Assembly (NCBI GenBank): GCA_041651195.1
Contig: JBAZJR010000003.1
Span: 12,662 to 76,661, forward strand
DNA from: Patescibacteria group bacterium
Lineage (GTDB): Bacteria > Patescibacteriota > Patescibacteriia > Patescibacteriales > UBA12465
DNA length: 64,000 bases
Direction of reading: 5' to 3'
Part shown: positions 1-64,000 of the stretch, one piece after another
Position numbering within the stretch: position 1 is the stretch's first letter
How the letters are laid out: every line of letters starts with the position of its first letter
Notes under the pieces: generated by a model
Told to the model about the DNA's origin: nothing
Databases searched by the model: none
The model's input: the letters and a program-made list of their open reading frames with translations, nothing else
Program-made: the position numbers and the translations under genes

Positions 1-472
1 ATTATATTTTATTCCGAATATCATAAGCGCCTCATTGTTTCCGGCGCTCGTTAATGCTAAAAAAACCGACGCTAGGCTCTATCGGCGTCGATTGAAATTT
101 TTTTATATTTTTATTTTGGTTTGCGCCGTCATTTTGGCTTTGCCTATCTTCATTTTTTCCGGACCCATTATCCAGTTCTTGTTCGGAGAAGCTTACGCTT
201 CCGCTGTCCCGATTTTAAGGATTTATGCCTGGTCTTGTGTCGGCTTATTTTTGGGCTTGGCGCTAAATCAATATCTGATTACAGAGAATAAGATCCGGAC
301 GGTATTTATTACTAATTTTTTAACAGTTTTTATTAATATTGGTTTGAATCTGATTCTCATTCCGCGCCTTTTTCTGCCGGGGGCTGCTTTGGCTACTCTA
401 ATTTCTTATTTAGCGATTCCGTTCGTGGTCACTTTTTTCCAGCGGTTTGAGAACGTTGCTCAGCCTGATTGA
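1..472 (+). CDS. polysaccharide/O-antigen flippase (Wzx/MOP-like), C-terminal part; 5' end lies outside the window
   Basis: The frame is open from the window edge, with no stop upstream of the TTG at 35. The product is a run of hydrophobic helices (…SLFPALVNA…LISYLAIPFVVTFFQRF) typical of Wzx C-termini. It is adjacent to a glycosyltransferase cluster. Confidence 0.55.
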   Translation, partial: LYFIPNIISASLFPALVNAKKTDARLYRRRLKFFYIFILVCAVILALPIFIFSGPIIQFLFGEAYASAVPILRIYAWSCVGLFLGLALNQYLITENKIRTVFITNFLTVFINIGLNLILIPRLFLPGAALATLISYLAIPFVVTFFQRFENVAQPD

Positions 473-1597
473 TAATAATTTTGTTAATTTTTTGATGAAG
501 TTTTTTTGGTTGAAGATATCGACAACGCGGCTGCGGGCGTTTGATCCGAGGCTGTTTTTTAATTCCGGATCGCTTAAGATCCGGGCGATTGCTTGAGCCA
601 GCGCTCGCGGATTTCGCGGTGGCACGCTGAGCCCGCTGACATTATGTGGGCTGACCTCGTTTACTCCGGTCGCCAGGGAAGTGTTGATGATTGGCTTGCC
701 GTAAGCCATTGCCTCTATCTGGACTAAGCCGAAAGCTTCATTAGCGCTTATAGAAGGGAGGACAAATAAGTCGCAAGCTTCATAGAATGGTCGCAGGTCA
801 GGGACCGGCTTGATAATTGTGACTTGATCTTCTAAATTAAGTTTCTTGATTAGAGCGGTTAATCTTTTTTCTTCCGGTCCGGCGCCGATGATGATCAATT
901 TAGCTTGGATCCTGGCCGCTAGTCCGTCTTTAATCGGAATATTTTCGGCTAAGGCGCTGATTAGATATTTAAATCCCTTGTAAGGGACTAAGCGTCCGAC
1001 GCTTAAGATCAACGGCTGGTCATTAGTTTGTTTGATTTTTATAGCCGCCTGTTTAATATTTGTATCGGCGGTAAAATAATCAAGGTCGACGCCGAAATTG
1101 ATCACCTCGCATTTAGTCTCGTGTTTTTGTAAGAGAGGAGACGAGTCGGCTAGCTTCTGGCTGCCAACCAAAATTCGGTCGGCTCGTTTTAATCCCGCTT
1201 TAATAAAGGGGAGAAAGAGCCATTTGCTTAATTTTTGGCGGATGATATCGCTATGATACCAAATGAAAAGTTTTTGGTCTCGACCGAGCGATCGAGCCAG
1301 AAAAGCGAGAGGGAAAGGATGATGGATTAAGATGGCGTCGTAATCGCTTCGGATAGATTTTAAGAGGCGAAAAAAATCTATAGATAAAGGCATACCGAAT
1401 AATTTTCCGATCGTGCCTGCGCGATAGATTTTTATACCATTTATTTCTTCTATTTTTCGCTTATTTCGCGTTTGGCAAGCTAAAACTGAAACCGTTAATT
1501 CGTTTTGGCCATTCAAGCCTTCGGCGATATCTTGGACGACTTTTTCTACGCCGCCCAGCCAGGGGTGATAAAATTTATTGATTTCGAGTATTTTCAT
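410..1597 (-). CDS. glycosyltransferase, GT4 (GT-B fold) family
   Basis: 395-aa ORF. N-terminus MKILEINKFYHPWLGGVEKVV. C-terminal FVLPSISANEAFGLVQIEAMAYGKPIIN carries the E-x7-E signature. The 3' end overlaps the convergent flippase gene by about 60 nt. Confidence 0.8.
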   Translation of the reverse strand: MKILEINKFYHPWLGGVEKVVQDIAEGLNGQNELTVSVLACQTRNKRKIEEINGIKIYRAGTIGKLFGMPLSIDFFRLLKSIRSDYDAILIHHPFPLAFLARSLGRDQKLFIWYHSDIIRQKLSKWLFLPFIKAGLKRADRILVGSQKLADSSPLLQKHETKCEVINFGVDLDYFTADTNIKQAAIKIKQTNDQPLILSVGRLVPYKGFKYLISALAENIPIKDGLAARIQAKLIIIGAGPEEKRLTALIKKLNLEDQVTIIKPVPDLRPFYEACDLFVLPSISANEAFGLVQIEAMAYGKPIINTSLATGVNEVSPHNVSGLSVPPRNPRALAQAIARILSDPELKNSLGSNARSRVVDIFNQKNFIKKLTKLLSIRLSNVLKPLEKSDHERNR

Positions 1598-2684
1598 GAC
1601 AGTGAATTAATTTTATCAGTGATGTCGCAGATTTTCGCCAATCAAAACGCCGGATGTTAGCACGTCCGGCCGTTATTAGATTATCTGCAAGAGATTGATA
1701 TTCAAGTATATTTTTTATTTTCAGCGCTATATCATTCTTATCAAGGGGCGCAAAAAATAAAGCGGCATCATTAGCGATTTCTCGGAAAGCCGGGATGTCG
1801 GAACAGGCGACCGGAGTGTCCAAGGCGTTGGCTTCAATTATCGGCAGGCCGAAACCTTCATATAGAGAAGGAAGGATAAGGGCCTTGGCATCTCTGATTA
1901 TTTTATTTTTTTCAGCCTCATTAATGAAACCGGGAAAGACAATGTTCTTAGCGCCTAATTGATTGCTCACTTTTTGTATCTCTGCCATGCGTTTATCGTA
2001 TTTACCGATTAAAATTAGTTTTAAATTGGGGAATTGTTCAGCCAAGATTATGAAAGCCCGTAAAAGGGAAATGAGATTTTTCCTGGGTCGGCTGTTGCCC
2101 ACCGCGACTAGATACTCCGAATCCTGGTAAGGATTTATTATACCTTGCCGCGGCAAGATGTTGGATGGCCGCGGCGCGCCGTTGCGGATTATCTCGATTT
2201 CATCCGCTTTGATTTTTAATTTAATGATTAGTTCTTGACGAGAAAATTCTGAAACGGTCACTATTTTTAAGGAAGAACGTAAACCGAAAAAAAGATTGAT
2301 TTGCCAGAATATCCTGCCTAGGAATCCAGATTCTTCCCTAATGATGAACGGAGCCGCGTCATGGATAGTGATGATTTTTTTTCGGTAAAACCATGGGGCG
2401 ATCAGGGAGGGGCAGAACAATAAATCAAATTTTTCTTTTTTTAGGATTGCTGGAAGCGTAGTTTGCTGATAAAGGAATAGCCTTAAACGATCTAATTTTT
2501 TAAATTTTTTTATTTCTAGCCTGATATAGTCGGGCAAAGGACGCAGGAATTCGGCTGATTTTTGATTAGCAAAAACGACCACCTCGTCGTCCGGGTTGTT
2601 CGGCCAGGCGTTGATCAGATTGGATAGGAATACTTCTATTCCTTGCCAACTGGTATAGTATAGTGCGTTAATGGCGATTTTCAT
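1575..2684 (-). CDS. glycosyltransferase, GT4 family
   Basis: The ORF track gives 1575..2801. The likely start is the internal ATG at 2684 (MKIAINALYYTSW), because the 39-codon extension lies inside the upstream gene. GT-B motif ILPSLYEGFGLPIIEANALDTPV. Confidence 0.75.
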   Translation of the reverse strand: MKIAINALYYTSWQGIEVFLSNLINAWPNNPDDEVVVFANQKSAEFLRPLPDYIRLEIKKFKKLDRLRLFLYQQTTLPAILKKEKFDLLFCPSLIAPWFYRKKIITIHDAAPFIIREESGFLGRIFWQINLFFGLRSSLKIVTVSEFSRQELIIKLKIKADEIEIIRNGAPRPSNILPRQGIINPYQDSEYLVAVGNSRPRKNLISLLRAFIILAEQFPNLKLILIGKYDKRMAEIQKVSNQLGAKNIVFPGFINEAEKNKIIRDAKALILPSLYEGFGLPIIEANALDTPVACSDIPAFREIANDAALFFAPLDKNDIALKIKNILEYQSLADNLITAGRANIRRFDWRKSATSLIKLIHCHENTRNQ

Positions 2685-3855
2685 GTTCTTTAATAGTGCG
2701 TTTATATAAATCAAGATATTTTTTAAACATATCTGCGGCGCTGAATTTTTTTTCAACTTTATAGCGGCATCTTTTCGATATTTTTTCAGAATTTTCAGCA
2801 TAGATGAAATTTATGCCGTTTATAAGATCATCAATATCCAGAGTTTTTGCGAGATAGCCGTCAAGTTGGTGGCTAATCTGTTCGTTTAAGCCGCCGACCG
2901 CGAAAGCGACAACCGGGGTTCCGCAGGCCATTGCCTCTAAGGAGGTAAGCGGGAAATTTTCCGCTAATGACGGCAGGAGCAAGAGGTCGGCTGCCTGGTA
3001 ATATGATTTTAATATATTTTTATCGTATATTTCTTTTTCGAAATAAATATTTTTTTCTTTTCCTCTGATGTCATTTCCGATGCTGATAAATAATATTTCA
3101 GGCCAATGATCTGCCAGCTGTCGGATAAAATCCCAGCCTTTAAGTATATTATTTCGGCCCCGATCGCTGATTGTTAAAATTATTTTTTTATCGGTTGGTA
3201 ATCTCACTTTAAGTTTAGCCTGAGTCTTGTCGCCGGGGGAAAATATATCGGCATCAATCCCGTTATTTATTATTTCAATCGGCTTATTCGTTAAAGCTGT
3301 CATCTTAACTTTAGCAGCTAGCCAAGACGAAGGCGAGACGATTTGGAAATTGGATTTCTGGTAGACAGAGATTTTCCTTTTTTTCAGATATTGGCGGTTC
3401 CACCAGATTAGATTTGATATTTTTTTTGGGCTCGCGCCGGTAAATAATCCGTCTTTTGGCGTTTCTTCAAAGCTATGGGCAAAGTAATGGTTAATCGGTT
3501 GCATGTCGTGGAAAGTCCAGATGACGGGCTTCAACCGGCTAATTTCGGTAAGCGCCGGAAGAGGAAAGAAGTGCCCGCTGATGTTATGTAGGTGGATGAT
3601 ATCGGCCTTTCTAAATTCCGCTGTTTCGATCAATTCTCGGCCGTCATAGTGGTCCAGATCGTTAGAAGTTAGATAAGAAAGCAGTTTTTTCCAAGGTTGA
3701 TTTTTTAGCGGGATGACATTGTTTTTCGCGCTTTTTTTATGAGCGCAGAAAAAAGTTGTCGTTAGCCCATCTTTTTCTAGCCTATGGATCAATTCTTGGC
3801 AGACTTGAGCGCTGCCGCCGCTGATTTCTTTATTGTTGATCAACACTATCTTCAT
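2668..3855 (-). CDS. glycosyltransferase, GT4-like
   Basis: 395 aa. MKIVLINNKEISGGSAQV N-terminus and LLLPSLAENFPLTSLEAMACGTPVVAF motif. Confidence 0.7.
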   Translation of the reverse strand: MKIVLINNKEISGGSAQVCQELIHRLEKDGLTTTFFCAHKKSAKNNVIPLKNQPWKKLLSYLTSNDLDHYDGRELIETAEFRKADIIHLHNISGHFFPLPALTEISRLKPVIWTFHDMQPINHYFAHSFEETPKDGLFTGASPKKISNLIWWNRQYLKKRKISVYQKSNFQIVSPSSWLAAKVKMTALTNKPIEIINNGIDADIFSPGDKTQAKLKVRLPTDKKIILTISDRGRNNILKGWDFIRQLADHWPEILFISIGNDIRGKEKNIYFEKEIYDKNILKSYYQAADLLLLPSLAENFPLTSLEAMACGTPVVAFAVGGLNEQISHQLDGYLAKTLDIDDLINGINFIYAENSEKISKRCRYKVEKKFSAADMFKKYLDLYKRTIKEHENRH

Positions 3856-3859
3856 CTAA

Positions 3860-4801
3860 TTATTTTATTTTTTGATAAAAATACTGTATTAGGTCGAATA
3901 AGCCCAATCGAGCCAGAATATATTTAAGCCAGCCGAACGCGAAATTATGTCGAGTTGTGTATTCGTCGGCGGCTTGATTGGCGACGAAGCCGGTTGGATG
4001 CCGCAAAGGGAAGTTGAGTTCCGTCGTCGGTAAGTTGGAAAATTTATTTTTTTCATCTCGACAATTTTCAGCTAGATATCCGAATCCGATATTCTTGACC
4101 AGGTTTCGATTGGGCGTTATAGCCAGGCCGCCGTTTCTAAACAGGGCATAAGTCCATTGGAAATCCCAGGTCGCCGATTTATGATGATACACTTGATTAA
4201 AAAGCTGTTTCCAGGTTATCTTATCGCGATCGCTCTTAAAATATTTTTTGAGGGTCTGATTTTTTAAAAAATCATGATAGGTCGCCATTTCTAGATCATA
4301 TTTTTGCCAAGCCCGTCTCCAAGTCGCCCATCCCCAGATATGAGGGATACGGGAAAAATAATAGTCACTTTGTCCGACTTTTTCCGGTTGGAAAAAATTT
4401 CCTGAAATATGCATGATTTGCTCATTATCTTTATATTTTTCTAACAATTTTTCGCAGAATAAGAAAAAAGAATCATTAGGCAAGCAGTCATGCTCCAGGA
4501 TTATGCCGTTTTTATTTGTAGCGAAGAACCAATCGAGCGCCTCCTTGAGAGCTTTTTGGATGCCTAGATTTTTAATTTGGAATAAAGTTTCTACGCGACA
4601 ATCCCAATCGATATTTTTAAGCAGGTAATCTCTGACTTCCTGGCAATTTTCCCTTTCGCCTGTTATATCTAGCCTTGGCCCGTCGGCGGCAATGAATAAT
4701 TTTCGCGGCTTAGCTTTTCTGATGGCCGCCAAGGTGACACTAGCGGTATCGAGCCGGTTAAAGACAATAAATAATATTGGGGTGTCTAGTGGTTTGGTCA
4801 T
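3860..4801 (-). CDS. nucleotide-diphospho-sugar transferase (GT-A fold, HlpA-like family)
   Basis: PILFIVFNRLDTASVTLAAIRKAKPRKLFIAADGPR…GIILEHDCLP pattern. The likely start is the ATG at 4801 (MTKPLDTP), which forms an ATGA overlap with the stop of the upstream gene at 4798. Confidence 0.6.
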   Translation of the reverse strand: MTKPLDTPILFIVFNRLDTASVTLAAIRKAKPRKLFIAADGPRLDITGERENCQEVRDYLLKNIDWDCRVETLFQIKNLGIQKALKEALDWFFATNKNGIILEHDCLPNDSFFLFCEKLLEKYKDNEQIMHISGNFFQPEKVGQSDYYFSRIPHIWGWATWRRAWQKYDLEMATYHDFLKNQTLKKYFKSDRDKITWKQLFNQVYHHKSATWDFQWTYALFRNGGLAITPNRNLVKNIGFGYLAENCRDEKNKFSNLPTTELNFPLRHPTGFVANQAADEYTTRHNFAFGWLKYILARLGLFDLIQYFYQKIK

Positions 4802-5547
4802 ATTATTTTTGATTTTATTCTCCGGTATAGCCACTTGGAACTATTTTGGTATCGATTCGGATAATGCCGCAGGTAATTTTTAACCACCTGATAGACCATT
4901 TTTATCATTTTTTGATCATTATCGCGGTAATTTGAATTATTGGCCGTATAGTTGGTGGTCTGGTCGGCTAAGTTGGCAATTCGGCCCCTAGTTCCTAATT
5001 TTAACCATAAAGAATAATCTTCCGCCAGATTTATCTGATCATAGCCGTTGACTTCAATTGCGATAGCGCGCGGGAACATAGCTGTCGAATGAGCAAACAT
5101 ATTTTGGGCCGTCATTTTTTTTCGGATATCCTCATTATCTATCAGATGATTTTTTTTTCCGATCATCCGTCCATCTTTATCAATCAGGTTAAAGGCTGTC
5201 CCGACAAGATTATATCCGCTTCGATCTAAGAAATTCGCTTGCTTCTTTAACTTATCAGGATCGGTCCAATAATCATCATCATCGAGTACCGCCACATATT
5301 TCCCTCGTGATAATTTCAAGCCGATATTCCTAAGAGCGCCGATACTATCATGTTTGGCTACCGGGGTATATTTAATCCGCGCATCTTTAAAAGATTTGAC
5401 GACTTCTGCCGTGTCATCTTCTGACCCGTCATCAATGATAATCAGTTCCCAGTCCGTCTCTGATTGCGCTTGGACGCTATTTATCGCTCGGCCTAGGAGT
5501 CGGGCGCGATTATGGGTTATAATATTTACGCTGATTTTCGGGGGCAT
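4798..5547 (-). CDS. glycosyltransferase family 2
   Basis: MPPKISVNIITHNRARLLGRAINSVQAQSETDWELIIIDDGSEDDT…VLDDDDYW, the classic GT2 N-terminal signature with a DxD motif. Confidence 0.85.
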   Translation of the reverse strand: MPPKISVNIITHNRARLLGRAINSVQAQSETDWELIIIDDGSEDDTAEVVKSFKDARIKYTPVAKHDSIGALRNIGLKLSRGKYVAVLDDDDYWTDPDKLKKQANFLDRSGYNLVGTAFNLIDKDGRMIGKKNHLIDNEDIRKKMTAQNMFAHSTAMFPRAIAIEVNGYDQINLAEDYSLWLKLGTRGRIANLADQTTNYTANNSNYRDNDQKMIKMVYQVVKNYLRHYPNRYQNSSKWLYRRIKSKII

Positions 5548-5606
5548 TTTTTTATGACTATTGTTTTTTTCGTTGCGACGTCAAATACGATGTAATATAT
5601 ATTTTT

Positions 5607-6932
5607 TTATCTCCCGCCGCGGCTGAGCATCGTGGCGATGGTCTTGAGCGTGATAGAGATGTCTAGATAGATAGAGCGTCGTTTCAGGTAGTAGAGATCG
5701 TATTGTAATTTTTCCAGGCTATCTACTATGGTCGTTGAATGATACTTGCCGGAAATCTGGTCCCAGCCGGTGAGCCCAGGCTTGATCAGGAGCCGGGTCA
5801 GATAGAAGGGGATGGCGCGCGCCAGTTCTTCAGCGATCTCCGGGCGTTCCGGCCGCGGTCCGATCAAACTCATCTCCCCGGCCAGGATATTGAGGACTTG
5901 AGGAATTTCGTCTAGGCGAGTGCTCCGCAGGAAAGCGCCGAAACCGGTTACCCGTTCATCGGCGGGAGCGGTCGGCAGTCCATCGTTATTTTCTACGCGC
6001 ATAGTCCGGAATTTCGTGACTAGGAATCTTTTACCTTGCCGTCCCAGCCGTTCTTGCCGGAAAAAGACCGGGCCGCGGCTCGTTAATTTTATCAGCCCGG
6101 CGATGAGCGGCCAGCCGGGCAAGGAAATGATCAGGATTAGCAGAGCGGCGGCGTAATCGATCGCTTGTTTGAGAAAATTAAAATAATTTTTTCTGCCTTC
6201 CTGGAGGTTGGTCAGGAACCAATCTGGCCCGATCTCTTCGACCGGTATCTTGCCGGTCAAGAGTTCGTAAAAATCCGGGTAATTAAAGAAATTGATTTTA
6301 TCGGCGAGGCAGGCGAAGAGGGCGGCGCTGATCTTCCGGCTATCGCCGAAGTCGTCGCCGACTACGACGGTATGGATATTTTTATTTTTTATAGCGTCCG
6401 GGAGAGCGGCCAAATCTTCCGCTCGGGTGCTGGTCCAGGCGATCTGGTAGCCGGCGCCAGGCTGAGCCGCTAACTCGGCCAGTAATTTTTGCGTCCGCGC
6501 GTTATCGCCGATCAGAGCGAGATTTTCTTTGAGGAGCAGGGAATGGAGCGCGGCTTGGCAGAGTCGGCGCCAGATCAGGAAAAAAACCAAGAAAAGCAGG
6601 CTGAAGATAATTAAGTTAGTTTTTGGCGCGAGGTCAGTCTCGGCGTATAGGTAAAAATACAGAGCCGATAAGATAACGCTCAGGAGAGCGACACTGCCGG
6701 TGGCGTTTAAGAATTCCCGGCTCCGGACGCGCCAATTAAGATTATAGAGGCTATTGATATAGATCAGGAGGAGCCAAATGAAAAAAACCGGCCCGAAAAT
6801 CGGCCAATGGGACCGCCAATAATGGTCGAGCGAGGCGAGCGGGTAGCGGATCGCCAAGGTCAGGAAAAGAGCCAGGTGCAGCCCGGATAGGTCGCCTAAA
6901 AAGAGGATAGTTTTTTTTAAAAGATTAGGCAT
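5607..6932 (-). CDS. polyprenyl-phosphate glycosylphosphotransferase (WbaP/bacterial sugar transferase family), priming enzyme
   Basis: 441 aa with N-terminal TM helices. The C-terminal domain reads PVFFRQERLGRQGKRFLVTKFRTM…DEIPQVLNILAGEMSLIGPRPERPE…KPGLTGWDQI. Confidence 0.85.
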   Translation of the reverse strand: MPNLLKKTILFLGDLSGLHLALFLTLAIRYPLASLDHYWRSHWPIFGPVFFIWLLLIYINSLYNLNWRVRSREFLNATGSVALLSVILSALYFYLYAETDLAPKTNLIIFSLLFLVFFLIWRRLCQAALHSLLLKENLALIGDNARTQKLLAELAAQPGAGYQIAWTSTRAEDLAALPDAIKNKNIHTVVVGDDFGDSRKISAALFACLADKINFFNYPDFYELLTGKIPVEEIGPDWFLTNLQEGRKNYFNFLKQAIDYAAALLILIISLPGWPLIAGLIKLTSRGPVFFRQERLGRQGKRFLVTKFRTMRVENNDGLPTAPADERVTGFGAFLRSTRLDEIPQVLNILAGEMSLIGPRPERPEIAEELARAIPFYLTRLLIKPGLTGWDQISGKYHSTTIVDSLEKLQYDLYYLKRRSIYLDISITLKTIATMLSRGGR

Positions 6933-7029
6933 GATGATCAGGTTGGTCGACGTTTATAAATATATCAGTTTGATGTCTAAAAATCAATGAAACATTACGT
7001 CAATATTGGTTTATTATCATTAGAAAATA

Positions 7030-7038
7030 TGCTACAAT
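7030..7038 (+). promoter_or_regulatory. candidate extended -10 promoter element (TGcTACAAT) for the 7079 gene
   Basis: TGCTACAAT is read directly at 7030-7038 in the divergent intergenic region, about 40 nt upstream of the ATG at 7079. The -35 is weak. Confidence 0.35.
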
Positions 7039-7078
7039 AGAATCAGAGTGGTACCAGCTTATCCCTATTATTTTTATT

Positions 7079-8443
7079 ATGCTAATATTAAATAGAAAAA
7101 TCGCTTATTCTGCTTTTTTAATTTTTTCCGTTTGGCTATTTTTATTTTTTAATCTTCAGCCAGCCGCGGCGCTCACGGCTCCGGCCGTCCAGGTTAAGAC
7201 TAAGGACAGCCCGACCGTCTATTTTCTGAGCAATCGCCATAGCGTCAGGAAGACTTATATCAATGCCGCGTCCTACCTTAGCTATGGCAATAAATGGTCA
7301 GAGATTAAGATTATCGATCCAGCGGAACTAGCTATGTGGCCGGAGGCGAATCTATTTCAGGCGTCTGGATCAGATGATATCTATTATATCAGCGGTTATC
7401 GCAAGATTTTGATCAAATCTCCTGCCGACCTGATGCGTTTCAATTTGACCGGCGATCCGGTCCTGGAAGTGAGTACGGTTGATTTAGCGCAGTATCAAAG
7501 CGCGTCTTATGTTGATATCGGCTGGGAAGAGCCGGCGAGCGTTGTAAGTTTCGCCGTATCTTGCGATACGCTCGAAGGAGCGCACAATAATACCTTGGTG
7601 ACGAATACGGACCGGAACCTTCTCGGCATCTTTCGTTTTCGCGCGCCCGACCAGACCGCGACACTGACCTCCATAACCTTTAATCTGGGCGGGATATATA
7701 CGCGCAGCATCGTGAGCAGCATCATGGCGCGCGATGAGGACGACCGCGATTATGATGCCAATGTCAACTGGCGGCAGAATGAACATCAGATCGTCATTAA
7801 TTTCCGGCCGCCGCTAGAGTTCTTGGCGGGTGAAGAAAAAGTCGTTAAAATTTTAGCTGATCTGGGCGCTTGCCCGACCTGCACTAATCAGACGATGCGT
7901 CTGGAATTATCTGCCGCGACTGATATCGAGGCCTCTTTACCTGTATCGTCCGCTGTCTGGCCGATCCAGAGCACAGCTTTTACCCTTTTAGCTAATGATA
8001 AGCTCTTGGCGCAGGTACGCTTGCAAGCGGAAACCCTGGGCGACACTGGTTCGATTGTCGGTGGCAGCCGGGTGATCGCTAAATTTAAGATTTATGAAGA
8101 TTCCGGGCAGGAAGACGCGATCATCAAGCAGATCATCTTCCGCAATAACGGTTCGGCTAATAAGAACGATTGGGATAATTTTCGCTTACTCAAAGACGGG
8201 CAAGTGATTGCCCGGGTTGCGACGGTAGACTCTAATAACCGGATCGATTTCAATATTAATTATCTGCGTATCGCTAAAGACGGGTCCGCCGCCTTAACGG
8301 TCGAGGCCGGGCTGATTAATGCCTATAACCCCCAGGCGACTTACGGCTTGCAGGTGAGCCAGTTGACCGCGGTCGGGAATACTTATAACTTGACGGTCAA
8401 TCCGGAAATACATAATATCAGTGAATCTCATACTTTAAATTAA
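7079..8443 (+). CDS. secreted or membrane-anchored hypothetical protein
   Basis: 454 aa. N-terminal hydrophobic signal/anchor (AYSAFLIFSVWLFLFFNLQPAAALTAP). No catalytic motif recognised. The N-terminal module (…VYFLSNRHSVRKTYINAASYLSYGNKWSEIKII…) resembles modules common in CPR surface proteins. Confidence 0.5.
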   Translation: MLILNRKIAYSAFLIFSVWLFLFFNLQPAAALTAPAVQVKTKDSPTVYFLSNRHSVRKTYINAASYLSYGNKWSEIKIIDPAELAMWPEANLFQASGSDDIYYISGYRKILIKSPADLMRFNLTGDPVLEVSTVDLAQYQSASYVDIGWEEPASVVSFAVSCDTLEGAHNNTLVTNTDRNLLGIFRFRAPDQTATLTSITFNLGGIYTRSIVSSIMARDEDDRDYDANVNWRQNEHQIVINFRPPLEFLAGEEKVVKILADLGACPTCTNQTMRLELSAATDIEASLPVSSAVWPIQSTAFTLLANDKLLAQVRLQAETLGDTGSIVGGSRVIAKFKIYEDSGQEDAIIKQIIFRNNGSANKNDWDNFRLLKDGQVIARVATVDSNNRIDFNINYLRIAKDGSAALTVEAGLINAYNPQATYGLQVSQLTAVGNTYNLTVNPEIHNISESHTLN

Positions 8444-8453
8444 ATTTATTTTT

Positions 8454-11066
8454 ATGATTAAGCGCCTTAATTTCGGTTTCGGAATTTTCCTGGCCATTTT
8501 GTCCCTGTCTCTAGCGGTTTTTTCGCCGCGCGTTGTTTTTGCTGCAGATGTTTGTACGGAAAATACGACTTTGGATTTCGTAGCTAAGGATCCAAGCGGC
8601 TCTTTTATCCCCAACGCCCGCGTTGATGTCTATAAAGAAGTAATCGACGCTAACGGCCATAAGCGGCCGGGCACCAGAGTGGCTGGTGGCACGACCAGCG
8701 CGACTTTAGGCTCAGTCCATCTCAGCTGGCGCAATAGCGAGGCGACAAGCGCCGATTATGCTATCCGCGTCCAGACGGTCAGCAAGGATAATGCCAGCTT
8801 CTGGTATTACGGCCAAACCATGGCCTGCGGCCAGGCCGCTTCTCTGAGCCAGACTTTGAGCGGCATTCTTTTCGTCATCCGCGATTCGGCCGGAAAATTA
8901 TTGACTAGCACCGGTTTCAGCGTTTATTCCCAGATCCATGATGCCAGCGGCCAGCCGGCGAAACAGCTCAAGGAGTTATTAGTCAGCCCTAATACCGGCA
9001 CGAGCGGCCAGGTCAAGGTTTATCTGCCCCAGGGGAGCATTCGCAGTTTAGACGGTGCGCCCAGTGATTATTATACTTTGGAAATTTCCCGGAGCGGTCG
9101 GAAATTCGATTATTATAATATCCAAGTCAGGGACGGCGAATTGACCACAGTCAATTATTATCTGAGCGCCATGAATGTTAAATTGCAGGATACGACCGGC
9201 GCCCTATATCCCAGCGGGACGAAAGTGGAAGTCTTCAAGCAGGAAGTCGATCAGGATAATAGCCGGCAGAAAGGGACAAAAGTCGGTGACATGACTTTAG
9301 TTTCGGACGGATACGGCAGCTTTGAAGTGCCGGCCGGGCTCTATGTCCTAGGTATCAAGGGCCAGAATAATGTTTACCAATATTTCTGGGACGTCGCTGT
9401 CGATGAGGGCAAGGCGAACCAATATACTCTGACTTCGGAACAGACTTCATCGCCGGTTACCACCAGCTGCCAGAATAATTCCAAATTTACTCTGACTCTG
9501 CGGAATTACAGCGGCGATATCATCCCTGGCTTGAAGTTTGAATTATATGAGCAGAATACCGACGCCAACGGTTCGCCGACAGCCGGGAACCGCGTCGGCG
9601 GCGGGACGATCGCCAGTTCCGGGCAGGCCTCCATCAGCTTCAAGCCGGACCCGCGCAAGCTTTACGCCCTAAAAGTCTGGGATCGGCGCGCCGATCTGGG
9701 TGAGTTCTGGTTTTTTAGTGTAGTCCGTTTCGTCTGTGATTATGACCGGTCCGTCACTAAATATCTGCCGGCTCTTAAGGTCGTTTTGCGCGATAACCAA
9801 GGGAACCTGCGCCGTAATTATAATTTTTCCCTCTACGCCCAGGAATATGATGCGGATCTGCGCCCTTTTTTCCAGAGCAAGAATCTGATTGCCAATCTGA
9901 CGACCGACGGCGGTGGCCAAGCCGTCGTCTATGTCGCCCCTTTTAATACTTATCGTCGCGGCCAGACCGGCGATTACGCGATCAGCGCCAAGGATGCGAA
10001 CGGTAATCTGGCGACTTTCTATAACATCAAGATCCCGGAGACCAAAGACTACTCTTTCCAATCCGTCTTCAGCGGCTTGAGCGGCGAATTGCGGAACGCC
10101 CAGTCGCGCCTGATCGCCAGCCGGGAGATCCGCCTGTACGAATCAGGCTCATCCGGATCATTAGGGCGGCAATTGCTCAAGACTAAGACCGACGCCAAGG
10201 GTTATTTCCAGTTCGAATATCCGGCCGGCTCTTTCATCCTGACCGCTCTCGATGATTTTAACCGGGAAAATATTTTTGGCGCCGTGGCGATCAAGAGCGG
10301 CACCAACTATACGAAATTATTGACAAGCGCGATCAGTTTTAATTTATCTAATTCTCAATTGACTGATACTAATTCTTCTTTAACAATCTATTCTTTGTCT
10401 GCCGGCGGCGGCAATACTTATTTCCGAGAGAAGCAGGTCGGCACGGTCAAGCTGACGGGCGGGAAGTCAGCTGCGGTTTCTCTGGCCGCCGGGCCCTATC
10501 TGGCGGTCTATAATGGGAAGAATAACCAAGAGTTCGGCCAAGCTTTCTATGCGAATAACGGCAAGGCGCAAACTATCTATATCGCTACCAATTCTAAATA
10601 TCTGCTTAGTGCCGGGCAATCTTTCACCTTATCCGCCGGGTCTTCACAGCCGACAGTTGTCTCTTCGACCGCGTCAACCGTTACCGCGTCTCTAGCCGTT
10701 AAATTGAAAGGGCGGATCTTGCTTCAGGTCGAAGACAAGGGCCAAGCCTGGTATGTTAATCCCATTGATAGCAAGCGTTATTATCTCGGCCGCCCGGCTG
10801 ATGCCTTCGCGGTGATGCGCCGCGTCGGCTTAGGGATATCCAATCAGGATTTTGCCGCCTTGGAGAAAAATCCTAGCGCTTGGCAGAAATTAGCCGGCCG
10901 GATCCTCCTTAAGACGGAAGACAGCGGCAAAGCGTATTACTTTGATCCAGTGAGCTTGAAATTATATTATCTGGGCCGTCCGGCCGATGCTTTTAACGTG
11001 ATGCGGTCGCTTGGTTTAGGAATCAAGACTAGCGACTTGGGGAAGATTACGGCTGGTGTCAATTAA
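8454..11066 (+). CDS. large secreted repeat protein (carboxypeptidase-regulatory/transthyretin-like beta-sandwich repeats plus two C-terminal 62-aa modules)
   Basis: 870 aa. Signal peptide MIKRLNFGFGIFLAILSLSLAVFSPRVVFAADV. A pattern recurs at least four times: DxxGxxxPxxxVxVYxQ..DANGxxxxGxRVGGGT…Y. The C-terminal duplicated module is listed separately. Confidence 0.55.
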   Translation: MIKRLNFGFGIFLAILSLSLAVFSPRVVFAADVCTENTTLDFVAKDPSGSFIPNARVDVYKEVIDANGHKRPGTRVAGGTTSATLGSVHLSWRNSEATSADYAIRVQTVSKDNASFWYYGQTMACGQAASLSQTLSGILFVIRDSAGKLLTSTGFSVYSQIHDASGQPAKQLKELLVSPNTGTSGQVKVYLPQGSIRSLDGAPSDYYTLEISRSGRKFDYYNIQVRDGELTTVNYYLSAMNVKLQDTTGALYPSGTKVEVFKQEVDQDNSRQKGTKVGDMTLVSDGYGSFEVPAGLYVLGIKGQNNVYQYFWDVAVDEGKANQYTLTSEQTSSPVTTSCQNNSKFTLTLRNYSGDIIPGLKFELYEQNTDANGSPTAGNRVGGGTIASSGQASISFKPDPRKLYALKVWDRRADLGEFWFFSVVRFVCDYDRSVTKYLPALKVVLRDNQGNLRRNYNFSLYAQEYDADLRPFFQSKNLIANLTTDGGGQAVVYVAPFNTYRRGQTGDYAISAKDANGNLATFYNIKIPETKDYSFQSVFSGLSGELRNAQSRLIASREIRLYESGSSGSLGRQLLKTKTDAKGYFQFEYPAGSFILTALDDFNRENIFGAVAIKSGTNYTKLLTSAISFNLSNSQLTDTNSSLTIYSLSAGGGNTYFREKQVGTVKLTGGKSAAVSLAAGPYLAVYNGKNNQEFGQAFYANNGKAQTIYIATNSKYLLSAGQSFTLSAGSSQPTVVSSTASTVTASLAVKLKGRILLQVEDKGQAWYVNPIDSKRYYLGRPADAFAVMRRVGLGISNQDFAALEKNPSAWQKLAGRILLKTEDSGKAYYFDPVSLKLYYLGRPADAFNVMRSLGLGIKTSDLGKITAGVN
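10710..11063 (+). repeat. two tandem 186-nt (62-aa) coding repeats, GRILLQVEDKGQAWYVNPIDSKRYYLGRPADAFAVMRRVGLGI / GRILLKTEDSGKAYYFDPVSLKLYYLGRPADAFNVMRSLGLGI
   Basis: The two copies start at 10710 and 10896 in the same frame and are read directly from the translation. Confidence 0.8.
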
Positions 11067-11077
11067 ATCTTGACGAT

Positions 11078-12058
11078 ATGGCGCAAGCGGAATACAATTG
11101 GCCGCATATCGGCAATGACCAGGTCATTGAGTTCTTGGAGCGCAGTTTGAAAAATGGCAAGATCGCGCAAACTTACATTTTTGCCGGCGCTGATGAATTA
11201 GGCAAATCCACGATCGCTCTGGCTTTCGCTCGTAATCTGCAGGGCCATCAGGAAGGTTTCAATAGCGATCTGCATGTGCTCGCGCCGGAAGCCGGACAGA
11301 AAGGCATCTCGATCGAGGCGACGCGGGAATTTATCAAGCTTTTGGATTTAAGCTCTTTCCTGGATTCTTATAAGATCGGCATCATCAAGGGAGCGGAGCT
11401 CCTGAGCGAGGAAGCGAAAAGCGCGCTCCTAAAGACCTTGGAAGAGCCGAGAGGCCAAGTCGTGATTATCTTGCTCGTCGCGGATGAAGACCGCCTGCCA
11501 GCCACCATCCGGTCTCGCGCCCAAGTCCTGTATTTTTATCCGGTTCCCGCGGAAATAATCTATGATTATCTGATCGATAATTACGGCACTAATCGTTCTT
11601 TGGCCAAGGATTTGGCGAATCTGTCCTTAGGGCGCCCGCTCGTTGCCTTGCGCTTGCTGGAGCACCCTGAAGAATACAGCGCTTATCTGGAAAAAGCCGA
11701 GCTTTGGCTGTCTCTGCCGGCGCGCGATCTGAATGCGCGCCTGGATGTCTTAGATCAGCTGTTCAAGGATAAGACTTGGAGCAAACAGGCGGTAGACGGC
11801 GCCGGAGAAATCATCGCGCTGGCTGAAGGTTTAGCCCGCGATCTCTTCTTGCTGGGCTTGGGCCAGCCTGAGCGTTTGCAACACTCGGCTCTCGCACCCA
11901 GCCTAGAAAAAGCTTTGGTTTCGCTGGGCGGAACGAACGGCCAAGACAGCGCGCCCCTGGTCTTGCGCCAATTGAAGTTGCTGGCGCAAGCCAAGGAGTA
12001 TCTGGCCGCCAACGTCAATCCGCGGCTAGTCCTAGAACAAGTGGTCATTAATCTATGA
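11078..12058 (+). CDS. holB: DNA polymerase III subunit delta'
   Basis: 326 aa. The clamp-loader AAA+ pattern reads KIAQTYIFAGADELGKSTIALAFARNL, …LKTLEEP…, TIRSRAQVLYFYP (SRC-like motif). Confidence 0.75.
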   Translation: MAQAEYNWPHIGNDQVIEFLERSLKNGKIAQTYIFAGADELGKSTIALAFARNLQGHQEGFNSDLHVLAPEAGQKGISIEATREFIKLLDLSSFLDSYKIGIIKGAELLSEEAKSALLKTLEEPRGQVVIILLVADEDRLPATIRSRAQVLYFYPVPAEIIYDYLIDNYGTNRSLAKDLANLSLGRPLVALRLLEHPEEYSAYLEKAELWLSLPARDLNARLDVLDQLFKDKTWSKQAVDGAGEIIALAEGLARDLFLLGLGQPERLQHSALAPSLEKALVSLGGTNGQDSAPLVLRQLKLLAQAKEYLAANVNPRLVLEQVVINL

Positions 12059-12085
12059 AATAATAAGTCTGAATTTATAAATAAT

Positions 12086-13207
12086 ATGACTTTCAAAAAT
12101 CTAAAATTCTTAATCATCCCGATCATCCTGTTGCTCGTCGGCCTGTCCTTATCCGCCTGCTCAATCACAACCACTTCATCTGGCGTGAATACCGGCGTCG
12201 ACAGCAGCGTTTTCGTCTCCGTCGATAGCGGCGATAATTGGAAACCGATGGTGAGCGTGCCGACGACGAGCGGCCGGCCAGGAACGATCGCCGACCTGAA
12301 CGTCAATGTCATGAGCTTAGATCCGCAAGACAGCCGCGCCGTCTATCTGGCCAGCTTCGAACGAGGTTTGTATTATACTTATAAGGTTACGGAAGGTTGG
12401 AGCCAGGCAACGGGACTGCCGGTCGGGACGGTCGGCGACGTGCGGGTCGATCCTAAGAATAAATGCGTCATCTATGCCGCTTTGGCGAACCGCCTCTACC
12501 GTTCTAATGATTGTTCCCGGACTTGGACGCAGGTCTATTTCGATAGCAATACCGAAGTGACTATCACGACGATCGCCATCGACCATTATAATCCGCGTAA
12601 TATCTATATCGGCACTTCCCGCGGGGAGATCATCAAGACGATCGACTCCGGAGCCGCCTGGCGGACGATCCAGCGTTTGAATGAAGGCGTGGCGCGCCTG
12701 ATCGTTTCCCCGCAAGATAGCCGGCTGGTTTTCGTGGCCAGCAGCAAGAACAAGATCTATAGCTTTATCTCCAATACTAATACTAATGCGGCCGCTTCCG
12801 AGGATTTAGAGCAGAATTTCCTGGTCGATAGTTGGACCGACCTGAATTTGGTCCTGGACGATTTCAATCTGGGCAATAATTTCCGGGATATCGTGATCAA
12901 CCCCTCTGACGGCGTCGTTTATCTGGCTACGGACAAAGTGATATTGCGTTCGCCTGATAACGGCGTGACTTGGGAGAATATTAAGCTTCTCCAGCCGGAG
13001 AAGGACACGGTCATCAATGCTTTTGCCGTCAATCCAAGAAATCCGGCCGACTTATATTATGTTACCAATACTACCTTCTTCCGTTCTACGGATAGCGGCG
13101 CGACCTGGACGACGAAAAAGTTGCCGACGGCGCGCGCCGGCCGCAGCCTGCTCATCGATTTTAACGAGCCGAATATCATTTATCTTGGTACGATAAAATT
13201 AAAATAA
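12086..13207 (+). CDS. lipoprotein with BNR/Asp-box repeats (beta-propeller, Ycf48/sialidase-like fold)
   Basis: Lipobox LVGLSLSAC. There are five S-x-D-x-G-x-x-W boxes: SVDSGDNWKP, SNDCSRTWTQ, TIDSGAAWRT, SPDNGVTWEN, STDSGATWTT. Confidence 0.7.
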   Translation: MTFKNLKFLIIPIILLLVGLSLSACSITTTSSGVNTGVDSSVFVSVDSGDNWKPMVSVPTTSGRPGTIADLNVNVMSLDPQDSRAVYLASFERGLYYTYKVTEGWSQATGLPVGTVGDVRVDPKNKCVIYAALANRLYRSNDCSRTWTQVYFDSNTEVTITTIAIDHYNPRNIYIGTSRGEIIKTIDSGAAWRTIQRLNEGVARLIVSPQDSRLVFVASSKNKIYSFISNTNTNAAASEDLEQNFLVDSWTDLNLVLDDFNLGNNFRDIVINPSDGVVYLATDKVILRSPDNGVTWENIKLLQPEKDTVINAFAVNPRNPADLYYVTNTTFFRSTDSGATWTTKKLPTARAGRSLLIDFNEPNIIYLGTIKLK

Positions 13208-13216
13208 TTTAAATTT

Positions 13217-13771
13217 ATGAATCAATATCTGCAAGACAAACAATCAGAATTCTCTAATGCGCTTGATTTCTTCAAGAAAGAAATCGCCGCGCTCCGCACC
13301 GGCCGGGCTAATCCGGCTGTTTTGGACGCTATCCAAGTAGAAGCCTACGGCGTCCTTAATCCGCTTAACGCGGTCGGCAATATCGCCGTTTCCGATGCGC
13401 GCAGCATCGTTATCGCGCCCTGGGATAAAGGCGTCATCAAGAGCATCGAGAAGGCGATCGTGGAAGCTAACCTCGGCCTGGGCGTCGTCAATGAAGGCGA
13501 CAAGATCCGCCTGACTGTGCCGCCTCTGACCGAAGAGAACCGTAAGGAATTAGTCAAGAAATTGAACGAAAAGATGGAAAAGGTTCGGATCATCCTGCGC
13601 GGCGCGCGTGATAATGTCAAGAACGCGGTCGAGAAAGCCTTCGCGGATAAGGAGATGAGTGAAGACGATAAATTCCGCTTTATCAAGGAGCTGGACGAGT
13701 TTTCCGCCAAGAAGAATGAAGAATTAAAAGATATCCGCGATCGGAAAGAGAAGGATATCATGGAAATTTAA
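13217..13771 (+). CDS. frr: ribosome recycling factor
   Basis: 184 aa. …LRTGRANPAVLDAIQVEAYG…PLNAVGNIAVSDARSIVIAPWDK…LGLGVVNEGDKIRLTVPPLTEENRKELVK is the canonical RRF sequence. Confidence 0.95.
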   Translation: MNQYLQDKQSEFSNALDFFKKEIAALRTGRANPAVLDAIQVEAYGVLNPLNAVGNIAVSDARSIVIAPWDKGVIKSIEKAIVEANLGLGVVNEGDKIRLTVPPLTEENRKELVKKLNEKMEKVRIILRGARDNVKNAVEKAFADKEMSEDDKFRFIKELDEFSAKKNEELKDIRDRKEKDIMEI

Positions 13772-13776
13772 GCTAT

Positions 13777-14937
13777 ATGTTATTAACGATAATCATCTTT
13801 ATCCTCGTCTTATCGGTTTTGGTGGCGGTCCATGAATTAGGCCATTTTTTCACGGCTCGCTATTTTGGCGTTCGCGCGGAGGAATTCGGTTTCGGTTTTC
13901 CGCCGCGTGCCGTCGGCTGGTATAAGAACCGGGCCGGCCGCTGGCGCCGCGTGGTTGGCGATCGGGATATGGAAAGCCTGGAAGCGAGCGCGGATGAAAG
14001 CCTGCATCCGGCGCGACACGCGACGATCTGGTCTCTCAATTGGCTGCCGATCGGCGGTTTTGTGAAGATCAAGGGTGAAGACGGCGGCGGCAAGGATCAG
14101 GGCGACAGTTTTGCCGCTAAGAAGATCTGGCAGCGAGTGATTATCTTATCCGCCGGCGTCATCATGAATATACTCCTTGCCTGGTTCTTATTTTCCGTCG
14201 GCTATCTGATCGGCCTGCCGCAATCGACCGAAACGCTCGGCCGCCAGGCCATCGTCAGCGAGGCCGCGGTCGTTGTTGCCCAGGTGATGCCAAATTCGAT
14301 CGCCGCCCAGGCTGGCCTTCAAGACGGCGATATTATCTTGCGTATTAATGATGTCCGGGTAGGAACCGAGCAAGCTCTACAGGACGCGGTTGCCGCGAGC
14401 GCCGGGCAAGAATCTATATTAACCATCCAGCGCGCTGGCGGGGAAGAAGCCATCAAAGTCGTGCCGCAAGCTAAAAACGGCGGACGGGCGACGATCGGGA
14501 TCGCTATCTTCGCCTCCGGCCTTGTCCGTTATCCTTTTTTCTTCGCTTTTTGGGAAGGAGCTAAGACGACGGGCTCGGTCTTATGGCAGATCATCGCCTC
14601 TTTGGCCAATCTCTTGCAGGAAGTTTTTCGGGGGCAGAATGTCAGCGGGGAATTCGCCGGACCGGTCGGCATCGCGACCATCACTGGCCAAGCCGCCCGC
14701 CTGGGCTTCACTTATCTCTTGCAATTTATGGCGCTCCTCTCTTTGAACCTCGCAGTCGTCAACATCTTGCCTTTTCCGGCGCTTGATGGCGGCCGAATCA
14801 TCTTTCTTCTTGTCGAGAAGGCCAAGGGCCGGCCGGTACGTAAAGAAGTAGAGACCTTGATCCATAATATCGGCTTCTTCTTGCTGATCGCTTTAGTGCT
14901 GTTCGTGACTTTCAAGGATATCGTAAAATTGTTTTAA
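13777..14937 (+). CDS. rseP: RIP metalloprotease RseP (site-2 protease, one PDZ domain)
   Basis: HELGHFFTARYFGV (HExxH) in TM1, PIGGFVKIKGE, a PDZ segment (VAQVMPNSIAAQAGLQDGDIILRIND), and C-terminal NILPFPALDGGR. Confidence 0.9.
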   Translation: MLLTIIIFILVLSVLVAVHELGHFFTARYFGVRAEEFGFGFPPRAVGWYKNRAGRWRRVVGDRDMESLEASADESLHPARHATIWSLNWLPIGGFVKIKGEDGGGKDQGDSFAAKKIWQRVIILSAGVIMNILLAWFLFSVGYLIGLPQSTETLGRQAIVSEAAVVVAQVMPNSIAAQAGLQDGDIILRINDVRVGTEQALQDAVAASAGQESILTIQRAGGEEAIKVVPQAKNGGRATIGIAIFASGLVRYPFFFAFWEGAKTTGSVLWQIIASLANLLQEVFRGQNVSGEFAGPVGIATITGQAARLGFTYLLQFMALLSLNLAVVNILPFPALDGGRIIFLLVEKAKGRPVRKEVETLIHNIGFFLLIALVLFVTFKDIVKLF

Positions 14938-14947
14938 ATAAAAATAT

Positions 14948-15271
14948 ATGCAAATCAATATCAAGACGACGAAGCTGGAATTGACCGAAGCGATCCGCGC
15001 TTACTGCCAGATGAAGATGGATATGGCCTCTAAATATTTAGGCGAGATCCAAGTTTTAAATTGCGACGTGGAGATAGAAAAAACAGTCGGCGGCCAACGG
15101 AAAGGGGATATTTTCCGGGCGGAAGTCAATCTGGAGGTGCCGCATAAGCTTCTGCGCGTAGAGAAGACCGAGAAAGATTTATATAAAGCCATCGATAAGG
15201 TCAAAGACGACCTGGAAATGATGATCAAGAAATATAAGGAGAAGTGGACGGATAAGAAGAGAGGGAAGTAA
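14948..15271 (+). CDS. hpf: ribosome hibernation promoting factor / RaiA family (short form)
   Basis: 107 aa. MQINIKTTKLELTEAIRAYCQMKM…DVEIEKTVGGQRKGDIFRAEVNLEVP…EKTEKDLYKAIDKVKDDLE. Confidence 0.85.
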   Translation: MQINIKTTKLELTEAIRAYCQMKMDMASKYLGEIQVLNCDVEIEKTVGGQRKGDIFRAEVNLEVPHKLLRVEKTEKDLYKAIDKVKDDLEMMIKKYKEKWTDKKRGK

Positions 15272-15297
15272 GTAGCAAATCTTTAAGAATAAAAAAG

Positions 15298-15320
15298 CTG
15301 CCGCGCATCGGCAGTTTTTT
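15298..15320 (+). terminator. rho-independent terminator after hpf
   Basis: Stem CTGCCG/CGGCAG with a 5-nt loop, followed by T6 (…aaaaaagCTGCCGcgcatCGGCAGtttttt). Confidence 0.75.
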
Positions 15321-15434
15321 GTCATTTTTTGATAGTTAAGTCAATATTTATTTAATCACTAATCCGTATTATACTAATGTTAGAGCCGAATTAGTATTTT
15401 GGATTTGTTTCTTTTTAGCTAAAATTAGTAAAAT

Positions 15435-18167
15435 ATGAATATTTTAAACCTGTTTGGAGACGCTAACGAAAAGATTATTAGGGCGATGCGTCCGACTATC
15501 GATAAGATCGGTAGCTTTGAGCCGGACCTACAGAAATTATCGGACGAAGGATTAAAAGGGAAAACCCTGGAATTCAAAGCCCGCTTAGATAACGGTGAGT
15601 CTTTGGATGATCTTTTGCCGGAAGCTTTCGCCGTGATGCGCGAGTCGGCGCGGCGCGTCCTTAATCAGCGCCATTTCGATGTCCAGCTCGTTGGCGGCAT
15701 TGTCTTGCACCGCGGCCAGATCGCGGAAATGAAGACCGGCGAAGGCAAGACTTTGGTAGCGACCCTGCCGCTTTATCTGAACGCGCTGACCGGTCAAGGC
15801 GTCCATCTGATTACGGTCAATGATTATTTATCCCGTTTGGGCGCCGGCTGGATGGCGCCGGTTTATCATGCTCTCGGGCTAACGACCAGCGTCATCGTCC
15901 ATGATAATGCTTATATCTATGATCCGGAATATGTCGATGAAAGCCAATATGACGAACGGCTTCAGCATTTCCGCCGCTTGCCGCGCCGGGAAGCTTATGT
16001 TTGCGACATCACCTATGGCACGAATAACGAATTTGGCTTTGATTATCTTCGTGATAATATGGTCTATACCCTGGATCAGGCCGTGCAACGTCCGCTGAAC
16101 TACGCGATCGTGGACGAAATAGATTCTATTCTGATCGACGAAGCCCGGACGCCGCTCATCATCAGCGCTTCCGCCGAAGAATCAACCGATAAATATTTCA
16201 AATTCGCCCAGATCGTTTCCGGTCTCTTGGAAAATGAAGATTATAACGTCGATGAGAAGATGCGGGCCGCGACTCTGACGGAAAACGGGATCGCTAAAGT
16301 AGAAAAGATATTGGGCCTCGGCAATATCTATGTCGAGGGCGGCGTCCGGGAAGTCCATCATCTGGAGCAGGCCTTGAAGGCGCGCGTCCTGTTCAAGCGC
16401 GATAAGGATTATGTGGTCAAAGACGGCGAAATCATCATCGTCGATGAGTTTACCGGCCGTCTGATGCCGGGCCGGCGCTATAGCGAAGGCTTGCACCAGG
16501 CGATCGAAGCGAAAGAGGGCGTGAAAGTCCAGAAAGAATCGCGGACCATGGCGACGATCACTTTCCAGAATCTCTTCCGTTTATATAAGAAATTAGCCGG
16601 CATGACCGGTACGGCCGCGACCGAAGCGGAAGAATTCCATAAGATCTATAAATTAGATACGATCGTTATCCCGACCAATAAGCCGAATGTCCGGCGAGAC
16701 CTGAACGACCTGATCTACCGGACGGAAATGGACAAATTCCAGGCGGTGATCCGCGACGTGAAAGAACGAAGTGCCAAAGGCCAGCCGGTCCTGATCGGCA
16801 CGATTTCTATCGAGAAGAATGAGATCATGACTGAACTGATGGAACGCGAAGGCTTGCGGCCGAGCATGTTAAACGCCAAGAATCACCAGAAAGAAGCGGA
16901 AGTGATCGCGCAGGCCGGTCGCAAAGGTGCGATTACCTTAGCGACCAATATGGCGGGCCGCGGCGTCGACATCATCTTAGGCGGCAATCCGCCGATCGAG
17001 GCGGAACAGGCCGAGATCCGCGCTTTGGGCGGCCTGCATGTCATCGGCACGGAGCGCCATGAATCGCGGCGCATCGATAACCAGTTGCGCGGCCGCGCGG
17101 GCCGGCAGGGCGATCCCGGCTCTTCCCAGTTCTATGTTTCCACTGATGACGACCTGATGCGTATCTTCGGCGGCGAACGGATGAAGAATCTGATGTCGAC
17201 CTTGAACGTGCCGGCGGATATGCCGATCGAGAATAAGATTATCTCTAAATCGATCGAGAGCGCCCAGAAGAAAGTAGAGGGGAATAACTTCGATATCCGG
17301 AAGCACCTGGTCGAATATGACGACGTGATCAATAAGCACCGCACGTCGATCTATAAGCGGCGGCGGGAGATTTTAGAGCTGGCGGAAGGCCGCAGCATCA
17401 CTGGCGACACTGATGAGAGCCCGGCCAGCAATCGGAGCTTGGCGGAAATCGTCTTGGAAATGGTCCGGGCGGAAATCGCCGGCGTAGTCGCTTTTCATAC
17501 CTCGGGCGAGAATCTTGATGAGTGGAATCTGTCTGAGGTCGCGGAAACGATGCGGACAATTTGGACGGCTGGCGAGGGCTTGGCCGCTAAGTTGGCGGAA
17601 TTAGCCCATTCGGCTAAGAGCAAAGAATCTGTCCGCGCGGATATTATCAATTATCTGATCGCCGAAGCGGAGGCCGCGTATGAAGCTTTGCGGCAGAAGT
17701 TCGCGGCTGCTAATCTGGAATTCAAAGAAGTGGAGAAGGGAATATTGATCCGCTCTATAGATGAGATGTGGGTAGAGCATCTGGAAACGGTCGATTATCT
17801 GCGCCGCGGTATCGGTCTGCGCGGCTATGGCCAGCGCGATCCACTAGTAGAATATAAGAAAGAAGCTTACCATCTCTATCAAGAGCTGAATAGTTTAATA
17901 AATCGGCAAGTCGTCTATTCTATTTTTAAGACCGGCGATGCTTTGATCATGGCGCAAGCGCCCCAGATCAAGCTCTTTGCCGACGAACCGGCCAAGCAAT
18001 TGGAATTCTCCGGCGCCGCCAAGGAAATGCAGAGGGAGGCGGGCGGACGCAATACGATCGATCTGGTCCATGAGAAAGTAAAAGGCGAGAGCGGCGAGAA
18101 AGTCGGGAGGAATGACCCGTGCCCCTGCGGTTCTGGTAAGAAGTTTAAGCACTGCCATGGGAAGTAG
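15435..18167 (+). CDS. secA: preprotein translocase ATPase SecA
   Basis: 910 aa. MKTGEGKTLVATLP (Walker A), DEIDSILIDEARTPLIIS (DEAD-like), TNMAGRGVDI, and a C-terminal zinc motif CPCGSGKKFKHCHG. Confidence 0.97.
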   Translation: MNILNLFGDANEKIIRAMRPTIDKIGSFEPDLQKLSDEGLKGKTLEFKARLDNGESLDDLLPEAFAVMRESARRVLNQRHFDVQLVGGIVLHRGQIAEMKTGEGKTLVATLPLYLNALTGQGVHLITVNDYLSRLGAGWMAPVYHALGLTTSVIVHDNAYIYDPEYVDESQYDERLQHFRRLPRREAYVCDITYGTNNEFGFDYLRDNMVYTLDQAVQRPLNYAIVDEIDSILIDEARTPLIISASAEESTDKYFKFAQIVSGLLENEDYNVDEKMRAATLTENGIAKVEKILGLGNIYVEGGVREVHHLEQALKARVLFKRDKDYVVKDGEIIIVDEFTGRLMPGRRYSEGLHQAIEAKEGVKVQKESRTMATITFQNLFRLYKKLAGMTGTAATEAEEFHKIYKLDTIVIPTNKPNVRRDLNDLIYRTEMDKFQAVIRDVKERSAKGQPVLIGTISIEKNEIMTELMEREGLRPSMLNAKNHQKEAEVIAQAGRKGAITLATNMAGRGVDIILGGNPPIEAEQAEIRALGGLHVIGTERHESRRIDNQLRGRAGRQGDPGSSQFYVSTDDDLMRIFGGERMKNLMSTLNVPADMPIENKIISKSIESAQKKVEGNNFDIRKHLVEYDDVINKHRTSIYKRRREILELAEGRSITGDTDESPASNRSLAEIVLEMVRAEIAGVVAFHTSGENLDEWNLSEVAETMRTIWTAGEGLAAKLAELAHSAKSKESVRADIINYLIAEAEAAYEALRQKFAAANLEFKEVEKGILIRSIDEMWVEHLETVDYLRRGIGLRGYGQRDPLVEYKKEAYHLYQELNSLINRQVVYSIFKTGDALIMAQAPQIKLFADEPAKQLEFSGAAKEMQREAGGRNTIDLVHEKVKGESGEKVGRNDPCPCGSGKKFKHCHGK

Positions 18168-18224
18168 AAAATTACAAAATTTATAAATACTTTATAAATA
18201 TTTTAAATAGATTTTATCCCTAAA

Positions 18225-18257
18225 TGTTATAATGCTGGTTATAATTTATTAACCAGC
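18225..18257 (+). promoter_or_regulatory. perfect extended -10 (TGtTATAAT, 18225-18233) abutting an 8-bp inverted repeat GCTGGTTA-N8-TAACCAGC (18234-18257); candidate promoter plus operator of the Bro-N gene
   Basis: Both elements are read directly. The palindrome would span the expected transcription start, 7-30 nt upstream of the ATG at 18264. Confidence 0.45.
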
Positions 18258-18263
18258 GAGACT

Positions 18264-19094
18264 ATGACCAAGCAACAAAAAATTGCCCTGTTCGAGGGTA
18301 AAAAAATCAGAAAAATTTGGGATGAGAACCAAGAAAAATGGTATTTTTCGGTCGTCGATATCATTTCCGCGCTAACTGACAGCGAAAACCCTAACGATTA
18401 TTGGTATAAGATGAAAATTAGGGTGAAGAGTGAGGATGAAATTGAGCTATCGACAATTTGTCGACCACTGAAATTTTTAGCCAAAGATGGTAAATACTAT
18501 TCATCAGACGCGGCTGATACCGAAGCTATTTTCCGCATCATTCAGTCTATTCCTTCACCTAAGGCCGAGCCATTCAAATTATGGCTGGCTCGTGTCGGTT
18601 ATGAGCGGGTAGAAGAGACTGAAGACCCAGAAAAAGCCATCGGGCGGGCCATGTCAACTTATTTGAAAAAAGGTTATTCCAAAAATTGGGTCGATTTAAG
18701 GCTAAAAAGCATTGAAATCAGGAAAGATTTAACGAATGAATGGCAGGAACGCGGCGTGAAAATCAAAGATGAATTCGCGGTTTTGACCGATGATATCACT
18801 TTTGCTTGGGCGGGTTTAAGGGTGAAAGATTATAAAAATTTAAAAAGTTTAAAGAAAGAGAATCTGCGCGATAATATGACTAATCTGGAATTAGTCTTGA
18901 ATATGCTGGCCGAGGCGTCGACGACGGAAATTTCTCAGGCCGAAGAGCCAAAAACCTTTGGACAGCATCGTGAAATCGCAAAGAAGGGCGGCGGGGTCGC
19001 CGGCAAGGCTAGGGAGGAATTAGAAAAACAGACCGGCCGCCCGGTAATTTCTAAAAATAATTTTTTATTAAGTAAAAAGAAAGAGTTAAAATAA
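18264..19094 (+). CDS. Bro-N domain DNA-binding protein (BRO / DinD-like family, typical of phage and mobile islands)
   Basis: 276 aa. …KIRKIWDENQEKWYFSVVDIISALTDSENPNDYW…IFRIIQSIPSPKAEPFKLWLARVGYERVEETEDPE…KKENLRDNMTNLELV… matches the widely distributed Bro-N family as I recall it. The gene looks lower in GC than its neighbours. Confidence 0.7.
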   Translation: MTKQQKIALFEGKKIRKIWDENQEKWYFSVVDIISALTDSENPNDYWYKMKIRVKSEDEIELSTICRPLKFLAKDGKYYSSDAADTEAIFRIIQSIPSPKAEPFKLWLARVGYERVEETEDPEKAIGRAMSTYLKKGYSKNWVDLRLKSIEIRKDLTNEWQERGVKIKDEFAVLTDDITFAWAGLRVKDYKNLKSLKKENLRDNMTNLELVLNMLAEASTTEISQAEEPKTFGQHREIAKKGGGVAGKAREELEKQTGRPVISKNNFLLSKKKELK

Positions 19095-19113
19095 TTTATT
19101 AACAGTTTTAAAA

Positions 19114-19545
19114 ATGGACGATAAAAGAAGAATATCAATCCTCATTCCCCTGAAGCAGGAAGCAGACAAGATCTTTATCTATCTGCAAAAAAGATCCAAA
19201 GATATGGAACGCTTGCCGAATTTCTTCGGCTTTTGGGGCGGGGGACTGGAAAGCGAGGAGTCGGCCGAGCAGGCTCTAGTGAGAGAGATAAAAGAAGAAC
19301 TGGGTATAGATATTGATATGGACAAAGTCAGATCGTTCAATCGTTATGAATTCCTGAGGAGTATCAAGAACATTTATCTGTTTGAACCAGGCAAGGACTG
19401 GGACGATAGCCTGACTATAGGCGAGGGAGATTACGGCCGCTGGTTTTCGACGGAGGAAGCTCTGGCTCGTCCGGATATCATTTTGGAAGATAAGACGGTA
19501 ATCAATGACTTGGAGAGAATTTTGTTGAAGAAACCTACGAAATAA
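19114..19545 (+). CDS. NUDIX hydrolase
   Basis: Nudix box GGGLESEESAEQALVREIKEELGI (G-x5-E-x7-REUxEExGU). Confidence 0.8.
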   Translation: MDDKRRISILIPLKQEADKIFIYLQKRSKDMERLPNFFGFWGGGLESEESAEQALVREIKEELGIDIDMDKVRSFNRYEFLRSIKNIYLFEPGKDWDDSLTIGEGDYGRWFSTEEALARPDIILEDKTVINDLERILLKKPTK

Positions 19546-19546
19546 T

Positions 19547-20077
19547 ATGAAGATCCTCATCTTCTTACAGGGCACCGTCATCATGCATCCTGGCGCCGCC
19601 GGGAAGACGCGGGCAGACATCATCCAACAAGTCAGAGATCAAGAAGATTCCGTGCGAGATTTTAAAAATTATATACCGATCGGCCGAGCGCCGGAAAAAT
19701 TACGAACTTGGGCGGAGCAGGGCGCTGAAATATGTTATCTGAGCGCTTTATCCGAGAATAAGAAAGCGCGCGGCGATGAAGTGGTCGGCCGCGAAGGGTT
19801 GAAAGCTGATAGTATCGTCTTGGAGCGCTATGGGTTTCCGGCTGGGATCATCTATCATCGCGCTGCCCAGGAAAGTTATCAGGTGGTTGTCGAGCAGATG
19901 CGGCCATTGCCTGACATCCTGATAGAAGACGACTGTGAAAGCATCGGCGGGGCAAGTGAGATGACTTATCCTTATATCGCCTTAGAACTGAAAGAAAAAA
20001 TAAAATCAGTAGTAGTCAGAGAGTTTATCGGCATCGACCATTTACCCGCCGATCATAGAGATTTATATAAGACATAA
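19547..20077 (+). CDS. hypothetical protein (possibly a HAD-like fold lacking the catalytic Asp pair)
   Basis: 176 aa. The start is 1 nt after the Nudix stop. The N-terminal MKILIFLQGTV stands where HAD motif I (DxDGT) would be, and ILIEDDCESIG resembles motif IV. This is weak pattern recognition only. Confidence 0.3.
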   Translation: MKILIFLQGTVIMHPGAAGKTRADIIQQVRDQEDSVRDFKNYIPIGRAPEKLRTWAEQGAEICYLSALSENKKARGDEVVGREGLKADSIVLERYGFPAGIIYHRAAQESYQVVVEQMRPLPDILIEDDCESIGGASEMTYPYIALELKEKIKSVVVREFIGIDHLPADHRDLYKT

Positions 20078-20086
20078 AACAATAGT

Positions 20087-20359
20087 ATGGAAAACTTAGA
20101 GCAAAAGATACAAAAAATAGAAGATCGGAATAACCGGGTAGAGGCTGATAAGTCTTGGGAAACCAGCTGGGCGAGACGCGGCTTATTGATGCTGTTTACC
20201 TATCTGGCCATCGGAGCTTATCTGCAGGCGATCAACATCTCTCAACCTTGGTTGAACGCTGTCGTCCCGGCCGTGGCTTTTATGCTATCGACACTAACGA
20301 TGCCATTTTTTAAAAAAATGTGGTTGAAGAATAAACAGTCAGCGCGTAAGACAGAATAA
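20087..20359 (+). CDS. small two-TM membrane protein, unknown function
   Basis: 90 aa. A charged N-terminal helix (QKIQKIEDRNNRVEADKSWETSWARR) is followed by two hydrophobic segments. Confidence 0.5.
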   Translation: MENLEQKIQKIEDRNNRVEADKSWETSWARRGLLMLFTYLAIGAYLQAINISQPWLNAVVPAVAFMLSTLTMPFFKKMWLKNKQSARKTE

Positions 20360-20361
20360 TT

Positions 20362-20790
20362 ATGTGCCCCTTCTGCGACCAGAAAAATTTACAACCCCGG
20401 CTGATATATCAGGACGATCTGATCCGGGCTTTCCCGACCAATATCCCGATCGTGCCGGGCCATACTCTGATCTGTCCGGTGCGGCATGCCGCTAAGATTG
20501 ATGAGCTGTCCGATCAAGAATTAAAGGCGATCAAAGATTTTCTAATCAGATTAAAAGAGGGTTTGAGAAAAAGTTTTAACGCCATTGGATTCAATATCGC
20601 TTGGAACGAGGGCGTGGCCGGCGGGCAGGAAGTTGATCACCTACATATCCATGTCTTGCCGCGGACGAACGGCGATACCGGAGTTTATGGGTACGAACCG
20701 CGCCAATTCCTGTATCGGCCGGGAGCGCGTAGCGAATCGCCGGTACAAGAGTTACAAGAAATAGCTATGCTGATCAGAAAAAATATATGA
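20362..20790 (+). CDS. HIT (histidine triad) family nucleotide hydrolase/transferase
   Basis: CPFC zinc-type N-terminus and histidine triad EVDHLHIHVLPR. Confidence 0.8.
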   Translation: MCPFCDQKNLQPRLIYQDDLIRAFPTNIPIVPGHTLICPVRHAAKIDELSDQELKAIKDFLIRLKEGLRKSFNAIGFNIAWNEGVAGGQEVDHLHIHVLPRTNGDTGVYGYEPRQFLYRPGARSESPVQELQEIAMLIRKNI

Positions 20791-21689
20791 AGATAGTAGT
20801 CGCGCAAAATTTAAATTTAAATAACGAAGAAAGGGCCCGGTTGGATAAATTGGGGACCGTTAAGTATTATGATGACTTAGCCGCCACGCCGGAAGAATGG
20901 CTGACTCGCTGCCAAGGGGCTGACGCTGTCTGTACGGGTCGCTTCGGCCTGAAACAAAAAGTTTATGAATTGGAAAATATTTTTCTTTCTTTGCCTTTTG
21001 TCGGCACCGGATTCTTGGATGTAACGAAACTGCAAGCGAGGAATATCAAAGTCTCCAGATGCCCGGGCTGTAATAAGGAGGCGGTGAGCGAATGGATCCT
21101 GGCCATGATGCTGGAGCTATTCCGGGAAATCCCGTATTACCTCAACCGACTGGACTTATCGACCAGGCGGCCGGAGTCCGCTAAAGGTTTGGCGGATAAA
21201 ACCGTAACTATATTGGGTCAGGGGAATATCGGATCAAGAGTGGGCAAGATTTGCGAAGCTTTAGAGATGAAGGTCAGATATTTTAACCGGGGCGATGATT
21301 TGCTGGGATCTATAAAAGATGCCGATGTGGTAGTAGATGCCTTAAGTTTAAACCCCAGTACAGTCGGCCTATTAAATAGAGATTTTTTCAACTCTTTCAA
21401 ACCAGGTTCGTATTTCATAACCGTCACCAGTTCGGAGATATATGATTTAGAAGCGATGCTGGAAGCTTTAGACAGTAATCTTTTGGCCGGTGTCGCGACT
21501 GATTGCGGCTCTATCCAATTCGGCGATGTGGCTGATCCGCTCTATATCCGGCTCGCCCAACATCCTAAAATCTTGGCGACGCCGCATATCGCGCATAATA
21601 CCGACGTGACTGACCGGCGCGGCAATAAGATGATGATCGATAATATTGAAGCTTATCTGGAAGGCGCGCCGATAAATTTAATTTACTAA
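20787..21689 (+). CDS. D-isomer-specific 2-hydroxyacid dehydrogenase family protein (NAD-binding)
   Basis: 300 aa. Rossmann loop ILGQGNIGSRVGKI and C-terminal …LATPHIAHNT. ATGA overlap with the upstream HIT gene. Confidence 0.7.
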   Translation: MKIVVAQNLNLNNEERARLDKLGTVKYYDDLAATPEEWLTRCQGADAVCTGRFGLKQKVYELENIFLSLPFVGTGFLDVTKLQARNIKVSRCPGCNKEAVSEWILAMMLELFREIPYYLNRLDLSTRRPESAKGLADKTVTILGQGNIGSRVGKICEALEMKVRYFNRGDDLLGSIKDADVVVDALSLNPSTVGLLNRDFFNSFKPGSYFITVTSSEIYDLEAMLEALDSNLLAGVATDCGSIQFGDVADPLYIRLAQHPKILATPHIAHNTDVTDRRGNKMMIDNIEAYLEGAPINLIY

Positions 21690-21715
21690 AATTACTTGTC
21701 TAGAGTGAATAAATT

Positions 21716-22462
21716 ATGATGAATAGCATCCTGAAAAGCGTCCAGGCGGAGCTCGCAGATAGCGGACTCGCCATCGCGGCGGATAAAAAGCAGCTGATGA
21801 CCGATGGCCAGTATCTGGCGGCGCATAAGAACCAGCTGAACTATCTGTTCAAGACTTGTAAGAAATATTACGAGCCCGGGGCGAAATTTTTAGATATCGG
21901 CTCGTCGTTCGGCTATCCTTGCCTGGGCGCAAAATTGATCGGCTATGATGCCTACGGCCTAGATGTGCCGGAAATGGTCGCGAAATTCGCCGCCCGCTTC
22001 AAGTATTTCGGCATCGAAAACATCGCGAGCGACCTGTCTTTGAAGAAAAGCCCTTTTTCCAGTCGGAAATTTGATATGATCTTGGTGAGCGCCATACCGG
22101 AATCCGCCGATTATCAGGCTACCCGTTTTTTCGGCGAAGTAGCGCGGCTCCTGAAGCCGGGCGGAGTAGTGATCATGGCCGCGGCCAATCTCTTGCGCTT
22201 CCGCCACCTGGCCAAGATCCTGCTCAGCCTTAAGCGGCACCGGCAGATTAAGAGCAAGCCGTCCGGAGATTATTATTACGAATTTGCCGCGACGGAGTTA
22301 TCCTATCTTTTAACTAAGAATGGCTTGAATGTCGAGCAGGTCAAATATCGCAACTTTAATCATGCCGGCTCGGCCTGGCTCGGCCAGAAGTTATTTAATT
22401 ATCTGAGCGGCCTGTTATGGCCGCACCGCAAGGGGAACCTGGTCGTGACGGCCAGAAAATAA
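21716..22462 (+). CDS. class I SAM-dependent methyltransferase
   Basis: Motif I FLDIGSSFGYPCL and post-I/II motifs …FDMILVSAI…LLKPGGVVIM. Confidence 0.65.
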   Translation: MMNSILKSVQAELADSGLAIAADKKQLMTDGQYLAAHKNQLNYLFKTCKKYYEPGAKFLDIGSSFGYPCLGAKLIGYDAYGLDVPEMVAKFAARFKYFGIENIASDLSLKKSPFSSRKFDMILVSAIPESADYQATRFFGEVARLLKPGGVVIMAAANLLRFRHLAKILLSLKRHRQIKSKPSGDYYYEFAATELSYLLTKNGLNVEQVKYRNFNHAGSAWLGQKLFNYLSGLLWPHRKGNLVVTARK

Positions 22463-22477
22463 GCTGATAATATCTAT

Positions 22478-22985
22478 ATGAAATTAAATTTAGGCTGCGG
22501 CCGGGAAAAATTAGCAGGGTATACCGGCGTGGATCGGATCAAGACGCCGGCGGTCGACGTCGTCCATGATCTTGATGTCTTCCCATACCCCTTTCCTGAT
22601 AACGCGGCGGAAGAGATCATGCTGGATAATGTCTTGGAACATCTGGATGATGTCATAAAAGTGATGGCGGAAATATACCGCTTGGCGGCTCCGGGCGCCC
22701 TAGTCAAGATTTCGGTTCCTTATTTCAAGAGTAATAGCGCTTTTACGGATCCGACCCATCGGCATTTTTTCTCGGAAACCAGCTTTAAGTATTTTACCGC
22801 GGATAATCCTCTATTTTTATAGTCCGGCTCGCTTTGAAATTATTAAGACGGAGCTGATTGCCCGGACGGAGTATAAGGATGCCAAGCATTTTTTGCGGAA
22901 TCTCCTGCCGTTCAAGAAATTGCTGAATTATTTTTTGTTCAATATTTACGACGAGATCTATTTTGAATTGCGCGCGCTAAAATAA
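22478..22985 (+). pseudogene. SAM-dependent methyltransferase (type 11-like) interrupted by a frameshift in a T5 run
   Basis: Frame 2 gives MKLNLGCGREKLAGYTGVD…LEHLDD…LAAPGALVKISVPYF…FFSETSFKYFTADNPLFL*, with the stop at 22820-22822. The next frame continues without a start codon as YFYSPARFEIIKTELIARTEYKDAKHFLRNLLPFKKLLNYFLFNIYDEIYFELRALK*, ending at 22985. Removing one T from ctaTTTTTat (22814-22818) fuses the two halves. Confidence 0.7.
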
Positions 22986-23013
22986 CATTTTAAATAATCA
23001 TTAACTTATCAAT

Positions 23014-25998
23014 ATGTCCGAAGAAGCAAAAAATCCGATCGCTAATTCTTTCCCGCAATTTGAGGAGGAAGTTTTAAGATTTTGGCAGAGCGCGGATATC
23101 TTCAATAAGACCCTAGCCAAGCCGGCGCCGCGCGGCGATTATGTCTTTTACGACGGGCCGCCTTTCGCCACCGGTACGCCGCATTACGGCCATATCGTCG
23201 CGAGCATCATGAAAGATATCATCCCGCGCTACCAGACGATGCGCGGCTATCACGTCGATCGCAAATGGGGTTGGGATTGCCATGGCCTGCCGATCGAGAA
23301 TATCGTGGAAAAAGAATTAGGCACGAAGACCAAGAAAGAGATCGTTGATCTCGGCGTCGCCAGATTCAATGACTTATGCCGAGCACGCGTCCTGACTTAT
23401 GTGGATGAATGGAAGAAGGTGATCGGGCGTCTGGGCCGCTGGGCCGATATGGATAATGCCTATAAGACCATGGATCTGGATTTTATGGATTCCATCTGGT
23501 GGGCTTTCAAGAAACTATGGGACGCCGGCCTGATCTATCAGGACTATCGTTCGATGCATATCTGTCCGCGTTGCGAAACAACCCTGTCGCAATCCGAAGT
23601 GACCGAAGGCTACCGTGACATCAAAGACTTGTCCGTCATCGCCAAATTTGAGTTGTTGGATGAACCGGGCACTTTCGTCTTGGCTTGGACCACGACGCCT
23701 TGGACCTTGATCGGCAATGTCGCTTTAGCGGTCGGTGGCGATATCAAGTACGTAAAGGTCTTAAGCGGCGCGGATAAATTCATCCTGGCGGCGGACCGCT
23801 TAGCTGAGGTTTTTAAAGATAAGGAGGACTATAAGATCCTGCAGAAATATGAAGGCGACGAGCTGGCCGGGAAAGCCTATAAACCTTTATTTGATTATTA
23901 TTCTGCTGACCAATCTTGGCCGAATCATGCTAATGGCTGGAAAATCTATGCCGGTGATTTCGTAACGACGACCGACGGCACCGGCGTCGTCCACATTGCG
24001 CCAGCCTTCGGCGAAGATGATATGAAGCTTGGCCGGGAGAAAAATCTGCCTTTTATCCAGCATGTCGGCATGGACGGCTTATTCAAGCCGGAAGTGAAGG
24101 ATTTCCTTGGCTTGCACGTGAAGCCGATCGAGGACCATACTTCCACTGACGTGGAAATAATAAAATATCTGGCCGCGCACGGCACATTATTCAGCAAAGA
24201 AAAATACGAACACAGCTATCCGCATTGCTGGCGTTGCGATACCCCGCTCATCAATTACGCGACCTCTTCTTGGTTCGTCGGCGTGACCAAGGTCAAGGAG
24301 CAATTATTGAACAATGCCAAGCCGATCAACTGGTCGCCGGATTATATCAAGGAGGGGCGTTTCGGCAATTGGCTGGAAGGCGCCCGCGATTGGTCTATTT
24401 CCCGCCAGCGTTTCTGGGCCAGCGCCATCCCGATCTGGGAATGTGCCTGCGGCGAGCGCCGGGTCGTCGGCAGCGTCAGCGAATTGGAAGGATTAACCGG
24501 GCAGCCGATCACGGATATCCATAAAGATAAAGTCGACCCGCTGACTTTCAAGTGTTTGAAATGCGGCGGCGAGATGAGGCGCATCAGCGATGTCATCGAT
24601 TGCTGGTTCGAGTCCGGTTCGATGCCTTTCGCCCAGCTCCACTACCCCGCGGAAAATAAAGAGAAATTTGAAAAGAATTTTCCAGCGCAATTCATCGCCG
24701 AGGGCGTCGATCAGACCCGCGCCTGGTTCTACTATCTGCACGTCATCGCCGGCGGCATTTTCAAGAAGAATGCTTATCAGAATGTGATCACGAACGGCAT
24801 CGTTTTAGCGGAGGACGGCAAGAAGATGTCTAAGCGCTTGAATAATTATCCGGATCCGATGCTGGTTATGGAAAAATACGGCGCGGATGCCTTGCGCGCC
24901 TATCTGGCCGCGGCGCCGGTCATGGCGGCGGAGAATCTGAATTTTTCTGAGAAGGGCGTTCAGGAAGCCTTGCGCAAGAATATCATGATCTTATGGAACG
25001 TCTATAAATTCTATGAGATGTTCCAGGGAGACGCGGTCCAGCTGGGGGAGAAAGATAAAGCCAGCGTCCATGTCCTAGATAAATGGATCTTGGCGAAACT
25101 CCAGGCGCTTACGAGCGAGGTTACGGCCGCCCTAGAAGCCTATAATCTGCCGAAAGCGGTCCGGCCGCTCACCGATTTTATCGATGAGCTATCAACCTGG
25201 TATCTGCGCCGCAGCCGCGACCGTTTCAAAGCCGAAGACGAGGCGGATAAGCAGAGCGCCCTGGCTACCACTCGCTATGTCCTCTTAGAACTAGCGAAAC
25301 TCATGGCGCCATTTATGCCTTTTATGGCGGAGAATCTGTGGCAGAAAGTGAACGGCGTTAATTTCCAAGACCCTAACCAGTCGGTGCATCTGGAAGACTG
25401 GCCATCCGTTCCAAGACGCTTGTCTTATTGGAAAAAAACGGTGTACCGCCTGCTTCCCGGCCGGAAGGCCGATGCGGTCTTAGCCGATATGGCTCTGGTC
25501 CGCCATATCGTGGAATTAGGCCTGGCGAAACGCGATGCCGCCGGCATCAAGATCCGGCAGATGCTCAGCGGCCTAAAAGTAAAGAATGCCAGGCTGAAGA
25601 TCTTGGGCGAGGAATACCGGCAACTCATCAAGGATGAAGTGAATGTCCAGTCGGTTTCTTTTGAGGCGGCGAGCGGCAACCAGGACGGCAAATTAGAGGT
25701 GGAGCTCGATACGACGATCACTCCCGAATTGAAGCAGGAAGGTCTCAAGCGTGAATTGATCCGCCTGATCAACGGTCTGCGCAAAGATCTCAACCTCACC
25801 TTGGCCGATACCGTAGTCGCCTCTATCTATGGCGCCGATGAAGAAATTGGGCAGACGATCAGCGGCAAGAGAGAAGAAATCGCCAAAGATACTTTAAGCC
25901 GGGAAATCCGTCTCTTAGATCAGGTGCCAGACGGCGCGGCCGCGAAAGAAGTCTCAGTCAATGGCGTGGTTCTATGGATCAGCCTGGAAAAGATCTGA
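23014..25998 (+). CDS. ileS: isoleucine--tRNA ligase (type 2, eukaryote/archaea-like)
   Basis: 994 aa. YDGPPFATGTPHYGHIV (HIGH), WGWDCHGLPIE, WTTTPWTL, KMSKRL (KMSKS). Confidence 0.93.
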   Translation: MSEEAKNPIANSFPQFEEEVLRFWQSADIFNKTLAKPAPRGDYVFYDGPPFATGTPHYGHIVASIMKDIIPRYQTMRGYHVDRKWGWDCHGLPIENIVEKELGTKTKKEIVDLGVARFNDLCRARVLTYVDEWKKVIGRLGRWADMDNAYKTMDLDFMDSIWWAFKKLWDAGLIYQDYRSMHICPRCETTLSQSEVTEGYRDIKDLSVIAKFELLDEPGTFVLAWTTTPWTLIGNVALAVGGDIKYVKVLSGADKFILAADRLAEVFKDKEDYKILQKYEGDELAGKAYKPLFDYYSADQSWPNHANGWKIYAGDFVTTTDGTGVVHIAPAFGEDDMKLGREKNLPFIQHVGMDGLFKPEVKDFLGLHVKPIEDHTSTDVEIIKYLAAHGTLFSKEKYEHSYPHCWRCDTPLINYATSSWFVGVTKVKEQLLNNAKPINWSPDYIKEGRFGNWLEGARDWSISRQRFWASAIPIWECACGERRVVGSVSELEGLTGQPITDIHKDKVDPLTFKCLKCGGEMRRISDVIDCWFESGSMPFAQLHYPAENKEKFEKNFPAQFIAEGVDQTRAWFYYLHVIAGGIFKKNAYQNVITNGIVLAEDGKKMSKRLNNYPDPMLVMEKYGADALRAYLAAAPVMAAENLNFSEKGVQEALRKNIMILWNVYKFYEMFQGDAVQLGEKDKASVHVLDKWILAKLQALTSEVTAALEAYNLPKAVRPLTDFIDELSTWYLRRSRDRFKAEDEADKQSALATTRYVLLELAKLMAPFMPFMAENLWQKVNGVNFQDPNQSVHLEDWPSVPRRLSYWKKTVYRLLPGRKADAVLADMALVRHIVELGLAKRDAAGIKIRQMLSGLKVKNARLKILGEEYRQLIKDEVNVQSVSFEAASGNQDGKLEVELDTTITPELKQEGLKRELIRLINGLRKDLNLTLADTVVASIYGADEEIGQTISGKREEIAKDTLSREIRLLDQVPDGAAAKEVSVNGVVLWISLEKI

Positions 25999-26035
25999 TT
26001 AATTAAAATAATCTAATTAACTAAATAAAAAATCT

Positions 26036-26812
26036 ATGGAATTCTCTTATTTTCTAGTCATCGTCGTCGCGTTTGTCATCTTGATCAGCTTGAAGCAGAT
26101 CAATCAGTATGAGCGCGGCGTTAAGTTCACCATGGGGCGCTATCAGGGCATCATGGCGCCGGGCTGGCGGATCGTCTGGCCGATCTTCCAGACTTATAAG
26201 AAGGTCGATATTCGGGTCAAGGCGGTCGATGTGCCGGACCAGAAGGCGATCACCCGCGATAACGTTTCCGTGACCGTCAACGCCGTCATCTATTACAAGG
26301 TTGCTTTTGCCGAGAAAGCGGTCATCGAAGTCGAGAACTTCTATTACGCGATTTCCCAATACGCGCAGACGACGATGCGTAATATCGTCGGCTCGGTTAC
26401 TTTGGACGAATTATTGAGCAAGCGCGACGAGATTGCTGACCGGATCAAGGAAATCGTCGATCGCGAAACTGACGAATGGGGCATCAAAGTCAATAATGTC
26501 GAGTTGAAAGACGTCTCTTTGCCGGAATCGATGGAGCGCACGATCGCTAAGCAGGCGGAAGCGGAAAGAGAGAAGCGGGCGGTGATTATCAATTCCGAAG
26601 GCGAATTAGCTGCCGCAGAGAACATATCCCAGGCCGCATCCATTTTGGCCAAATCTGACGGCGCCCTGCATCTACGGACATTGCAATCTATCAATGATCT
26701 TTCCAGCGATCAATCTAACACTGTAATCTTTGTTACGCCGGTGGAAATATTGAAAGCTTTTTCCACTTTTGCCGATCAGGCTAACGGCCATAAGGCCGGA
26801 AAAACGGAGTAG
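26036..26812 (+). CDS. SPFH/band-7 (stomatin/prohibitin-like) membrane protein
   Basis: N-terminal TM helix, then …INQYERGVKFTMGRY…PGWRIVWPIFQ…VDVPDQKAITRDNVSVTVNAVIYYKV…AEAEREKRAVIINSEGE. Confidence 0.85.
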   Translation: MEFSYFLVIVVAFVILISLKQINQYERGVKFTMGRYQGIMAPGWRIVWPIFQTYKKVDIRVKAVDVPDQKAITRDNVSVTVNAVIYYKVAFAEKAVIEVENFYYAISQYAQTTMRNIVGSVTLDELLSKRDEIADRIKEIVDRETDEWGIKVNNVELKDVSLPESMERTIAKQAEAEREKRAVIINSEGELAAAENISQAASILAKSDGALHLRTLQSINDLSSDQSNTVIFVTPVEILKAFSTFADQANGHKAGKTE

Positions 26813-26856
26813 GCCGGGAAGACGGAATAAATTAAGAATGTAATAATCTTACCGAT

Positions 26857-27810
26857 ATGACTACTAAACAAATCTTTGACCTGGCGCTTAAGTTGGGCAT
26901 AGATTCCGATTTGCGCGGGAAAGAGAAAGTCAAGAAATATCTCAGCCGCGAGAAGAAGAGATATGAGAAATTAGAACCGGAGTCGAAAAAATATTATGAC
27001 TCAGAAAAATTGACCAATCCGTATAGCGACTCCCGAATTCTAGTCGATAATAAGCGTCCGCAGGTCAAGAAGATCCTGACGGGCATCGATATGGAGGGCG
27101 CGGAATTATTATTGGCCAAGCAATTAGGCGCGGATCTGGTCATTGCCCATCATCCGGCCGGCGTTGCTCTGGCTGACCTTCATAGCGTGATGGACTTGCA
27201 GGCCGAAGTCCTGGCCGATTACGGCGTCCCGATCAATATCGCCGAGTCGGTCATCAAACCGAGGATTTCCGAAATCAGCCGCCGTTTCTCGCCGATCAAC
27301 CATAATCAACCCGTGGATATGGCGAAAATTTTGGGGTTGGATCTGATGTGCACGCATACGATCGCTGATAATTTGGGCGCCAATTTCATGGTCAAACTGA
27401 TCAAGAAGAAGGAAAGGGAACTGGAACACGTCGAAGACTTGCTCGCGTTATTGATGGAAGTCCCGGAGTACCAGATCGCCCGAAGCTTGAAAGCCGGACC
27501 GATCCTATTCGCCGGCACGCCGGATAACCACTGCGGCAAGATCGTCGTGACCGAATTCACCGGCGGCACCGAGGGTTCCAAGGATATGTATGAGAAGATG
27601 GCCCAGTACGGCATCGGGACCATCGTCGGTATGCATATGTCGGAAGAGCATCGCAAAGAAGCAGAAAGATACCATATTAATGTCGTCATCGCCGGGCACA
27701 TGTCCTCGGATTCTCTGGGCATGAATCTGATGCTGGACGAATTTGAGAAGAAGGGGATCGAGGTCATCCCGGTGTCTGGGCTGATTAGGGTGAAGAGGTT
27801 TAAGAAATGA
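26857..27810 (+). CDS. NIF3 (NGG1p-interacting factor 3)-like dinuclear-metal protein
   Basis: 317 aa. …GADLVIAHHPAG…, …DLMCTHTIADN…, …VVIAGHMSSDSLGMN… resemble NIF3-family metal ligands. Assigned from memory of the family pattern. Confidence 0.5.
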   Translation: MTTKQIFDLALKLGIDSDLRGKEKVKKYLSREKKRYEKLEPESKKYYDSEKLTNPYSDSRILVDNKRPQVKKILTGIDMEGAELLLAKQLGADLVIAHHPAGVALADLHSVMDLQAEVLADYGVPINIAESVIKPRISEISRRFSPINHNQPVDMAKILGLDLMCTHTIADNLGANFMVKLIKKKERELEHVEDLLALLMEVPEYQIARSLKAGPILFAGTPDNHCGKIVVTEFTGGTEGSKDMYEKMAQYGIGTIVGMHMSEEHRKEAERYHINVVIAGHMSSDSLGMNLMLDEFEKKGIEVIPVSGLIRVKRFKK

Positions 27811-27826
27811 TTGATTTTAAGATATG

Positions 27827-27857
27827 AAAAAAGAGCTTTTTTAAAAAGCTCTTTTTT
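27827..27857. terminator. bidirectional rho-independent terminator between convergent genes
   Basis: Near-perfect palindrome aaaaaagagcTTTTTTAAAAAgctctttttt (27827-27857), flanked by an A-run and a T-run. It overlaps the stop codon of the minus-strand gene at 27856. Confidence 0.7.
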
Positions 27858-28332
27858 AGATTAAGGGATACCAGTTTTTGAGGCTGGAATTTTTTAATTT
27901 TTGCCGATTGACGTAACCTCGGAGCTGAACTTGCAAAGGCCGACCGTCTTGGCTGATGGCAAAGAATGCGGTGTCCGTCGGGCCGATTAAGACGCTAACT
28001 CCACGGTTGAGCAGGATAGAGCAAATTTCTTTCTTAGTCCCGCAAGAGTAGCCCAGGCGGTAATTTCCCGCCAGTCGCCCGTTATCATAAACGCTTAATA
28101 AGGCTATTTTTTGCCATCCGAAATTACGTTCATAAAAATTTGGCCAAAATTTGTCTGCTCTTTTTGCCACTGGGTCAGCGGCTAAGGTGAGGCAATCATT
28201 GTCGTCGGGCAACGGCTTCTGATATGGCAGCCAGTGCCACCAGTGAGATTGCTTGACGGAGAAAGGTTCCCAAAAAAATCTGAGTAGTGGCCAAAAGACA
28301 ATATCCAACCAGTGGCTTGGTTTTGTTTTCAT
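27856..28332 (-). CDS. hypothetical Trp-rich protein
   Basis: 158 aa with no recognisable motif. It is the only minus-strand gene within the roughly 43-kb plus-strand block. An AAGGA sits 10 nt upstream of the ATG. An AT-rich region lies upstream. Confidence 0.45.
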   Translation of the reverse strand: MKTKPSHWLDIVFWPLLRFFWEPFSVKQSHWWHWLPYQKPLPDDNDCLTLAADPVAKRADKFWPNFYERNFGWQKIALLSVYDNGRLAGNYRLGYSCGTKKEICSILLNRGVSVLIGPTDTAFFAISQDGRPLQVQLRGYVNRQKLKNSSLKNWYPLI

Positions 28333-28463
28333 TATTCACCCGTCCTTATTGTGAAAAGATCAATTAATTCTTATTTAATTAAAAATTATACAATTTTTAA
28401 TTATTTATGTCAATATTTATTTTATTTTTATTAAGTATTATAATTAATAAATAAGCTAATATT

Positions 28464-29729
28464 ATGATAAAATTAGAATTACTAGCACCGGCCGGAAATC
28501 TATTAAAAATGAAAACCGCCTTCGTCTATGGGGCGGACGCGGTCTATTTGGGCATCCCGGACTTTTCTTTGCGGGTCAGGATCAATGATTTTGACTTGGC
28601 GGGTGTCGGCCAGGCAGTAAAATACGCCCATGCGCAGGGTAAGCGAGTCTATGTGACAATAAATATCTTTGCGCATAACCGGCACCTAAGAAAGCTGCCA
28701 GCTTATTTAAAGAAGCTGAAAAGTTTCGGCGTGGACGCCTTGATTGTCTCTGACCCGGGCGTTTTGGCGTTGATCAAGAAAACCTGGCCGAGCGCGGAAA
28801 TCCATCTGTCCACGCAAGCTAACTGCACTAATTTAGAAGCGGTGGAATTTTGGGCGCGGCAAGGGGTCCGTCGGATCATCCTGGGTCGGGAAGTGACCTT
28901 AAAAGAAATAAAAGAAATCCATCAAGCCGTCCCGAAGATCGAATTAGAATATTTCGTCCACGGCGCGATGTGCATGGCTTATTCCGGCCGTTGTTTCCTG
29001 TCTAAGTTATTCGTTGGTCGGAGCGGCAACCTGGGCGACTGCGCCCAGCCTTGCCGTTGGGAATATGACGTCACGGAATATAAATTAAAAACCGGCGGTC
29101 ACGATGAAGAATTAGAACTGGTTGAGGAAAGGCATGGCGCCTATCTCCTGAATTCCAAGGATTTGTGTCTGCTAAAATATCTGAAAGAATTAAAGGCGGC
29201 CGGCATCACTAGTTTCAAGATTGAGGGCCGGGCGAAAAGCGTCTACTATCAGGCGACAGCGGTCGGTATTTATCGCCGCGCTTTAAGTTTGTTGAATAAG
29301 AAAATTACCGTGTCGCAATTAAAGAAAGAATTAGCCTATCTTTACTCCGAACTGGAAACTAAATTAGTGCATCGCGGCTATACGACCGGTTTCTTGTTAG
29401 GTACTAAGGCTGATCAGAATATAAAGAATTCCCATAATTCTAGCGCCTGGGAATTCTGCGGCCAGGTGCTTAAGACAAAGAAAGGTATCGGCGCTAAGAC
29501 GCGCGTTTATTTCCAAGTCCATAATACGGTGAAGGTCGGCGACACAGTAGAGATTATCCGGCCGGATTATGATATAATCAAGATATCTTTGGATCAGCTT
29601 TGGGACGCGAAAACCGGCCAAGAAATCAGAGAAGCGCATGGCGGCGGGGGCGGGCAGACAGCGGTCTTGGAAGTGCCGGCGAGTATCGGAGAGATCCCAG
29701 TTATAACAGTTTTGAGGAGAAAAATTTAG
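28464..29729 (+). CDS. peptidase U32 family protein (collagenase-like / RNA hydroxylation-associated family)
   Basis: 421 aa. IKLELLAPAGNLLKMKTAFVYGADAVYLG…, …LSTQANCTN…, …EYFVHGAMCMAYSGRCFLS…GNLGDCAQPCRW. Confidence 0.85.
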   Translation: MIKLELLAPAGNLLKMKTAFVYGADAVYLGIPDFSLRVRINDFDLAGVGQAVKYAHAQGKRVYVTINIFAHNRHLRKLPAYLKKLKSFGVDALIVSDPGVLALIKKTWPSAEIHLSTQANCTNLEAVEFWARQGVRRIILGREVTLKEIKEIHQAVPKIELEYFVHGAMCMAYSGRCFLSKLFVGRSGNLGDCAQPCRWEYDVTEYKLKTGGHDEELELVEERHGAYLLNSKDLCLLKYLKELKAAGITSFKIEGRAKSVYYQATAVGIYRRALSLLNKKITVSQLKKELAYLYSELETKLVHRGYTTGFLLGTKADQNIKNSHNSSAWEFCGQVLKTKKGIGAKTRVYFQVHNTVKVGDTVEIIRPDYDIIKISLDQLWDAKTGQEIREAHGGGGGQTAVLEVPASIGEIPVITVLRRKI

Positions 29730-29738
29730 TGTTCATAT

Positions 29739-30320
29739 ATGATTTCATTTTTACGCGGACGGGTAATCCATAAGAGCCTTAATTACGCAATTTTAGAAGT
29801 GGCCGATATCGGCTATCAAGTTTTTGTCGGCGAAACTTTCTTGAATGACCTGAAAATCGGACAAGAGGCGGAGATATTCACGCACCATCAGGTCCGGGAA
29901 GAGGCCAGCGATCTTTATGGTTTTAAGACTTTAGAAGATTTAGAATTATTCGAATTGCTGCTCACGGTTTCTGGCGTCGGTCCGAAATCGGCCATGGGGA
30001 TCCTCTCTATCGCGACAGCCGGCGATATCAAAGAAGCGATCATTCGCGGCGACGCTAATCTCTTGACTAAGGTTTCCGGCATCGGCAAGAAGACGGCTGA
30101 ACGTCTAGTTTTAGAATTGAAAACTAAGGTTATCCGTTCCGGCGGCGCGGCTGTTACGATCAATTCCGCGGCTCTTGGCGGGAGCGACGAGATCGACGCC
30201 CTGATGTCTCTCGGCTATTCTTTAAGCGAAGCGCGAGCCGCTCTCAACGCGTTGGAGCCTGGCATTACGGACAGTGGCGAGCGGGTGAAGGCGGCCCTGA
30301 AGAAAATTGCTAGGAAATAG
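29739..30320 (+). CDS. ruvA: Holliday junction DNA helicase subunit RuvA
   Basis: MISFLRGRV…VGYQVFV…HHQVREEASDLYGF…FELLLTVSGVGPKSAMGILS…LTKVSGIGKKTAERLVLELK. Confidence 0.93.
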   Translation: MISFLRGRVIHKSLNYAILEVADIGYQVFVGETFLNDLKIGQEAEIFTHHQVREEASDLYGFKTLEDLELFELLLTVSGVGPKSAMGILSIATAGDIKEAIIRGDANLLTKVSGIGKKTAERLVLELKTKVIRSGGAAVTINSAALGGSDEIDALMSLGYSLSEARAALNALEPGITDSGERVKAALKKIARK

Positions 30321-30417
30321 TCTAGTTTTATCTCGCCAATTTGATTATAAATATTCTTTACAAGTCAGGTTTTTTTCGTTAGTATAAAGATAAATTCATT
30401 CCCTCTATCTATATTTT

Positions 30418-31644
30418 ATGCGCCAATCTCAGCTTTTTACTAAAACCGTCAAGGAATTGCCCAAAGACGAAACCAGCTATAACGCGCAAGCCATGATCAG
30501 GGCTGGTTTTATCGATAAAGTCGGCGCTGGCATCTATTCCTATCTGCCTTTAGGCAAAAGAGTATTGGATAAGATCTGTCAGGTCGTTCGAGAAGAGATG
30601 GACGCTTTGGGCGGCCAGGAAATATTGATGACTGCCCTCATCCCGAAAAATAATTTGGAGATTTCCGGCCGCTGGGCGACTTTTGATGTCTTATTCCGTT
30701 TGGCTGGCAATGATCAGAAAGAATATGCTTTAGGTGCGACCCATGAAGAAATAGTGGCGCCGCTCGCGAAAAAATTTGTCTTCTCGTATAAGGACCTGCC
30801 CTTTGGCGTCTATCAGATTCAGACTAAATTCCGTAATGAAAAGAGGGCTAAGGCCGGACTCTTGCGTGGCCGAGAATTTTTGATGAAAGATTTGTATTCT
30901 TTCCATGTTGACCAGGCCGACTTGGATCTTTATTACGATAAAGCGATTACAGCTTATCACCGCATCTACGAACGTCTCGGTTTAGGCGACCGGACTTATT
31001 TGACATATGCTTCGGGCGGCTCATTTTCTAAATATTCCCATGAATTCCAGACTCTGTCTGAGGCTGGCGAAGACCTGGTTTACATCTGTGAAAAATGCCG
31101 GGTGGCGGTCAACCGGGAAATAATCGAAGAGCAGAAGATTTGTCCGATCTGCGGCAATAAAGACTTGGTTGAGAAAAAGGCGATTGAAGTCGGCAACATA
31201 TTTAAATTAGGGACAAAATTTTCTGAACCATTTGGCGTCAAATATAAGGATCAGACCGGGGAAGAACAGACGGCCATCATGGGCTGCTACGGTATCGGTC
31301 CGAGTCGGATCATGGGGACGATCGTAGAGACTTATCATGATGATCGGGGCATCATCTGGCCAGCCGGCGTGGCGCCATTTAAAGTTCACCTTATTTCCCT
31401 TAATGAGAATGAAAAGTCAGGCCAGATTTATGCTGATTTGGTTAAAAATGGGGCAGAAGTCTTATATGACGATCGTGATTTGTCGGCGGGTGAAAAATTT
31501 GCTGATGCCGATCTAATCGGCTGTCCATATCGGGTCGTGATCAGTAAAAAGACTTTGGCTGCGGATAGCGTAGAAATAAAAGAACGGTCTGCCGGCACGA
31601 GCGAATTAATCAAGATTAACGATCTCGCCTCTAAATTATCATAA
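30418..31644 (+). CDS. proS: proline--tRNA ligase, bacterial-type N-terminus but lacking the INS editing domain (408 aa)
   Basis: MRQSQLFTKTVKELPKD…AQAMIRAGFIDKVGAGIYSYLPLG, motif 2 FRNEKRAKAGLLRGREFLMKDLYSFH, motif 3 MGCYGIGPSRIMG, and a C-terminal anticodon-binding domain. A short CxxC…CxxC segment sits where the INS would be. Confidence 0.85.
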   Translation: MRQSQLFTKTVKELPKDETSYNAQAMIRAGFIDKVGAGIYSYLPLGKRVLDKICQVVREEMDALGGQEILMTALIPKNNLEISGRWATFDVLFRLAGNDQKEYALGATHEEIVAPLAKKFVFSYKDLPFGVYQIQTKFRNEKRAKAGLLRGREFLMKDLYSFHVDQADLDLYYDKAITAYHRIYERLGLGDRTYLTYASGGSFSKYSHEFQTLSEAGEDLVYICEKCRVAVNREIIEEQKICPICGNKDLVEKKAIEVGNIFKLGTKFSEPFGVKYKDQTGEEQTAIMGCYGIGPSRIMGTIVETYHDDRGIIWPAGVAPFKVHLISLNENEKSGQIYADLVKNGAEVLYDDRDLSAGEKFADADLIGCPYRVVISKKTLAADSVEIKERSAGTSELIKINDLASKLS

Positions 31645-31647
31645 ATT

Positions 31648-32688
31648 ATGTTCAATAATCTCCTCGGAAAATTCAGCCACGATCTTGGCATCGATCTAGG
31701 GACGAAGAATACCCTGGTCTATGTCGAGGGTAAAGGCATCGTGATCAACGAGCCGAGCGTCGTCGCGATCAATAAGCGGACGAACGAGATTTTGGAAGTG
31801 GGCGAGGCGGCCAGGAAGATGGTCGGTAAGACGCCGGGCCACATCGAAGCGATCAAGCCGCTCGTCGAAGGGATTATCTCTGATTTTGAAGTGACGGAGA
31901 AGATGCTTAAATATTTCATCGGCAAGGTCCATAAGGATAATTTTACCTTGATTTCCCGACCGCGGGTCGTGATCGGCATCCCGATGGAGCTCACCGAAGT
32001 GGAGAAGAAAGCGGTGGAAGACGCGGCTAAGTCGGCCGGCGCCCGTAAGGTCTATCTGATCGAAGAGGCGATGGCGGCGGCGATCGGCGCGCGCTTGCCG
32101 GTGACGGAAGCGACCGCGACCATGATCGTCGATATCGGCGGCGGCACCACGGAAATCGCCGTGATCTCCTTGGGCGGCGTCGTGACCTGGAAATCTTTGA
32201 AAGCGGCCGGCAACGAATTCGACAGCAATATCATCGAATATATCCGCGAAGAATTCAATATCTTGATCGGCGAACAGCTGGCCGAGTCCATCAAGATTGC
32301 CGTCGGTTCGGCCGTGTCTCTCGATACGCCGCAGGAGATAGAAGTGCGCGGCCGCGATCTGATCACCGGCCTCCCGAAAGCGCTGATGGCGAGCGATAAG
32401 CAGATCCGGGAAGCGATCAGCCGGACGGTCGTCAAGATCATCGATAATATCAAGACCATCTTAGAGACGACGCCGCCGGAATTGGTTTCCGATATCTATG
32501 AACGCGGGCTTTTCCTCTCGGGCGGCGGCGCGCTCTTGCGCGGCTTAGACCAGGCGATTTCCGCCGCGACGAAGATTCCGGTCAAGATCGTGGACGATCC
32601 GCTGACTTGCGTCGCCCGCGGCACCGGCATCTTATTATCTGATGACGGTCTTTTGGAAAAAGTGATCGCGCCTAATAACCGGGAATAA
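31648..32688 (+). CDS. mreB: rod shape-determining protein MreB
   Basis: LGIDLGTKNTLVYV…VINEPSVVAI…MIVDIGGGTTEIAVISLGG…LSGGGALLRGLD. It heads an mreBCD operon. Confidence 0.95.
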   Translation: MFNNLLGKFSHDLGIDLGTKNTLVYVEGKGIVINEPSVVAINKRTNEILEVGEAARKMVGKTPGHIEAIKPLVEGIISDFEVTEKMLKYFIGKVHKDNFTLISRPRVVIGIPMELTEVEKKAVEDAAKSAGARKVYLIEEAMAAAIGARLPVTEATATMIVDIGGGTTEIAVISLGGVVTWKSLKAAGNEFDSNIIEYIREEFNILIGEQLAESIKIAVGSAVSLDTPQEIEVRGRDLITGLPKALMASDKQIREAISRTVVKIIDNIKTILETTPPELVSDIYERGLFLSGGGALLRGLDQAISAATKIPVKIVDDPLTCVARGTGILLSDDGLLEKVIAPNNRE

Positions 32689-32690
32689 TT

Positions 32691-33494
32691 ATGATGAAGA
32701 TAAGAAGAAATAACCCTGTCCTGATCTTTATAGTAGCGGCTGGGCTGCTGTTTTTTTTACATAGTCTAGGCGTGACCCGTCCGGTAGAAAATTTGTTCTG
32801 GCTCTTAGTCAAGCCGCTCGGCGCGCGACTCTACGGCTGGGGAGAATCTTTCAATGATTTTTATAGCGCCAATAAGAACCAAGCCGATCTAAGCGCCCAG
32901 ATCGACCGGCTGACTAAAGAAGTGGCTATCTTGACGGTCGCCAATTCTCAGTATCGGGAGACAGAAGAAGAAAACAAAAAATTACGGGCGACACTTGACT
33001 TCAGCGCCGCGGCTGATTTTCGGACGATCGTCGCTAACGTGATCGCGAAAGAAACGGTCGCCGAAGATAGCCGCGGCTTGATTATCGATCGTGGTACGGG
33101 CGACGGCTTACGAGCCGGCTTAGGCGTCATCAGCGAAGAGGGAGCGATCATCGGCAAGGTTGTCGAAGTAAAAGCGTCGACGGCCAGGGTTTGCTTGACG
33201 ACTAATCCTAATTGTCAGCTGGCCGCGACTCTCCAGAACCAGGAACGGACGCAGGGGATGACCGATGGCGACCTCGGACTGACCATCAAGATGAATTATA
33301 TCCCACAGTTAGAAAAAATCGCGCCGGGCGATCCGGTAATCACTTCCGGTTTGGGAGGAGATATCCCGCGCGGGCTGGTCATCGGCCGCGTGACCAAGGT
33401 CTATAATGCCAGTAACGAGGTCTGGCAGGAAGCGACGATCGAGCCGCTGGTCAATTCCAATAATCTGACGGTCGTCTCAGTGGTCATCCCTTAA
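32691..33494 (+). CDS. mreC: rod shape-determining protein MreC
   Basis: 267 aa. N-terminal TM, a coiled-coil (LTKEVAILTVANSQYRETEEENKKLR), then a beta-barrel domain with …VITSGLGGDIPRGLVIGRV. It follows mreB. Confidence 0.85.
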   Translation: MMKIRRNNPVLIFIVAAGLLFFLHSLGVTRPVENLFWLLVKPLGARLYGWGESFNDFYSANKNQADLSAQIDRLTKEVAILTVANSQYRETEEENKKLRATLDFSAAADFRTIVANVIAKETVAEDSRGLIIDRGTGDGLRAGLGVISEEGAIIGKVVEVKASTARVCLTTNPNCQLAATLQNQERTQGMTDGDLGLTIKMNYIPQLEKIAPGDPVITSGLGGDIPRGLVIGRVTKVYNASNEVWQEATIEPLVNSNNLTVVSVVIP

Positions 33495-33497
33495 ACT

Positions 33498-34031
33498 ATG
33501 TTCAGGAAAATTACCCAGATAATAATCTTGGCCTGTATCGTCGCGGTGGCGGCGATCATCCAGTTTTCTTTCATCTTCGCTTTGCCGCCTTTTTGGGCGG
33601 CGAATAATCTACTCCTGATTATCCTGATTTTCGCGCTCTTCTTTTATGATCTCCGTTCGGCCTTAGGCGTCGCGTTCATCGGCGGCCTAGTTTTAGATTT
33701 ATTTTCTTTCCATTTTTTTGGTTTTTATATATTAGCCCTATTCTTGACCGCTTGGCCGATGGAGGCAGTCTTGCGCGGCTGGCTGACTAACCGCTCTTTA
33801 TATTCTTTCGGACTTCTGATCCTGCTAGCGACCGTGCTTTATAACCTATTAGTCGCCTGCCTGGCCTATTTTTTTTCCGCCGGCCCGTCCGAATTTTTCC
33901 TGACGGAGGCCGCTTTCTGGCGCTCGCTCGGCTACCAGTGCCTCTGGAGCGGGCTAGCGGCTCTTCTGCTTTTCAGTTTAGCCGGCGCCGCGACGCGGCG
34001 GCTCAAGCCTTTCTTTTTGGAAAAGAAGTAG
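33498..34031 (+). CDS. mreD: rod shape-determining protein MreD
   Basis: 177-aa polytopic membrane protein immediately after mreC. Assigned by position and hydrophobicity. Confidence 0.65.
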   Translation: MFRKITQIIILACIVAVAAIIQFSFIFALPPFWAANNLLLIILIFALFFYDLRSALGVAFIGGLVLDLFSFHFFGFYILALFLTAWPMEAVLRGWLTNRSLYSFGLLILLATVLYNLLVACLAYFFSAGPSEFFLTEAAFWRSLGYQCLWSGLAALLLFSLAGAATRRLKPFFLEKK

Positions 34032-34077
34032 GATTTATGGTAATATAGACAAAGTAGCTGTAAATAATTGTAAATTT

Positions 34078-35088
34078 ATGCATGATTTTATCACTATCGG
34101 CGGGACGACCCGCGACGTTTCTTTTTTCACTGACCAGGGCGTCTTACTGGATAATCGTCGGGATATCCTGAAGCAAAAAGTCTTAGCTTTCGAGTCGGGC
34201 GCCAAGATCAAGGTAGACAAGTTCTATTATTCCTACGGCGGCGGCGCGGCTAACGCGGCGGTCTGCTTGACTAGGCTCGGTCTGCGGGCGGCTTGCCTTG
34301 CTCCGATCGGCAACGACCGTGACGGCGAATTGATTACCGAGAATCTGTGCGCGCGCGGCGTAGACGTCAGCCTATTACAGACGATCCGGGGAGAAGAAAG
34401 CAGTTCTTCTTTCATCTTGATCGCCCCTTCCGGCGAGCGCATAATTTTCGCCCAGCGCGGCGCTAATACCCGGATGAAGATCGGCCGCTCCGCCCTGGCC
34501 GCTTTGAAAAAGACGAATAATGTCTACATCGCTTCTTTGGCCGGCAATTGGCTGGCTAATCTGCGCCAGATCTTTTCCGCCATCGGCCATAACAGCCATC
34601 ATATCTTTTGGAACCCGGGCATGACCCAGCTCTTGGGCGGCGTCAAGCCGATTGCCGCTTTCTTGAAGAAGACGACCGTCTTGTCTTGCAATAAGGATGA
34701 AGCCCTGCAATTAGCGCTCGCCTCTCCCCGATACCGTCATCTAGGGAAAAAGTTCCTGGATCAGGAAGAGAATCTGGTCAAGCTTATCCAGAGCTTCGGG
34801 CCGCGGATCGCGGTCATTACGCTCGGCGGCGACGGCGTTATCGCCTATGACGGCCATCAGGTTTATCGCCATAGTATCATCAAAGAAAAGAAGCGGGTAG
34901 ATACGACCGGCATCGGCGATGTTTTTAATTCTTCTTTTGCCGCCGGTCTGACTTTATATAACGGCGACATCGATCGGGCTTTCGCCCTGAGCCTCCGGAA
35001 CGCGGCCGCTAAAGTAGCGCATCTGGGCGCTCAGAACGGCTTGCTCCGTTTGCCGCGTCGGAAAAAATCAGCGGTAATCTGGAAATAA
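34078..35088 (+). CDS. PfkB-family carbohydrate kinase (ribokinase-like)
   Basis: …SYGGGAANAAV… (GG motif) and C-terminal VDTTGIGDVFNSSFAAGL (DTxGAGD-type). Confidence 0.8.
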   Translation: MHDFITIGGTTRDVSFFTDQGVLLDNRRDILKQKVLAFESGAKIKVDKFYYSYGGGAANAAVCLTRLGLRAACLAPIGNDRDGELITENLCARGVDVSLLQTIRGEESSSSFILIAPSGERIIFAQRGANTRMKIGRSALAALKKTNNVYIASLAGNWLANLRQIFSAIGHNSHHIFWNPGMTQLLGGVKPIAAFLKKTTVLSCNKDEALQLALASPRYRHLGKKFLDQEENLVKLIQSFGPRIAVITLGGDGVIAYDGHQVYRHSIIKEKKRVDTTGIGDVFNSSFAAGLTLYNGDIDRAFALSLRNAAAKVAHLGAQNGLLRLPRRKKSAVIWK

Positions 35089-35110
35089 TAATCAACGCGA
35101 TTTAAAATAT

Positions 35111-35560
35111 ATGCAGGATCTTATCATTAAGAAATTAGAAAAGTATACTGACGAGCGCGGCTGGCTGACCGAGATCTTCCGGCGCGACGAACTAGATTTT
35201 ACGCCGGCGATGTCCTATGTCAGCCTGACTAATCCCGGCATCGTCCGCGGGCCGCACGAGCACGTCAGCCAGAGCGATTGTTTCGTCTTTCTTGGGCCGG
35301 GTAATTTCCGTCTGTATCTCTGGGATCGGCGCGAAAGTTCGACTACTAAAGGAGAGGCTATGGAGCTAGAGGTCGGCGCGGATAACCCGATTCTCGTGAT
35401 CGTGCCGCCCGGCATCGTCCACGGTTATAAATGTATTTCCGATACGCCGGCTTTAAGCATCAATCTGCCCGACCAATTATATAAAGGTGCGGGGAAGAAA
35501 GAGGAAATAGACGAAATCCGCTGGGAAATCGATCCGGCCTCGCCTTATAAGATAGATTAG
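35111..35560 (+). CDS. dTDP-4-dehydrorhamnose 3,5-epimerase-like cupin (RmlC-related)
   Basis: 149 aa. …YTDERGWLTEIFR…GIVRGPHEH…FVFLGPGNFRLYLWD…VPPGIVHGYK. Confidence 0.6.
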   Translation: MQDLIIKKLEKYTDERGWLTEIFRRDELDFTPAMSYVSLTNPGIVRGPHEHVSQSDCFVFLGPGNFRLYLWDRRESSTTKGEAMELEVGADNPILVIVPPGIVHGYKCISDTPALSINLPDQLYKGAGKKEEIDEIRWEIDPASPYKID

Positions 35561-35570
35561 CCTAAATTAT

Positions 35571-35966
35571 ATGTGTGTCTTCTGCCAGATCGTCAGCGGG
35601 GAAATTCCGTCCTATAAAGTCTATGAAGATGATCAGGTCTTGGCTTTTTTGGATATCTATCCGGCTAGCCCGGGCCATACCTTGGTGATCACGAAAAAAC
35701 ATTATCAGAATCTGGAAGAGACCCCGGAGGGAGAGCTGGCGGACTTGATGATCAAGGTTAAACGGATCGGCCGCTTGTTGAAAGATAAATTAGGCGTCGT
35801 CGGCTATAATATTTCAGAAAATAATGATCCGGTGGCCGGTCAGGAGATACCGCATATCCATTTCCATATCATCCCGCGCCGCGCCGGCGATGGCCTGGGA
35901 CCCTGGCCGAAGATAGATTATAAGGAAGGCGAAGCGGCCGCCATCTTAAAAAAATTAACTAGCTAA
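35571..35966 (+). CDS. HIT family protein (Hint-like)
   Basis: MCVFCQIVSGEIPSYKVYEDDQVLAFLDIYPASPGHTLVITKKH…QEIPHIHFHIIPR. Confidence 0.88.
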   Translation: MCVFCQIVSGEIPSYKVYEDDQVLAFLDIYPASPGHTLVITKKHYQNLEETPEGELADLMIKVKRIGRLLKDKLGVVGYNISENNDPVAGQEIPHIHFHIIPRRAGDGLGPWPKIDYKEGEAAAILKKLTS

Positions 35967-35967
35967 T

Positions 35968-36951
35968 ATGAGATTACTCGTTACCGGCGGCGCCGGCTTC
36001 ATCGGTTCTAACTTCATCCACTATTGGCTTAATAATCATCCAGACGACGAAATAATCAATCTGGATATTTTAACTTACGCCGGCAATTTAGAAAATTTGC
36101 GGGATGTCGAAAGCAGCCCGCATTATAAATTCGTCAAAGGCGATATCGGCGATGCCACTTTAGTCAATGATTTAACCAGAGGCTTGGATTTGATCGTCCA
36201 TTTCGCGGCCGAAAGCCACGTTGACCGTTCGATCAAGGATAGCGCCGATTTTATCAGGACTAATGTGGAGGGCACGCGTGTCCTCTTAGAAGCGGCTAAG
36301 AATAACGGCGGTATCCGCTTCCATCATATTTCTACCGACGAAGTCTTCGGCGCCCTGGATTTTAACGCGCCGAAGTTTAGCGAGGCTACGCCCTATGATC
36401 CCCGATCGCCCTATAGCGCGTCTAAAGCGGCGTCGGACCATTTGGTTCGCGCCTATTATCATACCTATAAATTGCCGATCACGATTTCCAATTGTTCTAA
36501 TAATTACGGCCCCTACCAGTATCCGGAAAAATTGATTCCGCTGTTTATTACCAATCTATTAGAAGGGAATAAAGTACCAGTCTATGGCGCCGGGAAGAAT
36601 ATCCGCGACTGGATCCATGTCGATGACCATAACCGCGGCGTCGAGCTCGTCATCCAGAAGGGCCGGATTGGCGGAACTTATTGCTTGGGCGGCGGCAATG
36701 AGATGACTAATTTGGAAATTACCAAATTAATTTTAGGCCTGATGGGCCAGAGCGAAGACCAGGTAGAATATGTCGCCGACCGTCTCGGCCATGACCTTAG
36801 ATATGCGATCGATTACGCCAAAGCCAAGACGGAATTAGGCTGGGAACCGCAGATCGATTTTACGCTCGGCTTGGGACAGGTCGTCGCTTGGTATAAAAAT
36901 AACGAAGCTTGGTGGAAAAGATTGAAGAAAAATAACGGAAGCAATAATTAA
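35968..36951 (+). CDS. rfbB: dTDP-glucose 4,6-dehydratase
   Basis: MRLLVTGGAGFIGSNFIHY…LTYAGNLENL…HFAAESHVDRSI…ISTDEVFG…PYSASKAASDHLVRAY. Confidence 0.9.
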   Translation: MRLLVTGGAGFIGSNFIHYWLNNHPDDEIINLDILTYAGNLENLRDVESSPHYKFVKGDIGDATLVNDLTRGLDLIVHFAAESHVDRSIKDSADFIRTNVEGTRVLLEAAKNNGGIRFHHISTDEVFGALDFNAPKFSEATPYDPRSPYSASKAASDHLVRAYYHTYKLPITISNCSNNYGPYQYPEKLIPLFITNLLEGNKVPVYGAGKNIRDWIHVDDHNRGVELVIQKGRIGGTYCLGGGNEMTNLEITKLILGLMGQSEDQVEYVADRLGHDLRYAIDYAKAKTELGWEPQIDFTLGLGQVVAWYKNNEAWWKRLKKNNGSNN

Positions 36952-36980
36952 TCCCGTCCGCCGCGGCCGGTAATATCAAT

Positions 36981-37409
36981 ATGACTGAAAAAAAATTATT
37001 TATCATCGAAGACGACGCCAACCTCCTTTATGGGTTGGAATCGCAGTTCAGCGCGGACAGTTTCGAGGTGGAAACATCCGCGGGGGATGAAGACATCGAA
37101 GAAATGATGGATCAGCTGAAAGATTTTAATCCAAGCTATGTGATCTTGGATCTGATCCTGCCGAAAGTGGACGGCTTTGACATAATCAAAAGGATGAAAG
37201 CGGACAGCGAATTGAGCGAAAAGCAGATCTTTATCTTTACCGATGTCAGCGATGAAGATAGCCGCCAACGCAGCTTGGATCTCGGGGCGGATTTCTTATT
37301 TTTGAAGGATGAGTTCGACACTTTTGAATTCGCGGAAAAAGTGAAGAAGATCATCGCTAACCAGGAAAAAGTCGCCGTGGAAGGCGAGGATCGGGATTAC
37401 GAAGAATAA
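36981..37409 (+). CDS. stand-alone response-regulator receiver domain (CheY-like)
   Basis: 142 aa. KLFIIEDDANLL (acidic pocket), YVILDLILPKVDGFDII (phospho-acceptor Asp), IFIFTDVSD, FLFLKDEF. There is no output domain and no histidine kinase in the window. Confidence 0.8.
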   Translation: MTEKKLFIIEDDANLLYGLESQFSADSFEVETSAGDEDIEEMMDQLKDFNPSYVILDLILPKVDGFDIIKRMKADSELSEKQIFIFTDVSDEDSRQRSLDLGADFLFLKDEFDTFEFAEKVKKIIANQEKVAVEGEDRDYEE

Positions 37410-37495
37410 AAAAACAAAGACGCTAAAAAACTATCAGCTAACATAAATAGAAATTTCATAAATAAAAATTTTATTAATTTTTATAAATCAAATTT

Positions 37496-40400
37496 ATGTT
37501 CAGAAAAGCCTTGTTACTGCCGATAGTGGCAGTTTCTGGCGTTCTATTGTTTTTTAGTCTACCCCCCTCCGCTTTAGCTCAAACACCCACGATTCACTCT
37601 GTCGCCACAGGCGGCAGTTGGAGCGACAGTAGCACTTGGGTAGAAGATGCCGTGCCTGGCTCAGATGATATCGTAGAAATTAATGGGACGGTGTACATTA
37701 CGAATGATACGACTATCGCTGGCCTGGTCATTGCCAGCGGTGCTACATTGGAAAGTAATGTCTGGTCAGCGCCCAGACTCACCGTTAATGGCGATGTCGT
37801 TAATAACGGCCTGATCACTGAATTAAGTATCCCTTATCATATTTTCAGTCTCTATCTGACTATTTCCGGCAATATCACGAATAACGGAACTTGGAACAGT
37901 TCTTGGACTGATTTGTCATCGACCCAGAGTCGAATCATTGACGGGGCTAACCCTATCAACAGTCCGGTGACTTTCCTGGATAATTTTGAAATCTTAAACA
38001 ACCCCGTTTTTAATGGCGGGGTTGATTTTAATGGTAAAACGGTCTCCTTTGGTGCCACCAGCACCGGCCTGACCTTAGTTGGAGGAAGCTCTACCCTATC
38101 AGGGACGATCGTTTCTAATTCTAGTAATCAAAGCCTGACGGTGGCCGGCGGATCGTTTACGGGGACTGGATCAGGTTCTATCCCCGGTCCGGCTAGTTTT
38201 GTCATTTCTGGGAGCGCTAGTGTCGGAGGAACAATAGTAGCTAGTACTACTGTTTTCGCCGCCGGCTCACCGGCTTTCCACGGCGATTTTACGTCCGACC
38301 AATTCATTATAGAAGGCGAAGGCGGCAAGGCTATCAATGCCGATACTACTTTTAATGGCCCCTTAATAATCGAGCAGGGCGCGACTTTACAAAGCGCTTA
38401 TTGGGCGGCCCCCCGACTCACTATTAACGGCGATGTTATTAATGACGGAACTATCACAGAAATAAGTATTCCTTACAATGTTTTTAGGCTTTATCTGACT
38501 ATTTCCGGCAATATCACGAATAACGGAACTTGGAACAGTTCCTGGACGGATCTTGCTTCCTCGCAGAGCCGTGTTATAGATGGTTCCGTGCCGATCAACA
38601 GTCCGGTGACTTTCCTGAATGATATGGTGCTACTGAATAGCCCGAATTTTGCCGCTGGCGTGGATTTTAACAGTCATAACATCATACTGGCGACCAGCAG
38701 TACTGGAATAGTTATCAGCGGCGGAGACTCGATATTATCAGGTACGGTTATTTCCGTTTCCGATAGCCAAAGCCTGTCTTTGACCGGAGGTTCGGCTGTC
38801 GGAACGGCATCAGGCCAAATACCGGGGCCTGGCAGTCTTATTATTTCCGGCAGCACCAGTATCAGCGGTATAGTCAGCGCCAGCAGCACGGTGTTTGCTA
38901 CTGGTTCGCCGGTATTCCATGGCGATTTCGTAGCCGACCATTTTATCATGCGCGGTGAAGGTGGCAAGACCATCAATGCCGATACTACTTTTAACGGGCC
39001 GTTAACTATTGAATCCGGTGCGACTTTACAGAGCGCTTATTGGACAGCTCCCCGGCTTTCGGTTACTGGTGATGTGGTTAATGAGGGGACGATAACAGAA
39101 GTAAACATCCCATATCATACTTTTAGCCTTTATTTAACTATTTTTGGCAATATAATCAATAATGGTGCCTGGAGCGCTTCAGAGACTGACGTTGCTTGGC
39201 CGGCCGTACTCGGCGCGACAGGGTATCTATTCAATGTTTCTGCCGATAATGATAATTGGCCGGATCCCGTTACCACGGCCAATACTTATTATGAAATCTC
39301 CGATTTGGTCAGCAGCGCAAGATATTGGCGCATCCGTGCGGATCTAGGTAACGGGTTATACTCGCCTTGGTCAAGCATCAAGCTGATAAACAATTCAGGC
39401 TTCGGCGGGTTTTCTTTCAACGCCAGCGCACCTGCCGGCCGGTCACTTATGGCCACCGCGCCGTTTACGCTGACTTTGCAAGCTAAAGACGTTAATGGGA
39501 ATAACTATAACTATAGCGGAACGATCGCTCTATCAGCCACTAATGGCGCGACGACTACGCCCAGTCAAATCAGTATGACCGGCGGTTATTGGTCTGGCAC
39601 AACTACCGTGGCTGAATTTGGTAACGGGGTTCAGCTAGTCGCAAGCAGTAGTAATGTAACTAGCTACAGCGACGGGATGAATTTTTTGAAGAAGCCGGTG
39701 ATTATCATTCCGGGGATTATTAGTAGTTATTTACATAAAGACGATTATGGTTTCCCGGAAGTTTGGCCAAACCTAGTGCAAATGGCTCTACCGGGAGATG
39801 ATTCATATTTAGACGACTTAAAGATGGATGCGTATGGAGAGCCGCTTTCGCCGTCTTTAATGGTGCCAACGGATATTTTTAGAGAAATCGCTTTTAATGA
39901 TATTTTCCAAGGATTAATTACTGAGCTAACGTCGAGTGGCAGCTATACAGAAAATACCAATCTCTTTGTTTTTCCGTACGACTGGCGCTATAGCATAGAT
40001 TGGATTGCCTCAAGCAGCCCATACGCCTCGTCTACATCGCTTAGAGCTAAGATTGAAGAAATAAAAAACAGCACTGGCGCGGAAAAAGTAGACATTATTT
40101 CCCATAGTATGGGCGGTTTAGTCGCTAAATATTATATTGAGCACGTAAATACAAGTACGGTAGACAAGTTTATTGATGTGGCTACGCCGCATTTAGGAGC
40201 GCCAAAGGCCGCTAAGGCGTTATTATATGGTGATGATTTTGGCTTTACTTTATTTGGCCCAATTGGTATCAATGAAACAAAAATGAAAGAGATTTCTCAG
40301 AATTTTTCATCAGCCTATAACCTTTTGCCCAGCCGAGGTTATTTTGATGCTAGTAGCACGATATATAATGCTTATATAGCAGATTTATATGACTATGATA

Positions 40401-41563
40401 ATAATAGCGTGACCGGCAACTTAGATTATGATGAATCAATTGACTTTCTAAATAATAATAACTTAAATTCCAGCATGGCCAGCTCTAGCGATACTTTGCA
40501 TAACGACTTGGATAACTTTGATCCTGATAATTATGGCGTTAAAGCTTATAATATAATCGGCTGCAATCAGCCGACCATCAGCCGAATTTATATTATTAAC
40601 CATTATGCCTCCAGCAGCTATGAGTATGGTCTGGGTTATGTAAACGGTGATGGTACGGTCCCGCTAAAGAGCGCGCAAGCTCTCAATAATTCACTAGGAA
40701 CTTATTATACGACGAGTACCACACATGCCTTCCTGCCAAGCTTTGACGACAATAAGTGGTTAATATATGATATCCTCAATTCTACCTCTAGCCCTTTTGT
40801 ATTTAATTACACTCAATATCCTGAAATGACTATAGATAGCGGCGATTGTACTCCTTTGGACGGCTGGGAAGTCAGCTACCATAGCCCCATCGCCCTCCAT
40901 ATCTACGATGACCAAGGTCGCCACATCGGCCCGGACGCTAAAGGCAATATCGAAATAAACATACCCGGCGCCGCCTATGACATCATCGGCGACAATAAGT
41001 TTGCCTTTGTGCCCAAAGGCCGCAACTATAAGATAATCGGCCAAGCCACCGGATTAGGCCATTTCAACGCTCGCATCCAGGATATCCAAGCTGGGAAGAC
41101 CATTTCTACCGCCTACTATAACGAAGTGCCCATTAAGTCACTAAAGACTAATATTGAGATTGATTTTGTCAACAAGCAACCTAACTATGAGATGAAAATA
41201 GATCAGAAAGGAGATAGAGTATTTAGGGATAAGGTACGACCAAGTGCCATTCTTAACACCAAAGAGTCAGAAGATAGGATTAAACCAGAAACTAAGGCTA
41301 TAATCAATGACCAGACAATTAAGCTAGTGTCGACTGACGATAACTCTAAAATCCTCAAGACCGAATATAGCTTAGACGCGGGCAAGACCTGGAACCTTTA
41401 CACCAAGCCAATCGACATCTCCGGCATCAAAGGTGAATCAACTATTCAGTACAAATCGACTGATCGGGCGGGGAATGAAGAGATAGTGAACAAACAGAAT
41501 ATCTCAAAATCGACCGGCATCAGTAAGTCCCGCCTGTTTGAGGTGAGCAAGATAAGATTTTGA
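37496..41563 (+). CDS. giant secreted multidomain surface protein: signal peptide, 2.3 x 213-aa beta-helix-like repeats, FN3/Ig-like modules, LCAT/PGAP1-like alpha/beta-hydrolase (lipase/phospholipase) domain, C-terminal beta-sandwich plus Ig-like module
   Basis: 1355 aa. Signal peptide MFRKALLLPIVAVSGVLLFFSLPPSALAQTP. The hydrolase domain spans about 39689-40760, with FPYDWRYS (39977-39988), nucleophile elbow ISHSMGG (Ser codon 40106-40108) and GDGTVPLKSA. The C-terminal motif is KTEYSLDAGKTWNLY…IQYKSTDRAGNEE. Confidence 0.75.
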   Translation: MFRKALLLPIVAVSGVLLFFSLPPSALAQTPTIHSVATGGSWSDSSTWVEDAVPGSDDIVEINGTVYITNDTTIAGLVIASGATLESNVWSAPRLTVNGDVVNNGLITELSIPYHIFSLYLTISGNITNNGTWNSSWTDLSSTQSRIIDGANPINSPVTFLDNFEILNNPVFNGGVDFNGKTVSFGATSTGLTLVGGSSTLSGTIVSNSSNQSLTVAGGSFTGTGSGSIPGPASFVISGSASVGGTIVASTTVFAAGSPAFHGDFTSDQFIIEGEGGKAINADTTFNGPLIIEQGATLQSAYWAAPRLTINGDVINDGTITEISIPYNVFRLYLTISGNITNNGTWNSSWTDLASSQSRVIDGSVPINSPVTFLNDMVLLNSPNFAAGVDFNSHNIILATSSTGIVISGGDSILSGTVISVSDSQSLSLTGGSAVGTASGQIPGPGSLIISGSTSISGIVSASSTVFATGSPVFHGDFVADHFIMRGEGGKTINADTTFNGPLTIESGATLQSAYWTAPRLSVTGDVVNEGTITEVNIPYHTFSLYLTIFGNIINNGAWSASETDVAWPAVLGATGYLFNVSADNDNWPDPVTTANTYYEISDLVSSARYWRIRADLGNGLYSPWSSIKLINNSGFGGFSFNASAPAGRSLMATAPFTLTLQAKDVNGNNYNYSGTIALSATNGATTTPSQISMTGGYWSGTTTVAEFGNGVQLVASSSNVTSYSDGMNFLKKPVIIIPGIISSYLHKDDYGFPEVWPNLVQMALPGDDSYLDDLKMDAYGEPLSPSLMVPTDIFREIAFNDIFQGLITELTSSGSYTENTNLFVFPYDWRYSIDWIASSSPYASSTSLRAKIEEIKNSTGAEKVDIISHSMGGLVAKYYIEHVNTSTVDKFIDVATPHLGAPKAAKALLYGDDFGFTLFGPIGINETKMKEISQNFSSAYNLLPSRGYFDASSTIYNAYIADLYDYDNNSVTGNLDYDESIDFLNNNNLNSSMASSSDTLHNDLDNFDPDNYGVKAYNIIGCNQPTISRIYIINHYASSSYEYGLGYVNGDGTVPLKSAQALNNSLGTYYTTSTTHAFLPSFDDNKWLIYDILNSTSSPFVFNYTQYPEMTIDSGDCTPLDGWEVSYHSPIALHIYDDQGRHIGPDAKGNIEINIPGAAYDIIGDNKFAFVPKGRNYKIIGQATGLGHFNARIQDIQAGKTISTAYYNEVPIKSLKTNIEIDFVNKQPNYEMKIDQKGDRVFRDKVRPSAILNTKESEDRIKPETKAIINDQTIKLVSTDDNSKILKTEYSLDAGKTWNLYTKPIDISGIKGESTIQYKSTDRAGNEEIVNKQNISKSTGISKSRLFEVSKIRF
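37700..39180 (+). repeat. in-frame tandem coding repeat, period 639 bp (213 aa), about 2.3 copies
   Basis: A 50-bp perfect match tatctgactatttccggcaatatcacgaataacggaacttggaacagttc occurs at 37853 and 38492, with a diverged third copy at 39131. Protein units read GATL(E/Q)S..W.APRL(T/S)(V/I).GDV(V/I)N.G.ITE..IPY..F.LYLTI.GNI.NNG.W. Confidence 0.9.
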
Positions 41564-41610
41564 TTAGTATTTTTATTTTAATTAATTATACAATTAATTT
41601 GTTTAATGTT

Positions 41611-41919
41611 ATGAAGAAAATTTTGTCGAGCGGGTCGCTCAAAAATGTTAGTTATATACTGGGGTACTGGTTTATATTTGTGATTACGCCAGCAATAGTG
41701 GCTCGTTTTCTTTGGCTTAAAGACAATAATAGCAGCGTGTCTGGCTGGTTGACATTATATATTGTCTTTATCGCACCGTTTTTGTATTTTATTCCGTATA
41801 ATAATACTAAATCGAATCGTAGATTTTTATTTTTACTGTTTGGTTTGTTAATACCTTATTTATTTATTTATTTATTTATTTATTTTGAATTTAGAAAAAG
41901 TTTTCATCCAGGTTTTTGA
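41611..41919 (+). CDS. small polytopic membrane protein (partner A of the giant protein's C-terminal module)
   Basis: The track ORF starts at a TTG at 41560 that overlaps the giant gene's stop. The ATG at 41611 (MKKILSSGSLKNVSYILGYW…) matches the start of its paralog at 42624. 102 aa, mostly hydrophobic. Confidence 0.6.
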   Translation: MKKILSSGSLKNVSYILGYWFIFVITPAIVARFLWLKDNNSSVSGWLTLYIVFIAPFLYFIPYNNTKSNRRFLFLLFGLLIPYLFIYLFIYFEFRKSFHPGF

Positions 41920-42050
41920 CATAGATTGATTGATAACTTTAGCTCTTAGATGACCAAGGTCGCCACATCGGCCCGGACGCCAAAGGCCATATCGAAATAA
42001 ACATTCCCGGTGCCGCCTATGACATTATTGGTGATAATAAATTTGCCTTT

Positions 42051-42605
42051 GTGCCCAAGGGTCATAATTATAAGATAGTAGGCCAAGCCACCGGCTTAGG
42101 CCATTTCAATGCGCGCATCCAGGATATCCAAAAAGGAATGACCATCTCTACCGCCTACTACAATGCGGTGCCCATTAAATCACTGCAGACTAATATCGAG
42201 ATTGATTTTATCAACAAAAAACCAAATTACGAAATGAAGATTGACCAGAAAGGGGATAAAGTATTTAGAGAGAAGATGCAGCCTAATGCCATGCTTGACG
42301 CGCAAGAGTCAGCGGATAGAGTGAAACCGAAGACCAAGGCAGAATTAGTCAATAATTCTATAAAGTTAACCTCTTCCGACGATAATTCAAAAATCCTTAA
42401 GACCGAATACAGCTTAGACGGAGGGAAGAGTTGGACTCTATATACTAGGCCTATTAGTATCTCTGGTATTTCAGATGCCTCTGCTATTCAGTATAAATCT
42501 ACTGATCGGGCAGGGAATGAGGAGATAATTAAAGAGCAGGATATTATAGCCAATCAAGATGCTAAAAAGCTTAATCTTTCCGATCAAAGAGAAGTTAGAT
42601 TTTAA
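42051..42605 (+). CDS. orphan 5'-truncated paralog of the giant protein's C-terminal module. Homology and open frame begin at 41943/41949; the first canonical start is the GTG at 42051
   Basis: The frame opens after the TAG at 41940-41942. Codons 41949-42050 (DDQGRHIGPDAKGHIEINIPGAAYDIIGDNKFAF) align with the parent gene but contain no ATG, GTG or TTG. The copy ends …YKSTDRAGNEEIIKEQ…REVRF*. Confidence 0.6.
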   Translation: MPKGHNYKIVGQATGLGHFNARIQDIQKGMTISTAYYNAVPIKSLQTNIEIDFINKKPNYEMKIDQKGDKVFREKMQPNAMLDAQESADRVKPKTKAELVNNSIKLTSSDDNSKILKTEYSLDGGKSWTLYTRPISISGISDASAIQYKSTDRAGNEEIIKEQDIIANQDAKKLNLSDQREVRF

Positions 42606-42623
42606 TAATTAATAATTAACTTT

Positions 42624-42899
42624 ATGAAGAAGATTTTAACAAGTGAGCAGTTAAAAAATATTTGGTATATACTTGGTTATTGGTTGGTATTTGTGGTTAT
42701 GCCAATTTTAGTTATGTTTTATCTTTTATTTATTGCGCGTGATAACGGCAATATGTCCGGCTGGATAGCCTTGTATATTATATTTATCGCCCCATTTTTA
42801 TATTGTGTCCCATACTTACTGTCTAAACCAAAATCTAAATTGTTATTTATTTTTTGGGGATTGGTAGTGCCTTATTTATTTATTTATATACATATATAG
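42624..42899 (+). CDS. small polytopic membrane protein (partner B; paralog of 41611..41919)
   Basis: 91 aa. MKKILTSEQLKNIWYILGYWLVFVV…SGWIALYIIFIAPFLYCVPY…VPYLFIYIHI, roughly 55% identical to partner A by eye. Confidence 0.6.
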   Translation: MKKILTSEQLKNIWYILGYWLVFVVMPILVMFYLLFIARDNGNMSGWIALYIIFIAPFLYCVPYLLSKPKSKLLFIFWGLVVPYLFIYIHI

Positions 42900-43024
42900 A
42901 TTTCAGAACTCACTTTGGCATCCCTCATACTTCTCCATATTTATGGTAAAAATAGGCTGACTTTTTGACAACGTTGCAGACTTTTTCTATTAATTTTCTC
43001 CATTTGCACAGGAATCTTTCGGGT

Positions 43025-43053
43025 TTGACTAAACCAATATAAAATACTAATAT
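43025..43053 (+). promoter_or_regulatory. sigma70-type promoter candidate for the second mreB (TTGACT-17 nt-TAATAT)
   Basis: -35 TTGACT at 43025-43030, a 17-nt spacer, and -10 TAATAT at 43048-43053. The ATG is at 43086. Confidence 0.5.
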
Positions 43054-43085
43054 AGATTAGTGTCTTATTTTGTTTATTACTACTT

Positions 43086-44093
43086 ATGTTTATCAAGCGG
43101 ATCGGCATCGATCTGGGCACAACTTATACTTTAATCCATGTCCCGAAACGGGGTATCGTCATCAATGAGCCGAGCGTGGTCGCGGTGTCTCTTGACGACC
43201 ACAAGATCCTGGCGGTCGGGAATGAAGCGAAAGATATGATTGGCCGGACACCGGATACGATCATGGCCGTCCGCCCTTTGAAAGACGGGGTCATCGCTGA
43301 CTATCGGGCGACAGAAGCGATGATCCGTTATTTTATCAATAAGACTCTGGGCGGCATCCGGCTCTTCCGGCCGGAAGTGATGGTGGCGGTACCGGCCGGT
43401 ATCTCGTCTACAGAACGCCGGGCGGTCATCGAAGCGACGATCGCGGCCGGCGCGAAAGCCGCCTATATCATCAAAGAGCCGGTAGCTGCGGCGATTGGCG
43501 CCGATATTCCGATCGGATCATCGACGGGGCATATGGTGATCGATATAGGCGGTGGCACGGCCGAAATGGCGGTTATTTCTTTGGGCGGTATCGTCGCCTC
43601 TACTTCGGTGCGCGTCGGCGGCAATAAATTCGACGCCGCAATCCTAGAATATATCCGCAAGAAATATAATCTGGCCATCGGCGAGCGGACAGCCGAAGAG
43701 ATTAAGGTCAATATCGGCTCGGCTTTGTATATGGAAGATAAGCTGTATATGGAAATCCGCGGGCGGGATATCGTTACCGGCTTGCCGCGCAGCATCACGG
43801 TTTCGAGCGACGATGTGACCGAAGCGATCCAGAACGAACTCGAAGCGATCATCTCGGTCGCCAAGAAAGTCTTGCAGAAGACGCCGCCGGAGCTCGCCGC
43901 CGATATTATGGATAAGGGTATTGTGCTGACGGGCGGCAGCTCATTGCTCAGAAATATCGATCAATTATTATCTCGGACGACCGGCGTATCCGCCTATGTC
44001 GCCGATGACGCGATGCTTTGCGTCGCGAAGGGAACCGGCATCGCTTTGGATAACTTGGATTCCTATAAACGCAGCATCTTGGCGACTAAATAA
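43086..44093 (+). CDS. MreB-like actin homolog (second, stand-alone paralog)
   Basis: 335 aa. IGIDLGTTYTLIHV…VINEPSVVAV…MVIDIGGGTAEMAVISLGG…LTGGSSLLRNID. About 50% identical to the mreBCD-linked copy by eye. Confidence 0.88.
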   Translation: MFIKRIGIDLGTTYTLIHVPKRGIVINEPSVVAVSLDDHKILAVGNEAKDMIGRTPDTIMAVRPLKDGVIADYRATEAMIRYFINKTLGGIRLFRPEVMVAVPAGISSTERRAVIEATIAAGAKAAYIIKEPVAAAIGADIPIGSSTGHMVIDIGGGTAEMAVISLGGIVASTSVRVGGNKFDAAILEYIRKKYNLAIGERTAEEIKVNIGSALYMEDKLYMEIRGRDIVTGLPRSITVSSDDVTEAIQNELEAIISVAKKVLQKTPPELAADIMDKGIVLTGGSSLLRNIDQLLSRTTGVSAYVADDAMLCVAKGTGIALDNLDSYKRSILATK

Positions 44094-44133
44094 TCAGCCG
44101 ACCGTATAGACGATCAGCTGATTTTTTTAAATT

Positions 44134-45345
44134 ATGATTATCGGCATTGACGCCTCGCGCGCTAATTTAGTCCATAAGACCGGTACGGAATGGTACTCTT
44201 TTTATCTGATTAAGAATCTAGCGGTTTTGGATCGCGCCAATCAATATTATTTATACGTGAATAAGCCGGCTCGGCCGGAATTATTGGAAATCATCAAGGA
44301 TAATCCTAATTTTTCGATCAGGCTCTTACATTGGCCTTTCGTCTATTTTTGGACTCTGGGCCGTCTGACCTGGGAGATGTTCTGGCGCCGGCCCGATGTC
44401 TTATTCATCCCGGCGCACGCCCTCCCCTTATTTGGTCCGCGGAAAACTATCAATACTATCCATGACATCGCCTTCCGGCGCGAACAGAACCTTTATCGCT
44501 CAGTCAAAGTCAAGACGGATTTTACCAGCTCCCGCCAGCTGATCAATCTCCTGGTGAAGCTGATGACGCTCGGTAAATATCGCTCCGAGTCAGTCGACTA
44601 CCTCCATTGGTCGACTAGTTTTGCCTTGCGGCACGCGCAGAAGATCATCGCCGTTTCGGAATTCACCAAACGGGAAATCCTAGACTTATATCCGCGGACG
44701 CCAGCCGATCAGATCGCGGTTATCCATAACGGTTATAATGATGAACGGTATCGCTTGCTAGAATCGCCCGATCGGACGCGGGAAGTTTTGGAAAAATATG
44801 ATCTGGCCGCGCCTTATCTCCTCTATGTCGGACGTTTAGAAAAGAAGAAGAATATCCCGGCTTTGGTTGAAGCCTTCGCGCTGTTCAAGGAAGAGCATCC
44901 GGACCAGGCCGTCAAATTGCTTTTAATCGGTGATGCCGGCTATGGTTACGATGAAGTCAAGTATATTATCCAGGAATTTGATTTGAATCGGCAGATCTAT
45001 TTGCCGGGCTGGGTAGAAGAAGAAGACCTGCCGTATATTTTTAATGCCGCCCAAGCCTTTATTTTCCCTTCCAAGCATGAAGGCTTCGGTATTCCAGTCT
45101 TGCAAGCCCTGGCCTGCGGCGCGCCGGCCGCGGTTTCCGATATACCGGTCTTGCGCGAAGTAGCCGCGGATGCCGCCCTCTATTTCAATCAGAACGACAC
45201 CCGGGCGATAGCGGCGGCGATAGATAAGATTTTGAACGATGAAGATTTGCGCCAAGCTCTGCGCGCCAAAGGTCTGGCGCGGGTAGAGGAATTCAGCTGG
45301 CGCCGGTGCGCCCAAGAAACCTTGAAGCTGATAGAAAGCCTGTGA
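44134..45345 (+). CDS. glycosyltransferase, GT4 family
   Basis: 403 aa. …LLYVGRLEKKKNIPALVEAF…FIFPSKHEGFGIPVLQALACGAPAAVSD. Confidence 0.8.
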   Translation: MIIGIDASRANLVHKTGTEWYSFYLIKNLAVLDRANQYYLYVNKPARPELLEIIKDNPNFSIRLLHWPFVYFWTLGRLTWEMFWRRPDVLFIPAHALPLFGPRKTINTIHDIAFRREQNLYRSVKVKTDFTSSRQLINLLVKLMTLGKYRSESVDYLHWSTSFALRHAQKIIAVSEFTKREILDLYPRTPADQIAVIHNGYNDERYRLLESPDRTREVLEKYDLAAPYLLYVGRLEKKKNIPALVEAFALFKEEHPDQAVKLLLIGDAGYGYDEVKYIIQEFDLNRQIYLPGWVEEEDLPYIFNAAQAFIFPSKHEGFGIPVLQALACGAPAAVSDIPVLREVAADAALYFNQNDTRAIAAAIDKILNDEDLRQALRAKGLARVEEFSWRRCAQETLKLIESL

Positions 45346-45404
45346 TCAGGCGGGAAAAATATATTTTGAAAAACCGGGACGATGTGTTAAGATGAAGATG
45401 TTAT

Positions 45405-47429
45405 ATGTCTAAATTGGTAACATCTTTTTTTATTTTATCGCTCTTTATAGTTGAGCCGGTTTTGGCTAGCATTACGCCGAATGACCCTTATTATGGCCAC
45501 CAATGGTACCTGGCGAAGATCAAGGCGGATAGCGCCTGGGAAAAGGTTTCCGCCAGTCCGGATATCGTGATCGCCGTGATCGATTCCGGTATTGAGATCG
45601 AACATCCGGATTTACAGGATAATATCTGGCGGAATCAGGCGGAGCAGACGGGGAATGGGCGCGATGATGATCAGAACGGTTTTATCGACGATCTTAATGG
45701 TTGGGATTTCGTGAATAATGTTCCTGATCCCGCGCCGAAATTTATGGCCGGTTGGACCGAGTCCGGCGTTTCGCACGGCACGATGGTGGCGGGAGTGATC
45801 GCCGCCAGCGGCAATAACCGGGAGGGGACAGTCGGCGTAACTTGGCGGGCGCGGATCATGGCGCTCAAAGCCTTGAATGATAAGGGCGAGGGGAAGATCA
45901 GCGATGTCATCCGGGCGATCGATTATGCCGTGAATAACGGCGCGGATATCATCAACCTTAGTTTTGTCTCTTTCAGTTACAGCGACGCCTTGCAAGAAGC
46001 GATTCGCCGGGCGCGCACGGCTGGCGTTTTGATCGTCGCGGCGGCCGGCAACGAACAGTCTGCGGGCGAAGGCTATAATATTGATCAAACCCCTGTCTAC
46101 CCGGCTTGTTACGACGGCACGCTCGGCGATAATATGGTCATCGGCGTAGCTGCCACCGATGCTTTAGACCAGAAAGCGCGTTTCTCGAGCTATGGCTCCC
46201 GTTGTGTCGATCTGACTGCTCCGGGAATCAGTTTTTTTAATACTGTGACGCCAGGCAGCGTTGCCGGCGACCCGAATCGGATCTATGACGGATATTGGTC
46301 AGGCACTTCTATGGCCGCGCCGCTCGTTTCGGCCGCTCTCGCTTTGATCAAACAGGCTAATCCGGAATTAAGCGCGCGGGAAATCATCAATATCCTTTTC
46401 CTTTCTACGGATAATATAACTAAGCTTAATCCGGATTATCCGGGCGGCTTGGGTAATGGCCGCTTGAACGTCAATCGGGCGGTCGAGCTCGCCAAGGAAA
46501 AGCTTTTCAGCCGTTTGGGCCGCTTGGTGGTGATGCCGGTTAGTGGCAGTAAAGAGCCGAAGCTAACCGCCGCTAACGGCGATTTAGTCAGTCCCTTGGC
46601 TCGGCTTAATTTCAAGAGCGGCTCTATCGCGTCCGGGGATATCAGCGGGGATGAGATAGCGGAATTAGTCCTAGGGGCGGCCAGCGGCGGCGAGCCCCAG
46701 GTCAGGGTTTATAATACTAATGGCAAACTTTTGAAACAATTTTTGGTTTTTGATAAAAAGTTTCGCGGCGGAGTCAATGTCGCGGTCGGCGATCTCAATG
46801 GCGATGAAAAATCAGAAATCATCGCGGCCGCCGCTTCCCAGGGCAACGGCCAAGTCAAAGTTTTTGACGCTAACGGGAAATTAATCAGGCAATTTAACGT
46901 AGATAATAATAAATATTGGCGCGGCGGCTTGAATCTGGCGGTCGGCAACATCGACGGCCGGACTGTCCCGGAAATAATCGTCGCTTATGGCGCGGGCCAG
47001 GAGCCTTGGATTAAGGTTTATACGGCGGGCGGCAAATTAGCACATTCCTTCCTGGCCTATGAAAAAAAATTCCGGGGAGGGGTGAAAGTCGCGGCTGCAA
47101 CCCTAAATGGCCGCGCCGACCACGATAAGGCGCAGATTATCGCGGCGCCCGGCGCCGGCCGTGATCCGCAGATCAAGATCTTTAACGGCCAGGGGCAGAT
47201 GCAGTCCCAGTTTCTAGCTTACGGGCGCAATTGGCGCGGCGGGATCAACCTGGCGGTTGGCGATTTGAATAATGACGGTATCGCGGAGATCGCGACCGGC
47301 GCTCAGCCTGGCGCGGCGCCGCATGTCCGAGTTTTCGACGGCCGCGGCGGCCTCCTAGAATCTTTTTACGCCTGGGAAGAAGGCTTTAAAGGCGGCGCGA
47401 ATATTGGTATAATAAAGATAAATAATTAA
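45405..47429 (+). CDS. secreted subtilisin-like serine protease (S8) fused to a C-terminal FG-GAP/VCBS repeat propeller
   Basis: Signal peptide. Catalytic triad contexts VAVIDSGIEIEHPDL (Asp), SHGTMVAGVIAA (His), SGTSMAAPLVSAA (Ser). After about residue 400 there are five or six repeats of …GD(L/I)(N/S)GD..(A/S)EI(I/V)..A…G.P.V(K/R)V(F/Y)…G.L…F. Confidence 0.85.
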   Translation: MSKLVTSFFILSLFIVEPVLASITPNDPYYGHQWYLAKIKADSAWEKVSASPDIVIAVIDSGIEIEHPDLQDNIWRNQAEQTGNGRDDDQNGFIDDLNGWDFVNNVPDPAPKFMAGWTESGVSHGTMVAGVIAASGNNREGTVGVTWRARIMALKALNDKGEGKISDVIRAIDYAVNNGADIINLSFVSFSYSDALQEAIRRARTAGVLIVAAAGNEQSAGEGYNIDQTPVYPACYDGTLGDNMVIGVAATDALDQKARFSSYGSRCVDLTAPGISFFNTVTPGSVAGDPNRIYDGYWSGTSMAAPLVSAALALIKQANPELSAREIINILFLSTDNITKLNPDYPGGLGNGRLNVNRAVELAKEKLFSRLGRLVVMPVSGSKEPKLTAANGDLVSPLARLNFKSGSIASGDISGDEIAELVLGAASGGEPQVRVYNTNGKLLKQFLVFDKKFRGGVNVAVGDLNGDEKSEIIAAAASQGNGQVKVFDANGKLIRQFNVDNNKYWRGGLNLAVGNIDGRTVPEIIVAYGAGQEPWIKVYTAGGKLAHSFLAYEKKFRGGVKVAAATLNGRADHDKAQIIAAPGAGRDPQIKIFNGQGQMQSQFLAYGRNWRGGINLAVGDLNNDGIAEIATGAQPGAAPHVRVFDGRGGLLESFYAWEEGFKGGANIGIIKINN

Positions 47430-47441
47430 GTCTCCATCAAT

Positions 47442-48464
47442 ATGCCTAAACAAGTAATTTTTGATAAGAAGAATATCCTCGTGGCCGGCGCCGCCGGTTT
47501 TATCGGTTCCCATCTTTGCGACGAATTAGTGAAGGATAATAAGGTCATCGCGGTGGATGATTTCGTCTCTGGTAGCGAGCGCAATATCGACCATCTTTTA
47601 GCCAATCCGAATTTTGTCTTTATCAATCACGACCTTTCACGGCCCTTGGATCTGGAGCAGGTGGAGGATCTGCAGAAATTCAAGGTGGAATTCCAGGGCG
47701 TCCAGGAAATCTATAATCTGGCTTGCCCGATGTCTCCGAAACGGTTCTTGGAAAATCGTCTGGCGACGCTTCTCGCTAATTCTTATGTCGTCAAGAATCT
47801 CTTGGATCTGTCAGTCAAATATAACGCCCGTTTCCTGCAATTTTCTTCTTCCGTGGTCTATGGCTCGCGGAATAATGACGATCCGGCGCGCAAAGCCCAG
47901 GAAAGCGATTTGGGTCTAGTCGATCAATTATCCGAGCGCGCTTGCTATGATGAAGGGAAGCGTTACGCGGAAACCATGGTCGGCACCTATCGTTCGCTCT
48001 ATAATGTCGATGCCCGGATCATCCGCCTCTTCCGGATCTATGGGCCGCGCATGGAGGCTGATGACGGCCAGATGATCCCGGATTTCATCTATAGCGCCCT
48101 AGACAACCAGGACATCGTCATTAACGGCGATCAGGATTTTTCTTCCTCTTTCTGCTATATCAGCGACGCGATCGACGCGGTGATCCGCATGATGGCCTCA
48201 GAGCAGGCTGGGCCGCTCAATATCGGATCGGATGTCGATATCAATCTGACCGAGCTCGTGCAGCTGATCATCAAGGAAACAGGCTCTCAGTCTAAGATAA
48301 CCTATGCTGATCGGGAATTATTTATCAGTGAGCTAACCTTGCCCGATATCCGCCTAGCGAAAGAAGAGTTGGGCTGGATGCCGGTCGTGACCCTGGAAAA
48401 CGGCTTGAAAAAGACTATCTTCGACCTGAAGGCCGGCAAGAGATTGCATGGCTTAGGAGATTAG
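47442..48464 (+). CDS. NAD-dependent epimerase/dehydratase, UDP-glucuronate decarboxylase (UXS)-like
   Basis: NILVAGAAGFIGSHLCDELV…VDDFVSGSERNIDHLLANPNFVFINHDL…CYDEGKRYAETM (YxxxK). Confidence 0.75.
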   Translation: MPKQVIFDKKNILVAGAAGFIGSHLCDELVKDNKVIAVDDFVSGSERNIDHLLANPNFVFINHDLSRPLDLEQVEDLQKFKVEFQGVQEIYNLACPMSPKRFLENRLATLLANSYVVKNLLDLSVKYNARFLQFSSSVVYGSRNNDDPARKAQESDLGLVDQLSERACYDEGKRYAETMVGTYRSLYNVDARIIRLFRIYGPRMEADDGQMIPDFIYSALDNQDIVINGDQDFSSSFCYISDAIDAVIRMMASEQAGPLNIGSDVDINLTELVQLIIKETGSQSKITYADRELFISELTLPDIRLAKEELGWMPVVTLENGLKKTIFDLKAGKRLHGLGD

Positions 48465-48499
48465 AGTCTATATTTTATTAAATTTTAGCATAAAATAAG

Positions 48500-48535
48500 A
48501 ATACCGTTGACAAATAGTATTATCAATGGTATTTT
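48500..48535 (+). promoter_or_regulatory. promoter candidate (TTGACA-17 nt-TATTTT) embedded in an 11-bp-arm inverted repeat AATACCGTTGA-N12-TCAATGGTATT (putative operator)
   Basis: Arms at 48500-48510 and 48523-48533 are complementary at 10 of 11 positions. -35 at 48507-48512 and -10 at 48530-48535. Located upstream of the gene at 48608. Confidence 0.4.
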
Positions 48536-48607
48536 ATATTTAATTAATAAATCAATTTATTAACTAATAAAAGAACTTTTACAACTCATAACAGAGGAGA
48601 AACAGAG

Positions 48608-49774
48608 ATGAACGAATTGTTCAAGAAAATCGATCAGCAGATTGACGTCTTAATAGACGATCAGATTAGCGACATCAACGGCGAAATTGAAACACTGTTT
48701 GACAAGAAATTATCCCGCCAGAACGAAGTAAGATTCGGCGTAGTCGTCGGAGAAATGATTATCAATGAAAATGCGCCAGCCTTTGAAGAATTGCAAGAAA
48801 TCCAAAGCAAGATTAATAACGCTAAAAATCGTCTGGCAAGGGCCGAAAATCTCAGGACAGCTAAAGCCGCCAATCGATTCGCCGCTCAATTCCAAGAGCT
48901 CCCGGTATTAGGTGTTTTACCAAAACCGCTTTGGTATGAACTCTGCCATAAATATGGCTTATATTGTTTTGAACATATTTCGGCGGAAGGTAAGACGGGC
49001 GTTGCTGACAGAACCACGGCCTTATTACTGAGCTTTAGTCTGTTATTCTTGATCCTGCCCGCGATCATCGCTTTTTCGCTGATCCCGCTCCCTGTCTTCC
49101 AGCTGGTTTCCGGTATAGTAATAGTAGTTATGGCTTGGAGTATGTTTATGGGAGTTTTAAAGATGCCCCCAGAAGGCGGAAAATTCAAAAATACAGCCAA
49201 TGAACTGTTTGTTGATATCACCAAGACCATATTTATGTTTTCATTTTTTGTCGGTCTTTTTGCTTTTCCTAATTCTTTTGTCAGCGTATCTCCTAGCAAC
49301 CTGTTTTCACTAGACTCATTATGGGGACTGCTCAGCCTCTTTGGCGGAATAATCGCAGCGGTTGTCATATTTTTGGTCGAAACCTATCTATTTATTTCAT
49401 TGACCAGTCTATTGCATAAACTTCCCAGCCGTCTATTAGTAAAGATATTGTGGCCGGCCGGAATAGACTATAAACCGGCGAAAGATGAGACTCCGGTCAG
49501 CGTAAAATTCAAATTTCAAGCTTCGGAAATATTTATCTCCACGCTATGCCGGTTAAAAGAATTGGGAGCTTCTCCTAAGATTGCGACAGTTTCATCCGCA
49601 ATCGACATTAACAAAAGAGAGGCGGCTCTCTCTATCTTAAGTTCGGTAGACCCTATACTCTATACTATTGACGGTGATTTTGTCATAGTGCATGAACAGT
49701 GCGGCGAGTTCGCCGCCGAACAAGATATAATGAAATGGGTTAAAAAAAATGCCTGGAAATTCTCAGGTATTTAA
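48608..49774 (+). CDS. hypothetical membrane protein (N-terminal coiled-coil, about four TM helices, C-terminal soluble domain)
   Basis: 388 aa with no recognisable family motif. A canonical Shine-Dalgarno GAGGAG at 48594-48599 lies 8 nt before the ATG, which is unusual for this window. The gene has its own promoter and terminator and looks AT-rich. Confidence 0.55.
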   Translation: MNELFKKIDQQIDVLIDDQISDINGEIETLFDKKLSRQNEVRFGVVVGEMIINENAPAFEELQEIQSKINNAKNRLARAENLRTAKAANRFAAQFQELPVLGVLPKPLWYELCHKYGLYCFEHISAEGKTGVADRTTALLLSFSLLFLILPAIIAFSLIPLPVFQLVSGIVIVVMAWSMFMGVLKMPPEGGKFKNTANELFVDITKTIFMFSFFVGLFAFPNSFVSVSPSNLFSLDSLWGLLSLFGGIIAAVVIFLVETYLFISLTSLLHKLPSRLLVKILWPAGIDYKPAKDETPVSVKFKFQASEIFISTLCRLKELGASPKIATVSSAIDINKREAALSILSSVDPILYTIDGDFVIVHEQCGEFAAEQDIMKWVKKNAWKFSGI

Positions 49775-49797
49775 TCAGCCATTTATAATTAGTCAAA

Positions 49798-49827
49798 AGC
49801 GCCAAGCCATAAGAGCTGGCGTTTTTT
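49798..49827 (+). terminator. rho-independent terminator after the 388-aa gene
   Basis: aGCGCCAaGCcataagaGCTGGCGtttttt: an 8-bp stem with one bulge, a 7-nt loop and a T6 tail. Confidence 0.65.
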
Positions 49828-49833
49828 ATTATG

Positions 49834-50937
49834 TCAACCCGTCGCTACTTCGATCTTTTGTCGCAAATCCGAGGCGTCTCCTGGCGCGAACAATCTATCC
49901 ATCGGGCCGATAATTTCCGGAATGCCGCCGATCTCGGCGGCGATGATCGGTAAATTGACGGCGTGAGCTTCGTAAATGACGGTCGGCGAATTTTCATAGC
50001 ATAAAGAGGGAACGATCAGGCAATCGCTGGCGCGCATTATTTCTTGGACGGCGCGGCTGTCCAGGCGCCCTAGGAATTCTATCCGTCTATCAGTGGCGGC
50101 CTGGCGACGCGCTTCAGCCGCCTGCTGGCCGTCGCCGATAATCCGTAATTTCAAGGTTGGATCATTGATTTTCTGGAAAGCCTCTAAGAGTAAAAAAATG
50201 CCTTTATGCGTTTCTAATTGTCCGACAAAAAGAAAATCTTTGGCGCTATCCTTAGCCAGTGGCTGCTTATCAAGCAGAGTTTGTCCGCCTGGCTGGGCAG
50301 TTCCTTTTGATTTTAAGGGTTTTATTTCAAGCGGCCTGATTTCTATCTTAGAATCCCGGAAGAATCTGTGTTCTCGGTGTAGCTCTAAGAGCCAGCGGGA
50401 GGGAGAAATTATCTTGGTCGGCGAAGCGAATAAAGCGCGGGTCAACGCCTGGTAAATCCGCGCATTAAAACTAGCGATGTTTTTTTCTTGTCCCCAGAAG
50501 AGAAGTCCGGACGGGTGGAGCAATTGGATGTCGTGCAAGAAATGTTCGTGGTGGGTAGCTAAGCGGCGCAAAGCGAGCGGCGCTAAGAATCCCAAACCCA
50601 TCAGGTTATGGGTGACGACTATGTCCGGTCTTTCGGCTTGCAATATCTTCTTGATTTGTCGGTATTTACGGATAGAAAAGATATGTCCGATCTGCCAGAA
50701 GACTCGGTAGAGCCGGGAAGATTCGCCTAGGTTGGAGAACCGAGAAGCCAGATAATATATTCTAAGACCATTTTTTTCTGTCGTCATCAGCGGTTTCGCA
50801 GAGAGCCGCGGTTTTGTCGTGATCAAGAACACCGATTGGCCGGCGGCCAGCGCTTCTTCGGCCATCTGTTCGGCCACCGTCTCCGCTCCGCCGCGGGCGA
50901 ACTCGTCGTAGAGGTTGTGCAATAAGCCGATCTTCAT
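49834..50937 (-). CDS. glycosyltransferase, GT4 family
   Basis: 367 aa. MKIGLLHNLYDEFARGGAETV… and …LIVPSLCYENSPTVIYEAHAVNLPIIAAEIGGIPE. Confidence 0.75.
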   Translation of the reverse strand: MKIGLLHNLYDEFARGGAETVAEQMAEEALAAGQSVFLITTKPRLSAKPLMTTEKNGLRIYYLASRFSNLGESSRLYRVFWQIGHIFSIRKYRQIKKILQAERPDIVVTHNLMGLGFLAPLALRRLATHHEHFLHDIQLLHPSGLLFWGQEKNIASFNARIYQALTRALFASPTKIISPSRWLLELHREHRFFRDSKIEIRPLEIKPLKSKGTAQPGGQTLLDKQPLAKDSAKDFLFVGQLETHKGIFLLLEAFQKINDPTLKLRIIGDGQQAAEARRQAATDRRIEFLGRLDSRAVQEIMRASDCLIVPSLCYENSPTVIYEAHAVNLPIIAAEIGGIPEIIGPMDRLFAPGDASDLRQKIEVATG

Positions 50938-52061
50938 AGGAATAATTCTTCTAATTTCTTTTTCATCGTCTTGATATCATATTTAGCCATGGCCAGGCGC
51001 CGCGCCGCCAGTGACATCGTCTGCCGTAGGCTCTCATTTTTCAAGATAAATTCTAATTTTTTCCGAAGATCCGCGACATCGTCCGGCTGGGCTAAGAGCC
51101 CTTCTTGATGATCGGTGAATACGCGGCGGACGCCGGGCAAATCCGAAGCGATGACCGGTACGCCGCAGGCTAAGGCTTCGATAAGCACGATGCCGAAAGC
51201 TTCGTTAGTGTTGATGGAGGGCAGGATCAGGAGATCGGCGTTCTGATAGGCGCGGATCAGATCGTCTTCGCTCACTTTCCCGGCAAAATTTACGCGGCCT
51301 GATAGGCCGAGCGCCGCCGCCAAGTCCTTATATTCCGTTTGTCGGTCGCCCGTGCCGATGATCGTCAGGCGCCAGGAACGCGTTGTTACGCCGGCGAGGG
51401 CGCGGAGGAGGATCGGCAACCCCTTGAAATAATGCGCCCGATCTAAGCCGCCGACGAAGAGGAGTCCGCGGCGGTCTTTCTTGATGAATCTATCGTTGAT
51501 ATAATGGATTATTTCTTGGGCCTTGGCGATGATCAGATTATCGGTCGGACGGTTCAAGGTTTTAGCTCGGAATTTATCCAGATCCAAGCCGAAGGGAATT
51601 TCTCGGAATTTTTCTGGGTGTTGGGCCTGGTATTTTTTGATTTGGCTGTTTTTAACATAGTCCAGGCTGGCGGTCACGATGAGCGTCGCCTGATTTAAGA
51701 GGGAAGTCCTGAGGCAGCGGCTCGGCCAGCTGAGGATCTGCGCGAGCCAGCCGAGGTTCTTGACGTCCATGTGGTAATGGATGATCAGCTTGGGGTGTCC
51801 GCCCAAGAGCTTGAATAACCAGATTATTTCCGCTGTCCCGAAAAAAGGATAATGGAGATAGATATAATCAAAAGACCGTAAGCGCCAGAGGAGTTGCGGT
51901 AAAAAAGCGCCGTGGCCGTACTGGAGCCACGGTTTCAGGGTCGTCGGAGTAAAATTCGTCACTGTATGCTGTGCCGATAGCAATTGGCCGATTTGATAAG
52001 CGCTGCCGGCGATGCCACCGGCGTAAGGCGGCCAGGCGCAGACGACTTGAGCGATTTTCAT
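50934..52061 (-). CDS. glycosyltransferase, GT4 family
   Basis: 375 aa. …LLILPSINTNEAFGIVLIEALACGVPVIASDLPGV. 4-nt overlap with the downstream GT4 gene. Confidence 0.8.
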   Translation of the reverse strand: MKIAQVVCAWPPYAGGIAGSAYQIGQLLSAQHTVTNFTPTTLKPWLQYGHGAFLPQLLWRLRSFDYIYLHYPFFGTAEIIWLFKLLGGHPKLIIHYHMDVKNLGWLAQILSWPSRCLRTSLLNQATLIVTASLDYVKNSQIKKYQAQHPEKFREIPFGLDLDKFRAKTLNRPTDNLIIAKAQEIIHYINDRFIKKDRRGLLFVGGLDRAHYFKGLPILLRALAGVTTRSWRLTIIGTGDRQTEYKDLAAALGLSGRVNFAGKVSEDDLIRAYQNADLLILPSINTNEAFGIVLIEALACGVPVIASDLPGVRRVFTDHQEGLLAQPDDVADLRKKLEFILKNESLRQTMSLAARRLAMAKYDIKTMKKKLEELFL

Positions 52062-52067
52062 GCTGGG

Positions 52068-52400
52068 TTATGGTTTATGATTATCTTTTAAAGTAATCTG
52101 CCGCGTTAGTTCCGTCAGGTTCCGATCCAGTTTAGCTAGATTGAGCCGCAATCGGAAAACCAGGTAGAAGATGACGAGGACGGCCAGGTAGATCAAGAAA
52201 TTTATACCGCTTAAAGAGAAGCCGAGGAATTGGAGCAGTTGGTCGATCCGCCGGATGAAGATGATCGCCGTCGCCGCGATGATCCAGAAAATCAGCCAGA
52301 GCGTAAATTCGCTGCGGTTGATCTCTTTCCGGTTCTTTTGGCTGGCTAAACGGAAGATAAAGAATAGGATGATGATGAGAGCGATAGCTTGCTGGAGCAT
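52068..52400 (-). CDS. small membrane protein, DUF2304-like (commonly paired with GT2 polyprenol-phosphate glycosyltransferases)
   Basis: 110 aa with three or four TM segments and a C-terminal amphipathic helix (LNLAKLDRNLTELTRQITL). It lies directly downstream of the GT2 gene. Confidence 0.5.
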   Translation of the reverse strand: MLQQAIALIIILFFIFRLASQKNRKEINRSEFTLWLIFWIIAATAIIFIRRIDQLLQFLGFSLSGINFLIYLAVLVIFYLVFRLRLNLAKLDRNLTELTRQITLKDNHKP

Positions 52401-52419
52401 AGGTTTGGAAATTATGGAT

Positions 52420-53082
52420 TTATTTGATGATTTTATGGATCAAGAGATCTTTGGCGATCTTGAAGCCGCCGGAAAGCCGTTGCCCGAAGTCATGGTAGAC
52501 TACGGTAATCGGCACTTCTTCTATCCGTAGCCCAGAGCGGTAAGCTTTGCTTTGGATCTCGCTGTTATGCGCCATTTCGCGGTTATCGATGCGGATCGTT
52601 TCCGCGGCTCGGCGGCTTAGGGCGCGAAAGCCGTTCTGCGGATCGCTGAGCCGGATGCCGAGCAGGAAGCGGGTGAAGAGTTGCGCGAGCGGATAGATCA
52701 GGTATCTCTTCGTGAGCGGCAGATTGCTTTTTTTGCCCAGGAAGCGGGAGCCGAAGACGATGTCCGCCCGCCCGTCAGTGATTGGCGCGGCCATGTCTTT
52801 TATTTCCGCGGCCAGGAATTGGTCATCGCCGTCAAAATGGATGATGATATCGGCGCCGTGCGCCAAGGCATAATCGTTCCCCGTCTGTAGAGCCGCCCCT
52901 TGGCCGCGATTGATCGGATGGCGCAAGACAATCGCGCCGGCTGTTCCGGCCAAGGCCGCCGTTTCATCCTGGGAAGCGTCATCGACCACAATAGTCTCCT
53001 GGACGTAAGGACGGACGCCGCTGACGACCTTAGCGATATTTCTGGCTTCGTTCCAAGCCGGTATGACGCACGTTATCTTCAT
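52420..53082 (-). CDS. glycosyltransferase family 2, polyprenol-phosphate mannosyl/glucosyl-transferase-like (DPM1/GtrB-like)
   Basis: MKITCVIPAWNEARNIAKVV…IVVDDASQDETA…HPINRGQGAALQTG…IIHFDGDDQF. Confidence 0.85.
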   Translation of the reverse strand: MKITCVIPAWNEARNIAKVVSGVRPYVQETIVVDDASQDETAALAGTAGAIVLRHPINRGQGAALQTGNDYALAHGADIIIHFDGDDQFLAAEIKDMAAPITDGRADIVFGSRFLGKKSNLPLTKRYLIYPLAQLFTRFLLGIRLSDPQNGFRALSRRAAETIRIDNREMAHNSEIQSKAYRSGLRIEEVPITVVYHDFGQRLSGGFKIAKDLLIHKIIK

Positions 53083-54095
53083 ATCAAGCCGTCTTTTACC
53101 TTCTGCTTTTCGTCATGCGCTACAGGACGGAAGCCGCTGACCGAAAGTAATTTTTCTAATTTTTGTATCGCCCCGTCTGATTTCAGGTCCGCTTCGTCCA
53201 AAGCCATGAGCAAGCTCCTTATTTCCGGCGTTAATTCCAAGAGCTCGAATAGTCCGATCTGTTTACGTCCCAGCCAGGCGGTTTTAGCGCGCGAACTTTT
53301 TAGTTTGGCCAGACGCTGGTTGATAATCAGCCGTAAGCTGTCGAATTTCAGGCGGCGCGGTAATTTGAGGGACTGGATCCGCGCTAAGACCGCCAAAGAG
53401 CTGATCGCGGTCATCGTGCCAAGCACCAGGCGGCCGGAAGCCGCCGCTCGCAAGGCATTCTTTAAAGCCTCTTCATCATCTAGATCATCAGCTAAGATTA
53501 TGTCGCTATCATGGTGCAGGATCTTTTCCCAATTCGCGGCGCGCGGCGCGAGAACGTTGACGCCCGGCAAATCAGCAGGCAGATTATCATCCAGGGCATA
53601 GATATTCATTGTCTGGCGATCCCAGAGATCGAGCAGAGAATAGAGAGTAGCGCTTTTGCCGGACTGCGGAGGCGAGCTGACGATGATCAGACCCGACCGC
53701 CAGCGAGTGATCTTATCTAAGGTTTTTTGGTCATTTTTTTGCAGCCCTAATTGGCTGAGCCGCCAGCGCCGGTTATCTTGGTTGATTAAGCTGATGATAA
53801 TCTTTTCTCCTTGGCCATCGGGCACGACAGTCAGGTAATAATGCCAGCGCCCCTCTTTATTGCCAGCCTTACGGTATTCATGCGATAGGAGGTCGCCCGG
53901 GGCGATAGCTAGTATCCGCTGTAAATTCGTAAAAAATTCTTGTTCTAATTTTTTTGGCAGGGCTAGAGCGCGCGTCGTATCATCAGGAAAATGGCAATCT
54001 AAAGATATCCGGTCATGCTTGTTGCCGATGACCAGGTGCTCCGCTCCTGCGGCGATCGCGTAATTGAAGAGATTGGCGACGATTTTTTGGCTCAT
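53079..54095 (-). CDS. GspE/PilB-like secretion ATPase homolog with degenerate catalytic motifs
   Basis: 338 aa, colinear with the type II/IV secretion ATPase core. GLIIVSSPPQSGKSATLYSLL corresponds to Walker A. NIYALDDNLP corresponds to the Asp box, DSDIILADDLDDEEAL to Walker B (GEIRD becomes DDLDD), and GRLVLGTMTAISS to the His box (TLHTN becomes TMTAI). The C-terminal Cys4 motif is absent. Confidence 0.65.
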   Translation of the reverse strand: MSQKIVANLFNYAIAAGAEHLVIGNKHDRISLDCHFPDDTTRALALPKKLEQEFFTNLQRILAIAPGDLLSHEYRKAGNKEGRWHYYLTVVPDGQGEKIIISLINQDNRRWRLSQLGLQKNDQKTLDKITRWRSGLIIVSSPPQSGKSATLYSLLDLWDRQTMNIYALDDNLPADLPGVNVLAPRAANWEKILHHDSDIILADDLDDEEALKNALRAAASGRLVLGTMTAISSLAVLARIQSLKLPRRLKFDSLRLIINQRLAKLKSSRAKTAWLGRKQIGLFELLELTPEIRSLLMALDEADLKSDGAIQKLEKLLSVSGFRPVAHDEKQKVKDGLI

Positions 54096-54196
54096 GCCTC
54101 TGAGATTAAGCGGTTTAACTGATCTTATTATAACATGGTTTTATATTATTTAAAAATATGATAAAATTGAGTTAAATTGATTATTTTTGTATTTTT

Positions 54197-54610
54197 ATGG
54201 CTTATTCCAATCTTTACGCCCGTTTTTATGTTCTAGCCGGACGCGCGGGCACTGCCTTGGCCGCAGTCTGGCATCTGCCGCCCAGCCGCTGGTATCTGGC
54301 CGCCATCGGCGGTCTGCAGATTATTGCCTGGCTGGAGTCTTTTTTTATCTATCATAATTTAGCTGATAATCTTTTGGTTTTGCATTATAACGTAGATTTT
54401 GGTATTGACCTGGTCGGTGCCGCTGGCCGGATCTTCTTTTATCCGCTTATCGGCCTGGGCATTTTAGCCTTGAACGCGGCTGTCGCGGCCGCGTTGTATC
54501 GGCAAAAAGATTTTCGGATCTTCGTCCATTTTCTATTTAGCGCAGCCTTGGTCTTCGCCATATTCTTAGATCTCGCCCTGTTCTTTGTCTATCTGATTAA
54601 CTTTCGTTAA
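54197..54610 (+). CDS. hypothetical polytopic membrane protein upstream of mraY
   Basis: 137 aa with about four hydrophobic segments and no motif recognised. Confidence 0.45.
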   Translation: MAYSNLYARFYVLAGRAGTALAAVWHLPPSRWYLAAIGGLQIIAWLESFFIYHNLADNLLVLHYNVDFGIDLVGAAGRIFFYPLIGLGILALNAAVAAALYRQKDFRIFVHFLFSAALVFAIFLDLALFFVYLINFR

Positions 54611-54616
54611 TTTCTT

Positions 54617-55666
54617 ATGACCGAATTTTACCTCGTGAAGATACTTTTCTTCTCTACCGTCTCTTTTATCTTTGCCGTCAGCGCCGCGCCCTTTTTAACC
54701 CATTATCTGTATAAGTATAAATTAGGCAAGAAAATCCGCCATAATGGCGCTACGCCGATCTTTACGGAGCTGCATGCCCACAAGGAGGGGACGCCGACGA
54801 TGGGCGGCGTCTTAATCTGGGGGACCGTGCTGATCTTTATCCTGCTGTTTTCTCTCTTGGCCAACCTTTGGCCGAATAGCTTATTCACGCATTTGGATTT
54901 CTTATCACGCTCGGAAACCTTATTGCCTCTTGGCGCTCTGGTCATTACCGCCTTGATCGGACTATTCGATGACTGGCTGGATGTCCGGGGCAAAGGTGTC
55001 TTGGGCGGCGGCGGCCTGCAGCTGCGTCATCGCCTCCTGCTTTATACGCTGATCGCGATCGTCGGCGCTCTCTGGTTTTATTTTAAGCTTGATTGGACGG
55101 TCTTCCATGTGCCGTTCTTCGGCAATTTTGAGATCGGCGCTTGGTATATTCCTGTCTTCATTTTCATCATCGTCGCGACCTCTTTTTCGGTCAACGAGAC
55201 AGACGGCTTGGATGGCCTCGCCGGCGGCACCCTGCTTATCGCTTTCGCCGCCTACGGCGTGATCGCTTATTCTCTGGAGCGCTATGATCTCGCGACTTTC
55301 TGCGGCGCGATCATCGGGGCGCTCCTCGCCTTCTTGTGGTTCAATATCCCGCCCGCCCGCTTTTATTTGGGCGATACCGGCTCGATGAGCTTGGGCGTGA
55401 CCCTGGGCATCATCGCGATGCTCACTAATAATTCGCTCCTCCTGGTCTTCATCGGCGTTATCTTTATCGTTGAATCCTTGTCGGTTATCATCCAGACTTT
55501 ATCCAAGAAATTGCGCGGCCGAAAAGTTTTCTTATCCACGCCGATCCACCATCATTACCAGGCGATCGGCTGGCCGGAAGCGAAGATCGTGATGCGCTCC
55601 TGGGTCGTGGCGGCGATCGGCACCGCGATCGCTCTCATCATCTTTCTCTTGGATCGTAAATTTTAA
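54617..55666 (+). CDS. mraY: phospho-N-acetylmuramoyl-pentapeptide transferase
   Basis: …GATPIFTELHAHKEGTPTMGG…GLFDDWLDV…NETDGLDGLAGG…FNIPPARFYLGDTGS…STPIHHHY. Confidence 0.95.
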   Translation: MTEFYLVKILFFSTVSFIFAVSAAPFLTHYLYKYKLGKKIRHNGATPIFTELHAHKEGTPTMGGVLIWGTVLIFILLFSLLANLWPNSLFTHLDFLSRSETLLPLGALVITALIGLFDDWLDVRGKGVLGGGGLQLRHRLLLYTLIAIVGALWFYFKLDWTVFHVPFFGNFEIGAWYIPVFIFIIVATSFSVNETDGLDGLAGGTLLIAFAAYGVIAYSLERYDLATFCGAIIGALLAFLWFNIPPARFYLGDTGSMSLGVTLGIIAMLTNNSLLLVFIGVIFIVESLSVIIQTLSKKLRGRKVFLSTPIHHHYQAIGWPEAKIVMRSWVVAAIGTAIALIIFLLDRKF

Positions 55667-55673
55667 GACTACC

Positions 55674-56828
55674 ATGCTCAAGCGATTGCGGAAAAAAATA
55701 GCGTCTGCCACGGGCGGCGGGCATGAACCGGATAGGAGCCTGTTAGCGGCCTTATTTGTTTTGATAATTTTTGGCCTCATCATGCTATTTAGCGCCTCTT
55801 CGATCGTTTCTTTTTCTCGCTACGGCAACACCTATCACTATCTGATCCGCCAGGTTTTCAGCTTAGCCATCGGTCTGGCTATTTTTTGGCTGGCGACGCG
55901 GGTCGATTATCATTGGTGGAAGAAATTTGCGAGTTTTTTCCTGTTCTTTTCCGTCATCCTTTTACTCTTGGTCTTTATCCCCGGTTTGCGCAGCGAATAC
56001 GGCACTGCCCGCAGCTGGATAAATATCTTCGGCCAGTCTTTCCAGCCGTCTGAACTTGTGAAGATCTCTTTCTTGATTTACCTATCGACTTGGTTGGAAG
56101 CGAAAAAAGGAGAACTGGGCAGTCTGACTGGCGGCGTCTTGCCATTTTTAGTCATCTTAGGCGTGATCAGCCTCTTGATGATTTTGCAGCCGGATTTAGG
56201 GACTCTCTTCATCATCGCCTTCACCGCCTTGGTCGTTTTTTTCGCCGGCGGCGGGAAAGTCGTCCATATCGTCATCGCTATCCTCTTGGCCGCGCTCGCC
56301 CTCTTCGCCTTAGTGAGCTGGAACTCCTCTTATCAGAGCGACCGCTTCAAGTGCCTGAAAGATCCTAATTATAGCTTGTTGGGGAAATGTTATCAGGTGA
56401 ACCAATCTTTGATCGCGGTCGGTTCCGGCGGACTCTTCGGACGCGGCTTGGGGCAGAGCCGGCAAAAATTTATGTATCTACCGGAAGTCTGGGGCGATTC
56501 GATATTTCCGATCATCGCGGAAGAAACCGGATTTTTATTCAGCGCTTTGTTAGTCTTGTTGTACTTGTTCATATTTTATCGCGGGCTCATCATCGCCCGC
56601 GGCGCGCCGGATATCTACGGCAGCACGTTAGCGATCGGCATCGTGACTTGGTTGGCCGTCCAGACTTTCTTGAATATCGGCGGGATGATCAATCTGATCC
56701 CGATGACGGGCGTCCCTTTGCCGTTCGTTTCCGCCGGCGGCTCCGCCGCCTTGTCTTCGCTCTTAGCAATGGGCATTTTAATCAATATCAGCCGGCAGAC
56801 TAAAGATGTCAGGCGATTACGCGGTTGA
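55674..56828 (+). CDS. ftsW: SEDS-family peptidoglycan glycosyltransferase FtsW (FtsW/RodA)
   Basis: 384 aa. …FQPSELVKISFLIYLS…LQPDLGT…LPEVWGDSIFPIIAEETGF…IPMTGVPLPFVSAGGSA. Confidence 0.9.
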   Translation: MLKRLRKKIASATGGGHEPDRSLLAALFVLIIFGLIMLFSASSIVSFSRYGNTYHYLIRQVFSLAIGLAIFWLATRVDYHWWKKFASFFLFFSVILLLLVFIPGLRSEYGTARSWINIFGQSFQPSELVKISFLIYLSTWLEAKKGELGSLTGGVLPFLVILGVISLLMILQPDLGTLFIIAFTALVVFFAGGGKVVHIVIAILLAALALFALVSWNSSYQSDRFKCLKDPNYSLLGKCYQVNQSLIAVGSGGLFGRGLGQSRQKFMYLPEVWGDSIFPIIAEETGFLFSALLVLLYLFIFYRGLIIARGAPDIYGSTLAIGIVTWLAVQTFLNIGGMINLIPMTGVPLPFVSAGGSAALSSLLAMGILINISRQTKDVRRLRG

Positions 56829-56830
56829 AT

Positions 56831-57949
56831 ATGATGGATATCAGATCGACAAGCAGAACGATTATTTTTAGCGGCGGCGGCACCGGCGGTTCCGTAACGC
56901 CGCTTTTGGCCGTAGCCGAGGAATTAGCCCGGGAAGATGAGAATAAAGATCTAAATTTTGTTTTTGTCGGCACGAAAAGCGGGCCGGAACAAGAAATGGT
57001 CTCGGCTTTCAACCGCGATATCGCTCCGTTGCGCTTTATCCCGCTTATCAGCGGCAAATGGCGGCGTTACTTTTCGATTCGTAATATCTTGGATATTTTC
57101 AAGGTAGCGGCGGCCTGGTTTAAGTCTTTCCGTATCTTGGCCGAGCTGGCACCAGACTTAGTGGTGAGCGCCGGCGCTTTCGTCAGCGTGCCCTTGGTCT
57201 GGGCGGCGGCTTTTAAGAAAATCCCGATTTTGATCCATCAGCAGGACGTCCGGCCGGGTTTGGCTAATAAGCTGATGGCGCCTTTCGCCCGGACGATCAC
57301 GGTCACTTTTGAAAAATCACTCTTAGATTATGGCCCTCGCGCCGTCTTGGCGGGCAATCCGGTCGGCCGTTTGAAACTGGATAACGATGACGCGTCGCGT
57401 CGCGCCCTAAAGGAACGCTACGGCTTGGCCAGCAACCATCCCCTGGTCTTGGTTATCGGCGGCGGAACCGGCGCGACAGCGATCAATAAGCTGATTTTCA
57501 GCGCCGCGGCCGAGCTGACAAAAAATTGCCAGGTCTTCCATCTGACCGGCAAAGGGAAATTGCCGTCTGCCAAGATTAACTTTGCCCGTTATCAAGCTTA
57601 TGATTTTTTGCCTAATGAAGAAGTCCTCGCCTTGATGTCGGCCGCGGATCTGGTTATTTCGCGCTGCGGCTTAGCGACCCTGAGCGAATTGGCGACCCTG
57701 CAGAAAGCCGCTATCCTCATTCCGCTACCGGATTCGCATCAGGAAGATAACGCCGCCGTGTTCATTAAGGCGCCAGCAGCGGTAGTCTTGCCGCAGGCAG
57801 GGTTAGCGCCTGATCAGTTAGTCGCTGAAGTGCGGGGCATATTAGATGATCGGCCGGTTCGGGCCACTTTAGAAAATAATATCGGTAAAGTCATGAAACG
57901 CGGCGCGGCCGAAACCATAGCCGGCATCATCTGGGAGATTATAAAATAA
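56831..57949 (+). CDS. murG: UDP-N-acetylglucosamine--LPS-independent lipid I GlcNAc transferase MurG
   Basis: The track ORF begins at a TTG at 56825; the first ATG is at 56831. IIFSGGGTGGSVTPLLAVAEEL…HQQDVRPGLANK…VIGGGTGA…LISRCGLATLSELA. Confidence 0.9.
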   Translation: MMDIRSTSRTIIFSGGGTGGSVTPLLAVAEELAREDENKDLNFVFVGTKSGPEQEMVSAFNRDIAPLRFIPLISGKWRRYFSIRNILDIFKVAAAWFKSFRILAELAPDLVVSAGAFVSVPLVWAAAFKKIPILIHQQDVRPGLANKLMAPFARTITVTFEKSLLDYGPRAVLAGNPVGRLKLDNDDASRRALKERYGLASNHPLVLVIGGGTGATAINKLIFSAAAELTKNCQVFHLTGKGKLPSAKINFARYQAYDFLPNEEVLALMSAADLVISRCGLATLSELATLQKAAILIPLPDSHQEDNAAVFIKAPAAVVLPQAGLAPDQLVAEVRGILDDRPVRATLENNIGKVMKRGAAETIAGIIWEIIK

Positions 57950-57957
57950 CAGGCCTT

Positions 57958-59388
57958 ATGTCCAAAAAATTAGTTAAAACAAAAAATATCTATTTCATCG
58001 GCCTCAAAGGCGTCGGCATGACGATGCTCGCGCAGTTTTTGGCGGCGCAAGGGAATAGGATATCAGGTTCCGACGTTAAAGATGTCTTTCTGACAGATAA
58101 TGTCTTAAGCGAGGCGAAGATCAAAATCGCCTCCCCGTTCCACCCTTCAAATATCCCGGACAAAATCGATAAGATAATCTATTCTTCCGCTTATAACGAG
58201 AAAAATAATTCGGAGATGGCTTTCATCAGGGCTAATCCGGCGCGTTTTAAAAAAATCAAGATCCAGTCCTACGCCGCTGCCCTCGGTGAAGCTTTCAATC
58301 AATATTATGGCGTTGCGGTTTGCGGCAGCCACGGCAAGACCACGACTACGGCTTGGCTCGGCTATGTCTTATGGAAAGCGGGCCAGCGGCCTAATGTCTT
58401 GGTCGGTTCGCGCGTCCCGCAATTTAAGGGGAGCAGCTTGCAAGGCGCCTCTCAATATTTTATTGCCGAGACGGACGAATACCAGAACAAGCTGCAGTAT
58501 TTCAAGCCGCGCGGCGTCGTCTTGAATAATATCGACTATGATCATCCGGATTTTTTTACGACCAAGGCTAGCTATACGAAAGTCTTTGTCGATTTTCTAA
58601 AAAAAGTTCCGGCCAGCGGATTTTTGGTCTTAAATCAGCATGATGCGGAGAGCCAAAAGATAAAAAAATATTGCGCCGGAAAAATAATCAGTTATGGCCT
58701 AGTCACCGGATCCTATGGCGCGGGCGCCGATTATCTGGCTTACGATCTGAAAATCCAGAACGGCCGGCAATCCTTCCAGCTCTGTTACCGCGGAGAAAGC
58801 GTGGGAGAATTCAAGATCAGCTTGTGGGGCGGACATAATATTTTGAACGCTTTAGCCGTCATCGCCGCGGCACATCACCTCGGCGTGTCTTTCGCCACGA
58901 TCAAAAAGCATCTCTCTGGGTTTACCGGGACAGAACGTCGCGCCCAGGTCCTTGGATATTATAAGGGGGCTTTGATTATCGACGACTATGCGCATCACCC
59001 GACAGAAATCCTAGCTACTTTAGAAGGAGTGCGCGCCCGTTATCCTCAGAAAAATTTGATCACAGTTTTCCATCCCCACACTTTTACCCGCACCAAGGCG
59101 CTATTTGCCGATTTTATCCGGAGCTTTTCCGGCGCCAATGAACTCATCATCTTAGATATCTACGGTTCAGCGCGCGAAAAACAAGGCGGCGTTTCCAGCC
59201 GGCAATTAGTGTCCGCTATCAAGCGCTTCAACCAAAAGCATCAGATCAAGCAGTCGGTCCGCCATATTTCTGCCATTCCGGCGGCCACGGCTTATCTCAG
59301 GGGCCGCCTAAGATCTGATGATCTTTTACTGCTCATGGGCGCCGGCGACGTCTTCCGGATCGGGGAGAAACTCCTCAAAAAATTGTAA
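57958..59388 (+). CDS. murC: UDP-N-acetylmuramate--L-alanine ligase
   Basis: IYFIGLKGVGMTMLAQFLAAQGNRISGSD…VAVCGSHGKTTTTAWL…DDYAHHPTEI. Confidence 0.92.
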   Translation: MSKKLVKTKNIYFIGLKGVGMTMLAQFLAAQGNRISGSDVKDVFLTDNVLSEAKIKIASPFHPSNIPDKIDKIIYSSAYNEKNNSEMAFIRANPARFKKIKIQSYAAALGEAFNQYYGVAVCGSHGKTTTTAWLGYVLWKAGQRPNVLVGSRVPQFKGSSLQGASQYFIAETDEYQNKLQYFKPRGVVLNNIDYDHPDFFTTKASYTKVFVDFLKKVPASGFLVLNQHDAESQKIKKYCAGKIISYGLVTGSYGAGADYLAYDLKIQNGRQSFQLCYRGESVGEFKISLWGGHNILNALAVIAAAHHLGVSFATIKKHLSGFTGTERRAQVLGYYKGALIIDDYAHHPTEILATLEGVRARYPQKNLITVFHPHTFTRTKALFADFIRSFSGANELIILDIYGSAREKQGGVSSRQLVSAIKRFNQKHQIKQSVRHISAIPAATAYLRGRLRSDDLLLLMGAGDVFRIGEKLLKKL

Positions 59389-59452
59389 CGTTTTGCTAAT
59401 TTTACCGTATATTATAGTAGAGGTTTGGTAAAAACCCATCTTTTTTCTGTTT

Positions 59453-61243
59453 ATGGCTCATAAAATAGATACGACAATCGATAAGGCTAGTATTCCCTGG
59501 AAATTATTTTGGGTAGAGCTTTGGCGTTTCTTGAAGCCTTTCCGGAAGTATTTCGCCGTGATCATCACGGTGATGATCATCTCCGCGCTTTTAGATCTGG
59601 CTTCGCCTTATATCCTGAAGCTGGTGATCGACAGCCTGAACGGCTTTGATCTGGATAATCTGGCCGTACTCTTGAAATTGATCATCCTTTATTTCGTTTC
59701 CGAAGAGGTGAGCGTCGTGGTCGGTTATTTTGGCGATCGGAAGATCCTCCGCCTCTTAGTGGATGTTGAATATAATCTTGGCATCAAGGCCCAAGAGAAG
59801 CTGGTCGCTTTAAGCCTGGGTTATCATGAGCGGGAAAATACCGGCTCGAAGATCGTCCGGATCGAAAGAGGGATAGATAAGATTTCTGAGTTCCTAAATA
59901 ATATCTGCTGGGAGGTCGGGCCGACCCTGATCCGCCTGATTATGACGCTCGCGGCCCTGTTCTGGGCAGACTGGCGCATCGGCCTGTCATTTATGATCGT
60001 CGCGCCGCTCTATGTCGCTGTGACTTTCCTGGCTAATCGGCGGATGTATCCGATCCGCAAACAGATCTACCGCGATTACGAAACGGCGAGCGGCAAGATG
60101 GGCCAAGCGATCATCAATATCAACGCCGTCCAATCTTTCGTGCAAGAGAAGCGCGAGCTTTCAGAATTTGATAAGATTAAGACCCATGTCCGCGAGAATG
60201 AAGATCGGCAATGGGGCTGGATGATGAAGGTCGGCTTAGGCCGCAACACGCTCGCCAATATCGGGCGCTTCGCCGTCCTCTTTTTAGGCGTCTATCTGGT
60301 CTACAAGAATAGCATGACGATCGGCACCCTGATCTTTGCTTTCACGCTTAGCGAAAAAGCTTATAGTTCCTTATTACGCCTGTCGCGCTTCTATGATCGG
60401 ATGGAAGAAGGGCGGGAAGGCGTCGCCCGGCTATTAGCGCTGTTCAAAGCGGAGAGCGAGATCATTAATAAGCCGCGCGCCCATAAGCCGAAGACGATTA
60501 TCGGAGAAATAAAATTTTCTGATGTTGCTTTCTATTACGGCGATAATAAACGTCCGGCCGTGAGCAAATTGAATTTCAAGATCAATTCCGGCTGCGTCAC
60601 CGCCCTGGTCGGTCCGTCGGGCGGCGGGAAGACGACAGTCGCCCGGCTCATCTATCGCCATTACGATCCGCAGGCAGGCCAGGTCTTATTGGATGACCGC
60701 GATCTGCGCGATTATGACCTGCACGCTTTCCGGAAATTTTTAGCCATCGTGCCGCAGGAAGTAGAAATTTTTGATCTGAGCGTGGCCGAAAATATTGCTT
60801 ATGCCCGGCCGAGCGCCAGCCGGAAGGAAATCGAGGCGGCCGCACGGATCGCTAATGCCGCGGAATTTATTGATAAGTTAGAACAAGGCTATGAGACGAT
60901 GGTCGGCGAACGAGGCATCAAGCTTTCCGGCGGCCAACGCCAGCGCGTCGGCATCGCTCGCGCCGTCCTAGCTAACCCGCGGGTCTTGATTTTTGATGAA
61001 GCGACTTCCAATCTAGACAGCCAGAGCGAAATCTTGATCCAGGATGCGATCGAGAAGATCAGCCAGAATCGGACCATGATCATCATCGCGCACCGCTTGA
61101 GCACGATCAAACGCGCCGATAAGATTATCGTGCTCGAAAACGGCCGGGTAGCGGAGGAGGGGAGCCATCTGGAGCTGGCGAGAGTAGATGGCGGCCTATA
61201 TGCCAAACTTTTGAAGTTACAGGCTTTAGGCGCGGTAGAATAA
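59453..61243 (+). CDS. ABC exporter, fused permease/ATPase (MsbA/ABCB-type)
   Basis: 596 aa. Six-TM N-terminal half. Walker A GPSGGGKTT, signature LSGGQRQRVGIARAVL, Walker B VLIFDEATSNLD, and H-loop IIIAHRLST. Confidence 0.9.
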   Translation: MAHKIDTTIDKASIPWKLFWVELWRFLKPFRKYFAVIITVMIISALLDLASPYILKLVIDSLNGFDLDNLAVLLKLIILYFVSEEVSVVVGYFGDRKILRLLVDVEYNLGIKAQEKLVALSLGYHERENTGSKIVRIERGIDKISEFLNNICWEVGPTLIRLIMTLAALFWADWRIGLSFMIVAPLYVAVTFLANRRMYPIRKQIYRDYETASGKMGQAIININAVQSFVQEKRELSEFDKIKTHVRENEDRQWGWMMKVGLGRNTLANIGRFAVLFLGVYLVYKNSMTIGTLIFAFTLSEKAYSSLLRLSRFYDRMEEGREGVARLLALFKAESEIINKPRAHKPKTIIGEIKFSDVAFYYGDNKRPAVSKLNFKINSGCVTALVGPSGGGKTTVARLIYRHYDPQAGQVLLDDRDLRDYDLHAFRKFLAIVPQEVEIFDLSVAENIAYARPSASRKEIEAAARIANAAEFIDKLEQGYETMVGERGIKLSGGQRQRVGIARAVLANPRVLIFDEATSNLDSQSEILIQDAIEKISQNRTMIIIAHRLSTIKRADKIIVLENGRVAEEGSHLELARVDGGLYAKLLKLQALGAVE

Positions 61244-61277
61244 TGACTTTTCGTTTATTTTAACCTATAATTAAGCC

Positions 61278-62297
61278 ATGCTGAAGATAGAAAAAAACGT
61301 GCTTTTAGCTCCTTATACAACCCTGAAAATCGGCTTGGCGGCCGAATTTTTTGCCGTTATCAAGAGCCGGACAGAGCTTTTAGAAGCGATCGGTTGGGCG
61401 AAGAGCCATAAAAAAACTTTATGGATCTTGGGCGGCGGTTCTAACGTCTTGATTTCGAAGATGGTTAAGGGGTTGGTCTTAAAGAACGAGATCAAGGGCA
61501 TGGAAGTCTTAGAACGGGCTGATGACTATGCTTTAGTTGAAGCCAAATCCGGAGAGAATTGGACGAAGTTCGTTAATTTCACGGTTAAGGAGAAACTCTA
61601 TGGCCTAGAAAATCTTTTTTTGATTTATGGGACGGTCGGCGCCGCGCCGGTCCAGAATATTGGCGCTTACGGCGTGGAGCTGAAAGACCATTTTTATCAT
61701 TTGAAAGCGATCGACCTCAAGACCGGACACGAAAAGATCTTTTCTAAGAAAGATTGCCGCTTCGCTTATCGGGATAGTGTCTTTAAGAACCGTTTGAAAG
61801 GGAAATATTTTATTTATTCCGTTGTCGTGAAGTTAAGCCGGAAGCCGGAATTGAAGTTAGATTATGGGTCGATTCGTTCGGAACTCGACCGGCGCGGAGT
61901 CGCTAAGCCAGGTCTACAGGATGTGATCAGGGTCATCGGCGAAATCCGGACTAATAAATTGCCTAACCCTGGGGTCCTGCCGAATGTCGGTTCTTTCTTT
62001 AAGAATCCAGAGATCAGCACCACCCGCTTCAAGGCTTTACAAAAAAAATATCCGGAATTACCCAATTGGCCGCTTCCCAAAGGTGGCTTTAAAGTTTCCG
62101 CGGCTTGGTTGATCGAGGCAGCCGGTTTTAAGGGTAAGCAAGTGGACCAGGTGAGCATGTACGAAAAACAGGCTCTGATCCTGGTAAACCACGGCGGTGC
62201 CGACGCCAAAGCCGTCCTCGCCCTGATTAAGAAATTGAAAGCCGCCATCAAGAAAAAGTTCGGCCTTGATTTAGAGGAAGAAGTTAATATAATATAG
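61278..62297 (+). CDS. murB: UDP-N-acetylenolpyruvoylglucosamine reductase
   Basis: …LAPYTTLKIGLAAEFF…WILGGGSNVLI…GTVGAAPVQNIGAYGVE…CRFAYRDSVFK…VGSFFKNP. Confidence 0.92.
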   Translation: MLKIEKNVLLAPYTTLKIGLAAEFFAVIKSRTELLEAIGWAKSHKKTLWILGGGSNVLISKMVKGLVLKNEIKGMEVLERADDYALVEAKSGENWTKFVNFTVKEKLYGLENLFLIYGTVGAAPVQNIGAYGVELKDHFYHLKAIDLKTGHEKIFSKKDCRFAYRDSVFKNRLKGKYFIYSVVVKLSRKPELKLDYGSIRSELDRRGVAKPGLQDVIRVIGEIRTNKLPNPGVLPNVGSFFKNPEISTTRFKALQKKYPELPNWPLPKGGFKVSAAWLIEAAGFKGKQVDQVSMYEKQALILVNHGGADAKAVLALIKKLKAAIKKKFGLDLEEEVNII

Positions 62298-62325
62298 GGA
62301 GATAAAGATAAGCCTATGACACACG

Positions 62326-64000
62326 ATAAAATAAGTTCCGGCGAGTTACGTCAAAAATATCTAGATTTCTTCGCCGCGCGCGGGCACATCGTGATCTCGA
62401 GCGCTTCTTTGGTGCCGGAAAACGATCCGACAGTCCTGTTTACGACGGCTGGCATGCATCCGCTCGTCCCTTATCTCTTAGGCGCCAAACATCCCGCCGG
62501 TCGCCGTTTGGCCAGCGCGCAGAAATGTATCCGCACTGGCGATATCGACGAGGTTGGCGATACGACCCACCATACTTTCTTCGAGATGATGGGGAATTGG
62601 TCGCTGGGCGATTATTTCAAAAAAGAATCGATTGCCCTGAGCTGGGAGTTTTTAACTAGCCCGGATTGGCTGAATCTAGATCAGAGCCGCCTGGCCGTTT
62701 CTGTTTTTGCCGGAGACGCGGATGCGCCTTTCGATCAGGAATCCTATGATCTCTGGCGCTCTCTCGGCTTGGCGGAAAACCGGATCGCGCGGCTGCCTAA
62801 GAAGAATAATTGGTGGGGGCCGGCAGGCTTGACCGGACCCTGTGGGCCGGATACGGAAATATTTTATTGGGCTGGCGCGCCGGATCAGGTGCCGGCCGGA
62901 TTTAATGATGATAACGACCTCTGGGTTGAAATCTGGAATAATGTCTTCATGGAATATAATAAGACTCCGGATGGCCAGTATGAACCGTTGAAACAGAAGA
63001 ATGTCGATACTGGTTTAGGTTTAGAGCGGGTTTTAGCCGTTATTAATGGCTTGGATGATAATTATCGATCTGACCTTTTTGTTCCGATCATACGTCGGCT
63101 GGAAGAATTGAGCGGGCATAAATATGGCGAATCGTCGGATATTACTCGATCGATGCGCATCGTCAGCGACCACTTGAAAGCCGCGACCTTCATCATCGGC
63201 GATGATAAGGGCATCAGCCCCTCTAATATCAATCAGGGCTATGTCGTGCGCCGCCTGATTCGTCGGGCGATCAGATACGGCCGGCGCCTGGATATCACGA
63301 AAGAAGCCTGGGTTGCGAACATCGCCCAAGCGGTGATCAGCACTTATCAAGAGGTTTACCCTGAGTTATCGCGCCGTCAAGACCTGATCATAGCGGAATT
63401 ATCCAGGGAAGAAGAAAAATTTAACCGGACACTGGAGAAGGGTTTATTAGAATTTAAGAAGTTGTCTGGCCGCGATATCGATGGCGTCGCCGCTTTTACC
63501 CTCTATCAGAGTTATGGTTTTCCTCTGGAAATTACTGAGGAGCTGGCCAAGGAAAATGGCGTCAGTGTTGATCGGGCCGGCTTTGAGGATGAATTAAAGA
63601 AGCACCAGGACCTTTCTCGCACCGCCGCGGCTGGCCGGTTCAAGGGCGGCCTAGCCGATGCCGGCGAAGAAACGACTAGATTGCACACCGCTGCCCATCT
63701 ACTTCTCGCCTCTCTGCGGCAGGTTTTAGGCGATCATGTCCTTCAAAAAGGCAGCAATATTACGCCGGAAAGATTACGTTTAGACTTTTCTCATCCCGCC
63801 AAGATGAGCCCGGAAGAGATCAAGGCCGTCGAGGATTTAGTTAATGGTGCTATCCGCGCGGATTACCCTGTGACTTGCGAAGAATTATCTCTGGCTGAAG
63901 CTAAGACGCGGGGAGCAATGGGCGTTTTTGACTCAAAATATGGAGAAAAAGTCACTGTTTATACGGTAGCGCCCTGTCAGACGGACGGCCGTCCGGATCT
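62326..64000 (+). CDS. alaS: alanine--tRNA ligase, N-terminal about 558 codons (3' end outside window)
   Basis: This gene is not in the ORF track because it has no stop in the window. I translated it myself from the ATG at 62326: [56 protein letters not shown]…KCIRTGDIDEVGDTTHHTFFEMMGNWSLGDYFK…TRLHTAAHLLLASLRQVLG (editing-domain HxxxH). Confidence 0.93.

Follow-up and report, generated by a model that had tools for sequence, protein, structure and literature searches.

A repeated tail and small membrane-protein module behind a predicted lipase gene of Patescibacteria, possibly part of a recombination-driven array

Introduction

Orphan cdiA-CT/cdiI and rhs-CT/rhsI modules lie downstream of CDI and Rhs loci, as set out by Ruhe et al. 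(2016; PMC4927057), who also cite Koskiniemi et al. (2014; PMC3967940) and present two models for such orphans, “fossil/displacement” and “silent repository”. In Staphylococcus aureus, the TslA/TilA system pairs an antibacterial lipase, which is secreted, with immunity genes that lie in tandem and differ in copy number (Garrett et al., 2023; PMC10730906). The array described here, within a 64,000-nucleotide stretch of patescibacterial DNA (hereafter the window), consists of a predicted lipase gene with a full tail, a small gene for a protein with three predicted transmembrane (TM) segments, a 5′-truncated tail (the orphan) and a second small gene. A further point of comparison is given by Neisseria pilS, Borrelia vls and Mycoplasma MgPa, in which many diverse cassettes feed a single expression site through unidirectional gene conversion, and in which variation is concentrated in exposed loops.

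Results and Discussion

The end of the lipase gene and its membrane partner are repeated downstream

The features of the locus are as follows (positions within the window):

37496-41563, + strand: main gene, from the ORF list, encoding a 1355-aa secreted or surface protein
39902-40477, + strand: predicted LCAT/alpha-beta-hydrolase lipase domain, aa 803-994 (Pfam PF02450)
40907-41919, + strand: unit 1, tail 1 and small gene 1
40907-41146, + strand: handle of tail 1, its first 80 codons, all-beta
41147-41563, + strand: distal part of tail 1 (linker, OmpL47-type domain, ~22-aa basic tip ending in RF, stop)
41303-41494, + strand: OmpL47-type beta-barrel domain of the main protein, aa 1270-1333 (NCBIfam NF047446)
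41611-41919, + strand: small partner 1, 102 aa, three predicted TM segments, ATG start
41920-41942, + strand: unique junction from small gene 1 to the orphan, ending in TAG 41940-41942
41949-42899, + strand: unit 2, orphan tail and small gene 2
41943-42605, + strand: orphan tail copy, 220 open codons (homology from 41944/41949)
41949-42188, + strand: orphan handle
42354-42536, + strand: OmpL47-type domain of the orphan (NF047446)
42624-42899, + strand: small partner 2, 91 aa, ATG start

The main protein opens with a signal-peptide-like segment at its N-terminus, followed by three internal repeats of ~213 aa each, the LCAT-type lipase domain and the C-terminal tail. It passes the Pfam LCAT model PF02450 (96 bits for a cutoff of 21, aa 803-994) and its translation includes the nucleophile-elbow motif GHSMGG, two features from which it is predicted to be an LCAT-family lipase/acyltransferase. 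A Pfam scan of all 1355 aa returned LCAT and other alpha/beta-hydrolase families only, with no haemagglutinin, TPS or PT-VENN domain at E ≤ 0.1 and no RHS or YD-repeat match. The N-terminal ~213-aa repeats gave a weak, sub-threshold bactofilin-like match. Composition-wise, the lipase domain has a lower GC3 (0.39) than any of the window's other long ORFs (0.59 on average, 0.41 at the lowest), and the array locus is atypical with respect to the rest of its own genome.

A repeat search matched 40902-41201 to 41944-42243 (85% nucleotide identity, spacing of 1042 nt), with additional in-register blocks extending through both small genes, a similarity which far exceeds chance. The original prediction that the tail and the 102-aa membrane-protein gene are duplicated downstream with the reading frame kept is thus borne out by the re-examined sequence; the end of unit 1 stands at 41919, but its in-frame homology begins at 40907, not 40905. 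Units 1 and 2 are 75% identical in nucleotides, their tails 74% in amino acids, and their partners 53% (48/90, initially put at ~55%). Identity is high over the first 62 tail residues (58 matches, one fewer than first counted), intermediate in the middle (96/130, or 74%, against the ~73% noted) and low over the last 26 (7 matches, where 8 had been listed), and the first 40 codons carry 11 synonymous-only and 2 non-synonymous differences, exactly as reported at the outset. On its 5′ side, the orphan frame is closed by TAG 41940-41942, and, as first noted, no ATG, GTG or TTG, only near-cognate ATC, ATA and ATT codons, precedes GTG 42051, the first canonical in-frame start, located 34 homologous codons in. 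The frame ends with RF and a stop at 42605, and the NCBI annotation of the orphan is limited to the 184-aa ORF initiated at this GTG (P0001).

The tail is built of a beta-rich segment and an OmpL47-type beta-barrel, predicted in both copies with scores against NF047446 (cutoff 40 bits) of 49.1 bits for the main protein (aa 1270-1333) and 47.5 bits for the orphan translation (aa 138-198). Profile searches detected no recognizable toxin domain in the tail, in line with its first description as a beta-type, non-toxin end of a lipase-bearing protein. Rather than unrelated toxin domains, the tails are homologous alleles of a single fold (46-89% identity): three types, A, B and C, can be aligned over their full length at 46-62% identity, which peaks at the start of the swapped segment without any sharp break there. 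The handle is the most conserved stretch of the entire protein.

Similar arrays recur in related Patescibacteria

The succession of lipase gene, small 3-TM gene, 5′-truncated tail and small gene was retrieved from seven other independent loci of related, Falkowbacteria-like Patescibacteria: L001-L007 (16 ENA contigs, counted as one locus), L008 (from Logan), L009/L166, L011 and L012 (both GenBank MAGs), L082, and L163/L162. One to three extra units of truncated tail and small TM gene stand behind the same lipase gene, and both copy number and truncation point vary between arrays, the orphan starting at tail residue ~1 in L012 and L082, 3 in the window, 32 in L011, 51 in L001, ~70 in L008 and L009, ~97 in L163 and 131 in the third L011 copy, with many of these points falling inside the first beta domain. 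The lipase domain itself is absent from every orphan copy, in the window as in the relatives. Three further loci retain eroded remnants of the array; tail remnants of 21-54 codons are located after the final small gene of L001, L008, L009, L010 and L164, an ORF of L092 combines the first TM segment of a small gene with the final 42 codons of a tail, L082 has one frameshifted tail copy, and L161 is a deletion variant bearing a nonsense codon. No integrase or transposase gene was detected within or adjoining the arrays, and no recombinase, G4-like element or inverted repeat near the window locus. In a tail tree, orphan and main tails interleave, and the main/orphan pairs of L008 and L012 are each sisters within one genome.

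The family of small partner 1 has no Pfam assignment. Across the alignment of the small-protein family, the motifs LGYW, APFLYxIPY and PYLFIY are conserved; overall the small proteins are hypervariable (35-60% identity, dN/dS ~0.32-0.35, and 0.32 between partners 1 and 2) and form subfamilies common to several genomes. The intact small gene 2 falls in a different sub-lineage from small gene 1, one also found in other genomes; the nearest relatives of its product are small proteins from L082, L092 (L092_s4) and L163 (L163_1). Tail types A, B and C co-occur with matching small-protein types. The anticipated co-variation of tip and partner does not hold at a fine scale (Mantel test, r = 0.09, p = 0.29); the same test on the last 90 aa of the tail was not significant (r = 0.21, p = 0.055). 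Likewise, the proposed variability of the tip applies to the window (7/26) but is no general rule, tips being identical in L001 and 76% identical in nucleotides in L008. In L167, syntenic with L001/L002 (flanks 87% identical in nucleotides), the lipase gene is reduced to its signal peptide and last 8 codons, and the 102-aa small gene is intact.

Main and orphan tails show constraint and exchange sequence

Selection was estimated on three main/orphan pairs (window, L008 and L012). For the 218 codons of the window tails, dS is 1.48 and dN 0.167 (NG86), i.e., a dN/dS of 0.11, far from 1, and the ratio is 0.09 in L008 and 0.20 in L012. The divergence of these copies is therefore not that of neutral pseudogenes. 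However, a low pairwise dN/dS is not equivalent to purifying selection on the orphan, since it averages over the past time of both copies as expressed 3′ ends, and the initial claim of such selection on a segment that cannot be initiated is not retained. As a separate observation, a dN/dS of 0.09-0.2 at a dS of 0.5-1.5, as in the sister pairs of L008 and L012, would also fit direct selection on the protein of translated orphans.

Between units 1 and 2 of the window, pS is 0.41-0.47 over codons 1-80 and 0.70-0.87 beyond, the distal tails being as saturated as tails from different genomes (0.70-0.88), which indicates a mosaic synonymous divergence with a younger 5′ handle. In L001, an exact 536-nt repeat starts at tail codon ~55, spans the stop and the intergenic region and extends to ATGAAAAAA; orphan and main tail are the same there, and the small genes next to this repeat are 39% identical. 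In L011, the first 90 nt of the orphan are 84-87% identical to its own type-B main tail and the following sequence 49-65%, the two tails being divergent outside of these 90 nt. Judging from L001, L011 and the window, main and orphan tails evidently exchange sequence; no recombinant joining the window gene body to the distal tail of unit 2 was found. The layout originally likened to orphan CT/immunity modules gains support from its recurrence in the seven other loci, from the conserved 5′ handle (89% amino acid identity between the window and L008, vs. 42-54% for the remainder of the protein), from the chimeric L011 handle, the younger window handle and the pairing of tail and small-protein types, and from the lone small gene kept in L167 without a lipase gene.

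A possible birth-and-death array, and other explanations

With moderate confidence, we interpret unit 2 as an orphan module, either displaced or duplicated, within an array whose birth-and-death turnover is driven by recombination and which works in a CdiA/Rhs-like manner outside of those families. The locus would evolve through homologous recombination within the conserved tail, and the tail copy would not be a conserved stand-alone gene. The handle, the OmpL47 domain and the tail-to-small-gene intergenic region would be the sole homology available for small-gene gain, loss or swap, and the tail copy would be carried along because only the conserved tail offers homology for exchanging such divergent small genes. 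Possible routes include unequal crossing-over, gene conversion and Campbell-type insertion of excised units. Tail lineages would switch between the expressed and orphan positions and be renewed by conversion, an alternation which would keep orphans open and protein-like until they are eroded by deletion. The selected cargo would be the extra small membrane protein, and it is tempting to speculate that the small proteins may provide immunity-like self-protection or act as docking partners of the lipase tail. Since no terminator-like site was found between the two units, their co-transcription is probable.

It is rather unlikely that the orphan is instead an independently translated gene yielding a separate OmpL47-domain protein that would have a function of its own, from GTG 42051 (the 184-aa ORF), a near-cognate codon upstream, or re-initiation after small gene 1. 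This would fit the open frame, the low dN/dS in the window, L008 and L012, and an orphan evolving no faster than the main tail at conserved columns (private changes of 0.123 and 0.099, respectively). An ATG, GTG or TTG also lies within ~30 nt of the upstream stop in 5 of 9 orphans, several relatives have a start at or close to this stop (L001, ATG at +17; L008, GTG at +31; L009 and L163, TTG and GTG overlapping it), and the absence of a Shine-Dalgarno site is uninformative in a genome where 2/41 genes have one. However, start and N-terminus vary, with truncation from tail residue 1 to 131, and the first start codon is 23-68 codons into the long orphans of L011, L012 and L082. Moreover, in the window the strongest constraint (pN 0.03) falls on the 34 codons ahead of the sole canonical start, a signal for which translation from GTG 42051 cannot account; the product would be devoid of a signal peptide, yet correspond to a domain of a secreted protein; and the short eroded remnants and frameshifted L082 copy argue against a maintained gene.

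Partial tandem duplications are common, and unit 2 could be the passive leftover of a single one, a decaying pseudogene fragment in an array without any role. The remnants, the L082 frameshift, the L161 nonsense/deletion variant and the lack of a conserved start codon would all agree with this scenario, which we nonetheless consider improbable: one neutral branch should lead to a dN/dS of ~0.5, vs. 0.09-0.20 in three genomes, and raising the number of substitutions per site from 0.15 to 0.3 lowers the probability that a neutral copy keeps 218 codons open from ~0.03 to 0.003, a probability of at most 0.03 applying to neutral drift at half of the observed divergence. In addition, arrays recur in the window and in seven other loci, making eight independent cases, with differing junctions, chimeric handles and an exact 536-nt conversion or duplication tract, and small gene 2 is intact and of a sub-lineage common to other genomes.

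Quite improbable, too, is the suggestion initially made of a silent cassette of the pilS, vls or MgPa type, serving programmed high-frequency variation of the surface tail for antigenicity or receptor specificity. The copy is promoterless, startless, 5′-truncated, in frame and apparently constrained, and main/orphan exchange is documented in relatives, but copies are few (one or two per genome) and in direct orientation, such that reciprocal recombination would delete the intervening unit, and the segment copied contains the most conserved part of the protein. No tip diversity is stored in L001 (identical) or L008 (76% nucleotide identity), and the window locus is devoid of the nearby recombinase, G4-like element or inverted repeat. 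Finally, it is hardly credible that the tandem is false and arose in assembly, through the collapse of two strain variants at the 3′ end of the gene: the window is a single MAG contig with the orphan ORF on record from one 153-kb contig, and contigs of L009 and L166 end within the tail, but 75% nucleotide identity is too divergent for assembler confusion, a unique junction links the small-gene-1 stop to mid-gene tail sequence, and the architecture is found in seven other loci from different projects and assemblers, with one locus represented by 16 contigs that stem from many samples.

Potential role and significance

Patescibacteria are lipid auxotrophs living on other cells, which makes a giant secreted lipase plausible for harvesting or attacking membranes. 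The presence behind such a gene of an array of tail fragments and hypervariable partners suggests an arms-race or self-protection module. As a tentative extension, which we regard as possible though doubtful, the array could be a polymorphic effector/immunity system of Patescibacteria in which the lipase attacks membranes, the 3-TM proteins protect, and the tail is a portable handle. The lipase would target the membranes of hosts or competing epibionts, the hypervariable 3-TM proteins would guard the membrane of the producer by recognizing the lipase tail, and the conserved tail would let cells collect, swap and redeploy tail/immunity modules. If true, no system of this kind would have been described before in CPR bacteria, the immunity family would be new, and the part exchanged would be a non-toxin “address” domain; to our knowledge, almost no interbacterial conflict systems have been defined in Patescibacteria. 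The locus offers testable candidates: whether the lipase is toxic in the presence or absence of the small proteins, whether tail and partner bind each other, and whether arrays are polymorphic within populations. For annotation, it also serves as a warning, as the 184-aa “hypothetical protein” and similar short ORFs of relatives are fragments of the upstream gene.

Comparison with known systems

PF02450 and NF047446 provide domain assignments only and are uninformative on the array or the partner gene. With pilS, vls and MgPa, the array shares truncated, promoterless, in-frame partial copies of a surface protein that are protein-like without expression of their own, but differs by its one or two copies, linked partner gene and highly conserved copied segment. 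As in TslA/TilA, a secreted lipase gene adjoins small partner genes that differ from one another, vary in number and are reshuffled via recombination over conserved stretches. Yet TilA proteins are DUF576 lipoproteins rather than 3-TM proteins, TslA carries an LXG-like domain and is a substrate of the T7SS, the immunity genes are not separated by partial toxin-gene copies, and toxicity and immunity, demonstrated there, would be putative at the lipase array.

Unlike CdiA and Rhs, the main protein has no TPS/FHA, YD-repeat, VENN or PT domain, including the YD-repeat shell and PxxxxDPxGL core expected before an Rhs CT (no RHS/YD-repeat match), and an enzymatic lipase domain, never duplicated, lies upstream of the swapped part. 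Its tails are alleles of one beta-rich/OmpL47 fold where CdiA CTs are unrelated toxin folds, and identity is highest at the start of the swapped segment instead of breaking sharply at a demarcation motif. The partner, a membrane protein with three TM segments, belongs to an undescribed family, the arrays are without integrase or transposase genes, and the host is a Patescibacterium. As in CdiA/Rhs orphans, however, startless, 5′-truncated copies corresponding to the 3′ end of the gene for a large exported protein follow the main gene in the same orientation, in tandem arrays with a small partner gene after each copy, and retain enough homology to the main gene to permit recombination. The patterns at the lipase arrays are compatible with both the “fossil/displacement” and the “silent repository” models.

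Tandem organization of the locus

The 3′ end of the lipase gene and the small gene behind it occur twice, in tandem and in frame, as located by both repeat and ORF coordinates:

37496-41563, + strand: main (lipase) gene, 1355 aa, from the ORF list
41611-41919, + strand: small gene 1, 102 aa from its ATG, directly after the main gene
41943-42605, + strand: orphan tail frame, 220 open codons, opening right after the TAG at 41940-41942 and ending in RF and a stop like its parent
42624-42899, + strand: small gene 2, 91 aa, a paralogue of small gene 1, after the orphan tail

Unit 1 consists of the last 218 codons of the main gene (the main tail) and small gene 1, and unit 2 of the orphan tail and small gene 2. 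In the repeat search, the direct repeat begins at 40902 and 41944 (300 nt, 85% identical, spacing 1042 nt) and stays in register across both small genes, with in-frame homology starting at 40907 in unit 1 and 41949 in unit 2. This confirms the in-frame tandem copy of the original prediction, whose measurements were closely reproduced. As it had claimed, ATG, GTG and TTG are absent from the first 34 homologous codons after the TAG; the first canonical start is the GTG at 42051, where the NCBI annotation begins a 184-aa ‘hypothetical protein’. Divergence is graded, with 58 of the first 62 residues identical between main and orphan tails (predicted, 59), 74% of the middle (~73%) and 7 of the last 26 (8), and orphan-specific stretches include GMTISTAYYNAVPIK and LNLSDQREVRF. 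The small proteins are 53% identical (~55%), and a re-count of codons 1-40 returned the same 11 synonymous-only and 2 non-synonymous differences.

Recurrence in related loci

A protein search with the orphan matched short ORFs only, which on their contigs are orphan tail copies of other genomes. Scoring the layout lipase gene / small gene / 5′-truncated tail / small gene, we found such arrays in loci L001-L007 (16 ENA contigs from many samples), L008 (from Logan), L009/L166, L011 and L012 (MAGs from GenBank, of three and more units), L082 and L163/L162. Flanking genes differ from locus to locus. The orphan always starts right behind the stop codon of the small gene before it, at a tail residue that differs by locus:

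Tail residue at which orphan copies start
~1: L012, L082
~3: the window
~32: L011
~51: L001
~70: L008, L009
~97: L163
~131: L011, third copy

Tail remnants of 21-54 codons lie behind the last small gene in L001, L008, L009, L010 and L164. The 25-codon remnant of L010 had been typed as B (one of the sequence classes A, B and C of tails and small proteins) from its amino acids; we withdrew this assignment, as its nucleotides are closer to its own main tail (83% vs. 75-78%). L092 (JGI Ga0224524_1001710, 4268-6324) carries six small-family ORFs in tandem after a type-B lipase gene, three of type B, two of type A, and a last one with the first small-gene TM segment fused in frame to the final 42 type-A tail codons. 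Separately, one tail copy of L082 (1-634) shifts frame between residues 41 and 42 (1-102 vs. 104-634), through a real frameshift, in a copy that is decaying, or through a sequencing error.

The lipase-plus-tail architecture is widespread in Patescibacteria (~150 loci). A detectable small-family ORF lies within 3 kb in 32 of the 112 loci with enough downstream sequence, and two or more in 9. In L167 (JGI Ga0451576_0002937, 5737-6190), syntenic with L001/L002 (flanks 87% identical in nucleotides), all that is left of the lipase gene is the signal peptide (31 codons) and the last 8 tail codons, and a 102-aa small gene stands intact and alone. The database match P0004 was considered as a gene-body/tail recombinant and rejected: in its contig, L161 (ENA GROS21-1 scaffold_285529, 113-688), the signal peptide and the initial ~55 residues are joined to the tail from residue 26 on, with an in-frame TAA inside the OmpL47 domain. 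This is a large internal deletion and no cassette switch, either a variant in decay or a chimeric scaffold of 758 nt. Overall, the same layout in other loci indicates, on these sequence comparisons, that the window tandem is real, that it recurs and that it belongs to a birth-and-death array.

Domains of the main protein and its tail

Judged from its sequence, the main protein begins with a signal-peptide-like stretch. Its N-terminal half holds three ~213-aa internal repeats (DNA copies at 37739-38031 and 38378-38670, 73% identical, spacing 639 nt; third copy around aa 497-560 by translation). A weak, sub-threshold bactofilin-like Pfam match also falls in this half. An LCAT-family lipase domain (PF02450, 96 bits, motif GHSMGG; Pfam scan and translation) spans aa 803-994. 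The tail opens with a beta-rich segment (~110 aa), which a linker connects to an OmpL47-type beta-barrel domain, and ends in a basic tip (~22 aa). The barrel domain matches NF047446 with 49.1 bits in the parent copy and 47.5 bits in the orphan one, both above the cutoff of 40. Pfam, NCBIfam and PADLOC scans recognized no toxin domain in the tail or main protein, in agreement with the initial view of the tail. AlphaFold2, given a shallow alignment of nine sequences, produced an all-beta tail model with a mean pLDDT of 47, the OmpL47 region alone reaching 63-75; a fold search was ruled out because this model was too poor, and the tail alignment, searched as a profile against solved structures, returned nothing (best E=0.95). 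Two genes downstream of the array, a 674-aa ORF (45405-47429) appears, from translation only, to encode a secreted subtilisin-type protease with FG-GAP/VCBS-like repeats.

Constraint on the copies

Estimated by NG86 over 218 codons, dN/dS between the window's main and orphan tails is 0.11 (dS 1.48, dN 0.167). The ratio is 0.09 in L008 (dS 1.1) and 0.20 in L012 (dS 0.52), against ~0.5 expected with a neutral orphan branch. Private changes at family-conserved columns amount to 0.123 in the orphan vs. 0.099 in the main tail, which we read as no excess in the orphan, and polarised differences in the window pair are 20 orphan-derived vs. 14 main-derived. The chance that 218 codons would still be open after neutral drift is about 0.03 or less (P).

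One explanation is that the orphan is a stand-alone translated gene, which would fit the low dN/dS and the start codons found nearby in relatives. We consider this unlikely, since N-termini are not conserved, truncations cut through the first domain, and the 34 startless codons are themselves under constraint. A passive one-off duplication is improbable: decay products do exist, but neither the dN/dS, nor the open frames, nor the recurrence of the layout fits it.

Mosaic structure and exchange

Within the window pair, codons 1-80 (the “handle”) have a pS of 0.41-0.47, compared to 0.70-0.88 for the same codons between genomes, while codons 81-220 are saturated as between genomes (0.70-0.87). 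Common ancestry with the main gene is thus more recent for the handle than for the distal tail and small gene. In L011, where the main tail is a divergent type B, the first 90 nt of the orphan are 84-87% identical to the main tail and the following sequence 49-65%. L001 carries two exact copies of a 536-nt stretch that starts at tail codon ~55, crosses the stop and intergenic region and reaches ATGAAAAAA; the small genes flanked by this repeat are only 39% identical. In L012 pS is patchy, down to 0.16 in one block. In the tail tree, orphan and main tails are intermixed, and those of the window do not form an exclusive sister pair.

Hypervariability lies with the small proteins (35-60% identity, dN/dS ~0.32-0.35), whose subfamilies are shared across genomes and not within one. 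Between the window and L008, identity is 89% in the handle, the best-conserved stretch of the whole protein, 69% in the distal tail and 36% in the tip, with 42-49% in the N-terminal half and 54% in the lipase domain. At the coarse level, tail type and small type co-occur (the type-B tails of L011 and L092 are followed by type-B smalls), but within type A neither the tip (Mantel r=0.09, p=0.29) nor the last 90 residues (r=0.21, p=0.055) co-varied significantly with the partner. GC3 is 0.39 in the lipase domain, 0.30-0.32 in the small genes and 0.38 in the orphan distal tail, vs. 0.59 ± 0.09 for the window's genes (minimum among other long ORFs, 0.41) and a genome-typical 0.54-0.61 in the handle. 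This atypical composition of the locus (39776-42899) suggests exchange with AT-richer relatives.

A silent cassette for antigenic variation is very improbable here: there are too few cassettes, these are arranged as direct repeats, what they copy is a conserved segment, and L001 has identical tips. An assembly artefact is excluded for practical purposes by the 75% nucleotide identity of the units, the unique junction and the independent assemblies with the same layout.

Small proteins and regulatory signals

Three hydrophobic segments characterize the small proteins, in which the motifs LGYW / APFLYxIPY / PYLFIY are conserved. Pfam gave no family common to more than one of 21 members, NCBIfam nothing meaningful (one chance-level match, E=0.074) and PADLOC no match, and a search of 5.8 billion proteins yielded only 13 matches. 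Within 40.0-43.5 kb there was no match to Rfam (E≤0.1), no terminator-like site and no inverted repeat of note, and RNA elements and invertase-type switches were therefore dropped from consideration. Minus-strand ORFs antisense to the handle (40760-41044 and 41946-42086) were taken as mirror frames of the constrained sense frame. A Shine-Dalgarno-like motif precedes only 2 of the 41 window ORFs of at least 200 aa, and starts lie behind AT-rich sequence; as the motif is nearly unused in this genome, its lack is uninformative and start-site calls cannot rest on it. Sigma-70-like hexamer pairs occur at homologous positions of both tails, ~330 nt upstream of each small gene (41253-41280, TTAACA-16-TAGGAT; 42295-42322, TTGACG-16-TAGAGT); these may act as internal promoters or have arisen by chance. 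Such pairs are no more numerous in the region than in shuffles.

A proposed recombination-driven array

Taking as observed the architecture and how it recurs, the tracts of exchange, the statistics on constraint and the hypervariable nature of the partners, we give an even chance to a recombination-driven array of orphan modules behind the lipase gene. The strongly conserved tail would offer the sole usable homology between units, the small-gene cargo being too divergent to recombine, and units would be added, removed or swapped by unequal crossing-over, gene conversion or single-crossover insertion of an excised tail fragment with its small gene. These same events would also yield chimeric handles and push older 3′ ends downstream as orphans. 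Tail lineages would then alternate between expressed and orphan positions, refreshed by conversion, such that orphans stay open and protein-like until eroded by deletions. Such an array would account for the variable truncation points, the lack of a conserved start, the mosaic dS and the eroded distal remnants, as well as for the strongest constraint in the window lying upstream of the sole canonical start. By inference, the orphan would have no translation of its own, unit 2 would be co-transcribed, and selection would act on small gene 2 as the cargo. More speculatively, the small proteins could shield the membrane of the producing cell against the lipase, or serve as docking partners for the lipase tail.

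Comparison with known systems

The original prediction read the locus as an orphan CT/immunity or silent-cassette module. Its orphan-module layout holds, in the window and in the related genomes compared, and the formal estimate of dN/dS for the tail pair is low. Purifying selection on the orphan as such, fine-scale co-variation of tip and partner, and antigenic variation were not borne out. Literature searches retrieved no account of such a locus in CPR/Patescibacteria, as the prediction had also stated. The closest functional analogues are orphan cdiA-CT/cdiI and rhs-CT/rhsI modules, and the locus itself lies outside those families. Two models have been proposed for these modules, displacement (‘fossil’) and ‘silent repository’ (PMC4927057), with experimental support cited there for the Rhs case (Koskiniemi et al., 2014, PMC3967940). 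In contrast to CDI and Rhs systems, the main protein lacks TPS/FHA, YD and VENN features (Pfam scan), its swapped tails are allelic forms sharing one non-toxin fold, no cassette includes the enzyme domain, and the array is without integrase or transposase. In staphylococci, the TslA lipase and the variable TilA immunity genes arrayed in tandem with it form another analogue (PMC10730906). The proteins of that system are unrelated to those described here, and any toxicity of the Patescibacteria lipase would be putative.
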